Positions 1-64,000 of a stretch of 64,000 bases of DNA are shown here, in pieces. Below the pieces are notes generated by a model that made no database searches, was not told where the DNA came from, and saw only the letters and a program-made list of their open reading frames with translations. Where the stretch lies: positions 5,681-69,680 of the forward strand of contig WGMV01000026.1 in the NCBI GenBank assembly GCA_016124905.1, written 5' to 3'. How positions within the stretch are numbered: position 1 is the stretch's first letter; every line of letters starts with the position of its first letter. Source of the stretch: a bacterium (lineage in GTDB: Bacteria; Pseudomonadota; Alphaproteobacteria; Rickettsiales; RI-342). Made by a program: the position numbers and the translations under genes.

Positions 1-1002
1 CTGGGTGCGGGCGCGGGCGGCACGCGCAACATCTCCGGCAATCACTCCGTGATTGTGGACCTTGAACGCGAACTGGCCAGCCTTCATCATAAAGACGGCG
101 CGCTGGTGTTCGTGTGTGGCTATGTGGCCAATGAAACCACGCTGAACACGCTGCTTTCCATGCTGCCGGGCTGCGTGGTGTTTTCGGATGAGAAAAACCA
201 TGCCTCGATGATTCAGGGCATCCGCAACAGCCGTGTGAAAAAGCAGATATTCCGCCATAACGACCTGGCGCATCTGGAAGAGCTGCTGAAGGAAGAGCCG
301 CTGGACACGCCAAAGCTGATCGCCTTCGAATCGGTCTATTCGATGGATGGCGATATCGCCCCCATCAAGGAAGTCTGCGAGCTTGCCAAGAAGTACAATG
401 CCCTGACCTATCTGGACGAGGTGCATGCGGTGGGCATGTATGGCGACCATGGCGCCGGCGTGGCCGAGCGCGATCAGGTGATGGACAAGGTGGATATCAT
501 CCAGGGGACCTTTGCCAAGGCCTATGGCGTGATGGGCGGTTATATCGCCGCCAGCCGCGAGATTATCGACGTGGTGCGGAGCTATGCGTCCGGCTTTATC
601 TTCACCACCGCCCTGCCCCCGGTGCTGGCGGCGGGCGCGCTTTCAAGCGTGCGACACCTGCGCCAGAGCCAGTATGAGCGTGACCAGCAGCAGGCCAACG
701 TGGCCTACCTGAAAACACGCCTGAGGGAAGAGGGCATTCCCATTCTCGACAGCGTATCGCACATCATTCCCGTAATGGTGGGGGACCCGGCGCTGTGCAA
801 GCAGGCATCCGACCTGCTGTTGTCCGAGCATTACATCTATGTTCAGCCGATCAATTATCCCACCGTGCCGAAGGGCGGCGAGAGGCTGCGTGTCACGCCG
901 ACCCCGCTGCATACCAGGGAAATGCAGGATGCACTGGTGGCGGGGCTGAAGGATGTCTTTACCCGTTTGAACATCCGCTACGCGTCGGCCTGCCCCGCTT
1001 GA
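1..1002 (+). CDS. hemA: 5-aminolevulinate synthase, C-terminal ~333 codons (5' end lies upstream of the window)
   Basis: Frame 1 is open from nt 1 ([29 protein letters not shown]...), so the listed start at 49 is internal. Alpha-oxoamine-synthase/ALAS-like sequence with [11 protein letters not shown] and the PLP-lysine context [12 protein letters not shown] at 1000-1002. Confidence 0.9.
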
Positions 1003-1078
1003 CCGGCGAGCGATTGCGCCCGTGTTTCGGCTACATTGAAACAGGATGGAAATAATTCAAAAACTGCACGCTTAAACG

Positions 1079-1106
1079 TTGACAAGCCGCCGCGCTTGAG
1101 TAATGT
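1079..1106 (+). promoter_or_regulatory. candidate sigma-70-type promoter for tRNA-Lys (TTGACA-16 nt-TAATGT)
   Basis: TTGACA at 1079-1084, 16-nt spacer, TAATGT at 1101-1106, about 40 nt upstream of the tRNA 5' end. A GC hairpin CGCCCC/GGGGCG followed by TTTT (about 1118-1141) lies between it and the tRNA and could instead be the hemA terminator, so the assignment is uncertain. Confidence 0.3.
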
Positions 1107-1147
1107 GCGCTTCCTTTCGCCCCGAACCGGGGGGCGGTTTTAAGAGT

Positions 1148-1223
1148 GAGTTCGTAGCTCAGCCGGTAGAGCATCTGACTTTTAATCAGAGGGTCGCGGG
1201 TTCGAGTCCCGCCGAACTCACCA
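1148..1223 (+). tRNA. tRNA-Lys (anticodon UUU), 76 nt with encoded CCA
   Basis: Cloverleaf read by hand. Acceptor GAGTTCG/CGAACTC, D-arm TAGCTCAGCCGGTAGAGC, anticodon stem TCTGA/TCAGA with loop CTTTTAA (TTT at 1181-1183), T-arm GCGGG-TTCGAGT-CCCGC, discriminator A, CCA at 1221-1223. Confidence 0.93.
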
Positions 1224-1318
1224 TCTTCCTTCAGAATCGACGCATTTCGCCATGGCGAACCCGCTTCTTATGCCGGGCGCTGCGTGACTTGGGGTTCGAG
1301 TCCCGCCGAACTCACCAT
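1198..1318. repeat. exact 27-bp direct repeat of the tRNA-Lys 3' end (1198-1224 and 1292-1318), 67-bp spacer
   Basis: GGGTTCGAGTCCCGCCGAACTCACCAT occurs twice. The second copy has no 5' half of a tRNA in front of it. Confidence 0.9.
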
Positions 1319-1427
1319 TTCCATGCCAAATCAATAAATTACCTGAAATCGCCTTTTCCGGGCGTGGTAATGTTTCTTTCAAACTAAGCTGTTAAGGCTA
1401 GGCTTGGATCATTAAAACCTGAGGATT

Positions 1428-2597
1428 ATGGCCCCTCGCAGCTTATTCGTAGGTGACCCGGCGCCGTGGTTCACCTGCCGTTCCAACAACAACCCCACCT
1501 TTCATTTTGATACGGTGGCGGGAAAATATACCGTGCTGAGTTTCTTCGGCAGCGTGGCAAGCCCCGATTACGCCGGTATTTTGCAGTTTATGACGACAGA
1601 ACTGCGTCATTATTTCGACGATCTGAAACTTTCCTTTTTCGGCGTGAGCATCGACCCGGCGGATGAAACGGAGCACCGCATGGTGCCGCAAAAGCCCGGC
1701 ATTCGGTTTTTCTGGGATTTCGACCGCAGCGTTAGCGCGCTTTACGGCGCGCTGGATGCCGAACGAAAGAACGAACAAGGTGAACTGGTTTATAGCGCAT
1801 TCACGCTGGTGCTGGACCCATTCCTACGCGTGATTGCCAATATCCCAATGGAAAATGCGGACCATAACGCCATTCTCGCCGACCTGCTTAGTAGCCTGCC
1901 TGCCACCGGCGACCATGCCAATGTTCCTCTGAACGCGCCGGTGCTGATTCTACCGCGCGTCTTTGAGCCCTCGCTCTGCAAGGAGATGATCGCGCTCTAT
2001 CAGCAGCATGGGGGCTATGAATCCGGCTTCATGCGTGAGCGGGGAGAAAAAACGGTGCCGATTCTCGACAATAATTTCAAGAAACGGCGCGATTTCAATT
2101 TCGAGAACACACCGGAGCATGATCAGCTTCGCATCGCCATCCGCAACCGGCTCAGCAGGCGGCTGGTGCCGGAGATACGCAAGGCATTCCAGTTTCATGT
2201 CACGCATATCGAGCGTTACATCGTGGCCTGTTACGATGCGCAGGAGGGCGGCTTTTTCCGCTCTCACCGCGACAATACGACACGGGCGACGGCGCACCGG
2301 CGCTTTGCCTGCACCATCAATTTAAATGCGGAAGAATTTGAAGGCGGCGATCTGCGCTTTCCCGAATTCGGCCCGCGAACCTACCGTGCGCCAACAGGCG
2401 GAGCGGTGGTATTTTCCTGCTCGCTGCTGCATGAGGCCACGCCAGTAACAAAGGGCACGCGCTATGCGTTTTTGCCCTTTTTCTATGACCAGGCCGCCGC
2501 AGAGCTTCGTAAACAGAACCAGCAATTTCTCTCAAACGAGATTATGAGGCTCGGGGCTTCCGCCGAAGCACCGGCAGAGAATAACGATGCCGGATGA
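1428..2597 (+). CDS. fusion protein: N-terminal thioredoxin-fold (AhpC/TSA/redoxin-like, no catalytic Cys) + C-terminal 2OG-Fe(II) oxygenase (prolyl-4-hydroxylase/PKHD-like)
   Basis: GAGG 5 nt upstream of the ATG. N-terminal part has GDPAPWF...GKYTVLSFFGS. C-terminal part has HRD...LLHEATPV...GTRYAF (HxD...H...R 2OG-oxygenase pattern). Confidence 0.8.
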   Translation: MAPRSLFVGDPAPWFTCRSNNNPTFHFDTVAGKYTVLSFFGSVASPDYAGILQFMTTELRHYFDDLKLSFFGVSIDPADETEHRMVPQKPGIRFFWDFDRSVSALYGALDAERKNEQGELVYSAFTLVLDPFLRVIANIPMENADHNAILADLLSSLPATGDHANVPLNAPVLILPRVFEPSLCKEMIALYQQHGGYESGFMRERGEKTVPILDNNFKKRRDFNFENTPEHDQLRIAIRNRLSRRLVPEIRKAFQFHVTHIERYIVACYDAQEGGFFRSHRDNTTRATAHRRFACTINLNAEEFEGGDLRFPEFGPRTYRAPTGGAVVFSCSLLHEATPVTKGTRYAFLPFFYDQAAAELRKQNQQFLSNEIMRLGASAEAPAENNDAG

Positions 2598-3027
2598 ACT
2601 GGTATTGAAGCGGGTGGATTTTGGTAGCGATGCCTATCACCAGCTGGTTGAACTCAGGAACAGATGGCTGCGCATTCCACTGGGATTGACCATCAGCAAA
2701 CGCGATATGGAGCCGGATGCACAATGCCTGCATCTGGGCGCATGGCTGAAGGACGAAGCCGTGGGCTGCGTGCTGCTGCAGCTGGAGCCCCCTACAGGCA
2801 TTTTGCGGCAGATGGCCGTGGCGGAACGGCATCGCCACCTGGCACTCGGGCGCAAGCTGGTAGCCTTGCTGGAATCCGAAGCACGGCAACATGGACTGGT
2901 GGAAATCACCCTGCATGCGCGGCTTGAGGCAGCGGGATTTTATGAGAAGCTGGGTTACCGGCGCGATGGGGATGTGTTTGAGGAAGTGACGGTTCCGCAC
3001 ATCGCCATGCGAAAATCACTCGGCTGA
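2587..3027 (+). CDS. GNAT-family N-acetyltransferase
   Basis: RQMAVAERHRHLALGRKLVALLESEARQHG...FYEKLGY (acetyl-CoA-binding Q/RxxGxG/A-type segment). ATG overlaps the upstream gene by 11 nt. Confidence 0.8.
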   Translation: MPDELVLKRVDFGSDAYHQLVELRNRWLRIPLGLTISKRDMEPDAQCLHLGAWLKDEAVGCVLLQLEPPTGILRQMAVAERHRHLALGRKLVALLESEARQHGLVEITLHARLEAAGFYEKLGYRRDGDVFEEVTVPHIAMRKSLG

Positions 3028-4365
3028 AATTTTTACATCCCCACCCAAGGCCTTGTATAGCTGCACGGCAGCATTGAGGCGGTCGAGCCGCGCCTGAATG
3101 GCGCCGTCATCGGCCTGCAATTGCGTGCGCTGCGTATCGAGGAAGGTCTGGAAATCGGTCGCACCGGCATCGTAACGCGCGCGGGCGATGCGATTGGCCT
3201 CCGCCGCTTCGGTGCTGGCGATATCCAGCTGGGTCTGGCGTTCGGCACTGGATTTGATGCCCGCCAATGCATCCTCCACTTCGCGGAAGGAGGTCAGCAC
3301 GATCTGCTGATAATTTTCCGCCAGTTCAAGCTGGCGTGCCTTGGTGCGTTCCAGTTCGCCTTCCAGGCGGCCGCCTTGAAAGATGGGCGCGAGCATGGAG
3401 GCGACCAGCCCCGTGGCCACGCTGGATGGGCTGGCAAGCAAGGCGGCGTTGGCGCTCAGCGTCAGGCTGGGGAAGAAGGCTGCGCGCGCCGCGCCGATAT
3501 CGGCATTGGCCGCTTTCAGGCCTGCTTCCGATGCGCGAATGTCGGGGCGCTGCTCAATCAATGCTGAGGGCAAAGTGGGGGCGATGTCGGGGATGGCGGC
3601 ATCGTCCAGCGATGCGATGGGGGCGACGAGATCCTTCGGCGCGTGACCGGTCAGCACCGCAAGCTGGTTGAGCGAAAGCGCCAGCTGATTTTCAATGCTC
3701 GCCAGTTGCGCACGGCTGCTGGCCAGCTGGGATTTCTGCTGGGAGAGCTCAAGCGCCGACAGGCGACCTTCGGTGTATTGCGCATCGACGATCTTCAACA
3801 CCTCTTCCTGATTTTCGAGGTTCTTTCTGGCAATCTCCAGGCGTTTTTGCAGGCCGATGCTGTTGAAATAGGCCTGCGTTACATCGGCGGCGGTAATGAT
3901 GCGCAGCGCATCCTGATCGTATTGCGTGGCGGTGTAGCGCTCGGCGGCGGCTTCCACACCGGCTCGGTTTTTGCCGAACAGATCCACTTCGTAGGAAATG
4001 CTGCCCTGGATGCGCGCGCTGTTATCGGCTTTGGTCTTGTCCGTATCGTTGCGGGAGGCATTGCCGGATGCGTTGGCATTGGGCAGCAGCGATGCACCGG
4101 CGACGGTGGTGGATGCCCTCGCCTGCTCCACCCGTGCGATGCCGGCTTTCACATCGTGGTTTTCTTTCAGCGCCTGGTCGACCAGTGCATTGAGCTCGTC
4201 GTTATTGAAATTCTTCCACCAGTTTGCAGGCGCCTGTTCCTGCGTGGTCTGGGTTGTGTCCTCCTTCCAGCTTTCGGGTGTGTTCATGGAGGGGCGCATG
4301 TATTCCGGCACGAGGGAACAGCCGGTGAGCATCAATACGACAGCGAAGGGGATGATGCGTTTCAT
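3016..4365 (-). CDS. efflux outer-membrane lipoprotein, NodT/OprM family
   Basis: Signal peptide plus lipobox MLTGC. Long two-repeat TolC-like coiled-coil sequence. Lies downstream of macA-macB on the same strand. Confidence 0.85.
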   Translation of the reverse strand: MKRIIPFAVVLMLTGCSLVPEYMRPSMNTPESWKEDTTQTTQEQAPANWWKNFNNDELNALVDQALKENHDVKAGIARVEQARASTTVAGASLLPNANASGNASRNDTDKTKADNSARIQGSISYEVDLFGKNRAGVEAAAERYTATQYDQDALRIITAADVTQAYFNSIGLQKRLEIARKNLENQEEVLKIVDAQYTEGRLSALELSQQKSQLASSRAQLASIENQLALSLNQLAVLTGHAPKDLVAPIASLDDAAIPDIAPTLPSALIEQRPDIRASEAGLKAANADIGAARAAFFPSLTLSANAALLASPSSVATGLVASMLAPIFQGGRLEGELERTKARQLELAENYQQIVLTSFREVEDALAGIKSSAERQTQLDIASTEAAEANRIARARYDAGATDFQTFLDTQRTQLQADDGAIQARLDRLNAAVQLYKALGGDVKISAE

Positions 4366-4374
4366 GGGATTCTC

Positions 4375-6320
<1,946 letters not shown>

Positions 6321-6324
<4 letters not shown>

Positions 6325-7523
6325 AGGCGCGGCCCTCCGCGCATACCGCTGCGGCCGCCGGCGGCCTTACCGCCGGTTTGCTTGTTGCCAGTGGGGCGCT
6401 GCCTGATGACCAGTTCGTCGTTCTCGGTCAGCCCGTCCTTGACCTCAGCCTGGGTGCGGCTCATGAGGCCGATATGCACGAGCTTGTCGGTGGTTTTCTT
6501 GCCGTCCTTCACATGCGCCATGTAGGCCTGGCCCAGTTGTTCGCTATCCTGCGCTTTTACGCGTTTGCCGAGCGCCTCCACCGGAATGGTCAGCACATTG
6601 TCGGCGCGCTGCAGCTCGAAGAACACCTGTACGCTCATGCCGGTCATCAACTGGCGGTCCTTGTTGTCCACGTCGATCAGCGCATCGTAGAGCACCACGT
6701 CGTTGATTACTTCCGGCGAGGGCTGAATCTGCCATAATTTACCCTTCCAGCGGCGCTCGAGGTTGCCGAGCGTGGTGAAGGAGACTTCCATGCCTTCCTT
6801 CAGGCGCATCACATCGGCCTCGGCCACCTGGGCTTTCACGGTCATTACATCGAGGTCGGCCAATTGGACGATGACCGGGGCGGTCTGGCTGGCGTTCACC
6901 GTCTGGCCTTCGCGGGTCGGCTGAAGCACCACGGTGCCGTCCATCGGGGCATAGATTTTGGTGTAGCTGAGATTGGCCATGTCCCCTTCCAGGGTGGAGT
7001 TGATCTCCTCGATCTGCGCCTTGCTGGACGCTACGCCGGCATCGGCCACTTTCAGGGCGGAGAGGCTTTCCTGTAAGGCTTCCTGGCTGACGGCCTTGGC
7101 TTCCATCAGGCGTTTGTTGCGTTCATATTGCTGGCCAGCGAAAACAGCCTGCGCCTTTTGCTGGTTGAGCTGGGCTTCCAGCGTGCGCAGGCGGGCCTTG
7201 TCGCCCTCCACGCGGGATTCGTAGACGCGGGGGTCCAGCTCGGCCAGCAGGTCGCCCTTTTTGACCACATCGCCGATTTCCACATGCAGCTTTTTCAGCT
7301 GGCCGGACACTTGAGCGCCGACATCCACATATTCCTTGGGTTCCAGCTTGCCCTGGGCGGTCACCGTTTCTTCAATGGTTTCACGCGTTACCTTTACGGT
7401 CCGGCTGTTTTGCACGTCTTCATCATCCAGGCCTGGCCCGAATTTCCACCAGGCGCCACCGGCAAGCAGCAGCAGGCACAGGATGATCCATAATTTGCGG
7501 GATTTTTTCATTCTATCCGCCAT
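6321..7523 (-). CDS. macA: periplasmic adaptor (membrane-fusion protein), MacA/HlyD family
   Basis: N-terminal TM, GKLEPKEYVDVGAQVSGQLKKLHVEIGDVVKKGDLLAELDP lipoyl-like hairpin, coiled coil, YTKIYAPMDGTVV. Start is uncertain: ATG at 7523 has AAGG upstream, and 7541 (GTG) or 7511 (ATG) are alternatives. Confidence 0.85.
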
Positions 7524-7639
7524 TTTTATTACCTTAACCACAAGAGGTTGCGGCTTTCATAAGATAATACGGATAGCGAAACAAAATCCTTCGCTGGGAG
7601 TGATATAAGCGGAGCCTCAATAAGCCGGTCATTTTTCGG

Positions 7640-8419
7640 TTATTTTGCGGTCAGGCCCTTGCGGGCATCCTTATTGGCGGGATCATAGACCAGCGCCTGC
7701 CGGTAATCCGCCTGGGCGAGGTTGCGCTGGCCAAGGCGGTCGAACGCCTGGGCGCGGCCCACCAGCCAGGGCGCATGGGTGGGGGCCATGGTGAGAAGAT
7801 GGTCCCAGTCCTGCACGGAGCGGTCCGCCTTTTCATTCTCTGCCAGCCAGCTGGCGCGTTCCTCCAGCCAATATTGGCCTAGCTGCGTTTGGTTATTGAC
7901 CAGGGATAGGGAAACCGCGTGGTTGAGCGTGTTCAGCACCTGGGGTTTGTCCTCGGCCATCTGCCAGGCGCGGTAAGCTTGCTGAAGCAGGTCCAGCGCA
8001 AGGGCGACCCTCGTTTTTTCATATTGCAGGGTGAGTTGGTTGAGCAGCGTGCCCGCCTCCTGAAAGCGGCCCAGATTATACAGCGCCATGGCCTTGCAAT
8101 GCTGGATGGAAGGGTCATCCGCCTGGGAGGGGGACGCCTCGATCATCGCCAGGGTTTTGTCCGGCTGGTTCTGGCTCATTTCCGAGCATTCCAGGTATTG
8201 CACGGTGGGGTGCACGCCCTTTTGCGCGGCCGCCGCTGCCGCAGGCGCCGCCGTGGCCGCAGCCGCTTTTGCCGCGGTGGATTTGGCAGGCGATTTTTTG
8301 GCCTGAAGCGTGCCGGTTGGGTAGGCTTTCGCCTTGGATTTGGCTTTCTTCTGTGCCGCATCCCCATCCTGCACCATCAGCAGGCAGAAAGACAGAAGCA
8401 TGACCAGGAAAAGGCGCAT
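7640..8419 (-). CDS. secreted TPR-like repeat protein with Lys/Ala-rich N-terminal linker
   Basis: Signal peptide MRLFLVMLLSFCLLMV, then a KAKSKAKA...AAAATAAPAAAAAA low-complexity stretch. C-terminal helical repeats end in a typical TPR (AQADYRQALVYDPANKDARKGL). Confidence 0.7.
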   Translation of the reverse strand: MRLFLVMLLSFCLLMVQDGDAAQKKAKSKAKAYPTGTLQAKKSPAKSTAAKAAAATAAPAAAAAAQKGVHPTVQYLECSEMSQNQPDKTLAMIEASPSQADDPSIQHCKAMALYNLGRFQEAGTLLNQLTLQYEKTRVALALDLLQQAYRAWQMAEDKPQVLNTLNHAVSLSLVNNQTQLGQYWLEERASWLAENEKADRSVQDWDHLLTMAPTHAPWLVGRAQAFDRLGQRNLAQADYRQALVYDPANKDARKGLTAK

Positions 8420-8569
8420 TCGTCATCCATCCACAAAGATTCAAGAAGATCGACAGATTCTCAGGCCATGTTTAGCCCGACATCCCCCGGCCGCAAAGGC
8501 TTTTATGCACATAACGGGCATTTGCCGCCAACGCGTTGTTTTTTAGTCCGGTTTCATTATGCTTGCAGT

Positions 8570-8585
8570 TGGCACGTCTCTTGCA
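8570..8585 (+). promoter_or_regulatory. sigma-54 (RpoN) -24/-12 promoter
   Basis: TTGGCACG-TCTC-TTGCAT matches the YTGGCACG-N4-TTGCW consensus at every defined position. It sits 33 nt upstream of the ATG at 8619, with GAGGGG Shine-Dalgarno between. Confidence 0.6.
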
Positions 8586-8618
8586 TTCCTAATTCAAAAT
8601 AGATGATTTGAGGGGTTT

Positions 8619-9173
8619 ATGCGCGCATTGCTACGTTTCACCATGCTGGCCGGATGCCTTGCCGTTACAGGCTGCGCCCTGGCCGTGCCCGTGCTGGACG
8701 GCGCCGAGCAGACCGTGCAGCTGACACGCAAGAAAATCCGCTCCATGGCGGGTATGTCCCCCACGTCGGATGTGCCGGAACCGCGTACGCCGATCGCCGT
8801 TTATTGCTACAATACGCTGGGCGATGTGGATTGTTACGCCACGCCGCAGCAGGGCCAGCAGACGCGCCTTGCCGGCGTCGGCAGCGTGGCCACTATTCCA
8901 GCCGCGTCGCTTCCCATTACGTTTGAAGCGGTTGAAGAACCGCCACCACCAAGCGTTGAGCCGGTGATGATCCGCGAGCTTCCCAAGCCGCCTCCCGCCG
9001 CACCCTCCGCCAAACCAGCCGCCAAAACCAGCGCCAACATCATCATTGACGACCGGATGTATGACAGCAAACAGCTGCCTGGAAAAACGGAAATAGAACA
9101 AAAAGATAATGCGCGTTTTTCCAAAAGCCAGCAGGCTGCGGAAGCCGCCGAATCCGGCACCATGTGGCATTAA
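8619..9173 (+). CDS. lipoprotein with Pro-rich central region, unknown function
   Basis: MRALLRFTMLAGCLAVTGC signal/lipobox, EEPPPPSVEP...PKPPPAAPSAKPAAK segment, GAGGGG SD. Confidence 0.7.
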   Translation: MRALLRFTMLAGCLAVTGCALAVPVLDGAEQTVQLTRKKIRSMAGMSPTSDVPEPRTPIAVYCYNTLGDVDCYATPQQGQQTRLAGVGSVATIPAASLPITFEAVEEPPPPSVEPVMIRELPKPPPAAPSAKPAAKTSANIIIDDRMYDSKQLPGKTEIEQKDNARFSKSQQAAEAAESGTMWH

Positions 9174-9188
9174 ACACCCGAGACAATA

Positions 9189-9218
9189 AAAAACGGCGCC
9201 TAAACAGGCGCCGTTTTT
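9189..9218. terminator. bidirectional Rho-independent terminator
   Basis: AAAAACGGCGCC-TAAACA-GGCGCCGTTTTT: 12-bp arms whose A/T runs give a U-tract in both directions. Lies between the convergent lipoprotein gene and ihfB. Confidence 0.8.
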
Positions 9219-9233
9219 CTATTTATAGCAGAA

Positions 9234-9518
9234 CTAGGCTTTTTTGTTGAGGCGTTCGCGCAGTTCCTTGCCCATACGGAAATAGGGAGCAAAACGAAGA
9301 CCGACTTCCACCTTATCACCGGTGCGGGGATTGCGCGCTGTGCGGGCCTTGCGCTCACGCACGGAAAATGCACCAAAGCCGCGAAGTTCAATGCGGCGAC
9401 CGTTTGACATGGCGGTGGAAATTTCACCGAATACCGTGTTGACCAGCTTCTCGATATCACGCTGGTACAGATGCGGATATTTGCGTGCCAGCTGTTGTAT
9501 TAGATCTGATTTGGTCAT
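9234..9518 (-). CDS. ihfB: integration host factor subunit beta
   Basis: [17 protein letters not shown]...[31 protein letters not shown] (HU/IHF fold). GAGGA 5 nt upstream of the ATG at 9518, so the TTG at 9536 in the ORF track is probably not used. Confidence 0.92.
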
Positions 9519-9720
9519 GGCGTCCTCAATAGTCAATTTTAAGGGGCGGATGGTGAATTAATCGCCCAATGGTTGCACCGCAACATAATGTTATGAGAAT
9601 ACAGTAGTTGCCAAGCAAAAACCATATTCTTTTCATAGTAAAAACACTAAAAAACCCATAAAGCAAGCACATTGTTAAGCATGTTTAGAACGATTTTAAA
9701 CCTATGCTTGCAAACGGTAT

Positions 9721-10623
9721 TTATTGCCAAACAGCCATCAACCCCAGGTGGTTTTTTCCATTCAGTACATCTCCCATAAAGCGGGAGAAGACATTCTTGT
9801 CCAGCCACTCACCCGGCTGGGTTTCCTCTTTCACTTCCACCACAGGGATATCCTTGTTATGGAGGGTTTCATGCAGCCAGGCTTCGGCCTCTGGCTCGCC
9901 GCCGATTTCATCCACCAGTTTCAGTTCCAGCGCCTGCCGCCCTGTGAAGACGCGGCCATCTTTAATGACGGCGATGGTTTTGTCATCCAGCTTGCGACGC
10001 TCTTTGACGATACCGAGGAAATAATGAAAAAAGTCATCAATCACCACCTGGATCGCCTCCAGCGCCTCTGGCGTGGCTTCCTCTACAGGGGATGGGCTGG
10101 CCTTCAGCTCACCAGATTTGATGGTGATGGGCTTGATACCAAGCTTATGGGCGAGTTCCGTCACTTCCACGCTTTGCATCAGCACACCGACGGAACCGGT
10201 GATGCTGCCCTCGTGGGAAAAGATGCGGTCACCCGCAATGGCGGCCATGTAAGCAGCCGAGGTTGCCATGCCGCGCATGACCACGACCACCGGCTTCTCG
10301 GCGGAGATGAGACGCAGTTGCTTGTAGATGGTCTCGCCGCCAACGGCCGTGCCGCCTGGGCTGTCGATGCTGAGGAGCAGCGCTTTGGCGCGCTTGTTCT
10401 CTTTGATATCATTAAATAATTTCACGCGGGCCGGGTCATCGAGGATCATGCCCTCCAGATTGTACCGGGCAATGTATTCGCCCCCCGCAATAGGGCCGTT
10501 AGCGCCGCTTTTCAGCATGGCAACCACCGCAATCGCGATGGCCACCATGCTGAGCAGCTTCCATATGCGCACCGAACGCTTCAGCTTGACGCGGTCAAGA
10601 AAGGCATCCGTGTGCGTAATCAT
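9721..10623 (-). CDS. sppA: signal peptide peptidase SppA, 36K type
   Basis: N-terminal TM, then IDSPGGTAVGGE...MRGMATSAAYMAA (ClpP/SppA serine-protease fold). Only 16 nt downstream of rpsA. Confidence 0.85.
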   Translation of the reverse strand: MITHTDAFLDRVKLKRSVRIWKLLSMVAIAIAVVAMLKSGANGPIAGGEYIARYNLEGMILDDPARVKLFNDIKENKRAKALLLSIDSPGGTAVGGETIYKQLRLISAEKPVVVVMRGMATSAAYMAAIAGDRIFSHEGSITGSVGVLMQSVEVTELAHKLGIKPITIKSGELKASPSPVEEATPEALEAIQVVIDDFFHYFLGIVKERRKLDDKTIAVIKDGRVFTGRQALELKLVDEIGGEPEAEAWLHETLHNKDIPVVEVKEETQPGEWLDKNVFSRFMGDVLNGKNHLGLMAVWQ

Positions 10624-10639
10624 GGAGATAGTACCTTAC

Positions 10640-12406
10640 TTAGGCTTTTTTGGTTTTCTTGGCTTTGCCCTGCTCTTCCGACGCTTTGTTCAGCGCAGCG
10701 CCCAGGATGTCGCCCAGGGATGCACCGCTATCGGTGGAGCCGTACTCGGCCACGGCGCGCTTCTCTTCATCCACCTCAAGGGCTTTGATGGAGAGGGTGA
10801 GCTTGCCGGATTTCTTGTCGACGGACACGACGTTGGCATCCACGCGGTCACCAGCGGCAAAACGCTCGGGGCGCTGTTCGCTGCGGTCGCGGGAGAGGTC
10901 GGAACGTTTGATGAAGCCTTTGGAGCCGTTGGCGTCCACTTCGATCCCGTCGTCGGACACAGCCGTCACCGTGCAGGTAACGGTCGAGCCTTTCTTCAGG
11001 TCGCCGGAGGCGCTGCTGCCGCTGCCGGAAGAGGCCGTGTTGCCTTTGCCTTCCACCAGTTGCTTGATGCCGAGGCCGACGCGCTCTTTTTCCACGTCGA
11101 TCTCAAGCACCTTGGCTTTCACCATGTCGCCACGCTTGTAGGCTTTGATGGCTTCTTCACCGGCTTGATCCCAGCTGAGATCGGATGCATGCACCAGACC
11201 TTCGATGCCGCCATCGAGCGCCACGAACACGCCGAAATCGGCGATGTTGCGAACTTCGCCTTCCACCAGGTCACCTTCCTTGTGGTTTTTGGCGAATGCC
11301 TCCCACGGGTTGGCTTCACACTGTTTCATGCCAAGCGAAATGCGGTGTTTGGCAGGCTCAACGGCCAGCACCACCACATCCACTTCCTGGCTGGTGGAAA
11401 CGATTTTGCCCGGATGGATGTTTTTCTTCGTCCAGCTCATTTCGGAGACGTGAACAAGGCCTTCGATGCCATCGCCGAGATCAACAAACGCGCCGTAATC
11501 CGTGATGTTGGTCACGGTACCGCGCATTTTCAGGCCGGTCGGGAAGCGGGCTTCGATGTTATCCCACGGGTTGCTCTCAAGCTGTTTCATGCCAAGAGAG
11601 ATACGCTGGTTTTCCTGGTTGTACTTGGTCACCATCACCTTCACGGTCTGACCGAGGGTCAGCATCTCGCTCGGGTGGTTGATGCGCTTCCAGGAAATAT
11701 CGGTCACGTGGAGCAGACCGTCGACACCGCCGAGGTCAATGAACGCACCGTAATCGGTGATGTTCTTCACGATACCTTCCATCACCTGGCCTTCCAGGAT
11801 GTTCTGGAGGATTTCCTTGCGGGCTTCCTGGCGGGATTCTTCGAGAATCGCGCGGCGGGACACCACGATGTTGCCACGGCGACGGTCCATTTTCAGGATC
11901 ACGAACGGCTGGGCGATGCCCATCAAGGGCTCGATATCGCGCACGGGGCGGATATCCACCTGGCTGCCGGGAAGGAACGCAACCGCACCGCCCAGATCCA
12001 CCGTGAAGCCGCCTTTGACGCGACCGAAGATGGTACCCTGAACACGCTGGCCGGATTCGCTGGCTTTTTCCAGCTTTTCCCAGGCTTTTTCGCGGAGGGC
12101 TTTTTCGAAGCTGAGGACGGTTTCACCGTGGGAGTTTTCAAAACGCTCCACGTAAATCTCAACTTCGTCGCCCGGCTGAAGCTCGCCTTTGGCCTGCAGC
12201 AGCGCGAATTCGCGCAGCGGTACGCGGCCTTCGGACTTAAGGCCCGGGACTTCCACGATCACATTATCTTTTTCAATGCGAAGCACGGTGCCCATGGCGA
12301 CATTGCCTTCACGGGTTTCACTGTACTTGATGAATTCCTTAAACAGATCACCGAAATTTTCGTCGGTTTGATCACTCCATGCGGAGGCTGCGGTAGCAGA
12401 GGACAT
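10640..12406 (-). CDS. rpsA: 30S ribosomal protein S1
   Basis: Six S1-domain repeats (G.V..I.DYGAFVDLG-type motifs recur through the sequence). Lys-rich C-terminus. AGGA SD. Confidence 0.95.
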   Translation of the reverse strand: MSSATAASAWSDQTDENFGDLFKEFIKYSETREGNVAMGTVLRIEKDNVIVEVPGLKSEGRVPLREFALLQAKGELQPGDEVEIYVERFENSHGETVLSFEKALREKAWEKLEKASESGQRVQGTIFGRVKGGFTVDLGGAVAFLPGSQVDIRPVRDIEPLMGIAQPFVILKMDRRRGNIVVSRRAILEESRQEARKEILQNILEGQVMEGIVKNITDYGAFIDLGGVDGLLHVTDISWKRINHPSEMLTLGQTVKVMVTKYNQENQRISLGMKQLESNPWDNIEARFPTGLKMRGTVTNITDYGAFVDLGDGIEGLVHVSEMSWTKKNIHPGKIVSTSQEVDVVVLAVEPAKHRISLGMKQCEANPWEAFAKNHKEGDLVEGEVRNIADFGVFVALDGGIEGLVHASDLSWDQAGEEAIKAYKRGDMVKAKVLEIDVEKERVGLGIKQLVEGKGNTASSGSGSSASGDLKKGSTVTCTVTAVSDDGIEVDANGSKGFIKRSDLSRDRSEQRPERFAAGDRVDANVVSVDKKSGKLTLSIKALEVDEEKRAVAEYGSTDSGASLGDILGAALNKASEEQGKAKKTKKA

Positions 12407-12530
12407 AGATTATCCTGACTTTTGGTTAGGGTTAATACAGACGCCAGACGGAAAGCCGCCCGGCGCAGGAAGGGCGGAACATAGGGATTTTCAAGCAAAA
12501 AGCAAGCGTATAAACCACGTATTACAACGC

Positions 12531-14618
12531 CTAGGACGCTTTTGCCTGTGGGCGGCGCAGGTGGGACTCGATGATCTCCACGGCCTTGTTGAAGACTTCT
12601 GTCGGCTCCATGTCGGACGTGTCGATGATGATGGCGTCTTTCGCGGGTTTCAGCGGGGCGACCGCGCGTTTCTGGTCGCGCTCGTCACGGGCGCGGAGCT
12701 CGGCCAGCACGGTGTCGTAATCCACTTGGGCCTCAAAGCCTTCCACTTCCTGAAAACGGCGGCGGGCGCGGGCTTCCACGCTGGCAGTGATGTAGAATTT
12801 CACCTCGGCGTCCGGGCAGACGACAGTGCCGATGTCGCGCCCGTCCAGGATAGCCCCGCCCAGGCGGCGGGCATATTGCTGCTGGTATTCCAGCAGGGCC
12901 TGGCGCACCAGCGGGCTGGCGGAGACGATGGAGGCGGCGTTGCCGACATTCTCCTGCCGCAGGCGCGGGTTGAGCAGGTCCTCATCGCGCAGGTCACGCG
13001 CGGCTTTCAGGGCCTCCTCCTCGTCCGAGGGGTCGAGGTTGAGGTTAAGCAGTTTCAGCCCCACGGCGCGATAGAGGCGGCCGGTATCGAGATAGGACAG
13101 GCCGAAATAGCTGGCAAGGCGCCGTGCCAGGGTGCCCTTGCCGGATGCGGCAGGGCCGTCGATGGCGATGCAGAGGCTCTGGATGGGGCCTCGGGTTTTG
13201 GTTTCCACACCGGCGGGTGGGGCTGCCAGCACCGGGGCTTCCTCCTCCATCTCCATATCGGCGCCGAGCGCCTGCATGAGGGAGATGAAGTTGGGGAAGC
13301 TGGTGGCAATCGGGCTGCCATCGTCGATGATGACCGGGCGGCGGGCGACTAGACCGAGCACGAGGAAGGCCATGGCGATGCGGTGGTCCAGCTGCGCCTG
13401 GATGGTAGCGCCGCCCTGGATTTCGGCATTGCCGGTGACTTTCAGCCAGGGTTCGCCCTGCTCGTCCTTGCCGGTTTCGGCATGGACGCCGCAGGCGAGC
13501 AGGCCTTCCATGACGGCTTCGAGGCGGTTGCTTTCCTTTACGGTTAGTTCGGAAAGGCCGTAAAAGATACTGGTGCCTTCCGCGCAGGCGGCGGCGACGG
13601 CCAGGATGGGATATTCGTCGATCATGCTCGGCGCACGGCTGGCGGGCACGATGACGGCCCTCAGGCGGCTGCTGCGGATGCGCAGATCGGCCACCGGCTC
13701 GCCCGACATCTCGCGCGGGTTGCGCCATTCGATGTCCGCGCCCATTTCCTTCAGCGTTTCGAACAAGCCGATGCGGTGGGGGTTCATGCCCACGCTCGGC
13801 AGGGTGATGTCGCTATGTTGCGTGATGAGCGCGGCTACGGCAGGAAATGCGGCCGAGGAAGGATCCGCCGGGACGTGGAGCGGCTCGGCGGGGGCAATGA
13901 GGTCCTGCTGGCCTTCCAGCCTGATGGAGATGGCGCCGTCCTTGTCGGTTTCCTGCATCAATCTTGCGCCGAAATGGCGGAGCATGCGCTCCGTATGGTC
14001 GCGCGTGGGGGCGGGCTCGATGACGGTGGTGACGCCGGGGGTATTTAACGCGGCCAGCAGCACGCCGGATTTCACCTGGGCGGAAGCCACCGGCAGGCGG
14101 TACTGGATGGGCAGCGGCATATCCGTGCCCTGCAGCAAAAGAGGCAGCAGGCCCGACTTGCCGCCACGGCTGCGGGAAAGGATGCGCGCGCCCATCTGCT
14201 CCAGCGGGGTGATGATGCGGCCCATCGGGCGGCGGCGCAGGCTGGCATCGCCGGTGAAGAAGCTGTTGAAACCATAGGGCGTGACCAGGCCCATCAGCAG
14301 ACGGGTGCTGGTGCCGGAATTGCCCATGTCGAGGATGTTTTCGGGCTCGTGCAGGCCGCCTACCCCAAGGCCCTTGACGTGCCAGTAGCCTTTGCCGACA
14401 CGCTGAATGCCCACGCCCATCAGGCGAAGCGCATCGGCGGTGCGGTGGACATCCTCGCCTTCCAGCAGCCCGTAGATCTCCGTGGTGCCGATGGCCTGGG
14501 AGGCCAGCATCAGGGAGCGGTGGGAGATGGATTTATCGCCCGGGACATAGGCCGTGCCGTTGAGGCTGGGGCTTGCGTGGGACGTGGCGGGCTTGCGGAT
14601 GTGATCGTGTGATTCCAT
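12531..14618 (-). CDS. aroA: fused 3-phosphoshikimate 1-carboxyvinyltransferase (EPSP synthase) / cytidylate kinase
   Basis: Residues 1 to about 445 are AroA-like (LNGTAYVPGDKSISHRSLMLA...DHRIAMAFLVLGL...). An acidic/Pro linker follows, then Cmk (IAIDGPAASGKGTLARRLA...LDGRDIGTVV). One uninterrupted 695-codon frame. Confidence 0.85.
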   Translation of the reverse strand: MESHDHIRKPATSHASPSLNGTAYVPGDKSISHRSLMLASQAIGTTEIYGLLEGEDVHRTADALRLMGVGIQRVGKGYWHVKGLGVGGLHEPENILDMGNSGTSTRLLMGLVTPYGFNSFFTGDASLRRRPMGRIITPLEQMGARILSRSRGGKSGLLPLLLQGTDMPLPIQYRLPVASAQVKSGVLLAALNTPGVTTVIEPAPTRDHTERMLRHFGARLMQETDKDGAISIRLEGQQDLIAPAEPLHVPADPSSAAFPAVAALITQHSDITLPSVGMNPHRIGLFETLKEMGADIEWRNPREMSGEPVADLRIRSSRLRAVIVPASRAPSMIDEYPILAVAAACAEGTSIFYGLSELTVKESNRLEAVMEGLLACGVHAETGKDEQGEPWLKVTGNAEIQGGATIQAQLDHRIAMAFLVLGLVARRPVIIDDGSPIATSFPNFISLMQALGADMEMEEEAPVLAAPPAGVETKTRGPIQSLCIAIDGPAASGKGTLARRLASYFGLSYLDTGRLYRAVGLKLLNLNLDPSDEEEALKAARDLRDEDLLNPRLRQENVGNAASIVSASPLVRQALLEYQQQYARRLGGAILDGRDIGTVVCPDAEVKFYITASVEARARRRFQEVEGFEAQVDYDTVLAELRARDERDQKRAVAPLKPAKDAIIIDTSDMEPTEVFNKAVEIIESHLRRPQAKAS

Positions 14619-14674
14619 GCCCCTTAATCAGCATTCGCTATCGGCTAGCGCAAGTGTTTTCTGCTTGAGGGCTT

Positions 14675-14716
14675 CGTCATTGTAGGCGAGGCAATCCGTA
14701 ACGACGGGGAATGACG
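14675..14716. repeat. MITE/REP-like palindromic element (short member) with CGTCATT...AATGACG termini
   Basis: CGTCATTGTAGGCGAGGCAATCCGTAACGACGGGGAATGACG. Related to the elements at 30982-31068 and 41041-41121. Confidence 0.6.
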
Positions 14717-14739
14717 CCAAGAATATAGAGAATATGAAA

Positions 14740-15192
14740 TCAGAGCGGGATGTTCGCCCGGTGCCTGGCGGGGCCGATGGTGATTGGGCTTCTGGCCGAG
14801 GTTTCATCCCCCGGGGAGGAAACGGCCACCTTGGTTTTTCGGCTGGCCTGGCGCGTTAGCTCCCTGCCCTTCACGTAGCCCACCGTCATGCAGGTGAGGC
14901 CCACAAAGCCGAGACCGGCGGCAAGCTCGGCCTGGCCGTTGAGCCCGAGCACGATGCTGCCGATTACCACCGTCATGGCGACGATGAAGGAAAGAATCTG
15001 CCCGAAATACATGCCCGATTGCTGAATCTGCGCCAGTTTTTCTTCCATCTGGTGACGGTGCTGCTGCTCTTTTTCAAGCAGTGCCAGAATGGTTTCCGCC
15101 GAGCCGGCGATAACATTGTTATAGGCCTGTAGCGTTTCCGGCGCGGGCAGAAACTCCATGGCGCGTTCAACGGGGCGGGTGCGTATGCTCAT
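14740..15192 (-). CDS. small membrane protein, DUF2335-like (two C-terminal TM helices)
   Basis: LPAPETLQAYNNVIAGSAETILALLEKEQQHRHQMEEK followed by two hydrophobic helices, a pattern I associate with DUF2335. The ATG overlaps the upstream stop (ATGA). Confidence 0.65.
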   Translation of the reverse strand: MSIRTRPVERAMEFLPAPETLQAYNNVIAGSAETILALLEKEQQHRHQMEEKLAQIQQSGMYFGQILSFIVAMTVVIGSIVLGLNGQAELAAGLGFVGLTCMTVGYVKGRELTRQASRKTKVAVSSPGDETSARSPITIGPARHRANIPL

Positions 15193-15407
15193 GGGTGCTT
15201 ATCCTGCGGTATCTCGGCGTGTTCGGTGATCCATTGCTTAAAGACGCGGTGCGCATCCTGCGAAATATTGAGATGGTCCAGCATCAGGCAGGCATCCGTA
15301 CTGCGGCGGGGAGAAATCCACTGCCGCGCATGCGCGCCATACACATAATAAGGCGCATAGAGCGCGGAGCCCATGAAGCGAAAAAACTGCTTCAGACCAT
15401 CCACCAT
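15189..15407 (-). CDS. 72-aa hypothetical protein
   Basis: The ATG at 15407 is preceded by AGGAAG, which overlaps the TAG of the upstream gene. The stop overlaps the next start (ATGA). The longer ORF-track start at 15494 would overlap the upstream gene by 79 nt. Confidence 0.5.
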   Translation of the reverse strand: MVDGLKQFFRFMGSALYAPYYVYGAHARQWISPRRSTDACLMLDHLNISQDAHRVFKQWITEHAEIPQDKHP

Positions 15408-15415
15408 CGCGCTTC

Positions 15416-16582
15416 CTAATTCTGTTTGCTGACAAAATAGTTCATGAGAATCTTCGCCGCCGCATATCCTACCCTGTTGGTGTAAGGGATGCATTCCATA
15501 TCCGCAATATCAAGCATCTGGGATGCGGTGGTGAAAAATTCGTAGCTGTTGGGCTGCAGCTTCATGTCCACAATCTCATCCACGCAGCATTTGAGGTGCC
15601 AGAAGAGGCGGTGCATGCCGTAAGGCAGGCGTGACATATCATAAAACTGGCGGAAGCTGTGGTAATTGCCGGTGTAGAGATCGGCCACCTTCTTCATGTC
15701 CATTTTGCTGCGCACCGCCATGCAGGACATGAAAAGCCGGTGATTGCCGAGCATCAGGATGGCTGCAAGAAAAATCGGCGACAAGGCGCCCTCGCGGTTG
15801 AAATAATCCGCTAGCTCGGAGCATTTTACATCATTGGGCACATTTCCAAGCGCCATCACGCGATCCAGATCCTCCAGAATGCCCGGGTCTACCTCGTCAT
15901 GCTCAAACATCTGGCGTTCGCGTTTGGCGACGATACGCTCCTTGGACATACTGGTGGAGCGCTCCACCATGTGCTTCACCGCCTTGGCGGGAATGGGATG
16001 ACGCTTCATGAAGGCCTGCATGATGTCGTCGGAATCGTAAAACTCATCGGCAATGTGATGGTAGTGTTTATCGTCAATCTCCGCGCCGGTATTTTCCAGC
16101 AGGGCGTGGCAGACCTCGTGAATCTTGCGTTCCACCAATGCCCCCACCACCTGCACCGAAACCTGGTTGCGGCGGGCAATGGCCAGCAGGCGGACGACCT
16201 GCTGCGTGGCCTGAATGATGGCCATCAGCTCCTCATCCTGTATGCGATGGGAATGCTGGAGTATGCGCGCGGCGACCTCGGGGTCGGCATCGTGGGCGAG
16301 TTCCAGCAGCATGTCCATCGGCGTGTGGTTGGATGTTTTGATGCCGTCGGCCATGGCCATGCGCACATCGCGCTGTTTATCGCGCGCAAGAAGGTAGGCA
16401 ATGTCCAGCGTCAGCTGATATTCGCGCTCACTCTGCGTGGCCTCCTCCATGCGCTGGCCAATTTTCATGGCAAGGGCGGCGCGTGTATTGGAAGAAGGAT
16501 CCTGCGCCAGACTCAGCAGATCATTGACGTTCAACGGTTGATTGGACGGCTTCGGCATAGTCATTGGCGCGCCATGTTGCAT
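15416..16582 (-). CDS. DUF2336-like helical-repeat protein (paralogue of 34138-35286)
   Basis: Shares a colinear pattern with the 382-aa protein at 34138: DVR...LA.D.D..VA..IL..S..L.D.(D/E)L..II......V....A.R..(L/V)...V..AL.......V...LL.N.GA. Confidence 0.7.
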   Translation of the reverse strand: MQHGAPMTMPKPSNQPLNVNDLLSLAQDPSSNTRAALAMKIGQRMEEATQSEREYQLTLDIAYLLARDKQRDVRMAMADGIKTSNHTPMDMLLELAHDADPEVAARILQHSHRIQDEELMAIIQATQQVVRLLAIARRNQVSVQVVGALVERKIHEVCHALLENTGAEIDDKHYHHIADEFYDSDDIMQAFMKRHPIPAKAVKHMVERSTSMSKERIVAKRERQMFEHDEVDPGILEDLDRVMALGNVPNDVKCSELADYFNREGALSPIFLAAILMLGNHRLFMSCMAVRSKMDMKKVADLYTGNYHSFRQFYDMSRLPYGMHRLFWHLKCCVDEIVDMKLQPNSYEFFTTASQMLDIADMECIPYTNRVGYAAAKILMNYFVSKQN

Positions 16583-16684
16583 GTCGTTGATTTACTTTAT
16601 GCATTGGAAGTTAACGCATTGTAAACCAAGCGCAACCAAATGCGGCATTTTTGCGCATTCAAGCAAATTCGGGTTGATTAAGCG

Positions 16685-19600
16685 CTATTGCACCGCCATT
16701 TCGGTAGTGCGAACGATGGCTGCACCCGTTGCGGGCGGGGACAGATTACCAAGCGCGGTAACATCCACGTCGTCAAAGGCCCACATGTCCACACCGGTTT
16801 CCTGCACCATCTCATGCCAGTCGTGGGCAATGTCCGATGCGGTGCGGGTATCGATTTGTGGGATAGTGACAATGTTCTGGTGATCCTGTGCTGTATTCCA
16901 CGCCGTTGTGTCCACCGCACCCTGGTTGACGCCCTGCTCATTGTCACCGCGAACGGCGAACCAATTCTGAGCGGCAATGGGATCAAAGCCGAAGGGCAGA
17001 ACAGGCTGTCGATCTATTTGCTGCTGCTGGCTCGCGCGAGACAGGGATGTCATGAACCCTATGCCGCGATCGGCCGTCAAATCACCCTGAACCTCAATGG
17101 AGCCAAGGTTAAAAGTGACGCCTTCGGCAATCGTAATTATTCCATTATTAAATCCGTAATCCAGGCCGTTCATGAAAATGGGCTTGCCGTCAGGGCCGAA
17201 TAATTCAGGATTATCCTGGGAATTGAACGGGAATGGCCCACGGGATTCAGCGGGTTGGTTCAGCCAGTTCAGGAATTCACCGTAATAATTGGTGCCGTTA
17301 ACCTCATCGATCACCATCAGGTTTTCGGAAATCTGCGCCGTGATGGCAAGAGCCTGTGCATTGGCCTGAATGGCCTCGTCCGAAGTCAATTCATGGTCGG
17401 AATCGATGGCAAAGCTGAATGGCACAGCATCGATTTCACTGGTGAGCGGCGTAAAGCTATAGGGGGTCGTGGTTGGCTCCGGCACGGTGACGTTGGCCAC
17501 GCCATCGGCACCGGCAACGGCTTCCACACTGGCGTTGAGAGTTGAGGTGTCCATGTTCGCGCCTTGCGCCATGTCAGCCACAATGCTGTTTTTCAACTCG
17601 CCTTCCGGCAGCAGGCCCATCAGCTGATCATATTCTTCCTGCGTCAGCCCATCGGCGGCGGCGGCCTGGTAAATGTCCATCCAGCTCACCGGGCCATTGG
17701 CGGCTGCGGCGGCATAGGCCTGACCCAGAGCAGTATCCGCAGGGATCCTGTCGGCGGGTATCTCGGCGTTCAGCTGATCAACAGCATTGTTGTAGAGTTC
17801 GGTATTGCCGGTGCTGCTGGCATCACTGTCGAGCAATTCGCCCAGCCCCATGGTGATGGCCGCGCCAAGCTGGCCTTCCTTGGTGGCGAGAATCTGATCG
17901 GGATGCGTGCCAACCAGCGTGGCAAGGGATTGCCAATCGCCATCCCCACCCAGCGCGCCCGCAAGGGACTGAGCAAAGGCGTTGGATGTCGTGCGCGCGG
18001 CATTTACCTCCGGGCTGTTTTCGGGGGCCGGGGTTGCATACCCATCGCCCCAGTTCGGCGAGGTGTCGTTGATGTTTCCAGCGCGATCCGCCACATAGGT
18101 ATCGCTCCTCAAATCGAGCGCGATATCCACCGCCTCTTTCGATCCTTCCGGCACCATGCCGCCGAAGAAGCTCATCAGCATGCGGCCAAAGCCCTGGATC
18201 AATTGGTCCAGCTGCTCGTTGCCGGTGTGGATGTCATTGAACATGTCCAGAATGCCCATGGCCGCACCACCCATGCCGCCTGCCATGTTATTGGCAACGG
18301 CGTCGATGGCGGTGGAAGCGTCGGCGCGTCGGCGTTCCGCCACGTTCTGCGCGGTGCTGTTCAGCCATTGTGTGTAAGCCGCAGAGCCAGGCTGGGGCAT
18401 GATGCCGGTGCTGTCACCCAGCGTGCCGTAGCGATTAGCCACCTGGCTGTTCACCATGCTCTGGAAGCTGGCAAAATCCGTCGGCGGGCTAATGGGATTG
18501 CCCTGCGCGTCCGCGGTGGGGTAACCATGCGCCTGCATCCAGGCGGCGTCGATGGCGATAGGAGGTGTATTCGGGTCGCCGTCATTATCGAATTGCAGCA
18601 CACCGCCCGCGGCGATGGAGATGCGCGAAGGACCGGCATCGCTATTCAGGACAGTAAAAGTGTCGAGCTCTTCTGTCACCTGGGCATTGATGAGGTTCTG
18701 CAGGTCTTGAATCTTACCCGGGTCAACCGTAAGCGGTACGGGAGGAGGATTGGCAACAATTCCATTGCTCGCCAACTCTTGCGGCGTCACCCCATAACGG
18801 GCACAGAGCCGCCCAAGCATGGACTGGGCGAAGCTGACATTCTGGCTTGTGCTGGCAGGCTCCGTGGTGGCATCGGTCGTGCCGCCTACCATCAGCACCT
18901 GATAGTTGTGGTCTGTCGGCGGGTGAGCCGTATCGATACCAAAGCTTGCCAGATTGATGCCAAGCTCGCTGGCATACATGGTGAACTGTGTGTTGGCGGC
19001 ATCGTAACCGGCGCCGAAATTCACGGCAGCCATGCCGGATAACTGGTCCGGAGCAGCCATGTTGCCGCCGAAGGCCTGCTCAACCATATGCCGTTTCCAG
19101 TCGGCCAGTTCAGCATCGGTCCTTGGATAGGGATCCGGCGTGCCATCATGATTAAAATCAAAATTATACAGACGGGCGATTTCTTCCCAGGCTGCCGTGT
19201 CCGTCAGCGGAGGAGGATTCTGCACCAGGTTCGCCACGCGCAGCGGGTAATCCACGTAATCCTGCACCACTTCGGCCATCACATCCGGCGTGGCGGCGGG
19301 CGGCCCCATCAAGCGATTGACTGCAAGCTCGCGAAACGCCGGGGGCATGCTTCCGAAATCGGCAATCAGGTTTTGCAAGGGACCAGCAATGGAGGTGCTG
19401 GTAGTGCTATCCATGCCAGTGGTCGTCAACAAGGACGTGGTAATGTTGCCCACAACGCCCACGCGGCGGGCCCGCTCTTGTGGGTTATCGGCTTCATTCA
19501 CCCAGTTCGACAATTCCAACAGCGCTTCATCATAATGATCCGGCCCTTGGGCGAGATCATTGAAGATGGCGTTCATTCTATCTGTCGGTGTTATTTGGGA

Positions 19601-28000: not shown

Positions 28001-28067
28001 AATGTTTCCTGCTTGGCTTCGCCCGCGCAATGAAACAGCGGCGTAAGCGCCGCGCTCACGGCTGTTT

Positions 28068-28736
28068 TCATGGCAGGTTCAGCAGTTTGTGGGTTTGCAA
28101 AGACAGGCGGTAGCCTTTTTTTATGGCCAGATTCACTGTGTGGGCCAGATTTTCGGCATTTTTCACCTCATCATGCTCATCCATGGGCTGCACATAGACA
28201 GGGGCATTCACCTGAAGGCCGACATCGTGATATTCCGGCATATGGGCAGAGATGATGAATTTATAGGCATTCACGCGCTCAGCCAGATCGGGGCGGATGG
28301 GTGCATAACCCCCATTCTTTTTATTGGGGCCGGATTCGTTTTTGGGCGAGCAGATGATGTCTACAGCGGGCGGTATGGGGCGGTAGAGCGTGCCGTTGGT
28401 TTCGATCTGCACCTTGTAGCCTTTTTTGAGCAGTTCGGTGCAAAGCGGCTCGATGGGCTGGCGGAAGGGCTCGCCGCCGGTGATGACCACCAGGTTGCGG
28501 ATACCCCCGGCCAGCTGGTCAACCTGCGCAAGCAAATCAGGCAGGGTCATGGGGTTGAAATTCTCGAATTCCGTATCGCAAAAACGGCAGGCAAGGTTGC
28601 AGCCGCCCAGCCGCACGAAGACGGAAGGCCAGCCTGTGTAAGGGCCTTCACCCTGAAGGGTCGGGAATATCTCGACTACCTGGAGGGTTTGGCCATCGCC
28701 TTTTTCAATCGGGCGTTTGGGATTTTGACCGAACAT
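28068..28736 (-). CDS. queE: 7-carboxy-7-deazaguanine synthase (radical SAM)
   Basis: [36 protein letters not shown] (CxxxCxxC-type cluster motif typical of QueE). Confidence 0.9.
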
Positions 28737-28810
28737 GGCAGAAGCTCTAAAAACGCGTGCAATACTGCAAATAGCTTGAATTTCTGCCCTCCTATAGACA
28801 TGTTAAGGCC

Positions 28811-29287
28811 ATGAACGCCAGCAAAAAACCCGATATCTGGTTCTACCACCTAACCCGCAACCGGCTGGAGGATGTGCTGCCGCGCCTGCTTTCCAAGGCG
28901 CTGGACGGGGAGAAAAGCTCGGTCATCCTGTGCGCCAACGAGAACACCATGGATACGCTGAACGAGTATCTCTGGACCTTCAACGAGCATGAATTTTTGC
29001 CGCACGGATCGGCCAAGGAGCCGCATGCGGAGGAGCAGCTGATCTACCTCACCACGGCGGAAGAACGGCCGAACGAGGCGCAATTGCTCTTCATCGTGGA
29101 AGGGAGCGAGCCTGCGCATATGGAGCAGTTCGAGCGGGTGATCTACCTGTTCGACCAGCGCGACACACCCGCGCTGGAACGCGCGCGAGCCTATTGGAAA
29201 AGCCTGAAGGAAGCGGGCTTTCCCCTGTCCTACTGGCAGCAGAAGGAAGGCGGCGGCTGGGACAAGACGGCCAGCGCCAATAACTAA
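28811..29287 (+). CDS. holC: DNA polymerase III subunit chi
   Basis: About 150 aa, WFYHLTRNRLEDVLPRLLSKAL...CANENTMDTLNEYLWTF, typical chi-subunit N-terminus. Confidence 0.8.
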   Translation: MNASKKPDIWFYHLTRNRLEDVLPRLLSKALDGEKSSVILCANENTMDTLNEYLWTFNEHEFLPHGSAKEPHAEEQLIYLTTAEERPNEAQLLFIVEGSEPAHMEQFERVIYLFDQRDTPALERARAYWKSLKEAGFPLSYWQQKEGGGWDKTASANN

Positions 29288-29347
29288 TAGTTGTAACAAT
29301 CCCATGCTATAAGCCGATGGTTCATTGAAACGTCAGGCATTTGCATG

Positions 29348-29364
29348 GCGCGGCTTTGCCGCGC
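29348..29364 (+). terminator. GC hairpin terminator after holC
   Basis: GCGCGGC-TTT-GCCGCGC followed by the T-rich AGGTTTGTCTTATT. Confidence 0.5.
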
Positions 29365-29368
29365 AGGT

Positions 29369-29396
29369 TTGTCTTATTGCACCATTTTCATATTAT
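29369..29396 (+). promoter_or_regulatory. candidate sigma-70 promoter (TTGTCT-16 nt-TATTAT) for the 92-aa ORF
   Basis: Hexamers at 29369-29374 and 29391-29396 in an AT-rich stretch about 80 nt upstream of the ATG at 29476. Confidence 0.35.
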
Positions 29397-29475
29397 GCGT
29401 GCAGCTCAAGATGTTCCCGTCAATTCCGATGGGTAACTCTATTGTATTTTACGGCCATGTTCGGCCAGAGGTAAG

Positions 29476-29754
29476 ATGTATAAGTTATATTTGCTTCCCT
29501 ATTTGTTCCGTCTAATTCTGAGGATTATCGCTGGCTCATTGTTACCGGCAATCACGTTATACCTACTGTCGTTACCCGGCAGCACGGTTGGAGCAACAGT
29601 ACACGATGTTACACTCGCGTATATTGTTGTCGGCCCTGTTTCCGGGATTATTGTTGTTGTAGCAGGGTCTTATTGGCTGGTTCCAGCCAATTTGACTGAA
29701 GAAAAGGCTAAATTTAAGTGGCCTCGGACGTTCTCTGAATTGTTGTTCGAGTAG
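29476..29754 (+). CDS. 92-aa hydrophobic protein (2 TM), low-GC gene
   Basis: GAGG SD, own promoter-like hexamers and own terminator. Visibly AT-richer codon usage than its neighbours. TM helices LILRIIAGSLLPAITLYLL and LAYIVVGPVSGIIVVVAGSYWLV. Confidence 0.55.
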   Translation: MYKLYLLPYLFRLILRIIAGSLLPAITLYLLSLPGSTVGATVHDVTLAYIVVGPVSGIIVVVAGSYWLVPANLTEEKAKFKWPRTFSELLFE

Positions 29755-29757
29755 GGA

Positions 29758-29785
29758 GAGGGGTACAGCCGTACCCCTCTTTTTT
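29758..29785. terminator. bidirectional Rho-independent terminator
   Basis: GAGGGGTAC-AGCC-GTACCCCTC followed by TTTTTT. Lies between the convergent 92-aa ORF and dapE. Confidence 0.75.
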
Positions 29786-29797
29786 CTCATGCAAATG

Positions 29798-30949
29798 CTA
29801 GCTGTTGAAAAACAGCTCCAGCGCGCGCTCATAGGTGCGCGATAATGTTATCAGATCATCCACGCGCACATTCTCATCCACCATATGCGAGGTGCGGCCG
29901 GTGCTGCCATATTCCACCACGGGGCAATAGGCCTGGATGAAGCGTGCGTCCGACGTACCGCCGGTGGTGGAGAGTTCCGGCGCGCGGCCGGAAATTTCCT
30001 GCACTGCTTTTTTCATTACCTCCGCCAGCTGGCCGAGCGGACAGACAAAGGCCTGCGCGCTGGCTCGGCCGTGGAGCTCATAATTCGGGGCGTGTTTTTT
30101 GCAGACACTGTGCAGCCAGCTTTCCAGCTTCTCGCCGGACTGGTGGGTGTTGAAGCGCACGTTCAGCCTCGCCACCGCATGCGCGGGGATGACGTTGCCC
30201 ACCTTGTTACCCACATCGATGCTGGTGACTTCCAGGTTGGAGGCCTGAAAGTAGCTATCGCCCTCATCCAGCACGTGGGTGCTGATTTCGTTGACGATGG
30301 CGGCTAGTTTCGGCACGGGGTTGTCCGCCAGTTGCGGGTAGGCCACATGGCCCTGCTTGCCGTGCACGGTGATGGTGGCGCCGTAGCTGCCGCGGCGGCC
30401 GATCTTGGCCATCTGGCCTATTTCGGTGGGGTTGGTGGGTTCGCCGACGATGCAACAATCGGGGATGTTTCCTTGTTGTTTCAGCGCCTTCAGCACGGGC
30501 TCGGTGCCGTGGATGGCATCGGCCTCCTCATCGCAGGTGAGGATGAGGGAGATGCGGCCTGCCGGTTTATTTTTTTCCAGAAAGCGTTTGCAGGCAGTGG
30601 CGAAGGCGGCGACCGCTCCTTTCATATCCTCCGCACCACGGCCTATGAGATGGCCATCGCGAATGGTGGCGGAGAAGGGCGGCACGCTCCATGCGGCTTC
30701 ATCGCCAACAGGCACCACGTCCACATGCCCGGCGAAACCGATATGCGGGCCAGATGCGCCATAACGCGCCACCAGATTATCCACCCTCGCCTCGCCCTCG
30801 CCGAAGGGAAGGCGCTGACAGGTGAAGCCGATGGCCTCAAGGTAGGATTGCATCAGATCGAGGCTACCTGCCTCGCGCGGGGTGACGCTGTCGCAGCGGA
30901 TGAGCCGTTGCGTCAGGGCGGTGGTTTCGTCCGGATGGAGGTCGTTCAT
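29798..30949 (-). CDS. dapE: succinyl-diaminopimelate desuccinylase
   Basis: M20 peptidase pattern: GHVDVVP, GRGAEDMKG, ILTCDEE, GGTSDARF. The ATG at 30949 has GGGGGAGA upstream. The 20-codon extension to 31009 is a translation of a repeat element. Confidence 0.9.
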   Translation of the reverse strand: MNDLHPDETTALTQRLIRCDSVTPREAGSLDLMQSYLEAIGFTCQRLPFGEGEARVDNLVARYGASGPHIGFAGHVDVVPVGDEAAWSVPPFSATIRDGHLIGRGAEDMKGAVAAFATACKRFLEKNKPAGRISLILTCDEEADAIHGTEPVLKALKQQGNIPDCCIVGEPTNPTEIGQMAKIGRRGSYGATITVHGKQGHVAYPQLADNPVPKLAAIVNEISTHVLDEGDSYFQASNLEVTSIDVGNKVGNVIPAHAVARLNVRFNTHQSGEKLESWLHSVCKKHAPNYELHGRASAQAFVCPLGQLAEVMKKAVQEISGRAPELSTTGGTSDARFIQAYCPVVEYGSTGRTSHMVDENVRVDDLITLSRTYERALELFFNS

Positions 30950-30981
30950 GCATCTCCCCCTTGCATCCTCGTCTGCATCCT

Positions 30982-31068
30982 CGTCATTCCCGCGAAGGCG
31001 GTAATCCATTTTTTCTCCCTCGCGTCCTTGCGGATGCGCGGTGGATTCCCGTCTTCGCAGGAATGACG
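30982..31068. repeat. MITE/REP-like element: inverted pair of ~28-nt palindromic units with CGTCATTCC/GGAATGACG termini
   Basis: CGTCATTCCCGCGAAGGCGGTAATCCAT (30982-31009) and the reverse complement of CCGTCATTCCTGCGAAGACGGGAATCCAC (31041-31069), about 31 nt apart. Preceded by a TGCATCCTCGTC x2 direct repeat. Confidence 0.7.
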
Positions 31069-31084
31069 GAAATGGATGGGCGAG

Positions 31085-31954
31085 TTAGTCACGCAGCAAC
31101 TCATTGATGCCGGTTTTGGAGCGCGTTTTTTCATCCACGCGTTTGACGATGACAGCGCAATATAGTGACGGGCCGGGCGTGCCGTCCGGCAGGGGTCTGC
31201 CGGGCATGGCACCGGGTACCACCACGGAATAGGCAGGCACGCGGCCGTAGAAAATTTCACCCGTGGCACGGTCAATGATTTTGGTGGATGCGCCAAGATA
31301 GACGCCCATGGAAAGCACGGAGCCGGTTTCCACCACCACACCTTCGGCGACTTCAGCCCGCGCGCCGATGAAGCAATTATCCTCAATAATGACAGGGCCC
31401 GCCTGGAGCGGCTCCAGCACGCCGCCAATGCCCGCACCGCCGGAAATGTGGCAATGTTTGCCGATCTGGGCACAACTGCCGACCGTGGCCCAGGTGTCCA
31501 CCATCGTGCCCTCGCCCACATGGGCGCCAATATTGACGAAAGAGGGCATGAGCACCACGGATGGTGCGATATAGGCGGAATAACGTACGAAACTGCCCGG
31601 AACGGCACGAAAAGCCGCTTTTTTGAACTCGGCCTCCTTCCACCCGGTGAATTTGCTCGGAACCTTATCAAACCAGGGAGCATGCTGCCCCTGCCATAAA
31701 GGGCCGCCATCCATTAATTGCATGTCGTTGAGGCGGAAGAAAAGCAGCACCGCCTGCTTCACCCAAAGATTAACAATCCACTCATTATTAATTTTATTTG
31801 CGACCCTTAATTCGCCGGTATCCAGCAGAGCCATAACCTGCTCCACCGCTTCCCGGGCCTCGCCTTTTGTGGCGGAATTGATGGTTTCTTTCTGTTGCCA
31901 GGCGGCTTCTACCGCTGCTTGCAGATCGTAAGGCTTTTTAAGAGAGCTTTGCAC
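31085..31954 (-). CDS. dapD: 2,3,4,5-tetrahydropyridine-2,6-dicarboxylate N-succinyltransferase
   Basis: [14 protein letters not shown]-terminus and hexapeptide-repeat C-terminal half ([36 protein letters not shown]). Probable GTG start at 31954. The ORF-track ATG at 32047 lies in AT-rich promoter-like DNA. Confidence 0.88.
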
Positions 31955-32114
31955 TTTTGTTACCCGCTGATGACGTTTTTGTCGCAAATAATTTAAAATT
32001 TTAACTAATTTACAAGTTTTCACCCGCAATATGTCCGGATAGTCCAACCAATAGGACGATGATACAACCTAAAGATTGGCTCCTGCCCGGGGCCAGCAAT
32101 AACAGGAGCTTCAC

Positions 32115-33917
32115 ATGGTGTCCTCATCACCGGTTTCCAGCGCACCCAGCCTGGCAATTCCCCCACAGACGGGTAACGGCCCGGCCAACATGCCCTGGCG
32201 CATGCGTGATGAAAGGGACCGCTTTGTCGCCTTTGCCTTTGCCAGCGCGGATATTCTTATCGAACTGAACCCGCAAGGCCAAGTGGTATTCGTCGACGGC
32301 GCCACCTTCAGCCTGCTCGGCATCAAGCAGGAGCAGATGACCGGGCGCTCCTTTCTCGAATTCATCACCCCCGATGACCGCCAGCATGTGATGGAACTGC
32401 TGGAAAAACCGCGCGCGCTCAAGCGGCTGGACCGCTTTAAGGTGCAACTTACCAACCAGAAAACCGGCAAATCCGCCGGGTTTGCGCTTTCGGGCTATCA
32501 GATTCCTTATTTAAACGGCCATATTTTCGTGACACTCGGCTTCATCCGCCGCGATATTGAAGCCACCGAAATCGGCATGCGCGACCTTTCCACCGGGCTT
32601 TACAAGCAGGAGGCCTTCGCCCAGAAGGCCGCCCACATGCTGAAAGAAGCCACCGACAAGGGCCATAAGCTGCATGTGACGCTGGTGGAACTGGACGACC
32701 TGCCGGAATTGCTGCTGAATAACGAGGCCAATGAGGCCGACATCCTGCTGGAAGAAATCTGCCAGTATCTTCAGGAACAATCCTATCACGGCGATGCCAC
32801 CGGCATGGCGGGCGATAACAGCTTCGTCATCCTGCATGACGACAGCACGACGGAAGATGGCATCGTGGATGGCATCAAATCCATCTATCAGCAGCACCAG
32901 GACAAGAAGGCCGAGCTTCGCAGCGGCCATATCCGCCTGGATGCCGCGCACCTCAATGAGCGCGACTGCGCGCGAGCACTGCAATACACCATCAATAAAT
33001 TCGCCGACAGCCATGTGGATGATTTCTCCATCACCAGCCTCAGCGAAAGCTACCAGGAGATGCTGGCGGAGACGGTGCACCGCATCACCGATTTTCACAA
33101 AACGGTGGAGGATGGCAGCTTCAAGATCGCGCTTCAGCCGATCGTGGACATGCGCAACCGCCAGCCGCACCATTTCGAGGTGCTGGCGCGGCTGGAGGAA
33201 AACCAGACCTTCGCCAACCCGTTCGATTTCATCACCTTCGGCGAGGAAGCTGGCGTGATCGGCGATTTCGACCTCGCCATGTGCCAAAAGACGCTTGATT
33301 TGCTCAACGCTGCCGCACGCCAAGGCAAGCGACCGATGGTATCCATCAATCTTTCGGGGCACTCGATCGGCAGTAATTTATTCTGTGACACGCTTTCGCA
33401 GATACTTCGCATCAACAACGATGTGCGCCATCAGGTGATGTTTGAGATCACCGAATCATCCAAGATCCATGACCTGAGCAGCGCCAACAACTTTGTGCAG
33501 ACGCTCCGTAAAGAAGGTAACCTGTTTTGCCTTGATGATTTCGGCGTGGGGGAATCCTCCTTCGAATATATCCGCCATCTGGAGGTGGATTACATCAAGA
33601 TCGACGGCAGCTATGTGAAAGATTCCCTCGTGACGCCACGCGGCAAACACCTGCTGCGCGCCATGATTGGCATGTGCCACGACCTACAGATCGCTACCAT
33701 CGCCGAGATGGTAGAGGATGAGAATGTGGCGCAGTTTCTCTCAAGCTGCGGGGTGGGCTTCGGCCAGGGTTACCATTTCGGCAAACCCACCACGGATGTG
33801 ACGGGGGTACTGAGTTCCATCAAGAACGTGCCCCTGCCCCAGCCCGGCAAGCAGACGCTTGGGAAAGCCTCCAACCCGCAACGGGCCTGGACGGATAATC
33901 TTTATAGCAAGAACTAG
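32115..33917 (+). CDS. PAS - degenerate GGDEF - EAL domain protein (likely c-di-GMP phosphodiesterase)
   Basis: The GGDEF position reads AGDNSF. The EAL domain has EVLAR, SINLS, FEITE, DDFGVGESSF, KIDGSYV, EMVE and QGYHFGKP. AGGAG SD. Confidence 0.85.
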   Translation: MVSSSPVSSAPSLAIPPQTGNGPANMPWRMRDERDRFVAFAFASADILIELNPQGQVVFVDGATFSLLGIKQEQMTGRSFLEFITPDDRQHVMELLEKPRALKRLDRFKVQLTNQKTGKSAGFALSGYQIPYLNGHIFVTLGFIRRDIEATEIGMRDLSTGLYKQEAFAQKAAHMLKEATDKGHKLHVTLVELDDLPELLLNNEANEADILLEEICQYLQEQSYHGDATGMAGDNSFVILHDDSTTEDGIVDGIKSIYQQHQDKKAELRSGHIRLDAAHLNERDCARALQYTINKFADSHVDDFSITSLSESYQEMLAETVHRITDFHKTVEDGSFKIALQPIVDMRNRQPHHFEVLARLEENQTFANPFDFITFGEEAGVIGDFDLAMCQKTLDLLNAAARQGKRPMVSINLSGHSIGSNLFCDTLSQILRINNDVRHQVMFEITESSKIHDLSSANNFVQTLRKEGNLFCLDDFGVGESSFEYIRHLEVDYIKIDGSYVKDSLVTPRGKHLLRAMIGMCHDLQIATIAEMVEDENVAQFLSSCGVGFGQGYHFGKPTTDVTGVLSSIKNVPLPQPGKQTLGKASNPQRAWTDNLYSKN

Positions 33918-34041
33918 CAACGCTAGTTCTTGCTATAACTATGCCTTACCTTCGCTCCGCGAAGGACTACGCGCCAATTATGGCGCGGGGCTTTATATTG
34001 ATTTGCCATGCTTCGCATGGACGGCTCAGTCGCTGCGCTCC
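33903..34041 (+). repeat. multi-hairpin intergenic mosaic, copy A (perfect 16-bp-stem hairpin over the stop codon + conserved TGCCTTACC...CAGTCGCTGCGCTCC module)
   Basis: TATAGCAAGAACTAGC-AAC-GCTAGTTCTTGCTATA (33903-33937). Then TGCCTTACC, hairpin CTTCGC-TCC-GCGAAG, GACTACG, hairpin CGCGCC-AATTAT-GGCGCG, and CAGTCGCTGCGCTCC (to 34041). Confidence 0.75.
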
Positions 34042-34137
34042 AGTTTTGATATTTTTGCGCCTGTAGTGGTTTGAATCGATATAGAGTTTTTTCACTAACT
34101 TGCTCTATCGTGAAACAGATACCGTTTTCATGAAGCC

Positions 34138-35286
34138 ATGTTGCCAAGCAAACCGCCCAAACAACAGGAAGTTCTTCCACCGCGCACGGTGATTGCCCTC
34201 AAGGGGCAGGAAATCTACGTGCAGCGGGGGGAAACCGCGCCCGTGCCCTTGCTGGAAGGCGCGCGATTTTCGGTTGAAATCAGCGACGAGGCGCGGTGCC
34301 ATATCGCCTTTAAAATCGCCCGCCTGCTGCCTGATCTGCAGGATCATCAGAAAGCCGACCTGCTTGCCTACACGGTGCGGGTGCTGACGTTGCTTTGCCG
34401 CGACCAGTTGCTGCGCGTGCGCGAGATATTATCCGAAGAACTGAAAGAGATGCCTTTCGCCCCGCGCGATGTGGTGATGTCGCTGGCAAAAGACGAAGCG
34501 GACAGCGTGGCGGTGCCTATTCTGGAATGTTCGCCGGTTTTGACGGATCAGGATCTGGTGGAAATCATCAAAAGCACCGGGCGGCTGGAAGTGCTGACGG
34601 CGGTGGCCGCGCGCAAGCGGCTTTCCTCATTGGTGACCGATGCGCTGATCGCCTGCCGCAACGTGCCCGTGATGCAGCGGCTGCTGGGCAATAAAGGCGC
34701 GAGCTATTCCGAACCCGGCATGGAGTTAATGGCCGTTGAGGCGGAAAAAGTGGAGCCGATGCATGAGCCGCTGCTTCGCCTGCCGGACCTGCCGCAGCGC
34801 ATCCTCAACCGCATGGCGACGTTTGTTTCCAAAAGCCTGATCGAACGCATGACGCGGGAGGGAGCCCTGCCCGCCAGCGTCAGCAGCAGCCTGCTGGAGC
34901 AGATCAGCAAGCGCCTGCAAACGCCAAGCCTTGATAAGAAGCGGAAAGAAAGCAGCAAGGCACGTGAGCTTTCCAGCAGCGGCGAATTGACGCCCGAAGG
35001 GGTGGAGGACGCGCTGGAACGTGGCGAACTGGCCTTTGTCAAAACCGCCCTTACCCACCTCAGCGGCTTGCCCGAGGGCATGGTGGACCGCATCATCAAA
35101 TCCGAAAACGGAAAAGCCATCACTGCGCTGTGCTGGAAGGCGGGCGTATCGATGCGCGTGGCACTTCAGGTGCAGATGCGCATGGGGCGGCTGCATCATA
35201 CGAAAGTGGTGCATGCAAAAAACGGGCGGGAATATCCGCTGACGCCGGAAGAAATGCAAAGCTACCTGGATTTCTTTGTGAAGTAG
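34138..35286 (+). CDS. DUF2336-like helical-repeat protein
   Basis: MPFAPRDVVMSLAKDEADSVAVPILECSPVLTDQDLVEIIKS...RKRLSSLVTDALI...VMQRLLGNKGA, a pattern I associate with DUF2336. Paralogue of 15416-16582. Confidence 0.75.
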   Translation: MLPSKPPKQQEVLPPRTVIALKGQEIYVQRGETAPVPLLEGARFSVEISDEARCHIAFKIARLLPDLQDHQKADLLAYTVRVLTLLCRDQLLRVREILSEELKEMPFAPRDVVMSLAKDEADSVAVPILECSPVLTDQDLVEIIKSTGRLEVLTAVAARKRLSSLVTDALIACRNVPVMQRLLGNKGASYSEPGMELMAVEAEKVEPMHEPLLRLPDLPQRILNRMATFVSKSLIERMTREGALPASVSSSLLEQISKRLQTPSLDKKRKESSKARELSSSGELTPEGVEDALERGELAFVKTALTHLSGLPEGMVDRIIKSENGKAITALCWKAGVSMRVALQVQMRMGRLHHTKVVHAKNGREYPLTPEEMQSYLDFFVK

Positions 35287-35294
35287 TTTTACTG

Positions 35295-35360
35295 GCTCGC
35301 GCTGCTCGCTTCTCGCGCCAATAAGGCGCGGGGCACGGTCGCGCCCAGTCGCTGCGCTCC
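35295..35360 (+). repeat. multi-hairpin intergenic mosaic, copy B (partial)
   Basis: CGCGCC-AATAAG-GCGCGGGG and CAGTCGCTGCGCTCC, the latter identical to copy A. Directly downstream of the DUF2336 gene stop. Confidence 0.6.
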
Positions 35361-35473
35361 GTTGAAAATGATTATCAACAACAACCTGTTTTTTCTGGTT
35401 TTTTGCGAGTCATTCTCCCTTGCCTCCCATCCGCATGCATGCTAGGAAATGCCTCTGTTTTTAGGAGAGCACC

Positions 35474-35941
35474 ATGGCCAACGCACGCGGCACCATCATC
35501 AAGCAGCTGAACGGCATTTTGAAAAACGAGCTGACGGCCATCAATCAATATTTCCTGCATTCCAAAATCCTGTCGCATCAGGGCTACGGCAAGCTGGCGA
35601 CCAAGGAATATGAAGAATCCATCGACGAGATGAAACATGCGGACCGCATCATTGCGCGCATCCTCTATTTGGGTGGATTGCCAAACCTGCAGGACCTGGG
35701 CAAGCTGATGGTAGGCGAGCATGTGGAAGAGATGCTGAAAGCCGACCACGCGCTCGAGATCAAGGCCATTGCCGACCTGCGCGAGGCCATCGCGCTGGCA
35801 GAAGAAGACCGCGACTTCGTCACGGCCGACATGCTGCACGAGATCCTGGCATCCGAGGAAGGCCACCAGGACTGGCTGCGTCAGCAGCTGGACTTCATCG
35901 CCAACATGGGCATGGCCAATTACCTGCAATCCGCCGTTTAG
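35474..35941 (+). CDS. bfr: bacterioferritin
   Basis: IIKQLNGILKNELTAINQYFLHSKI...EESIDEMKHADRIIARILYLGG...EEGHQDWL (ferroxidase-centre E/H pattern and the heme Met context as I recall it). AGGAGAG SD. Confidence 0.92.
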   Translation: MANARGTIIKQLNGILKNELTAINQYFLHSKILSHQGYGKLATKEYEESIDEMKHADRIIARILYLGGLPNLQDLGKLMVGEHVEEMLKADHALEIKAIADLREAIALAEEDRDFVTADMLHEILASEEGHQDWLRQQLDFIANMGMANYLQSAV

Positions 35942-35971
35942 GCGTTCGATTGTTACAATGACATGACAGGG

Positions 35972-36000
35972 CTGACCCGCGGGCGGATCTGGCGTATAAT
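35972..36000 (+). promoter_or_regulatory. candidate sigma-70 promoter (CTGACC-17 nt-TATAAT)
   Basis: Perfect TATAAT at 35995-36000, 17 nt after CTGACC (35972-35977), 18 nt upstream of the ATG at 36018. Confidence 0.4.
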
Positions 36001-36017
36001 GGCGCGAATCCAGAAGC

Positions 36018-37253
36018 ATGGGTGCCATGAGCAACGCCGATAACATCACCGCCAAGCAGGATGCCGCACCGGGTTTTGGGCGCGGGCGTTCGGCCTTGGG
36101 GACGTTTCTGGGCGGGTTTACGGGTGCTGCGATTTTCGGCACCATCCGCAAAATCATGCAGACACGTGTGGCCCAGGAAAAAGAACTCGACCAGCATCGC
36201 CCACTGCCACAGGCCAGCGAAGAGCAGGTGCGCCAGAGCGGCGTGCTGCGCTACCGCGATGCGGCGGAAAAGCTGATACCAGGCTTTGACCGCAAGACGG
36301 CGAATGAATATGGCGAATTCGCGGGTTTCTTTGCCTTCATGACCGGCGCGACGGTGCTGAAACCCCTTTATGACCGACTGCTGGGCAAGCGCGATGACGC
36401 ATATGAGAAGCGCGGCCCAGTCGCGGCCGCCAAAGGCGGGCTAAGCTGGCTTGCGCATTATGTCATCCGCTTTCCCGTGGCCGCTGCGGCGGCACTGGTG
36501 CCCTATGCATTGATGGGAAAATTTCTGGACGAGAACCTCTACACAGGCCCGAAGGAGATCCCCGCGGATGCCAATCTGGCGGAGCATGCGGCGCTGAGCG
36601 CGCACAACGCGGTGCAGACGCCATTCGGCAAAATGTTTTCCCGCGTGGCCATCATGTTCAGCACCTTCAACGTGTCGCACCGCGCCCTGTCGCGCACAGT
36701 GGACAAAGTCATTGGCCCGGCCCCGGGCAAGGCGGAAGAGCCCAAACCGCCGCGCAATATCTTCGCCAATGCATTCAAGGAATTATACGACACCACCTTT
36801 GGCACCATCGTGCCGGTGATGATTTCCGTCACGCCGCTGGTGAGCACGCTCTTTTTCACCAACGACACGCAGAAAAAGGCGTTTCAGCAACGGTTGAGCG
36901 CCAAGCTTCAGCGCGTTGAAGAGGCGAATGCGCTCGACCATGTCGCCGGGCTCGGTTTCAAGGCGGGCGAAGCCCTGAACCAGGGTGTGAAACGTGTTTA
37001 CGACACGGTAATGCCTGAACAAGCACGCGCCAAACTTATGGAAAAAGGCCTGAACATCGGCGAGCAGGAAGCCATTGCCGCCTATGCGCTTGCAACCGGG
37101 CTTGCCTATGCAAGCTATGCGGCCACGCGTACGGATGCGGTGGAACCGGCCGTGAAAAAAACTTTCGCCGTCGGCAAGGTGCTGGCGCCGCATGCCGATG
37201 CGCAACTGGCGGCATCGCACGATGCACCCGTGACGGAACAGGCCGTGCATTGA
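36018..37253 (+). CDS. hypothetical membrane-associated protein (411 aa)
   Basis: Long clean ORF with several hydrophobic segments (GTFLGGFTGAAIFGTI, FAGFFAFMTGATVL, VIRFPVAAAAALVPYALMG, IVPVMISVTPLVSTLFF). No motif recognised. Confidence 0.65.
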   Translation: MGAMSNADNITAKQDAAPGFGRGRSALGTFLGGFTGAAIFGTIRKIMQTRVAQEKELDQHRPLPQASEEQVRQSGVLRYRDAAEKLIPGFDRKTANEYGEFAGFFAFMTGATVLKPLYDRLLGKRDDAYEKRGPVAAAKGGLSWLAHYVIRFPVAAAAALVPYALMGKFLDENLYTGPKEIPADANLAEHAALSAHNAVQTPFGKMFSRVAIMFSTFNVSHRALSRTVDKVIGPAPGKAEEPKPPRNIFANAFKELYDTTFGTIVPVMISVTPLVSTLFFTNDTQKKAFQQRLSAKLQRVEEANALDHVAGLGFKAGEALNQGVKRVYDTVMPEQARAKLMEKGLNIGEQEAIAAYALATGLAYASYAATRTDAVEPAVKKTFAVGKVLAPHADAQLAASHDAPVTEQAVH

Positions 37254-37311
37254 GCCTTGCCTTTCATTTCCAGCGGAGCATAATGGTTATTCATAAGCTC
37301 CGAGGCTTGCC

Positions 37312-37740
37312 ATGAACCATCACGCACAGCTTGAAGATCACCTGGTATTCGAGGAAACAACCGCGGGCATCCACATCCGCGTGGTGCCGGTTTATCTGGA
37401 TGAGCATTCCGCACCGGAAGATCATAATTACGTGTGGGCCTACCATGTGCATATCGAAAACCTCGGCTCGCGCACGGTGCAGCTGTTGAACCGTTACTGG
37501 CGCATCACCGATGCGCAGGGGCGCGTGGAAGAGGTGAGCGGCCCGGGCGTGGTGGGTGAGCAACCCGTATTGAAGCCGGGCGAGGCCTATGAATATACCA
37601 GCGGCTGCCCGCTGAACACGGCATCGGGCTTCATGGTGGGCCATTATGAAATGGCAACCGACGAAGGCGAGCGTTTCAACGTCGCCATTCCGGCATTTGC
37701 GCTGGATGTGCCGGACCGCATTCCGGTAAGCATTCATTAA
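37312..37740 (+). CDS. apaG: ApaG (DUF525) protein
   Basis: VWAYHVHIENLGSRTVQLLNRYWRITDAQGRVEEVSGPGVVGEQPVLKPGEAYEYTSGCPL...G.M.G.Y is the canonical ApaG core. GAGG SD. Confidence 0.9.
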   Translation: MNHHAQLEDHLVFEETTAGIHIRVVPVYLDEHSAPEDHNYVWAYHVHIENLGSRTVQLLNRYWRITDAQGRVEEVSGPGVVGEQPVLKPGEAYEYTSGCPLNTASGFMVGHYEMATDEGERFNVAIPAFALDVPDRIPVSIH

Positions 37741-37852
37741 TATAAGCCTGACTATGTCAGGCTTATATTCCTTTGCCTTACCTGCGCTACACGCAGGACT
37801 ATGCCCGCATTAGCGGGCGGGCCCTCAATGGGCCAGTCGCGCGGCGCGCTCC
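37741..37852 (+). repeat. multi-hairpin intergenic mosaic, copy C
   Basis: TATAAGCCTGAC-TAT-GTCAGGCTTATA directly after the apaG stop. Then TGCCTTACC, hairpin CTGCG-CTACA-CGCAG, GACTATG, hairpin GCCCGC-ATTA-GCGGGC, and CAGTCGC...GCGCTCC. Confidence 0.7.
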
Positions 37853-37942
37853 GCCTTTTGTTGGCCCTTGGCGTTCGTATACGTGCAATTAACGAGACTC
37901 TAACTGCTTTTTAAGCCTTATCGGCTATGTTCCTAACACGAT

Positions 37943-40096
37943 ATGAACCAGCATGACCACGGTCATGGGAGAATAATGGTGGAACGTTTCAACGAACAGG
38001 CGCAGGCCGCCGTCAAACGCGAGCTTGAGATTATCTGGGCCGCGCATAAGCGCGTGGGGCTGGATGGCTACATGTGCCTTTACACCATGAACAATCAGGA
38101 TATCTGGCGCGCGCAGCAGCCAGGGCAGACATTCTGGTTCGGGCCAAACGAGAATGACGCGGCGGTGGAGCATCTGCGCCGCTATTACAATGACGGCAAC
38201 CTGCCCAACTCGCCGCTGCTGCTATGCCCGATTGTGCACAAGAAACAGCAAGGCACCGATAAGCCGGAGCCGATCGGATCGGGCATTGCGTGGAGCATGT
38301 CGCTTTGCCTCGGCATTGCGGAATTTTCCGCCGAGGGCGAGCAGCGCATGCGCATGGTGGGCGCCATGACGGGCCGCCTGACGCGCGGCGACAATAAAAA
38401 TGCGGGCCTCAAGATTGTGGCCATTGCCGACCGTATTTTGAAACCCACCGACGATACGGCGGTGGAAGGCTGCCGCGAGCTGTATGAGACATCCGGCTTT
38501 CAAAGCCAGGAATTCTACCCGTTCTATCTGCTTTCGGGCATCGAGTATCTTTCCAAGAACGGGTTGTTCATTCACCCCAATTTCATGCAGCTGGAATATA
38601 AGGGCCATAAGCTGAAGGATGCAGCCGTGGGTGAGGTGGTTTCCACCAATACCACCACCATTCAGACGCTTCAGGATGCGGCGACCTGCTGGCATGCCTA
38701 TGACCATCACCATTCGCTGTTTTTGCGGTTCGGCATCGATGCGCCGAATCTGGAAGATAATCTCAAATATTATAACCTGGTGGGGCGAGATTTTCGCCTG
38801 CTGGACAATACCGGCGCCAAGCACGTGGATGCCGACACGAGCGCGAGTTTCGACTTTCTGGTGGATGGCTGGCTGCCGCGCGGCGCGGTGACGGTGATCG
38901 GCGCAACAGGCGGCACGGGCAAAAGCTCGCTGGCGCATAACCTGGCGGTGAAATGCGCCATCGATTACAAACCGGGGGAACCGAACCCTACCTGGCTCGG
39001 ATCGAAGATCAACCTCGATAAATGCAAAGGCATCTGCGTGTATTTCTCGGGTGAGGACGGCCCTGCCATCGTGCATGCGCGCGCTAAGGTCTATGACCCG
39101 GAAGGGCGCGCGAAAAGGCTGATGTTTCAGCGCACGGATTTCGGCGAGGGCGGCACTATCTCCAGCTTTTTGAAAGAACTCTACAAGCTGCCGGACGTAC
39201 CGCTGGTGGTGATCGACCCCGCGCGAAAATACCTGACCGGGGATGAGAATGACGCCGGCGTGGTGAGCGAGTTTTTTGAAGCGATCGAGGAATTCGCCAT
39301 CAACAAGAATGCGGCGATGGTGGTGGTGCACCATCTGGTGAAAGGCGCACGCCCGAATAATGTGGCCGATATTTATGACATGCTGCGCGGCAGCCAGGTG
39401 TTTATCGACCGTCCGCGCGTGGTGATCGGCATGTACCGCGAAGGCGGGCATACGATTGCGGGGCTTTCCAAGAACAACATTCCGCCGCAGCTTGGCATGG
39501 TGCAGGGCGAACGGGTCTATCGCCGCGATGGCGACCGGCTTGAGCAGGTACTGATCGGCGCACGCGGGATGGATGCCGTGCTGGAGGATGAGGATTCGCC
39601 CATCGCAGCGGAAAAAGGATTTCTTCCGATTGAGAAGCTGATTGAAATGGGTCTGGTGGATGCGAAGCTGCTGATGCCGGATGCGCAAGTGGCACCCGCT
39701 GCTTCCGCGCCACCTACCGCAAATGCTCCTGCGCCAACTCCCGCAGCCGTACCCGCTGCACCACCTGCGCCAGTTATAACCGCACCGGCTCCCGTGGTTG
39801 CACCAGTAGCGCCCGCTCCCGTAGTTGCTCCTGCGGCACCTGCACCTGTGGCCGCACAGCCTGCACCACCTCCTGCTGTCGCACCTGCCGCTGTTCCACC
39901 GCCCCCCCGCCCGGTTACCGCCATGCGGCCAATCATGCGGCCTGCACGGCCTGCCGTGCGGCCGTTGCCGGTGCGGCCCGTTACGCCCGCGGCTCCGCCG
40001 GTGCAAGTGGCGGCCACACCCGGAGCATCCGCCGCCCCGACGCAGAAACCGCTTGAAACTCCCACGGTTCCCGGCGACAAACAGGGCAATAGTTAG
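37943..40096 (+). CDS. RecA-fold ATPase (AAA_25 / RepA-DnaB-like) with unknown N-terminal domain and Pro/Ala-rich C-terminal tail
   Basis: Walker A GATGGTGKSSLA, Walker B PLVVIDPARKYL, and AMVVVHHLVKGARP, which I associate with RepA-like helicase-family ATPases. The last ~140 aa are A/P/V low complexity. The start may be the ATG at 37976 (GGGAGA upstream). Confidence 0.75.
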   Translation: MNQHDHGHGRIMVERFNEQAQAAVKRELEIIWAAHKRVGLDGYMCLYTMNNQDIWRAQQPGQTFWFGPNENDAAVEHLRRYYNDGNLPNSPLLLCPIVHKKQQGTDKPEPIGSGIAWSMSLCLGIAEFSAEGEQRMRMVGAMTGRLTRGDNKNAGLKIVAIADRILKPTDDTAVEGCRELYETSGFQSQEFYPFYLLSGIEYLSKNGLFIHPNFMQLEYKGHKLKDAAVGEVVSTNTTTIQTLQDAATCWHAYDHHHSLFLRFGIDAPNLEDNLKYYNLVGRDFRLLDNTGAKHVDADTSASFDFLVDGWLPRGAVTVIGATGGTGKSSLAHNLAVKCAIDYKPGEPNPTWLGSKINLDKCKGICVYFSGEDGPAIVHARAKVYDPEGRAKRLMFQRTDFGEGGTISSFLKELYKLPDVPLVVIDPARKYLTGDENDAGVVSEFFEAIEEFAINKNAAMVVVHHLVKGARPNNVADIYDMLRGSQVFIDRPRVVIGMYREGGHTIAGLSKNNIPPQLGMVQGERVYRRDGDRLEQVLIGARGMDAVLEDEDSPIAAEKGFLPIEKLIEMGLVDAKLLMPDAQVAPAASAPPTANAPAPTPAAVPAAPPAPVITAPAPVVAPVAPAPVVAPAAPAPVAAQPAPPPAVAPAAVPPPPRPVTAMRPIMRPARPAVRPLPVRPVTPAAPPVQVAATPGASAAPTQKPLETPTVPGDKQGNS

Positions 40097-40116
40097 TTTG
40101 CACCTGTAGGTTTGCC

Positions 40117-41031
40117 ATGCATTGCCGTACATCCACCATGCTGGGTATTTTTTCACTCGCCACCTGGGCCATGCTGCCCGTGATGGCGGCGTGGCTCGGG
40201 CCGGTGCCCGCGATGCAGCTCAACATGCTGGCATTCACCACGGCGTTTATCCTGTATCTGGTGATCTGGAAATTCGAGCGCGCGCCCATCGGCAGCTATT
40301 TCAAACTGAAGCCGCATGTGTGGGGCATCGGGCTGGTCGGGATATTCGGGTTCCACATGGTGTATTTCCTGGCGTTCAAGCATGCGCCTTCGGTGGAAGC
40401 CTTTTTGATCGTCGAGTTCTGGCCGCTGCTGCTGCTGATTTTCTCCGCCCTGTTCGGCGGCACGAAACTGAAGACGGAACATTATATCGGCGCGGCGCTG
40501 GCGCTGGCTGGCGTGCTGCTGGCGATCACCAAGGGTGACTGGAACGCGTTGTTTTTCGTGTGGAAGCCTGGGCATGCGCTGGCGCTGCTGGCGGCGGTGA
40601 TCTGGTCGGGCTATTCGGTGATGAACAAGCGTTTTTCAAGCGACATTCCCGGCCATGCGGTGGGGATGTTCTGCGGGCTGGCGGCGGTGCTTTCGGGCAT
40701 CTGCCATTTCGTGTTCGAAGCGTGGCAGCCGCTTTCTCCTCTGCAATGGATTGTGATTGCCGTGATGGGAGCGCTGCCGATGGGTATTTCCTTCGTCTGG
40801 TGGCAGCATGGCATGCAGAAGGGCAATATGGCGCTGCTTGGTATTCTCGCATTCGCCATCACGGTGATCGGCACCTTGCTGCTGGTGCTGTTCGGCTATG
40901 CGCCCTTCTCTATCGCGATTGTGTTTGCCACCGTTCTGGTAACGCTTGGGGGCATCATGGGCAGCGGCATTACGCCCGCTTCGCTGAAGAAGGCGAAGGA
41001 TGACATCATGGATGAATCGGTGCATCCGTAA
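40117..41031 (+). CDS. EamA/DMT-family transporter (10 TM)
   Basis: Two EamA-like five-helix halves, hydrophobic throughout. Confidence 0.8.
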   Translation: MHCRTSTMLGIFSLATWAMLPVMAAWLGPVPAMQLNMLAFTTAFILYLVIWKFERAPIGSYFKLKPHVWGIGLVGIFGFHMVYFLAFKHAPSVEAFLIVEFWPLLLLIFSALFGGTKLKTEHYIGAALALAGVLLAITKGDWNALFFVWKPGHALALLAAVIWSGYSVMNKRFSSDIPGHAVGMFCGLAAVLSGICHFVFEAWQPLSPLQWIVIAVMGALPMGISFVWWQHGMQKGNMALLGILAFAITVIGTLLLVLFGYAPFSIAIVFATVLVTLGGIMGSGITPASLKKAKDDIMDESVHP

Positions 41032-41040
41032 TCTTTCTTT

Positions 41041-41121
41041 CGTCATTCCAGCGAAAGCTGGAATCCATGAAGAGACTCATCCGCAATGATTATACAGATT
41101 GCATGGCTCGCTGGAATGACG
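41041..41121. repeat. MITE/REP-like element with CGTCATTCC/GGAATGACG termini
   Basis: CGTCATTCCAGCGAAAGCTGGAATCCATG (41041-41069) and an inverted truncated copy ...GCTCGCTGGAATGACG (to 41121). Lies between the convergent EamA and cinA-like genes. Confidence 0.65.
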
Positions 41122-41135
41122 GGCATTGCAGATGA

Positions 41136-41891
41136 TCAGGCGGCCAGATCGCGCTCAATCGGCTCCTGCCCTAACCCACGCATCATCGCGCGCACCTTTT
41201 CGGCGGCGGCATTGATGGAGGCTTTGTTCGTGCCGCGCAGGATGATGGTGGTGGCGAATTTGCCTTCGCTCATCAGTGGGTAGCTGCCGATGTCGATATC
41301 CGCATGGTCCTTCTGAATGGCGGCAAGGCCCGCGGCCATGCGGCTTTCCGGCAGGATGGCGCTGACAGCGACGGATTGGATGGCCTCGCCCTTGCGGAGC
41401 ATGGGCAGCACATTATCCAGCATGGCCTGCATGATGGAAGGCACCCCGGCCATGACAAAGATGTTTTTGATGTGAAAACCTGGCGCAAGGCTGATGGGGT
41501 TGTCAATCAGGCCTGCGCCTTCCGGGATGCGCGCCATGCGTAGCCGGGCTTCGGTAATCTGGTCGCCGTAGTGATCGCGCAGGATTTTGGCGGCGGCGGG
41601 GTGCTCGCCAATGCCCACTCCAACGGCTTTAGCAACACAATCGGCCGTGATGTCATCATGCGTGGGGCCTATGCCGCCGGTGGTGAAAACATAGTCAAAC
41701 CCTGTCATGCACTGGCGTATGGTGGCTATAATCGTGGCCTCGATATCGGGAATCACGCGGACTTCCTGCAGCCGCACCCCATGTTCGGACAGTTTTTTTG
41801 CCAGATAATTCAGGTTTTTATCCTGCGTGCGGCCGGAAAGTATCTCGTTGCCGATGATCAGCAGGCAGGCGGTGGGGTTGTTTTGTTGCAT
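41136..41891 (-). CDS. molybdopterin-binding (MoCF_biosynth) CinA-N-terminal-like protein
   Basis: ACLLIIGNEILSGRTQDKNLNYLAKKL...VFTTGGIGPTHDDITA, the typical MogA/CinA-type domain. Confidence 0.8.
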   Translation of the reverse strand: MQQNNPTACLLIIGNEILSGRTQDKNLNYLAKKLSEHGVRLQEVRVIPDIEATIIATIRQCMTGFDYVFTTGGIGPTHDDITADCVAKAVGVGIGEHPAAAKILRDHYGDQITEARLRMARIPEGAGLIDNPISLAPGFHIKNIFVMAGVPSIMQAMLDNVLPMLRKGEAIQSVAVSAILPESRMAAGLAAIQKDHADIDIGSYPLMSEGKFATTIILRGTNKASINAAAEKVRAMMRGLGQEPIERDLAA

Positions 41892-41964
41892 AGGAAGGCT
41901 TGGCGAATCCGTAAGTTGGCTTTATGATAGGGTTTCATGTCTTTACAAGAGAATACCAGCTTCC

Positions 41965-42780
41965 ATGCTTCATGCCAAACATTCGCAAGATCCATCCATC
42001 CCGCTGCACGATGTGGCGAGCTACGAGGGGATGCGCAAAGCAGGCCGACTGGCGGCGGAAGTGCTGGATGCGGTTGCCGCTAAGGTAGCCCCCGGCGTGA
42101 CGACGGAAGAGCTGAACCAGTTCTGCCATGAAATGATTGTGGGCCGGGGCGCCGTTCCCGCGCCGCTGGGTTATCGCGGGTTTCCCAAATCCATCTGCAC
42201 CTCGGTGAACCATGTGGTGTGCCACGGTATTCCGTCCGACGACAAGGCGCTGAAGGATGGCGATTGCCTGAATATCGATGTCACCGTCATCGTGGATGGC
42301 TGGCATGGCGATACCAGCCGCATCTACTGGGTGGGCGAAGTAAACCAGAAGGTGAAACGCCTGACGCAGGTGACCTATGACGCCATGATGCTCGGCATTG
42401 AGCAGGTGAAGCCCGGCGCGCAGCTCGGCGATATCGGGCATGCGATCCAGACTTACGCCGAGAAGCACGGCTATTCCATCGTGCGGGATTATTGCGGGCA
42501 CGGGCTCGGCAAGATATTCCACACCGCGCCCAACATTCTGCATTACGGCAAACCGGGCACGGGGCTCCGGCTGGAGGAAGGCATGTTCTTCACCATCGAG
42601 CCCATGATCAACGCGGGCAAGGCCGCCACCAAACTCAGCGACCATGACGGCTGGACGGTGACGACGCGCGACCGCTCCCTCTCCTGCCAGTTCGAGCATT
42701 CCCTGGCGGTGACGAAAGACGGGTTTGAGATATTCACGACCTCCCCCAAGGGCATGCACTGCCCGCCTTACGGCGCATAG
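41965..42780 (+). CDS. map: type I methionine aminopeptidase
   Basis: GMRKAGRLAAEVLD..., NHVVCHGIP, DVTVIVDGWHGD, GHGLG, FTIEP and QFEHS metal-ligand motifs. The start at 41965 avoids overlap with the divergent cinA-like gene. Confidence 0.92.
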   Translation: MLHAKHSQDPSIPLHDVASYEGMRKAGRLAAEVLDAVAAKVAPGVTTEELNQFCHEMIVGRGAVPAPLGYRGFPKSICTSVNHVVCHGIPSDDKALKDGDCLNIDVTVIVDGWHGDTSRIYWVGEVNQKVKRLTQVTYDAMMLGIEQVKPGAQLGDIGHAIQTYAEKHGYSIVRDYCGHGLGKIFHTAPNILHYGKPGTGLRLEEGMFFTIEPMINAGKAATKLSDHDGWTVTTRDRSLSCQFEHSLAVTKDGFEIFTTSPKGMHCPPYGA

Positions 42781-42788
42781 GCAGCGGC

Positions 42789-43544
42789 ATGGCGGCCAAA
42801 GCCCACACGCTTTCGCTGGCCTTGACGGAGGATGCGGCGGCAGTTGAACCCGCCAAAAAACCCAAAACGGAAAAGCCGCATTTCACCGGGCACAGGCAGC
42901 GGCTGCGTGAGCGCTTTTTGAAAAGCATGGGCAGCGATCTGCATGATTACGAGATCATCGAGATGCTATTATTCGCCGCGCATCCGCGCGGGGATACCAA
43001 ACCGCTGGCCAAAAAGCTGATTGCCAAGTTCGGCAGCCTTCAGGGGGTGCTCGGCGCGGGCAGCAAAGCGCTGATGGAAGTGGAAGGCGTGAGCGAGGCT
43101 TCCGCCACGTCGCTGTGCCTGGTGCATTCGGCCTGCGAGCGTTACCTCGGCGCACGGATGATGAACAAGACGGTGCTTTCCAACTGGGAAGACCTGCTGG
43201 ATTACTGCCGCCTGAGCATGGGGCACCTGAAGGAAGAGCAGTTCCGCATCTTCTACCTCAACAAGGCCAATGCGCTGATTGCCAATGAGCTGCAGCAGAA
43301 GGGATCCGTTGACCATGCGCCCGTGTATGTGCGCGAGGTGGTGAAGCGGGCGCTGGAAATCGGCGCGACCGCCATGATCCTCTGCCATAACCACCCGAGC
43401 GGGCTGGCCAAGCCATCGCGTGCGGACGCGGACATCACCAAGCTCATCGCGGATGCCGGAAAGCCGCTCGGGCTGGTGGTGCATGACCATGTCATCATTA
43501 CCCAGCATGGGTATTTCTCCATGAAATCGAATGGAATGATTTAG
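42789..43544 (+). CDS. radC: RadC-family JAB-domain protein (UPF0758)
   Basis: GHRQRLRERF...HhH region...ILCHNHPSGLAKPSRADADIT (JAMM motif). Confidence 0.88.
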   Translation: MAAKAHTLSLALTEDAAAVEPAKKPKTEKPHFTGHRQRLRERFLKSMGSDLHDYEIIEMLLFAAHPRGDTKPLAKKLIAKFGSLQGVLGAGSKALMEVEGVSEASATSLCLVHSACERYLGARMMNKTVLSNWEDLLDYCRLSMGHLKEEQFRIFYLNKANALIANELQQKGSVDHAPVYVREVVKRALEIGATAMILCHNHPSGLAKPSRADADITKLIADAGKPLGLVVHDHVIITQHGYFSMKSNGMI

Positions 43545-43613
43545 GCATCCGGCTCTTGTTTTTAGGCGCGCCAGCCCCTAGTTGCTAATGAAGTCCTTTC
43601 TGAAGAAATCCGC

Positions 43614-44909
43614 ATGTCCAATGTCTATGACGTACTGGCGCAACGCCCGGCGCTGAGCAGGGAAACGCTCTTTGTCGAGCTGGAGGAGCTGGCCGAGCGG
43701 CTGGTGAAATCCGGCCGGTTTCGCGTGGATGCGGGTGACCGCATCAATTTCATCCGCTTTTCTCACCCTGCTTGGGGCATTTATAAGATTTTCAGCAAGC
43801 GCGAATTGACCGACCCCAAGCTGGTGCCGGTGACCCTGCGCTATCTCCAGGAACTGCTCGAGAAACGTTACGAACCGCACGAGCTGGAAGCGGAGGCGAA
43901 GAACGAGCTGGCGCGGCTACAACGCGAGATCGGCAAATTCATCGAGGTGCCAGAGGAAACGGAGATGAAGCTGGCGCGCGCCATCGTGCAGGCCACGCAC
44001 CCGGCCGTGATGATGCTGATCCTCTGGGAAGAGGTGCAGGTGTTCGTGGCATACGGACATACGGTGGGCGATATGCTCGACATTGAAGGCTGGCAGAAGA
44101 TGGGCAGCAGCAGCGGGCTGCAAAGCACGGCCGGGCGGCGGGATTATTGCATCTACACCTCCGCCGGGGGCGACCCGTTTCATACAGGGGAGCATGCCAG
44201 CCCGCATGATGGGCAGGCCGCACTGGCACGGCTGATGGTGATCGCCGCGCAGGAAATGGGGCATTTCGCCGATATCCGCCGCGGCAGCCTGGGTGAGCCG
44301 GTATCGCGCCATTCAGCCAATATCTCCGTCACGCAAGCCACGGATCAGGTGCGGCTTGCACGGCTGAACGACCTGAAACATGCCAAACAACTGCAGCAAC
44401 AGCTTGCAAAACTGGGGCTGGATGAAGGGATGAAACTCGAACAGTCGGCCCAGTTTTATGCCAAGCACCGCGCGAAAGACCGTATCGCCAAAAGCAGCGC
44501 GGGCAAGGCCAAACGCTATCATCAGCGGTTTCTGGCCAAGGCGCTGAAATCCGGCTTTGTCTGGCTGAAGCAGATGCCGGCCTCTTCGCAGCCGATGACC
44601 GATATCGGGCGGATGCTGGATGACATGCTGTTCAACCTCGCCCCGGAAGCAGAGGCCTACCGCCGAGCAGACCCCGTGGTGCAGGAGGCCATCGCCTGCG
44701 CCGAAGCCCTCGCCCGCGTGCCGCAGCAGGCGGTGAAATGGAGCCATAAAATCACCATCGCCCTATGGCCTGCGATGTACAATATCTATTACGGCCAGGT
44801 GATTCCCGCCGTGGTGGCAAGTTATGAACAGATTTCCGGGCAAAAATACCGTTTTAGCTATACAAAACCGGCACCTGCGCGGCGAATCTGGTGGAAGTTC
44901 TGGCGTTGA
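43614..44909 (+). CDS. hypothetical protein (431 aa)
   Basis: Clean ORF with normal GC. No family recognised. It contains AAQEMGHFAD, which is only superficially metalloprotease-like. Confidence 0.65.
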   Translation: MSNVYDVLAQRPALSRETLFVELEELAERLVKSGRFRVDAGDRINFIRFSHPAWGIYKIFSKRELTDPKLVPVTLRYLQELLEKRYEPHELEAEAKNELARLQREIGKFIEVPEETEMKLARAIVQATHPAVMMLILWEEVQVFVAYGHTVGDMLDIEGWQKMGSSSGLQSTAGRRDYCIYTSAGGDPFHTGEHASPHDGQAALARLMVIAAQEMGHFADIRRGSLGEPVSRHSANISVTQATDQVRLARLNDLKHAKQLQQQLAKLGLDEGMKLEQSAQFYAKHRAKDRIAKSSAGKAKRYHQRFLAKALKSGFVWLKQMPASSQPMTDIGRMLDDMLFNLAPEAEAYRRADPVVQEAIACAEALARVPQQAVKWSHKITIALWPAMYNIYYGQVIPAVVASYEQISGQKYRFSYTKPAPARRIWWKFWR

Positions 44910-44962
44910 ATGGAACCGTTTTTACCACCCTGCCGCTGTATCATCCCGTTACAAGTTATAGC

Positions 44963-45030
44963 TTTTGTGCGTCGCAACAAAAACGCACAAAAATCAAAGG
45001 GTTGACTTTAATGTGAAAGTTTGGTTACAT
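44963..45030 (+). promoter_or_regulatory. 10-bp-arm palindrome (TTTTGTGCGT-N10-ACGCACAAAA) immediately upstream of a TTGACT-17 nt-TTACAT promoter-like pair
   Basis: Arms at 44963-44972 and 44983-44992. TTGACT at 45002-45007 and TTACAT at 45025-45030. About 75 nt upstream of the 60-aa ORF. Confidence 0.35.
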
Positions 45031-45103
45031 GCGTCAACCACATAGCACCCATTCCAAATGCATATGTGGATTAGGTAAATATAGCACTCATCAGGAGGCT
45101 TTT

Positions 45104-45286
45104 ATGGTTGCTGCGACCCGTTCCCCCGCCCTTGCCTATGGTAAATCGCTGGATGCCGCCGTGGCAGCATGGACAGCCAAACCGCAATCCTTCACGGGCA
45201 GCTATCGCCCACAATCCGATACGCGTGAGGAAACCTATCGCCTGAGCGATAAGGAAAATTTCTGCTGCGACCGTGCGACGGATTAG
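45104..45286 (+). CDS. 60-aa hypothetical small protein
   Basis: AGGAGG at 45093-45098, 5 nt before the ATG at 45104. MVAATRSPALAYGKSLDAAVAAWTAKPQSFTGSYRPQSDTREETYRLSDKENFCCDRATD. The ORF-track start at 45029 has no SD. Confidence 0.5.
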   Translation: MVAATRSPALAYGKSLDAAVAAWTAKPQSFTGSYRPQSDTREETYRLSDKENFCCDRATD

Positions 45287-45408
45287 GCCGCTGACGGGAT
45301 GGCGACTTAGTGCCGCCAGCCTGAATATGTATCGAGGCCGCAACAAAGCATTGCTTTAGCCGCTTGCGGCGCTAAACTCCCGACATAAAAAGAATATGGG
45401 AGTTATTC

Positions 45409-46053
45409 GTGGATTATTTTTCGCCTCGCAGCATTGGCATCAATCTATATCAAGGCGGGCTTCGCCTTGAATTATATGGCTATTCCGAGCATCCGTCGGC
45501 ACAGGATGGAGAAAAAGCCCATGGGGCTTCCTTTATTGATTATGAGAACAGCCAACAGTTTGCAGAAGCTTTGCGCGCGCTGTTGAGCGGCGCAAAAAGC
45601 GAGCAACTGCCGCAGAATAAGGAAAAAATCTGGTTTACCACGCCCGCTATCAAGCCGGAAATGGTGTCCATTAATTTTACCAGCACGGATGGGTTTGACG
45701 ATTATCGTTTTTGTCGTGACCTGGAGCAGCATGCCGAAACGCATTGGGGGCTGGTGCGCGGCTATGCGTCTTATGATCAGTTTCAAGCCATGAATGGCCT
45801 TGGCCATGGTGATGAGCCCGGAACTTTTCGCAGCACGGTTACCGCTTATAATCTGGAAAGCTGGGATAATGTTCAGGATATGCTGGCGTTTTTTCAGCAA
45901 CATTGGCTTGCCAACCAGAAAAAACAGGAAGCAGACGGCGCCCTTGCCGAGGCTTCCGTTGAAGAAGTGGAGCAGGCCGCGCGCCATCACAGCATTACGG
46001 AAGCCGTGACGCAATTTCTTGAGCTTCTGCAGCCGAAAGCGATGGTTGCGTGA
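45409..46053 (+). CDS. hypothetical protein (214 aa), lower-GC gene
   Basis: GTG start with GGGAG 8 nt upstream. The amino-acid sequence looks protein-like, unlike the antisense 305-aa ORF. No family recognised. Confidence 0.6.
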   Translation: MDYFSPRSIGINLYQGGLRLELYGYSEHPSAQDGEKAHGASFIDYENSQQFAEALRALLSGAKSEQLPQNKEKIWFTTPAIKPEMVSINFTSTDGFDDYRFCRDLEQHAETHWGLVRGYASYDQFQAMNGLGHGDEPGTFRSTVTAYNLESWDNVQDMLAFFQQHWLANQKKQEADGALAEASVEEVEQAARHHSITEAVTQFLELLQPKAMVA

Positions 46054-46146
46054 CAGTGTAAATTGCTGCATTGCAGCGTCGTTTCTGGCTTCTAGCAAGA
46101 TGCATGTGGGTGTATCATGGAAAAAATATTCCATGGAGGCTTCACA

Positions 46147-47709
46147 ATGGGCGCGAATGCAAAGCAGACCACCGGCAGCAACCCTACCGCTCTCATCGAT
46201 GCCGAGCTGGCGAAGATCAACAGCCCTATCAAGCTGAAAGCACAATACGACAATTTCATCGGCGGTGACTGGGTGAAGCCTGCTGGCGGGCAGTATTTCG
46301 ACAATCTGTCGCCCATTACCGGCCATCATTACACCAAAGCGGCACGTTCGGACGCCAAGGATATTGAGCGCGCGCTGGATGCAGCGCATAAGGCGAAAGA
46401 CGCCTGGGGCAAAACGTCGCCCGCCGAGCGCAGCCGTATATTAAACGCCATCGCCGACCGCATGGAACAGCATATCGACACGCTGGCGCTTGTAGAAACC
46501 TGGGACAATGGCAAGCCGCTGCGTGAAAGCCGCTTCGGCGATCTGCCGCTTTCCATCGACCATTTTCGTTATTTCGCATCCTGCGTCCGCACGCAGGAAG
46601 GCAGTATTTCCGAGATCGACCATGAGACGGTGGCCTATCATTACCATGAGCCGCTGGGCGTGGTGGGGCAGATCATTCCCTGGAACTTTCCGCTACTGAT
46701 GGCGGCGTGGAAGCTGGCGCCCGCGCTGGCCGCAGGTAACTGTATCGTCATCAAACCCGCAGAGCAGACGCCGGTTTCCATCCTGGTGATGATGGAACTG
46801 ATCGCCGACATTCTGCCTGCGGGTGTGGTGAATGTAGTGAACGGCTTCGGCGTAGAGGCGGGCAAACCACTGGCGCAAAGCCCGCGGATTGCCAAGGTGG
46901 CCTTTACGGGCGAGACCTCCACCGGCAAGCTAATCATGCAATATGCGTCGGAGAACATCATTCCGGTGACGCTGGAACTGGGCGGCAAATCGCCCAACAT
47001 CTTCTTCGGCGATATTGCCGATGACGAGGTGCTGTTCGACAAGGCGATGGAAGGGTTCGCGATGTTCGCGCTTTCCCAGGGCCAGGCATGCACCTGCCCG
47101 TCCCGCGCGTTTGTGGATGCGAAAATCTATGACAAGTTCATGGAAAAGGCGGTGAAGCGCGTCAAAGCCATCGTGCAGGGCAACCCGCTGGAACTGACGA
47201 CGCAAATGGGCGCGCAGGCCTCGCAAGAGCAGCTGGACAAAATCGTCAGCTATTTCGATATCGGCCGCAAGGAAGGCGCGAACGTGCTGCTGGGCGGCAC
47301 GCGCATCCAGCTGGGCGGCGATCTGGCGGACGGCTATTATGTGAGCCCGACCATCTTCGAGGGCAATAACAAGATGCGCGTCTTCCAAGAGGAGATCTTT
47401 GGCCCGGTTGTGTCGGTGACGCCGTTCAAGAGCGCCGATGAGGTGCTTGCTATGGCTAATGATTCCATCTACGGCCTGGCCAGCGCGGTGTGGACGCGTA
47501 ACGTGCATACGGCGCACCATGTGGCGCGGAGCCTGCAGGCGGGGCGCGTGTGGGTGAATGCCTACCACCTGTACCCGGCGCACGCGGCGTTTGGGGGCTA
47601 TAAACAGTCCGGAATCGGGCGTGAAACGCATAAAATGATGCTGGAACATTACCAGCAGACGAAAAATGTTATCATGAGCTTTAAACGTGAGGCTCTGGGC
47701 TATTTTTAA
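46147..47709 (+). CDS. NAD(P)-dependent aldehyde dehydrogenase
   Basis: [10 protein letters not shown] (catalytic Glu), GQACTCPSR (catalytic Cys), EEIFGPV. GGAGG 6 nt upstream of the ATG at 46147. Confidence 0.9.
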
Positions 47710-47833
47710 GCCAATTCGCATACCATTTTTATGGGCTCGTGCCGTATATTCGGCACGAATGAAGGGTGTACTTGACCATTCGTTAAGTTTTGCAATTTAA
47801 ACTATAAATAGAACGCTTCTAAATTGTAGATTG

Positions 47834-48202
47834 ATGGAAGAAGCCTTACAAACATTGTTGCAGCATCCTGTTTTCAAGGAAAACCCTGCGTTGAATATCG
47901 CTGTGGCCCAGTTGGTTTCCGTGCTGGTCTATCTGTTGATTTATTTTGGCGGGCGGTTGCTGTACCTTATCCTCAGCCATACGGTGGAAAAGCGCCTGCT
48001 GAAACATGTGCAGGATTTTCGAGAGGAATCCGGCAATATCATCATGATGACGTTGCTTTTATGCTGGACGCCATTTGGCTCGCTGTTCGCCGTGGCGGCA
48101 GGTTTTCTGCGCACGCCGATTCTGAACTCGTTTTTGCTGATTCTGCTTGGCCAGTTCTTTTTTGTCTTTTACCGGGTCTGGCAGGCGGGGATGTTCAATT
48201 AA
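47834..48202 (+). CDS. small membrane protein (about 122 aa, 3 TM), unknown function
   Basis: Hydrophobic helices. Lower GC than its neighbours. Its stop (48200-48202) directly abuts the aroC stop (48203-48205). Confidence 0.55.
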   Translation: MEEALQTLLQHPVFKENPALNIAVAQLVSVLVYLLIYFGGRLLYLILSHTVEKRLLKHVQDFREESGNIIMMTLLLCWTPFGSLFAVAAGFLRTPILNSFLLILLGQFFFVFYRVWQAGMFN

Positions 48203-49273
48203 TTATTTTTCGTAGGCGCGGTGGCGCAAAAGGTGATCGGCCAGGATGCAAGCCATCATGGCCTCGCCTACCGGCACGGCGCGAATGCCTACGCAGGGGT
48301 CGTGCCGCCCTTTGGTTTGCAGCGTGATATTCTTGCCTTTGGCGTTGATGCTTTCCACCGGCGTAAGGATGGAACTGGTGGGCTTAACCGCAAAACGCAC
48401 CACAATAGGCTGGCCGGTTGAAATGCCACCCAGAATGCCCCCGGCGTGGTTGCTTTTGAAGCTAACTCTGCCCTTGGCATCCATGCGCATCTCATCGGCA
48501 TTTTCTTCGCCACGCAAGGCGGCGGCGCAAAATCCATCGCCGATTTCCACGCCCTTGACGGCGTTAATGCTCATCATGGCGCTGGCCAGGTCGGCATCCA
48601 GTTTTCCATAGATAGGCGCGCCCAGCCCCGCCGGGACGCCTTCGGCCACCACCTCAATCACCGCACCCGTGGAAGAACCGCTTTTACGAATGGCATCCAG
48701 TTTTTCCGCCCAGCGTTCGGCAGCCTTCTTGTCCGGGCACCAGAAAGGATTGTTGGCGGTTTCCTTCCAGCTCCAGTTCTTACGGGTAATGGCATCATCG
48801 CCCATCTGCACCAGGGCGCCACGGATGGTGACGCCTTTCAGAATTTTGCGGGCAATGGCACCTGCGGCCACACGCATGGCGGTTTCCCGCGCGCTGGAGC
48901 GGCCGCCGCCACGATAATCACGGATGCCGTATTTGGTGTGGTAGGTGTAATCCGCATGGCCGGGGCGGAAAGAGTCTTTGATCTCGCCGTAATCCTTGCT
49001 GCGCTGGTCGGTATTCTCGATCAGCAGGCTGATAGGCGTGCCGGTGGTTTTGCCCTCGAAGGTGCCGGAAAGGATGCGGACCTTGTCCTCCTCCTTGCGC
49101 TGGGTGGTATAGCGGGACTGACCGGGCTTGCGCGCATCCAGATAGGGCTGAATGTCATCCTCGCTCAGCGCGATCAGCGACGGGCAGCCATCCACCACGC
49201 AGCCGATGGCGGGACCATGACTCTCGCCCCAGGTGGTGACGCGAAAGAGATGGCCGAATGTATTGTGAGACAT
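48203..49273 (-). CDS. aroC: chorismate synthase
   Basis: [31 protein letters not shown]...[11 protein letters not shown]... Confidence 0.95.
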
Positions 49274-49274
49274 A

Positions 49275-50099
49275 TTACGCCGCTTGATCGGCCGGCTGGA
49301 TGCTCATGTCCGGCGCATCGGGGCGCTTCATGCCTACCACATGATAGCCGGAATCCACGTGCAGCACTTCGCCCGTGGTGCCGCTGCCGAGCTCGCTGAG
49401 CAGGAACAACCCGCTGCCCGCGACATCTTCCAGCGTGGTGTTGCGGCGGAGCGGAGAATTGTATTCGTTCCATTTCAGAATATAGCGGAAATCGCCAATG
49501 CCGGAAGCGGCCAGCGTTTTGATGGGTCCGGCGGAAATGGCGTTGACGCGGATATTCTCGCCGCCCAGGTCTACGGCCAGGTAGCGCACGCTGGCTTCCA
49601 GCGCGGCCTTGGCCACGCCCATGACGTTGTAATGCGGCATGACGCGCTCGGCGCCATAATAGGTGAGCGTTACCATGCTGCCACCATCGGTCATCAGCTT
49701 GCGGGCACGCTGCGCCAGGGCGGTGAAGGAATAGCAGGAGACATTCATGGTGAGCAGGAAGTTGTCCAGCGAGGTATCGACATACTGGCCCTTGAGCTCG
49801 TTTTTGTCGGAATAGGCCACCGCGTGAACGAGAAAATCCAGCTTGCCCCATTGTTTTTCAATGGCGGCAAACACGGCATCCATTGACGCCGTATCCGTCA
49901 CATCGCATGGCAGGACAAATTTACTGCCGATAGAATCTGCCAAGGGGCGGACCCGTTTTTCCAGGGCTTCTCCCTGAAAGGTAAAGGCCAGATCGGCCCC
50001 ATGCTCGGCGGCTGCTTTCGCAATGCCCCAGGCGATGGATTTGTCATTGGCAACGCCAAGAATCAGGCCTTTTTTACCTGCAAGCAACTGTCCCGCCAC
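49275..50099 (-). CDS. fabI: enoyl-ACP reductase (NADH) FabI
   Basis: [25 protein letters not shown] and [25 protein letters not shown]. One nt upstream of aroC. Confidence 0.92.
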
Positions 50100-50117
50100 G
50101 CGATGATCTTTCTTATA

Positions 50118-50600
50118 TTAGTTGACGACTTGCCAGCTGCCATCCGGCTGACGGCATGCGGTGCCGTAACCTTCCTGCGACTTGCCACCGACCTTGATGG
50201 TCTGGCGGTATTCACGGCAATATTCGCCGTTGCTGCGCTGGCTGACATTGAGCGGAGTGATGGAGCCGGAGTGGCCGGTATCCGGGTTGGACCAGGTTGC
50301 GGCCGTGCCGGAGCGGTTGCTTTCAAAGGCCGTCTGGGCAGCACGCTCATGGTACATGGTGTCTACGCGGTCCAGCGATGCGCCGATGGAGTTACCCAGG
50401 GCTGCACCAAGCAGCGCGCCCACGGCAGTGGTTGCCAGACGGCCGTTACCTTTGCCAAACTGGGCGCCGACCACGGCACCGCCCACGCCACCGAGCACCG
50501 TGCCGGCGTCGGATTTGGTGAAGCGGCCATCGTAACCGCCGTTTTGTGAACAGCCCGCCAGAAGCAGAACCGACAAGGAAATTGCTGCGAGTTTTTTCAT
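50118..50600 (-). CDS. outer-membrane lipoprotein, 17-kDa surface antigen / glycine-zipper family
   Basis: MKKLAAISLSVLLLAGC lipobox, glycine zipper GGVGGAVVGAQFG...GALLGAALG, and C-terminal YCREY...GTACRQPDGSW motif. Confidence 0.8.
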   Translation of the reverse strand: MKKLAAISLSVLLLAGCSQNGGYDGRFTKSDAGTVLGGVGGAVVGAQFGKGNGRLATTAVGALLGAALGNSIGASLDRVDTMYHERAAQTAFESNRSGTAATWSNPDTGHSGSITPLNVSQRSNGEYCREYRQTIKVGGKSQEGYGTACRQPDGSWQVVN

Positions 50601-50747
50601 TGGGTATGCCCTTATAAAAAATGTTGCCGCACCATACGCCAACCCTCACCTCTCTGCAAGGGGGCACGCTGTGCGCTTTATCTTTCGTGGTAACGGCGCT
50701 ATGATTACGCGTAAAGTAAATTGTTCGTAAGCTACCCCACGGATATT

Positions 50748-51341
50748 ATGCTGTTTTTCATTATCATTGCCTTCTCCTACCTGCTGGGGAGCATTCCCTT
50801 CGGGCTACTGGTCACCAAATTCGGCGGCGAAGGCGATATCCGCACTATCGGCTCAGGCAATATCGGCGCAACCAACGTGCTGCGCACGGGGCGCAAGGGG
50901 CTTGCCATCGCCACGCTGCTGCTGGACACGGTCAAGGGCATGGCAGCCGTCTGGATTGCCCAGACCTATGCGCCGGAGGTGGCCATGTGGGCTGGACTGG
51001 CCGCACTGATCGGCCATGTGTTTCCGGTGTGGCTGAAATTCAAGGGCGGCAAGGGCGTGGCAACAAGCCTCGGCATTTTACTCGCGTTGGAGCCTCTGCT
51101 CGGTCTTTTCTGCGCGCTGACATGGCTGGCAACCTTTTTTGCCTTTCGCATCTCCTCTCTCTCCGCGCTGGTGGCAGCGGCCTTTGCCCCGCTTTTTGCC
51201 TTTATTCTGCTTGGTGATGAGCCGGTGTGGCTGATGACGCTGTTTATGAGCCTGCTGCTGATCATTCGCCATAAGGCCAATATCGTACGGCTGCTGCATG
51301 GCGAGGAAGGCAAATCCAAGCTCAAGAACGGTCACGCGTAA
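50748..51341 (+). CDS. plsY: glycerol-3-phosphate acyltransferase PlsY
   Basis: YLLGSIPFGLLVTK...GSGNIGATNVLRTGRK...FKGGKGVAT. Confidence 0.92.
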   Translation: MLFFIIIAFSYLLGSIPFGLLVTKFGGEGDIRTIGSGNIGATNVLRTGRKGLAIATLLLDTVKGMAAVWIAQTYAPEVAMWAGLAALIGHVFPVWLKFKGGKGVATSLGILLALEPLLGLFCALTWLATFFAFRISSLSALVAAAFAPLFAFILLGDEPVWLMTLFMSLLLIIRHKANIVRLLHGEEGKSKLKNGHA

Positions 51342-51343
51342 CG

Positions 51344-52429
51344 GTGCGTTACCCTTCCCTGACCCAGGTAGACAGGCTTTCTCTATTACGCATTCTGCGC
51401 AGCAGCGGCATTGGGGCGGTGCAGTTTTTCAAATACTGGCAGAAAACAGGCGGCGATGCCGGGGCCATTCTGCAGATGCTTGGCGGCAAGGCTGCAAGCG
51501 ATACGGCTTGCCGTAAAGAAATGGAACAGGCGCAGAAGCTTGGTGCAAAGCTGATTGCCTATGGCGAAGCGGATTATCCGGAAGGATTGACGGAAATCTA
51601 TGACGCCCCTCCCCTTATGATGGCGCTTGGCAATGCGGCCTTGTTGCGGGCCAGGCCGATGGTGGCGATTGTGGGGGCGCGGAACGCATCGGTGGCGGGC
51701 AAAGCATTCGCCCGGCAGATTGCCGAAGGGCTGGCAGCGAGTGGCGTGACGGTGGTCTCCGGCTTCGCACGTGGGGTGGACGGCGCGGCGCATGCGGGGG
51801 CGATGAACGGCAGGACGGTCGGCGTGTTCGGCGTGGGGATCGATTGCACCTACCCCGACCAGCACAAGGAACTGCGGCAGGAAATGCTGGCCAAGGGCAA
51901 TTGCTTTGTCAGTGAGCTGCCGTTTGGCACCGGGCCGCTGGCGAAGAACTTCCCAGCGCGCAACCGCATCATCGCCGCCATGAGCGACGCGGTGGTGGTG
52001 ATTGAGGCCTCGCTTCAGTCCGGCTCGTTGATTACCGCCAATATGGCGCTGGAAATGGGCAAGGAGATTTTCGCCGTACCCGGCTTCCCTACCGACTCGC
52101 GGCATCATGGCGCCAATCACCTTATTAAACATGGGGCGAACCTGCTGGAATCGCACCAAGAGATACTCGATTTTCTGGCTAACCGGCGCGTTTCTGTACC
52201 TATGGTACAGGCTGCGGCCATGTCTCCCCCAGCGGCCAATGACGGGGCGGCGGATACCGTAAGGGGTGCAATCCTAGGCGCGCTGTCGTCTACCCCGGTT
52301 TCCATTGACGAACTGGCCAAAGCGTGCCAACTATCCATCCCCGCCACGGTGGCGGAATTGATAAAATTAGAGCTGGACGGACAGATCGAACGACTGCCAG
52401 GCCAGCGCGTGATGCGGGCAGGACGATAA
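51344..52429 (+). CDS. dprA: DNA-processing protein DprA
   Basis: VAIVGARNAS..., VVSGFARGVDGAAH and SGSLITA (Rossmann-like DprA core). GTG start 2 nt after the plsY stop. Confidence 0.9.
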   Translation: MRYPSLTQVDRLSLLRILRSSGIGAVQFFKYWQKTGGDAGAILQMLGGKAASDTACRKEMEQAQKLGAKLIAYGEADYPEGLTEIYDAPPLMMALGNAALLRARPMVAIVGARNASVAGKAFARQIAEGLAASGVTVVSGFARGVDGAAHAGAMNGRTVGVFGVGIDCTYPDQHKELRQEMLAKGNCFVSELPFGTGPLAKNFPARNRIIAAMSDAVVVIEASLQSGSLITANMALEMGKEIFAVPGFPTDSRHHGANHLIKHGANLLESHQEILDFLANRRVSVPMVQAAAMSPPAANDGAADTVRGAILGALSSTPVSIDELAKACQLSIPATVAELIKLELDGQIERLPGQRVMRAGR

Positions 52430-52433
52430 AAAG

Positions 52434-55124
52434 ATGCAGCTAGTCATTGTGGAATCACCCGCGAAGTCCAAAACCATCAACAAATATCTCGGCAGTGATT
52501 ACAAGGTTCTGGCGTCTTTCGGCCATGTGCGCGATTTGCCCGCCAAGGACGGCTCGGTGAAGCCGGACGATGATTTCGACATGATCTACGAAATCAGCGA
52601 CGATAAAAGCAAGCAGATCAACGACATTGCCAAATATGCCAAAGAGGCCAGCAACATCATCCTGGCGACTGACCCCGACCGCGAGGGTGAGGCCATTTCC
52701 TGGCATGTGCTGGAAGTATTGAAGCAGAAGAAGGCGCTGAAAGCGGGCACCACGGTGCAGCGTGTGGTGTTCAACGAGATCACCCCGCGCGCGGTGAAAG
52801 AGGGCCTCGCCCATCCGCGCGAGCTGGATATGAACCTCATCAACGCCCAGCAGGCAAGGCGGGCGCTGGATTATCTGGTGGGGTTCAACCTCTCCCCCGT
52901 CCTCTGGCGCAAGCTGCCGGGTTCGCGCTCGGCCGGGCGCGTGCAGTCGGTCGCGCTGCGTTTGATCTGCGAGCGTGAAGGCGAGATTGAACGGTTTGAG
53001 AAAGAAGAATATTGGGATATCGCGGCGGAATTCATCACCCCCAAGGGTGCGAACATGAATGCCCGCCTGGTGCATTATGCCGGTGATAAATGCGAGAAAT
53101 TCAGCTTCACCAACGAGGCATCCGCCAAAGGCGCCGTGGCCGCTCTGCAGGGCGCGAGCTACCAGGTGGCGGCGATCACACCCAAACAGGTGAAACGCCA
53201 GCCTTATGCACCGTTTACCACCTCTACCTTGCAGCAGGAGGCATCCCGCAAGCTTGGCTTTACCGCCAAGCGTACGATGCAGATCGCTCAGAAGCTTTAC
53301 GAGGGCGTGCCGATCAACGGCGAGACGGTCGGCCTTATCACCTATATGCGTACCGATGGCGTCTATGTGGCCAATGAAGCCATTCAGCAGGCACGCCAGC
53401 TGATTGCCAAAGAGCATGGCGACGAATACCTGCCAAGCTCCCCGCGCATGTATCAAAGCAAGGCAAAGAACGCACAGGAAGCGCACGAGGCCATTCGCCC
53501 GACGGATATGTTCCGCACACCCGCGGCCATCGGCAGCCAGCTTGATGACGATATGCGCAAGCTCTACAACCTCATCTGGGTGCGAATGATCGCCAGCCAG
53601 ATGGCCGCCGCCGTGCTTGACCAGCTGAGTGTGGACATTGCCAGCACAGACAAGAAACATGTGTTCCGTGCCAGTGGATCCCGCGTGGCATTCCCGGGCT
53701 TTTACGCGCTTTACCGCGAAGGTAATGACGATGGGGTGGATGAGGATGGCGAGCAGATTCTGCCGCCGACCAACCTCAATGACCCGATGAAGGCCAAGGA
53801 GATCACCACCGATCAGCATTTCACCGAACCGCCGCCGCGCTACAGCGAAGCCAGCCTGGTGAAGCGGATGGAAGAGCTCGGCATCGGGCGGCCGTCCACT
53901 TATGCCAGCATCATCTCCGTGCTGCAGGACCGGGAATATGTGAAGCTCGACAAGAAGCGCTTCATCCCCGAGGCGCGCGGTCGCATCGTGACCTCATTCC
54001 TTGAGTCGTTCTTCCATCGTTACGTGGAATATGATTTCACGGCGAAGCTGGAAACGGCGCTGGACGATGTTTCCGCCGGTGAGCGCAACTGGAAGCAGCT
54101 GCTGCGCGAATTCTGGAATGATTTTTCCGTCAATACCGAGCAGGCCAAAGCCCTGCCAGGGCCGGAGATCATTCAGCAGATCGAGAGCCTGCTCAGCGAT
54201 TATCTGTTCCCCGGAAGCAAGGAAGGCAAAGGCGACCCGCGCGTGTGCCCTGCCTGCCAGAAAGGCACGCTGGGACTGAAGGCCGGCAAGTTCGGCGCGT
54301 TCCTGGGCTGCAGCAATTATCCGGAATGCCGCTATACCAGCCAGCTTGACGGACAGGCCAGCAAGGCGGAGGACGGCGAAGGCGGCGGCGAGGCCTTCCC
54401 GAAGATTCTCGGCAAGCACCCGGAAAGCGGGCATCCCGTGTCGCTTCGCAAGGGGCCGTATGGTGTGTATGTGCAGATTGACGATGGCAGCGAGAAGCCT
54501 AAGCGCCAGGGATTGAACAAGGGCCAGAAGGCCGAGACAGTGACGCTGGAGGATGCGCTGGCCTTGCTGGCGTTGCCGCGAACCGTCGGCAACCACCCGG
54601 AAACAGGCAAGCCGATTCGCGCAGGGATTGGACGTTTTGGCCCTTATGTTGAAAGCGGCGGTGTGTTTGCTTCCCTGCCCGCGGGTGTTTCGCCCATTGA
54701 TATCGGCATGAACCATGCGGTGAGCCTGATTCAGGAAAAGGCCAACAAGGCCAAGGCGACGGCGGGCACGGTGCTGGGGCAGCATCCGGGCACGAAGAAA
54801 GATATCGTCCTGGTTTCCGGCCGTTACGGCCCGTATTTAAGGTATGGCACGAACAATGTGGCCATCCCGAAAGCCGAGCGTGAGAATGTGACGTTTGAGG
54901 CCGCCCTTGCGCTGGTGGATGCTGCCGGAGATGAGAAAAAAGGCGGCAAGAAGGGCGCGAAAAAGCCCGCCGCGAAAACCAAAAAGGAAACGACCAAGAA
55001 AGAAACGGCACCCAAAATGGAAAAGACCAAGGCTCCGGCGAAGGCGAAAGCGCCTGCCAAGGCCAAGACGACCAAGGCGAAATCGCCCGCCAAAAAGGCG
55101 GCGCCCGCGCGTAAAGCATCATGA
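52434..55124 (+). CDS. topA: DNA topoisomerase I with Lys/Ala-rich C-terminal tail
   Basis: Toprim MQLVIVESPAKSKTI, active-site YMRTDG region, Zn-ribbon CPAC...C..C. The last ~65 aa are KKGGKKGAKKPAAKTKK...APAKAKAPAKAKTTKAKSPAKKAAPARKAS. Confidence 0.95.
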   Translation: MQLVIVESPAKSKTINKYLGSDYKVLASFGHVRDLPAKDGSVKPDDDFDMIYEISDDKSKQINDIAKYAKEASNIILATDPDREGEAISWHVLEVLKQKKALKAGTTVQRVVFNEITPRAVKEGLAHPRELDMNLINAQQARRALDYLVGFNLSPVLWRKLPGSRSAGRVQSVALRLICEREGEIERFEKEEYWDIAAEFITPKGANMNARLVHYAGDKCEKFSFTNEASAKGAVAALQGASYQVAAITPKQVKRQPYAPFTTSTLQQEASRKLGFTAKRTMQIAQKLYEGVPINGETVGLITYMRTDGVYVANEAIQQARQLIAKEHGDEYLPSSPRMYQSKAKNAQEAHEAIRPTDMFRTPAAIGSQLDDDMRKLYNLIWVRMIASQMAAAVLDQLSVDIASTDKKHVFRASGSRVAFPGFYALYREGNDDGVDEDGEQILPPTNLNDPMKAKEITTDQHFTEPPPRYSEASLVKRMEELGIGRPSTYASIISVLQDREYVKLDKKRFIPEARGRIVTSFLESFFHRYVEYDFTAKLETALDDVSAGERNWKQLLREFWNDFSVNTEQAKALPGPEIIQQIESLLSDYLFPGSKEGKGDPRVCPACQKGTLGLKAGKFGAFLGCSNYPECRYTSQLDGQASKAEDGEGGGEAFPKILGKHPESGHPVSLRKGPYGVYVQIDDGSEKPKRQGLNKGQKAETVTLEDALALLALPRTVGNHPETGKPIRAGIGRFGPYVESGGVFASLPAGVSPIDIGMNHAVSLIQEKANKAKATAGTVLGQHPGTKKDIVLVSGRYGPYLRYGTNNVAIPKAERENVTFEAALALVDAAGDEKKGGKKGAKKPAAKTKKETTKKETAPKMEKTKAPAKAKAPAKAKTTKAKSPAKKAAPARKAS

Positions 55125-58100
55125 AGCCGCGTAAACCAAAAGACGGTTTCGGCAAGGACAGGCCTTTCAAGGACAAAGGTTTTGGAGAGAAACGCGGCGG
55201 GTTTGGCGGCGGCCGCAAATTCGGCGATAAACCTTCCCGTTCTGGTGGCGGCCGCGGCTTCCGCGATGACCGGTTCAAGCCTGCTTCCGTGCCGGAAGTG
55301 TTTATTGTTGAGATAACCTCCATTGACGATCAGGGCGATATCATCGGTCAGCCGGTTCAGCCGGTGGCGGTGGAGCATGTGCTGCTGATTGCGCGGCCCG
55401 GCCACAGCATCGACGCCACGCTGGGCGACCATGTGCTGGTGAAGCTGGAGCGGCTGGAAGAAGGCCAGGCGGTCGCGACCATGATGCGCATTCTGCCGCG
55501 CCATCGCAGCGGCAGCATGGTGGGCGTGCTGGAGAAGGATGCCGATGGATGGCAGTTCCGCCCGAGCGGCCGGGAAGATTATGACATGTACCCCGTCGCC
55601 AAACCGTATGATGCGGACTGGGAACATGGGCAGATGGTGCGAGTGACCACGGGCGGCGCGGCGCGTGAGCGCTGGAGCCGTTACAACGCGCCGGAAGTCA
55701 AGGTGGTGGAGATATTGGCCGCCGATGCCAGCCGCGTGAGCCTTTTAAGCGTGCATGGGCACCATATCCCGATGGAGTTCAGCCCCGAGACGCTGAAGGA
55801 ATGCAAAAAACTGAAAGACCCGGTGCCCTCCCCCAACCGTACCGATTTGCGTGAGTTGCCGCTGGTGACGATTGACGGTGAGGATGCACGGGATTTCGAT
55901 GATGCCGTCTATGCCGAAAGGCTGGATAATGAATCAGGCCGCGCATGGCGGCTGATGGTAGCGATTGCCGATGTGGCGCATTATGTGCGGCACGGCACGG
56001 CGCTGGATGACGATGCGTTTGAGCGCGGCAATTCGGTCTATTTCCCCGACCGCGTGGTGCCGATGCTGCCGGAGCGGCTTTCCAACGACCTGTGCTCACT
56101 GCGCCCCGATGAGGACCGCTATTGCATGGCCATGGAAATGTGGCTGGACAAAACGGGAGCGCTGGTGGATTACCGGCTGCACCGTGCCATCATGCGCTCC
56201 CATGCGCGGCTGACCTATAACCAGGTGCAGGCAGCCATTGACGGCAAGCCGGATAAGCAGACCAAGCCGCTGCTGAAGACGGTGATTGAGCCATTATACG
56301 AAGTCTATCACCTGCTGGCGAAGCAGCGCGACGAGCGCGGGGCGCTGGAGATCGACAGCATCGAATACAAGGTGGATATCAGCGATACGGGCGAAGTGGC
56401 GGCCATTTATCCACGCCCGCGCTTTGAAAGCCATAAGCTGATCGAGGAATTCATGATCCTCGCCAACGTGGCGGCGGCGCGGCTGGTGCAGCGCGTGCGC
56501 ATGCCGGGGCTTTACCGCAACCATGAAACGCCCTCGAAGGAAAAATCATTCGAGCTGCGCGATTATGTGAAGACGCTCGGGCTGGATATCCATATCGGCC
56601 CGAATATCAGCGCCAAGAATTTCAACGCGCTGCTGCATAAGGTGCGCGGCGAGCCCATCGCCCCCATGGTGAACCAGGCGGTGCTGCGCAGCCAGATGCA
56701 GGCGTTCTACGGACCGGAGCGAGTCGGGCATTTCGGGCTGGCGCTGAAGGATTATGCGCATTTCACCTCCCCCATCCGCCGTTACAGTGATCTGATCATC
56801 CACCGTGCATTGATTGCGGGGCTTCATCTGGGCGATGAAGGATTGAGCGCGGCGGAGACCAAGCGCATGGCCTCCATCGGCGAGCATATCTCCCTGACCG
56901 AGCGCCGCGCCATGACGGCCGAGCGCGAGGCGAAGGAACGTTATGCCATCATGTATCTGGCCAACCAGGTTGGCGAGGAAATGGAAGGGATGGTGTCGGG
57001 CTTTTCGCGCTCCGGCATGTTCGTGACGTTAAAGGATACGGGCGTGGACGGGTATATCCCGCTGGCCAGCCTGAACACGGATTTCTTTGTCATCAATGAG
57101 CGCAGCAAGACGGCGCGCGGACGCAATACGGGCAAGACCATCTCGCTTGGCGATAAGATGCGCGTGCGGCTGGAAGAGGCCAACAGCATCCAGAAGCGCC
57201 TGCGCCTGACATGGCTGGACGGCACGCGTGAAGATGGCGGCAGCACCGGCAAGCGTGAATTCCGCGGGCGTGAGGATCGTGGCGGGCGTGGCGCACCGCG
57301 TGGCGACAGGCCTTCCTTCCGTGATAAACCGCGCGAAGGCGGCTTCAAACGCCGTGAGGATGGCGAACGCCCGGCCTTCAAAAAACCGTGGGAAGAACGC
57401 CCTGCCCGCCAGGATGATGTATTGCCTGAGAAACGCGATGCAAAGCCTTGGGATAAAAAAGATAAACCATTCAAGTCACGTGATAATTTCAAGTCGCGCG
57501 GCGAAGGTGATTTTAAGCCGCGCCGCCGCGATGAGGATGAGCGTCCCGCAAGGGCTTATAAACCTCGGGAAGAAGGTGGCTTCAAGCCACGCGGGGAGCG
57601 TGGTAATGAAGGTGGTGAATTTCGCCCGCGCAAGCGATTTGAGGATGATCGCCCCGCCAGGGATGATAAAGGGTATCGCCCACGGCGCGATTATGGGGAT
57701 GAACGCCCGGTACGACGCGAGGACGGGGACAGGCCGCGCCGGAGCTGGCAGGACAAGCCACCGCGACAAGATGATGTATCGCCTGAAAAACGCGATGCAA
57801 AGCCTTGGGATAAAAAAGATAAACCATTCAAGTCACGTGATAATTTCAAGCCGCGCGGTGAAGGCGACTTCAAACCGCGCCGCCGCGATGAGGATGAGCG
57901 CCCTGCCAGGGCCTTTAAGCCTCGGGAAGAAGGCGGTTTCAAGCCGCGCAGGGAACGCGGCGATGAGGGCGGCGAATTCCGCCCGCGTAAGCGCTTTGAT
58001 GGCGACCGCCCTGCCGGGGATGACAGGGGCTACCGACCTCGCCGTGAAGATGGCGAACGGCCGCGACGCCCGGAAGGCGACGAACGCCCTGCCCGCCGGA

Positions 58101-58393
58101 AATGGACAGAGAAACCCCGTGAAGAAGGCAGTTTTACGCCGCGCCGAGAGCGCAGCGACGAGGGCGGCGAATTCCGCCCGCGCAAGCGTTTTGATGGCGA
58201 CCGCCCGGCCAGGGACGGAGACAGGCCGCCACGCAGGCGGGACGACGCCCCGCGAGAGGAAGCCCGCCCACGCAAGCCGCGCGGTGAATTCAATGATTCC
58301 GGTAAAAAGCCCTTCAAGGGAAAGAGCCGCGACGGCGGGGGCGCAGGCGCACCATCGGCCAAGCGCGGCGGCGGGCGGCCTAAAAAAAGGTGA
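55121..58393 (+). CDS. rnr: ribonuclease R with Gly/Arg-rich N-terminus and ~370-aa repetitive basic C-terminal tail
   Basis: RNB core (DGEDARDFDDAV, PMLPE, HFGL, YAHFTSPIRRYSDL), S1 domain, then an R/K/D/E/P/G-rich tail. ATGA overlap with the topA stop. Confidence 0.93.
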   Translation: MKPRKPKDGFGKDRPFKDKGFGEKRGGFGGGRKFGDKPSRSGGGRGFRDDRFKPASVPEVFIVEITSIDDQGDIIGQPVQPVAVEHVLLIARPGHSIDATLGDHVLVKLERLEEGQAVATMMRILPRHRSGSMVGVLEKDADGWQFRPSGREDYDMYPVAKPYDADWEHGQMVRVTTGGAARERWSRYNAPEVKVVEILAADASRVSLLSVHGHHIPMEFSPETLKECKKLKDPVPSPNRTDLRELPLVTIDGEDARDFDDAVYAERLDNESGRAWRLMVAIADVAHYVRHGTALDDDAFERGNSVYFPDRVVPMLPERLSNDLCSLRPDEDRYCMAMEMWLDKTGALVDYRLHRAIMRSHARLTYNQVQAAIDGKPDKQTKPLLKTVIEPLYEVYHLLAKQRDERGALEIDSIEYKVDISDTGEVAAIYPRPRFESHKLIEEFMILANVAAARLVQRVRMPGLYRNHETPSKEKSFELRDYVKTLGLDIHIGPNISAKNFNALLHKVRGEPIAPMVNQAVLRSQMQAFYGPERVGHFGLALKDYAHFTSPIRRYSDLIIHRALIAGLHLGDEGLSAAETKRMASIGEHISLTERRAMTAEREAKERYAIMYLANQVGEEMEGMVSGFSRSGMFVTLKDTGVDGYIPLASLNTDFFVINERSKTARGRNTGKTISLGDKMRVRLEEANSIQKRLRLTWLDGTREDGGSTGKREFRGREDRGGRGAPRGDRPSFRDKPREGGFKRREDGERPAFKKPWEERPARQDDVLPEKRDAKPWDKKDKPFKSRDNFKSRGEGDFKPRRRDEDERPARAYKPREEGGFKPRGERGNEGGEFRPRKRFEDDRPARDDKGYRPRRDYGDERPVRREDGDRPRRSWQDKPPRQDDVSPEKRDAKPWDKKDKPFKSRDNFKPRGEGDFKPRRRDEDERPARAFKPREEGGFKPRRERGDEGGEFRPRKRFDGDRPAGDDRGYRPRREDGERPRRPEGDERPARRKWTEKPREEGSFTPRRERSDEGGEFRPRKRFDGDRPARDGDRPPRRRDDAPREEARPRKPRGEFNDSGKKPFKGKSRDGGGAGAPSAKRGGGRPKKR
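57411..58124 (+). repeat. in-frame 357-bp tandem duplication (2 copies) inside the rnr tail, with a third partial sub-repeat following
   Basis: Copy 1 starts at 57411 and copy 2 at 57768. A 62-bp block is identical in both (57432-57493 = 57789-57850). The protein repeat reads RQDDV.PEKRDAKPWDKKDKPFKSRDNFK.RGEGDFKPRRRDEDERPARA.KPREEGGFKPR. Confidence 0.85.
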
Positions 58394-58424
58394 TGGGCAT
58401 GGTTCAATCTGGTAGGTTGCGCAC

Positions 58425-58967
58425 ATGGCTTATGTAGACGACATGCTTTTGCCCGGCGAAACGGTGAGTTACCGTGCGCGCATCAGCGCCATCATCTATC
58501 TGCCGGGCATCTGCTGGTGCGCTGTGGGGATGCTGGCCGCGAAATTTTTGCCGACCTGGGGTTTCCATTTTGGCGGCTTCTATCAACTTAAACGGCTCAT
58601 TGGTTTCAGCGGGGCATTTCATCTGGATGAGGTGAACAATGCCATTGCGCTGGTGTGTTTTATCATCGGGGCGGTGCTGGTTATTCGGGGCATGGTGCAG
58701 GCGCTTTCCACGGAGCTGGCCATCACCAACCAGCGCGTGCTGGCAAAGTTCGGCATCACCAATATTGTGACGACGGAACTGGATCGCCGCAAGATCGCCG
58801 GGGTGATCATCGAACAGAGCATCAACGGGCGCATGTTCAATTACGGCAACATCAATCTGCGTGGTTACATGGGCAATATTTCGCCACATCTGCCTATCAG
58901 CAAACCGTTTGATTTTCAGAAGGCGGTGAATGAGCGCATCCGCCCGTTATCTTTTGAAAATAAATAG
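58425..58967 (+). CDS. membrane protein with bacterial PH (bPH_2/YdbS-like) domain
   Basis: Two TM helices followed by TELAITNQRVLAKFGI...IEQSINGRMFNYGNINL. Confidence 0.65.
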   Translation: MAYVDDMLLPGETVSYRARISAIIYLPGICWCAVGMLAAKFLPTWGFHFGGFYQLKRLIGFSGAFHLDEVNNAIALVCFIIGAVLVIRGMVQALSTELAITNQRVLAKFGITNIVTTELDRRKIAGVIIEQSINGRMFNYGNINLRGYMGNISPHLPISKPFDFQKAVNERIRPLSFENK

Positions 58968-58975
58968 CAATCGGC

Positions 58976-59010
58976 GGTTAGTTACAATTTTAGTAAAATT
59001 GTAACTAACC
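58976..59010. repeat. perfect 35-bp palindrome (17-bp arms, 1-nt centre)
   Basis: GGTTAGTTACAATTTTA-G-TAAAATTGTAACTAACC. Lies between the convergent PH-domain gene and rseP. Confidence 0.9.
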
Positions 59011-59018
59011 ATTCGAGG

Positions 59019-60131
59019 TTAGGATTTCACTAGGTTGGCGATGTCGTTGTAGGTGGTGAAGAGCATCAGCGAAATCACCAGCGCGAAACCGGCTTTGAAG
59101 AAGACTTCCTGAAGTTTTTCCGGCACGGGACGGCGTAGCAGCCCCTCCACGGCATAGAAAAACAGATGGCCGCCATCCAGCACGGGAATGGGGAAAAGAT
59201 TCACCAACCCGAGATTGACCGAAAGCATGGCCATGAACCAGAGCACGGTGAGCCACCCCTGCGACATGGACTGGCCGGAATATTGCGCGATCTTGATCGG
59301 GCCGCCCAGTTCGTCCACGCTGCGCTGGCCGACGAGGATCTGCTTCAGGGCTTTGAGCGTATCCACGCACATGTTCCAGATTTCCTTCACGGCCTCCGGC
59401 AGGGCCTGCAGGAAGGGCATTTTCTCATAGACCACATCGTTGGCGGCCACGCCGATCATGCCGAGCTTTACTTTGTTGCCGAGTGCGTCGGTGGTTTCCT
59501 GCATCTTGGGCGTGAGGGTGATTTCGATCTTTTTGCCTTCGCGCTCGATTACCAGCGGCAGAGGTTCCGCCGGGTGGATGCGCACAATGCGCTGAAGCTC
59601 GGCGAATTTGGTGACGGGCTCGCCATCCACCATGGTGATGCGGTCCCCTGGGAGGATGCCGGCAGCTTCGGCCGCGCCGCCCTTTACCAGGCTGGAGACG
59701 ACCGACGGCGTGGTGGGGTGACCAAGAAAGGCGAAAAAACCCCAGAGAATAACAGTGGCCAGCAGAAAGTTGGCGGCGGGGCCGGCGGCCACGATGGCCG
59801 CGCGCTTGTGTAGGGGCTTGAAGGGGAATGCCTGGGCCTTGTCTTCCTCGCTCATGGCGGCGACGGCATCTTTATCCGTGCGGCTGGAGGCATCGGCATC
59901 GCCAAACATCTTCACGAAGCCGCCCATGGGCAGCCAGGCTATTTTCCAGCGCGTGCCGCGCTTATCCGTCCAGCCGAAGAGCTCGCGGCCGAAGCCGATG
60001 GAAAATTGCTCGATTTTCACGCCGCAGAGACGGGCGACATAATAATGGCCGAATTCGTGAATGAACACGATGACCGAAATGATCAGAAAAAACGCGAAAG
60101 CGTAATGAAGGCCATGCAGGATTGTATCCAT
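59019..60131 (-). CDS. rseP: RIP zinc metalloprotease RseP (M50)
   Basis: HEFGHYYVARLCGV (HExxH), PDZ region, and C-terminal NLFPIPVLDGG. Confidence 0.93.
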   Translation of the reverse strand: MDTILHGLHYAFAFFLIISVIVFIHEFGHYYVARLCGVKIEQFSIGFGRELFGWTDKRGTRWKIAWLPMGGFVKMFGDADASSRTDKDAVAAMSEEDKAQAFPFKPLHKRAAIVAAGPAANFLLATVILWGFFAFLGHPTTPSVVSSLVKGGAAEAAGILPGDRITMVDGEPVTKFAELQRIVRIHPAEPLPLVIEREGKKIEITLTPKMQETTDALGNKVKLGMIGVAANDVVYEKMPFLQALPEAVKEIWNMCVDTLKALKQILVGQRSVDELGGPIKIAQYSGQSMSQGWLTVLWFMAMLSVNLGLVNLFPIPVLDGGHLFFYAVEGLLRRPVPEKLQEVFFKAGFALVISLMLFTTYNDIANLVKS

Positions 60132-60135
60132 GATA

Positions 60136-61350
60136 TCAAGCCACTATTCGTTGTTTTTGAAGCAGTTGCTCAACCCATCCACGGGCTTGTGCGTCCAGCT
60201 CGCAGGCTGCTTCAATGGTATCTGGCGAGGTGGATTCTACCCCATCCAGACATGAACTCACAAGTGAAGGAATGTCCATAAATCCGGTGCGGCCTTTCAG
60301 GAAGGCATCCACGGCCACCTCGTTGGCGGCATTGAGCACGCAGGTGGCGCCGCCGCCCGCTTCCATGGCCTGACGCGCCAGCCCAAGGCAGGGGAAGCGG
60401 TCATTGTCCACATGTTCGAAATTCAGGGAGCCAAGCGTGGCGAGATCCAGCTGCGGACTGGCATAGGGTATGCGATGCGGCCAGGAAAGTGCCTGGCTGA
60501 TGGGTACGCGCATGTCCGGGCAGGCAAGCTGGGCGAGCGTGCTGCCGTCCCGATAGGAGGCAAAGGCGTGGATGGTGGATTCCGGGTGCACCAGCACATC
60601 CAGTTGGGCGGAGGAAAGGCCGAAAAGCAGCCCGGCTTCGATGATCTCCAGCCCCTTGTTCATCAGCGTGGCGGAATCCACCGAAATTTTGGCGCCCATG
60701 GGCCAGTTGGGGTGTTTGACGGCCTGTTCCGGCGTGGCCGCCATGAGCTGATTTTTGCTCCAGGTGCGAAACGGGCCGCCAGAGGCCGTTAGCGTAACCC
60801 GGGCCAGCTGGGCGCGGTGGCTTTCGCACCATATCTGGAAAAGGCCGTTATGCTCGGAATCCACCGGGAGAAGAAAAGTGCCGTGTTTCCTGACGGCATG
60901 GGCGACGACATCGCCTGCTGCAACGAGGCATTCCTTGTTGGCAAGCGCCACGACGGCGCCCTGTTCTATTGCGGCCAGCGTAGGGGCCAGACCGGCAAAG
61001 CCGGTGATGCCCGCCACGGCAATGTCGCATGGCATGCGGGCGGCCTCCAGCACGGCCTGCTGGCCAGCGGCGCAGGCGATGCCGGTGCCTTCCAGCAGTT
61101 GACGAAGCTGGGGAAGCTCGGATTCATCGGCCAGCACGGCCATGGATGCCTGGTGCTGTTTGGCCTGTTCGGCCAGTAGCGCGGCGTTGCGGTGGGCAAC
61201 CAGGGCGATGACGGAGAAATTCTCCTTATTCTCACCGATGAGCGACAGGGTGTTCTTGCCGATGGAACCGGTGGAACCCAGCACCGTGATGCGGCGGTGC
61301 ATGCGGGTGTTCCATTTTTCCTGATGGATGTCGTTCGGCAGCAGGTTCAT
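60136..61350 (-). CDS. dxr: 1-deoxy-D-xylulose-5-phosphate reductoisomerase
   Basis: RITVLGSTGSIGKNTL and the rest of the Dxr core. The start is either the ATG at 61350 (ATGA overlap with the cdsA stop) or the ATG at 61302. The ORF-track start at 61587 lies inside cdsA. Confidence 0.9.
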   Translation of the reverse strand: MNLLPNDIHQEKWNTRMHRRITVLGSTGSIGKNTLSLIGENKENFSVIALVAHRNAALLAEQAKQHQASMAVLADESELPQLRQLLEGTGIACAAGQQAVLEAARMPCDIAVAGITGFAGLAPTLAAIEQGAVVALANKECLVAAGDVVAHAVRKHGTFLLPVDSEHNGLFQIWCESHRAQLARVTLTASGGPFRTWSKNQLMAATPEQAVKHPNWPMGAKISVDSATLMNKGLEIIEAGLLFGLSSAQLDVLVHPESTIHAFASYRDGSTLAQLACPDMRVPISQALSWPHRIPYASPQLDLATLGSLNFEHVDNDRFPCLGLARQAMEAGGGATCVLNAANEVAVDAFLKGRTGFMDIPSLVSSCLDGVESTSPDTIEAACELDAQARGWVEQLLQKQRIVA

Positions 61351-62138
61351 GCGGCCCACCACGAAAAACCATCTACCAGCCAGAGCAGCACCAGCATGGC
61401 GGGGCCGGCGGCGAGAAGGCCATCGAGCCTGTCCAGCAGTCCGCCATGGCCAGGGATGATGTGGCCGCTGTCCTTTTTGTTCAGCAGGCGTTTGAATTTG
61501 GATTCCAGCAGATCGCCCGCTTGGGAAGCCATGGAAACCAGCAGGCTGATGGCGATGACCTGCACGGTGTATTCCGGCAGCCAGCAATGGGCCACGCCGA
61601 TGCCGACCATGCCCGCCATGGCCGTGCCGCCCATGGCGCCGGAGACGGTTTTGCCGGGACTGATGGCGGGCGCCAGCTTGGGGCCCTGAAGGGTTTTGCC
61701 GAAGGCATAACCGCCGATATCACTCGCCCAGACAATGCCCATGAGCCAGAGAAAATACCAGGGAACGGGGCTGACATGCACCAGCCAGATAAGCGGCATG
61801 ACGCCCGCGGAAAGGTAGGCGATGCCGAGCAGTGTCCAGCCGCTTACCATGTGTTTTTTCATCAGCAGGGCCAGCGTCAACAGCGTGATGCCCAGCATGG
61901 TAAAGGCCGGTATGGGAAAACCGAGGGACAAGGTGATCCAAGCCAGCGCGGTGGGTAACAGGCTCCAGAGACGTTCTGCCTTGGGAATTTCCGTCAGATC
62001 CTGCCACTCCCTCAGCATAGCAAGGCCGAGAAGCAGCGCGAGTATCATGACCACGGAGCCGCCCATCGAGAGAAGCCATATAGCCAGCGGCATCAGCACA
62101 GCGGTGGAAATAAGCCGTTTTTTGAATTCCGGTTTCAT
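61347..62138 (-). CDS. cdsA: phosphatidate cytidylyltransferase
   Basis: Multi-TM protein with the C-terminal SxxKRxxxxKDxxxxxPGHGGxxDRxD signature (SKFKRLLNKKDSGHIIPGHGGLLDRLD). Confidence 0.92.
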   Translation of the reverse strand: MKPEFKKRLISTAVLMPLAIWLLSMGGSVVMILALLLGLAMLREWQDLTEIPKAERLWSLLPTALAWITLSLGFPIPAFTMLGITLLTLALLMKKHMVSGWTLLGIAYLSAGVMPLIWLVHVSPVPWYFLWLMGIVWASDIGGYAFGKTLQGPKLAPAISPGKTVSGAMGGTAMAGMVGIGVAHCWLPEYTVQVIAISLLVSMASQAGDLLESKFKRLLNKKDSGHIIPGHGGLLDRLDGLLAAGPAMLVLLWLVDGFSWWAA

Positions 62139-62971
62139 CAGGCGGCTTCCTCCACACGGCCGAAACGACGCTGGCGGCTTTGAAAGGCGCGGATGGCCTT
62201 GTCCAGTTCCGTGCCATTGAAATCAGGCCACAGGGTATCGGTGAAATAGAGCTCCCCGTAGCTGGCCTGCCAGAGCAGGAAGTTGCTGATGCGGAAATCC
62301 CCGCCGGTGCGGATGAGCAGGTCGGGGTCCGGCACGTTGGGGGCATAGAGGCTGGCGGTGAGTGTTTCTTCCGTTATCCCATCGGGGGAGAGCTCGCCTT
62401 TTTTCACACGCGCGGCGAGCGAGCGGGCGGCATCGACAATTTCCTGCCTGCCGCCATAGCTCAGGGCCACCTGAACATGGATGGCCGTGTTTGAAGCGGT
62501 CTTTTTTTCCAGCGCGGCGAGTTTGTTTTGCGTAAGCTGCGGCAGGCGGCCGCGCTGGCCGATGATGGTGAGTTTGACGCCTTCGCGGTGGAGGCGCTCG
62601 GCCTCGCTGTCCAGGTATTCGCTGAGGAGGTTCATCAGCTCGTCCACCTCTTCACGCGGGCGCTGCCAGTTTTCGGTGGAAAAGGCATAGACCGTGAGGT
62701 GGGCGATGCCGACACGGGCGGCATGCTCGATGAGGTTGCTCAGGGCATCCGCCCCCTTGCGGTGGCCGAGCGTGCGCGGCATGCCGCGCTGCCTTGCCCA
62801 GCGGCCGTTACCATCCATGATGATGGCCACATGGACGGGCACCAGGCTGCCCTGCTCTTCCCGATCAGGCAGAAAGGATTTTGCCCATGCGCGCAGCCCA
62901 CCCCTGCGGCCAGCGGCAGGCGCGGATGGCTTCAGCAATGTGGTGGTTGCGGGCACCGGCAGATCCAGCAT
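62138..62971 (-). CDS. uppS: undecaprenyl-diphosphate synthase (cis-prenyltransferase)
   Basis: HVAIIMDGNGRWA, TVYAFSTENWQRP, RTGGDFRISNFLLWQ. The ATG at 62971 overlaps the frr stop by 1 nt, with a TTG at 62974 as the alternative. About 25 extra N-terminal residues. Confidence 0.9.
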   Translation of the reverse strand: MLDLPVPATTTLLKPSAPAAGRRGGLRAWAKSFLPDREEQGSLVPVHVAIIMDGNGRWARQRGMPRTLGHRKGADALSNLIEHAARVGIAHLTVYAFSTENWQRPREEVDELMNLLSEYLDSEAERLHREGVKLTIIGQRGRLPQLTQNKLAALEKKTASNTAIHVQVALSYGGRQEIVDAARSLAARVKKGELSPDGITEETLTASLYAPNVPDPDLLIRTGGDFRISNFLLWQASYGELYFTDTLWPDFNGTELDKAIRAFQSRQRRFGRVEEAA

Positions 62972-63525
62972 CAAACCTGAAGGATCTCTTTCTCTTTGAC
63001 CTTCAGATGCTCGTCGATCTGGGAAATATGCTTGTCCGTTTCGGTTTGCACCTTGTCGGATTCGCCCTTGGCGGCGTCTTCGGAAAGTTTGCCGTCCTTT
63101 TGGAGCTTCTTGACGTTTTCCATGCCGTCGCGGCGGACGTTGCGCACGGCTACGCGGGCGTTCTCGGCATATTTATGGGCGATTTTCACCAGCTCCTTGC
63201 GGCGTTCCTCGCTGAGATCGGGCAGAGGGACGCGGATAAGCTGGCCATCGGCCTGCGGGTTGAGGCCGAGCCCGGCATTGGCGATGGCTTTTTCCACCGC
63301 TTTCACGTTGCCCTTGTCCCACACCTGAACGGTGAGCAGGCGAGCTTCCGGCGCGCCGACAGTGCCGACCTGGCCGATGGGCATGTGGCTGCCATAGACT
63401 TCCACCTGAACATGGTCGAGCATGTTGGTGGAGGCGCGGTTGGTGCGGAGCCCGGCCAGTTCGTGCTTGAAGGACGCAACCGCGCCTTCCATGCGTTTTT
63501 TCACTTCGTTGAGATCGAAGACCAT
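62971..63525 (-). CDS. frr: ribosome recycling factor
   Basis: 184 aa. [21 protein letters not shown]...[11 protein letters not shown]...RNVRRDG. Confidence 0.95.
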
Positions 63526-63542
63526 GATTTTCTCCTTTTTCT

Positions 63543-64000
63543 TTATTCGTAGATTTTGGTGTAGCGGCCGGTGCCTTTGATGGCGGCGGCAAAGCAGCCT
63601 TCATCCTGAATGGAGGTGACGAGGATGGGCATTTTATTTTCACGCGAAAGCGCGATGGCGGATGCGTCCATCACCTTCAGATGCTTGGCCAGCACTTCGG
63701 TATAGCTCAGGCTGTCATAACGGGTGGCGGCGGGGTTCTTTTTGGGGTCGTCGGTATAGACGCCGTCCACCTGGGTGCCTTTGATGAGGGCATCGCAGCC
63801 GAGCTCAATGGCGCGCAGCGCCGCGGCGGTGTCGGTGGTGAAGAAGGGATTGCCGGTGCCGGCGGCGCAGATGACCACGCGGCCGTGCTCCAGATGGCGG
63901 ATGGCGCGGCGGCGGATATAGGGCTCGCACACCGAGACCATGGTGATGGCGGACAGCACGCGCGTATCCACGCCCATATTCTCCAGCGCGGCCTGTAGGG
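63543..64000 (-). CDS. pyrH: UMP kinase, C-terminal part (5' end beyond the window)
   Basis: The frame stays open to nt 64000 (…[14 protein letters not shown]…). [24 protein letters not shown] and GVYTDDP motifs. Confidence 0.92.

Follow-up and report, generated by a model that had tools for sequence, protein, structure and literature searches.

A vertically inherited chromosomal gene for a RepA-like ATPase with a new N-terminal domain in uncultured Rickettsiales-like bacteria

RepA/AAA_25 helicases are textbook replication proteins of mobile elements. The gene analysed here encodes an ATPase of this kind joined to a long N-terminal region, and it lies within a 64,000-nucleotide stretch of DNA (hereafter the window) with ApaG encoded upstream and an EamA transporter downstream. 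No integrase or primase was found near it in the window, and the surroundings, lacking also a replication partner, are as a preliminary description of this DNA had reported. The locus raises the question of whether the gene is a stray part of a mobile element or belongs to the chromosome, and, if the latter, what its product may do there.

The gene and its ATPase module

The existence of an open reading frame of 717 aa (37943..40096, forward strand) was confirmed. Its probable start is the third ATG, at 37976, because a GGGAG sequence lies 4-5 nt 5' of this codon, the corresponding database entry (P0001, 100% identity) is 706 aa long and homologues align only from approximately residue 12; the coding sequence then comprises 706 aa plus stop. 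Residue positions are given throughout in the numbering of the 717-aa frame, and the features of the locus are collected in Table 1. A terminator-like hairpin parts apaG from the gene, which consequently has its own upstream region of ~200 nt; this hairpin is not a dispersed repeat, both hairpins near the gene being single-copy within the window. A 644-aa antisense open reading frame (38222-40156) was rejected as a GC-driven artefact, with a GC3 of 0.73 favouring the forward frame, and the antisense frames that recur inside the gene in relatives do no more than shadow its conserved coding sequence.

Table 1. Features of the gene and its upstream region (positions in the window; residues in 717-aa numbering)
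Feature	Residues	Position	Strand	Basis or remark
Terminator-like hairpin, perfect 14-bp stem, 3-nt loop		37739..37769	+	Directly after apaG stop codon
Upstream non-coding region		37770..37975	+	No alphaproteobacterial LexA box (GTTC-N7-GTTC) or E. coli-type SOS box
Most likely coding sequence		37976..40096	+	Length of P0001, homologue alignment, GGGAG before ATG 37976
Family-specific N-domain	12-291	37976..38815	+	AF2 pLDDT 92, pTM 0.90
Flexible inter-domain linker	292-301	38816..38845	+	pLDDT <50
RepA-like RecA-fold ATPase (AAA_25) and small C-terminal beta sub-domain	302-540	38846..39562	+	Pfam, PDB sequence match, Foldseek
Walker A / P-loop GATGGTGKS	320-328	38900..38926	+	G323, G324, G326, K327, S328 invariant
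SGEDG	369-373	39047..39061	+	Invariant E371-D372 aligned with RSF1010 RepA AED motif (catalytic Glu)
Walker B LVVIDP	421-426	39203..39220	+	D425, P426 invariant
VVVHHLVKG	460-468	39320..39346	+	Invariant H463-H464 aligned with RepA LHH (gamma-phosphate sensor His)
LRGSQVFIDRPR	481-492	39383..39418	+	Invariant R482 aligned with RepA RGSS arginine (putative arginine finger, by homology)
LSKNNIPP	508-515	39464..39487	+	Invariant K-N-I-P motif on beta sub-domain
Short acidic/helical C-terminal segment	541-577	39563..39673	+	End point of most family members
Lineage-specific Pro/Ala-rich tail	578-717	39674..40093	+	Absent from most homologues
Basic RPxxRP repeat	656-680	39908-39982	+	Conserved in 77%-identical relative
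Terminal peptide QKPLET..GDKQG	701-717	40043-40093	+	Conserved in 77%-identical relative

The sole Pfam match of the protein was AAA_25 (PF13481; aa 299-468, E 2e-22, 80.2 bits, cut-off 27), which was present in 120 of 120 homologues among the matches listed. The closest PDB sequence was the RSF1010 RepA helicase (1g8y), with an E-value of 1e-5 for the protein alone and 1e-7 with the family profile. Residues K327, E371, D425, H463/H464 and R482 are invariant across 45 homologues and all are aligned with RepA motifs, and LSKNNIPP is presumably the counterpart of the RepA sequence VSKANYG, at the position of helicase motif H4. The top Foldseek matches of the ATPase were RepA (1nlf_A, E 5.8e-11, target-normalised TM 0.62; 1g8y_A, TM 0.64), RadA (8rxc, E 9e-11), DnaB (E ~3e-10) and Rad51, with RepA the best match in both sequence and structure for aa ~300-540. 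There is good support for placing the ATPase in the RepA/AAA_25-type RecA fold, and with it for the biochemical class; the earlier assignment to this type stands with its motifs intact, and Walker A, Walker B and VVVHHLVKG lie where the preliminary description had placed them.

Comparison with these known proteins also revealed clear differences. RSF1010 RepA is a single-domain plasmid protein of 279 aa, with a separate primase (RepB') and initiator (RepC), whereas the protein described here has a fused 280-aa N-domain, is chromosomally encoded and vertically inherited, lacks a RepC or RepB' partner and shares only ~19% identity with RepA. RadA/Sms and DnaB have the RecA-fold ring-helicase core in common with it and are likewise encoded by conserved chromosomal DNA-metabolism genes. 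RadA, however, carries a zinc finger, a KNRFG motif and a Lon-like domain; the present protein has neither of these domains and reads SKNNIPP at the motif position. DnaB consists of an N-terminal helical domain and DnaB_C, whereas no Pfam match to DnaB or DnaB_C was obtained here. The NCBIfam models phage_DnaB, RAD51 and RadA gave E-values of 0.07-0.14, far below their cut-offs (12.1 bits against 498 for phage_DnaB).

The N-terminal domain and its likeness to primases

Searches with the N-terminal ~290 aa returned no match in Pfam, NCBIfam, PHROG or PADLOC, nor among PDB sequences, which were searched with the single sequence and with a profile. None among 26 N-domains had a Pfam match at E<=1, the AEP families Prim-Pol (PF09250) and RepB primase (PF16793/PF22448) included, and the N-domain profile found nothing beyond its own family in 1.84 billion proteins; two weak outside matches (P0152 and P0154) were rejected as repetitive proteins. 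In the AF2 model, aa ~40-225 form an alpha/beta core and aa ~229-290 a helical bundle C-terminal to it, and E27, N89, H99, W117, R135, R148, K157, Y195, Y202, Y253 and N273 are invariant or nearly so. The 280-residue N-domain, already noted as unrecognised, is a new, confidently folded domain family without a Pfam entry.

When the isolated N-domain model was compared with the PDB by Foldseek, no match was found at E<=1e-3. Below this level the top matches were all primases of the archaeo-eukaryotic type (AEP), with the RepB' primase 3h20 in first place (probability 0.80, E 0.013, TM 0.34) and LigD-Pol following (E 0.06-0.15, TM 0.25). The published structure of RepB' reportedly shows the same two-part layout as the N-domain model, an alpha/beta core and then a helical bundle. 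A profile-profile comparison by hhalign with a family alignment of 30 RSF1010-type RepB' sequences gave a probability of 0.5% and an E-value of 0.12, so homology to RepB' and the AEP primases was not demonstrated. The N-domain may be of AEP (RepB'-like) descent.

Likeness to primase-helicases was also seen at the level of the whole protein. Full-length Foldseek searches of BFVD returned phage fusions of Prim_Pol or RepB-primase with AAA_25 over 630-700 columns (E 1e-22 to 1e-14), as well as matches over roughly the ATPase half alone (~260-330 columns, E ~1e-12). The helicase half matched primase/helicase families of PHROG (e.g. 239 and 906) in which the helicase occupies profile positions ~350-560, and the phage and plasmid primase-helicases share both domain order and domain sizes with the protein described here. 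They differ from it in that its N-domain has no detectable sequence kinship with Prim-Pol or RepB' and no catalytic acidic triad (DxD plus a third Asp), and in that no member of its family was found among the viral contigs, phages and plasmids of the collections searched.

The shared domain order and the AEP primases among the best fold matches would both suit an active primase-helicase, in which the N-domain would prime with a non-canonical site (e.g. E27, H99, N89 or residues of the helical sub-domain) for chromosomal replication restart or the lagging strand; the constraint on the domain (dN/dS 0.10) and its several invariant polar residues would suit it too. Among 82 sequences, however, none of the beta-strands of aa 40-225 has a position conserved as Asp or Glu, and only H99 reaches 87%, which bears out the earlier remark that primase-polymerase catalytic motifs could not be seen. 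The invariants of the RepB' family (D43, D44, D100, H108 and R111) have no counterpart in the N-domain, and its candidate motif-I strand reads LLL[C/N/D/G]P, with the key position variable. Duplication of the N-domain in tandem, seen in two sub-clades, is commoner for binding modules than for catalytic ones. Priming activity is thus considered unlikely. Given the lack of a metal-binding acidic triad together with a surface of invariant basic and aromatic residues (R135, R148, K157, W117, Y195 and Y202), the N-domain would most likely serve in binding.

Distribution, selection and the addB-addA neighbourhood

The family comprises ~95 species-level metagenome-assembled genomes (MAGs), each with one copy (one per locus), on contigs of up to 2.35 Mb; no description of it was found in the literature searched. 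The open reading frame is intact in 86 of 86 loci, and housekeeping neighbours are present at every family locus examined. Purifying selection is strong (dN/dS 0.10 in the N-domain, 0.026 in the ATPase). When genomes are compared in pairs, conservation of the protein exceeds that of AddB in 99.5% of 861 pairs and that of AddA in 98% of 210.

Searches of the family by tblastn against 72,556 plasmids (a collection without NC_001740) and 50,697 phages gave no match, and none was found in IMG/VR. A search for att sites and for flanking direct repeats, the latter put forward earlier as a check, gave only short chance matches inside coding sequence. The primase likeness of the N-domain is sub-significant and no relative lies in a recognisable mobile element, so that membership of a known primase family within a degraded prophage or ICE, a finding that the preliminary description had named as one that would refute it, was not encountered. 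Judged by neighbouring integrase, primase, initiator or transfer genes, att repeats, presence on phages or plasmids and patchiness, the gene does not have the profile of mobile-element cargo. It is a vertically inherited chromosomal gene of uncultured Rickettsiales-like bacteria and not a stray mobile-element gene. The clade that carries it seems to be allied with basal, environmental Rickettsiales.

In 42 of the 86 loci the gene is divergently adjacent to addB, with addA behind it, and the spacers between the two divergent genes are mostly 30-124 nt (median 65). This adjacency recurs in most of the deep branches of the family's tree and has been lost in half of the loci, including that of the window. 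Distances between the family proteins correlate with those between the AddB proteins (Spearman 0.76), a value reached in 0 of 999 permutations. The term orphan, used in the preliminary description, is therefore apt for the local neighbourhood but not overall, since the gene belongs to a family of ~95 species-level genomes with addB-addA as a recurrent partner locus. The two genes are divergent and not co-operonic. No SOS (LexA) box was found upstream of the gene in 80 loci; CtrA half-sites were mildly in excess in the same regions, at 14 against ~3 expected from a background not matched for AT-rich intergenic DNA. It is from the synteny that we infer a functional link with AddAB.

Role of the protein and its lineage-specific tail

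The reading that we prefer, with a probability of roughly 0.55, is that of a protein of the primase-helicase type, domesticated long ago, which serves this lineage today as a DNA helicase of the chromosome and probably takes part in recombination repair or restart. By homology to RepA, the ATPase half would assemble into a hexameric ring, its ATP sites lying between neighbouring subunits, and this ring would act as a helicase that moves along single-stranded DNA. The architecture, a primase-like domain of ~300 aa followed by an AAA_25 helicase, matches that of phage and plasmid primase-helicases, and the N-domain would descend from a RepB'-like AEP primase but make no primers, instead binding DNA or a partner and so positioning or loading the motor. 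This lineage would have been fixed in the chromosome of the clade ancestor, an uncultured Rickettsiales-like alphaproteobacterium, and passed on vertically since then. Its ancestral position was probably head-to-head with addB-addA across a spacer of ~60 nt, and on account of this place the most likely role that we infer is that of an accessory helicase that helps to mend double-strand breaks, to carry out recombination repair or to restart replication.

Read in this way, the protein provides a clean case of ancient domestication, with core chromosomal behaviour and slower evolution than AddAB across ~95 uncultured alphaproteobacterial species. If the N-domain is a catalytically dead AEP primase, it would be a further 'pseudo-enzyme' reused as a binding module, and if the AddAB link is functional, break repair in Alphaproteobacteria would involve an accessory helicase that has so far gone unrecognised. 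Because of the apparent kinship of the clade to basal Rickettsiales, lineage-specific DNA-maintenance genes such as this could inform how genome maintenance changed toward host dependence.

A bolder form of the same reading seems doubtful. Here, a plasmid or phage primase-helicase would have been captured at the base of the clade, its primase domain would have died and become a DNA- or partner-recognition module that was duplicated independently in two sub-clades, and the protein would have become indispensable in chromosomal double-strand-break repair or restart with AddAB, possibly replacing RadA, RecG or PriA.

Functions other than on DNA were also considered, namely KaiC-like signalling or service as an accessory ATPase of an rvh-type type IV secretion system. 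The AAA_25 family is a broad one, KaiC is among the weak PDB sequence matches (E ~0.5) and multicopy VirB6/TrbL and VirB4 genes lie just downstream in 12-16 loci. These secretion genes are, however, convergent and not co-transcribed with the gene, and they are its neighbours almost only in one sub-clade, apart from an outlier (L008) in the clade of the window. As the nearest proteins by both sequence and structure are DNA helicases and recombinases, with KaiC as distant as its E-value implies, such a function is improbable.

Very unlikely, too, is that the protein has stepped in, wholly or in part, for a canonical helicase (DnaB, RadA/Sms, RecG or PriA) that the clade would have lost. Its core-gene behaviour (single copy, vertical inheritance and high conservation) and the presence of RadA and DnaB among its closest structural neighbours would be expected of such a substitute, but it has neither the N-terminal domain of DnaB nor the zinc finger and Lon-like domain of RadA, and we know of no accepted precedent for replacement of DnaB in bacteria. 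Searches by tblastn with E. coli DnaB and RadA gave no match in 1.5 Mb of clade sequence, which covers only +-10 kb around each copy and is uninformative on genome content.

The preferred reading of a domesticated helicase has further to be set against that of a decaying remnant of plasmid, phage or ICE replication, its other parts lost and its present function nil. Besides the architecture, which resembles mobile-element primase-helicases, tRNA genes adjoin the gene in a few sub-lineages (tRNA-Ser directly upstream in L037, L048 and L051; tRNA-Gly directly downstream in L032, L050, L054 and L061), and in L049 an integrase lies beyond a tRNA-Cys. That integrase is, however, separated from the gene by the tRNA. 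The uniformly intact frames, a dN/dS of 0.03-0.10, the complete invariance of the catalytic residues, conservation above that of AddA and AddB, co-variation with a chromosomal neighbour and the lack of flanking repeats and of phage, plasmid or viral relatives in the collections searched all make decay scarcely credible. Of the earlier suggestion of a domesticated remnant, domesticated fits the data, whereas remnant is at odds with the single copies and the strength of selection. Defence systems often recruit helicase-like ATPases with novel N-domains, but the prospect that this is a single-gene anti-phage or anti-plasmid ATPase is negligible, with 0 PADLOC-DB families matched at E<=0.01, a position outside defence islands, and vertical, single-copy, slow evolution that is the opposite of the patchy, fast turnover of defence genes.

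The Pro/Ala-rich tail is present and coding, as first described, but is not a family-wide feature, being confined to the window's own small sub-lineage. Its 140 aa (30% Pro, 28% Ala) consist of a PA/PV spacer, the basic RPxxRP repeat and the terminal peptide. The suggestion of an envelope-spanning or scaffold spacer found no support, given the restriction of the tail to the closest relatives and the lack of any transmembrane or secretion feature in it. It would rather be a recent disordered tether with a short basic peptide. In the 77%-identical relative the tail remains in frame, with indels, at a dN/dS of ~0.18 (with dS saturated there), and its DNA contains imperfect repeats of 24 nt and 15 nt.

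The gene and its ATPase half

The open reading frame was recovered with the position, strand and length (717 aa, the numbering used here) of the preliminary description. Its true start is probably the third in-frame ATG (see the table), because a GGGAG precedes it, the 706-aa database entry P0001 agrees with it and the alignments of homologues begin there. The gene is flanked by ApaG upstream and an EamA transporter downstream, with DUF2336, bacterioferritin, a CinA-like protein, MetAP, RadC, DUF2748, plsY, dprA, topA, rnr, rseP, dxr and an aroA-cmk fusion farther away, and its surroundings in the window are ordinary core chromosome. The 411-aa ORF near apaG keeps its position in the syntenic relative (430 aa at locus L001, likewise without a Pfam match). 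The left arm of the inverted repeat downstream of EamA, which is single-copy within the window, holds the palindrome GTCATTCCAGCGAAAGCTGGAAT.

Features of the window and of loci carrying relatives (L numbers)
Sequence	Position	Strand	Feature
Window	12531-14618	-	EPSP synthase (aroA) and cytidylate kinase (cmk) fused in one 695-aa ORF
Window	16685-21061	-	1458-aa ORF; no Pfam family at E ≤ 0.001
Window	36018-37253	+	411-aa ORF between bacterioferritin and apaG; no Pfam match
Window	37739-37769		Perfect 14-bp terminator-like hairpin closing the ApaG gene
Window	37943-40096	+	ATPase gene
Window	37976	+	Probable start codon of the ATPase gene
Window	41041-41121		25-nt inverted repeat, 80% complementary, arms 31 nt apart, between convergent EamA and CinA-like genes
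L005	4512-4949	+	DUF1465 gene
L029	3705-4093		Permuted (two-piece) tmRNA gene (ARAGORN)
L036	13340-19066		Example of VirB6-like ORFs

The sole Pfam match was to AAA_25 (PF13481; aa 299-468, E = 2e-22), and the best sequence match among solved structures was the hexameric helicase RepA of plasmid RSF1010 (1g8y; E = 1e-5 with the single sequence, 1e-7 with a family profile). The motifs Walker A (GATGGTGKS, aa 320-328), Walker B (LVVIDP, 421-426) and VVVHHLVKG (460-468) lie where they had been placed by eye. An AlphaFold2 model of aa 1-560 (45-sequence alignment, mean pLDDT 87.8) was matched by Foldseek in the PDB to RepA (1nlf; E = 5.8e-11, target-normalised TM 0.62), RadA, DnaB and Rad51/RadA recombinases, and PHROG matches, to phage primase/helicase families, were confined to their helicase half. 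Invariant in the same alignment are G323-G324-x-G326-K327-S328, E371-D372, D425-P426, H463-H464, R482-G483-S484-Q485 and K510-x-N512-I513-P514, and the invariant ATPase motifs line up with the equivalent motifs of RepA. By every sequence and fold criterion this familiar half of the protein is a AAA_25/RepA-like ATPase; tests for membership of DnaB, RadA/Sms or defence systems were all negative. RepA is a ring hexamer with interfacial ATP sites and an arginine finger that translocates 5'-3' on ssDNA. Given the homology, the best inference is that the protein described here would work by the same mechanism.

The N-terminal domain

The N-terminal ~290 aa, earlier called unrecognised, had no match in NCBIfam, PHROGs or PADLOC, and a profile of the domain found none in Pfam or among PDB sequences. 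Searched against 1.84 billion representative proteins, this profile retrieved only 36 clusters, all of them members or fragments of the family barring two repetitive proteins, which were rejected as chance matches. As judged by these searches, the sequence of the domain is new. Modelled alone (26-sequence alignment; pLDDT 92, pTM 0.90), it is predicted to comprise an alpha/beta core (aa ~40-225) and a helical bundle (aa ~229-290).

Foldseek returned nothing from the PDB for this domain at E ≤ 1e-3. The top-ranked matches, all above that value, were consistently archaeo-eukaryotic-type primases (AEPs), with RepB' of RSF1010 (3h20; E = 0.013, probability 0.80, TM 0.34, 267 columns) followed by the LigD polymerase domain (E = 0.06-0.15) and, lower, RRM-like folds. 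In a viral structure library, the full-length model matched phage fusions of Prim_Pol or RepB-primase to AAA_25 over 630-700 columns (E = 1e-22 to 1e-14); matches limited to approximately the ATPase half (some 260-330 columns) had E values near 1e-12. In these model comparisons the N-domain therefore seems to add to the full-length score. A profile-profile comparison with a purpose-built RepB' family alignment gave an hhalign probability of 0.5%, and the RepB' invariants D43, D44, D100, H108 and R111 have no counterpart in the domain. Across 82 family members, the core beta-strand positions hold no conserved Asp or Glu, in keeping with the earlier inability to see primase-polymerase motifs by eye. 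The domain thus falls outside AEP/Prim-Pol/RepB' both on sequence and on catalytic residues, and may be an AEP-like module, much diverged and without catalytic activity. The invariant or near-invariant residues in these members include polar ones (E27 in helix 1, N89, H99, R135, R148 and K157) and aromatic ones (W117, Y195 and Y202). A conserved basic/aromatic surface, together with tandem duplication of the domain in two sub-clades, suggests that it binds nucleic acid or a partner.

Family, long forms and tail

Although the gene had been described as an orphan, it belongs to a large conserved family, with 441 matches in a search of 5.8 billion proteins. Among the best 120 of these, E values were all below 1e-187, identity was 43-77% (the identical entry P0001 aside) and most matches spanned the N-domain and ATPase, leaving out the tail. 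When one genome per GTDB species was scanned, relatives turned up in 95 stretches, of which 80 loci were kept, on different contigs (up to 2.35 Mb) from different MAGs. None of these comes from a cultured organism, and their titles read Rickettsiales, Alphaproteobacteria or Pseudomonadota bacterium. Copies never exceeded one per locus, and locus GC ranged from 38% to 62%. Family members are usually ~540-555 aa long. Long members of ~800-900 aa carry two tandem N-domains (the whole 270-aa domain duplicated). Their placement in two distinct clades of the family tree suggests that the duplication arose twice, independently. Tandem carriers include loci L084/L085/L076 and L025/L035/L039 and the database homologues P0004, P0005, P0016 and P0116, among others.

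The last 140 residues are, as described, rich in Pro (30%) and Ala (28%). Such a tail is restricted to the closest relatives (P0001-P0003); in the rest of the family the C-terminus is a short acidic helix. The tail has three parts, namely a spacer rich in PA/PV, an RPxxRP repeat that is basic and conserved (aa 656-680) and a terminal peptide, QKPLET..GDKQG, that is conserved as well. Imperfect 24- and 15-nt repeats make up some of its sequence. The tail is coding, since the 77%-identical relative keeps the frame. Its occurrence in one small sub-lineage and the lack of any link to the envelope give no support to the earlier comparison with envelope-spanning or scaffold proteins, and it is best read as a recently acquired disordered tether with a short interaction peptide.

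Chromosomal setting and inheritance

Synteny is perfect at the locus of the 77%-identical relative P0002, which is on a 460-kb contig. More distant relatives either have a DsbD-like gene on one side and xseB/ispA/glnE/ATP-synthase genes on the other or adjoin addA/addB. When all ORFs within ±10 kb of 86 loci were clustered, none of the annotated recurrent clusters consisted of integrases, primases, initiators or transposases, which agrees with the absence of mobile partners first noted at the gene. Sampled neighbours at loci lacking AddB were housekeeping genes (aromatic amino-acid lyase, MscS, Ppx, FKBP, TrkH and MFS). A tblastn search of 72,556 plasmids and 50,697 phage genomes yielded no relative, and 2.9 million viral contigs encode none. 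Flanking direct repeats, a trace raised earlier, were not found around the gene in the window. At L049 (11697-13138), a tRNA-Cys lies 90 nt downstream of the gene, with a tyrosine-recombinase integrase beyond it on the far side, and in this locus alone a genomic island appears to start at the tRNA. No tRNA occurs within 10 kb in 37 of 60 loci; one directly adjoins the gene in a few sub-lineages.

AddB, a ~970-aa PD-(D/E)XK protein, is encoded immediately upstream and divergently in 42 of the 86 loci, mostly across 30-124 nt (median 65), and AddA (UvrD-type helicase plus PD-(D/E)XK nuclease) follows AddB in 21. This adjacency occurs on most deep branches of the family neighbour-joining tree, on both sides of the midpoint root, and so is most simply taken as ancestral and repeatedly lost, including in the window's lineage. 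In one sub-clade (L013, L014, L016, L018, L020, L023 and others), the ~60-nt spacer contains a conserved ~30-nt element, TTCATGATATTTTAACCTCTGGAAAGGTATAA, whose CAT reads as the addB start codon from the complementary strand. This element may act as a common divergent promoter or operator for the two genes. No alphaproteobacterial LexA box was found upstream in any of 80 loci. In many relatives the addBA pair unusually harbours, between its two members and on the opposite strand, a DUF1465 gene (PF07323, the RcdA, regulator of CtrA degradation, family; ~145 aa); the cluster spans 23 loci, about 3 kb upstream of the ATPase gene. The tmRNA gene at L029, about 6 kb upstream, is of the permuted type typical of Alphaproteobacteria.

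Relative to the syntenic homologue, dN/dS was 0.10 in the N-domain, 0.026 in the ATPase (98% amino-acid identity) and ~0.18 in the tail, where dS is saturated and indels keep the frame. Among genome pairs sharing the neighbouring gene, the ATPase was better conserved than its neighbour in 99.5% of 861 comparisons with AddB (median identity 53.7% versus 36.2%) and in 98% of 210 with AddA (62.8% versus 49.1%). Its pairwise distances correlate with those of AddB (Spearman rho 0.76, reached by none of 999 Mantel permutations). This pattern is as expected of a vertically inherited, functionally important gene. Of the proposal that the gene is a domesticated remnant of a mobile element, domestication fits the data, whereas purifying selection (dN/dS 0.026-0.10), housekeeping neighbours and vertical inheritance speak against a remnant, and the gene does not classify as mobile-element cargo. 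By analogy, the protein would most resemble a primase-helicase of phages or plasmids that no longer primes; unlike these, it is clade-wide, vertically inherited, chromosomal and, it seems, ancestrally paired with addBA. The literature searched contains no description of the N-domain family, of the domesticated status or of the AddAB association. The case is a clean and somewhat surprising one of domestication with a new domain and a biological role that we infer.

In 12-16 loci, chiefly belonging to one sub-clade, the region just downstream holds several VirB6/TrbL genes plus VirB4 in convergent orientation. In Rickettsiales, the rvh type IV secretion system has multicopy RvhB6 as a hallmark and is present in basal environmental families too (PMC11077975, PMC9352585), and the resemblance of the multicopy VirB6 genes to this hallmark fits a relation of the clade to basal Rickettsiales. 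The VirB6-like ORFs number 46 in 16 loci and are tandem paralogues.
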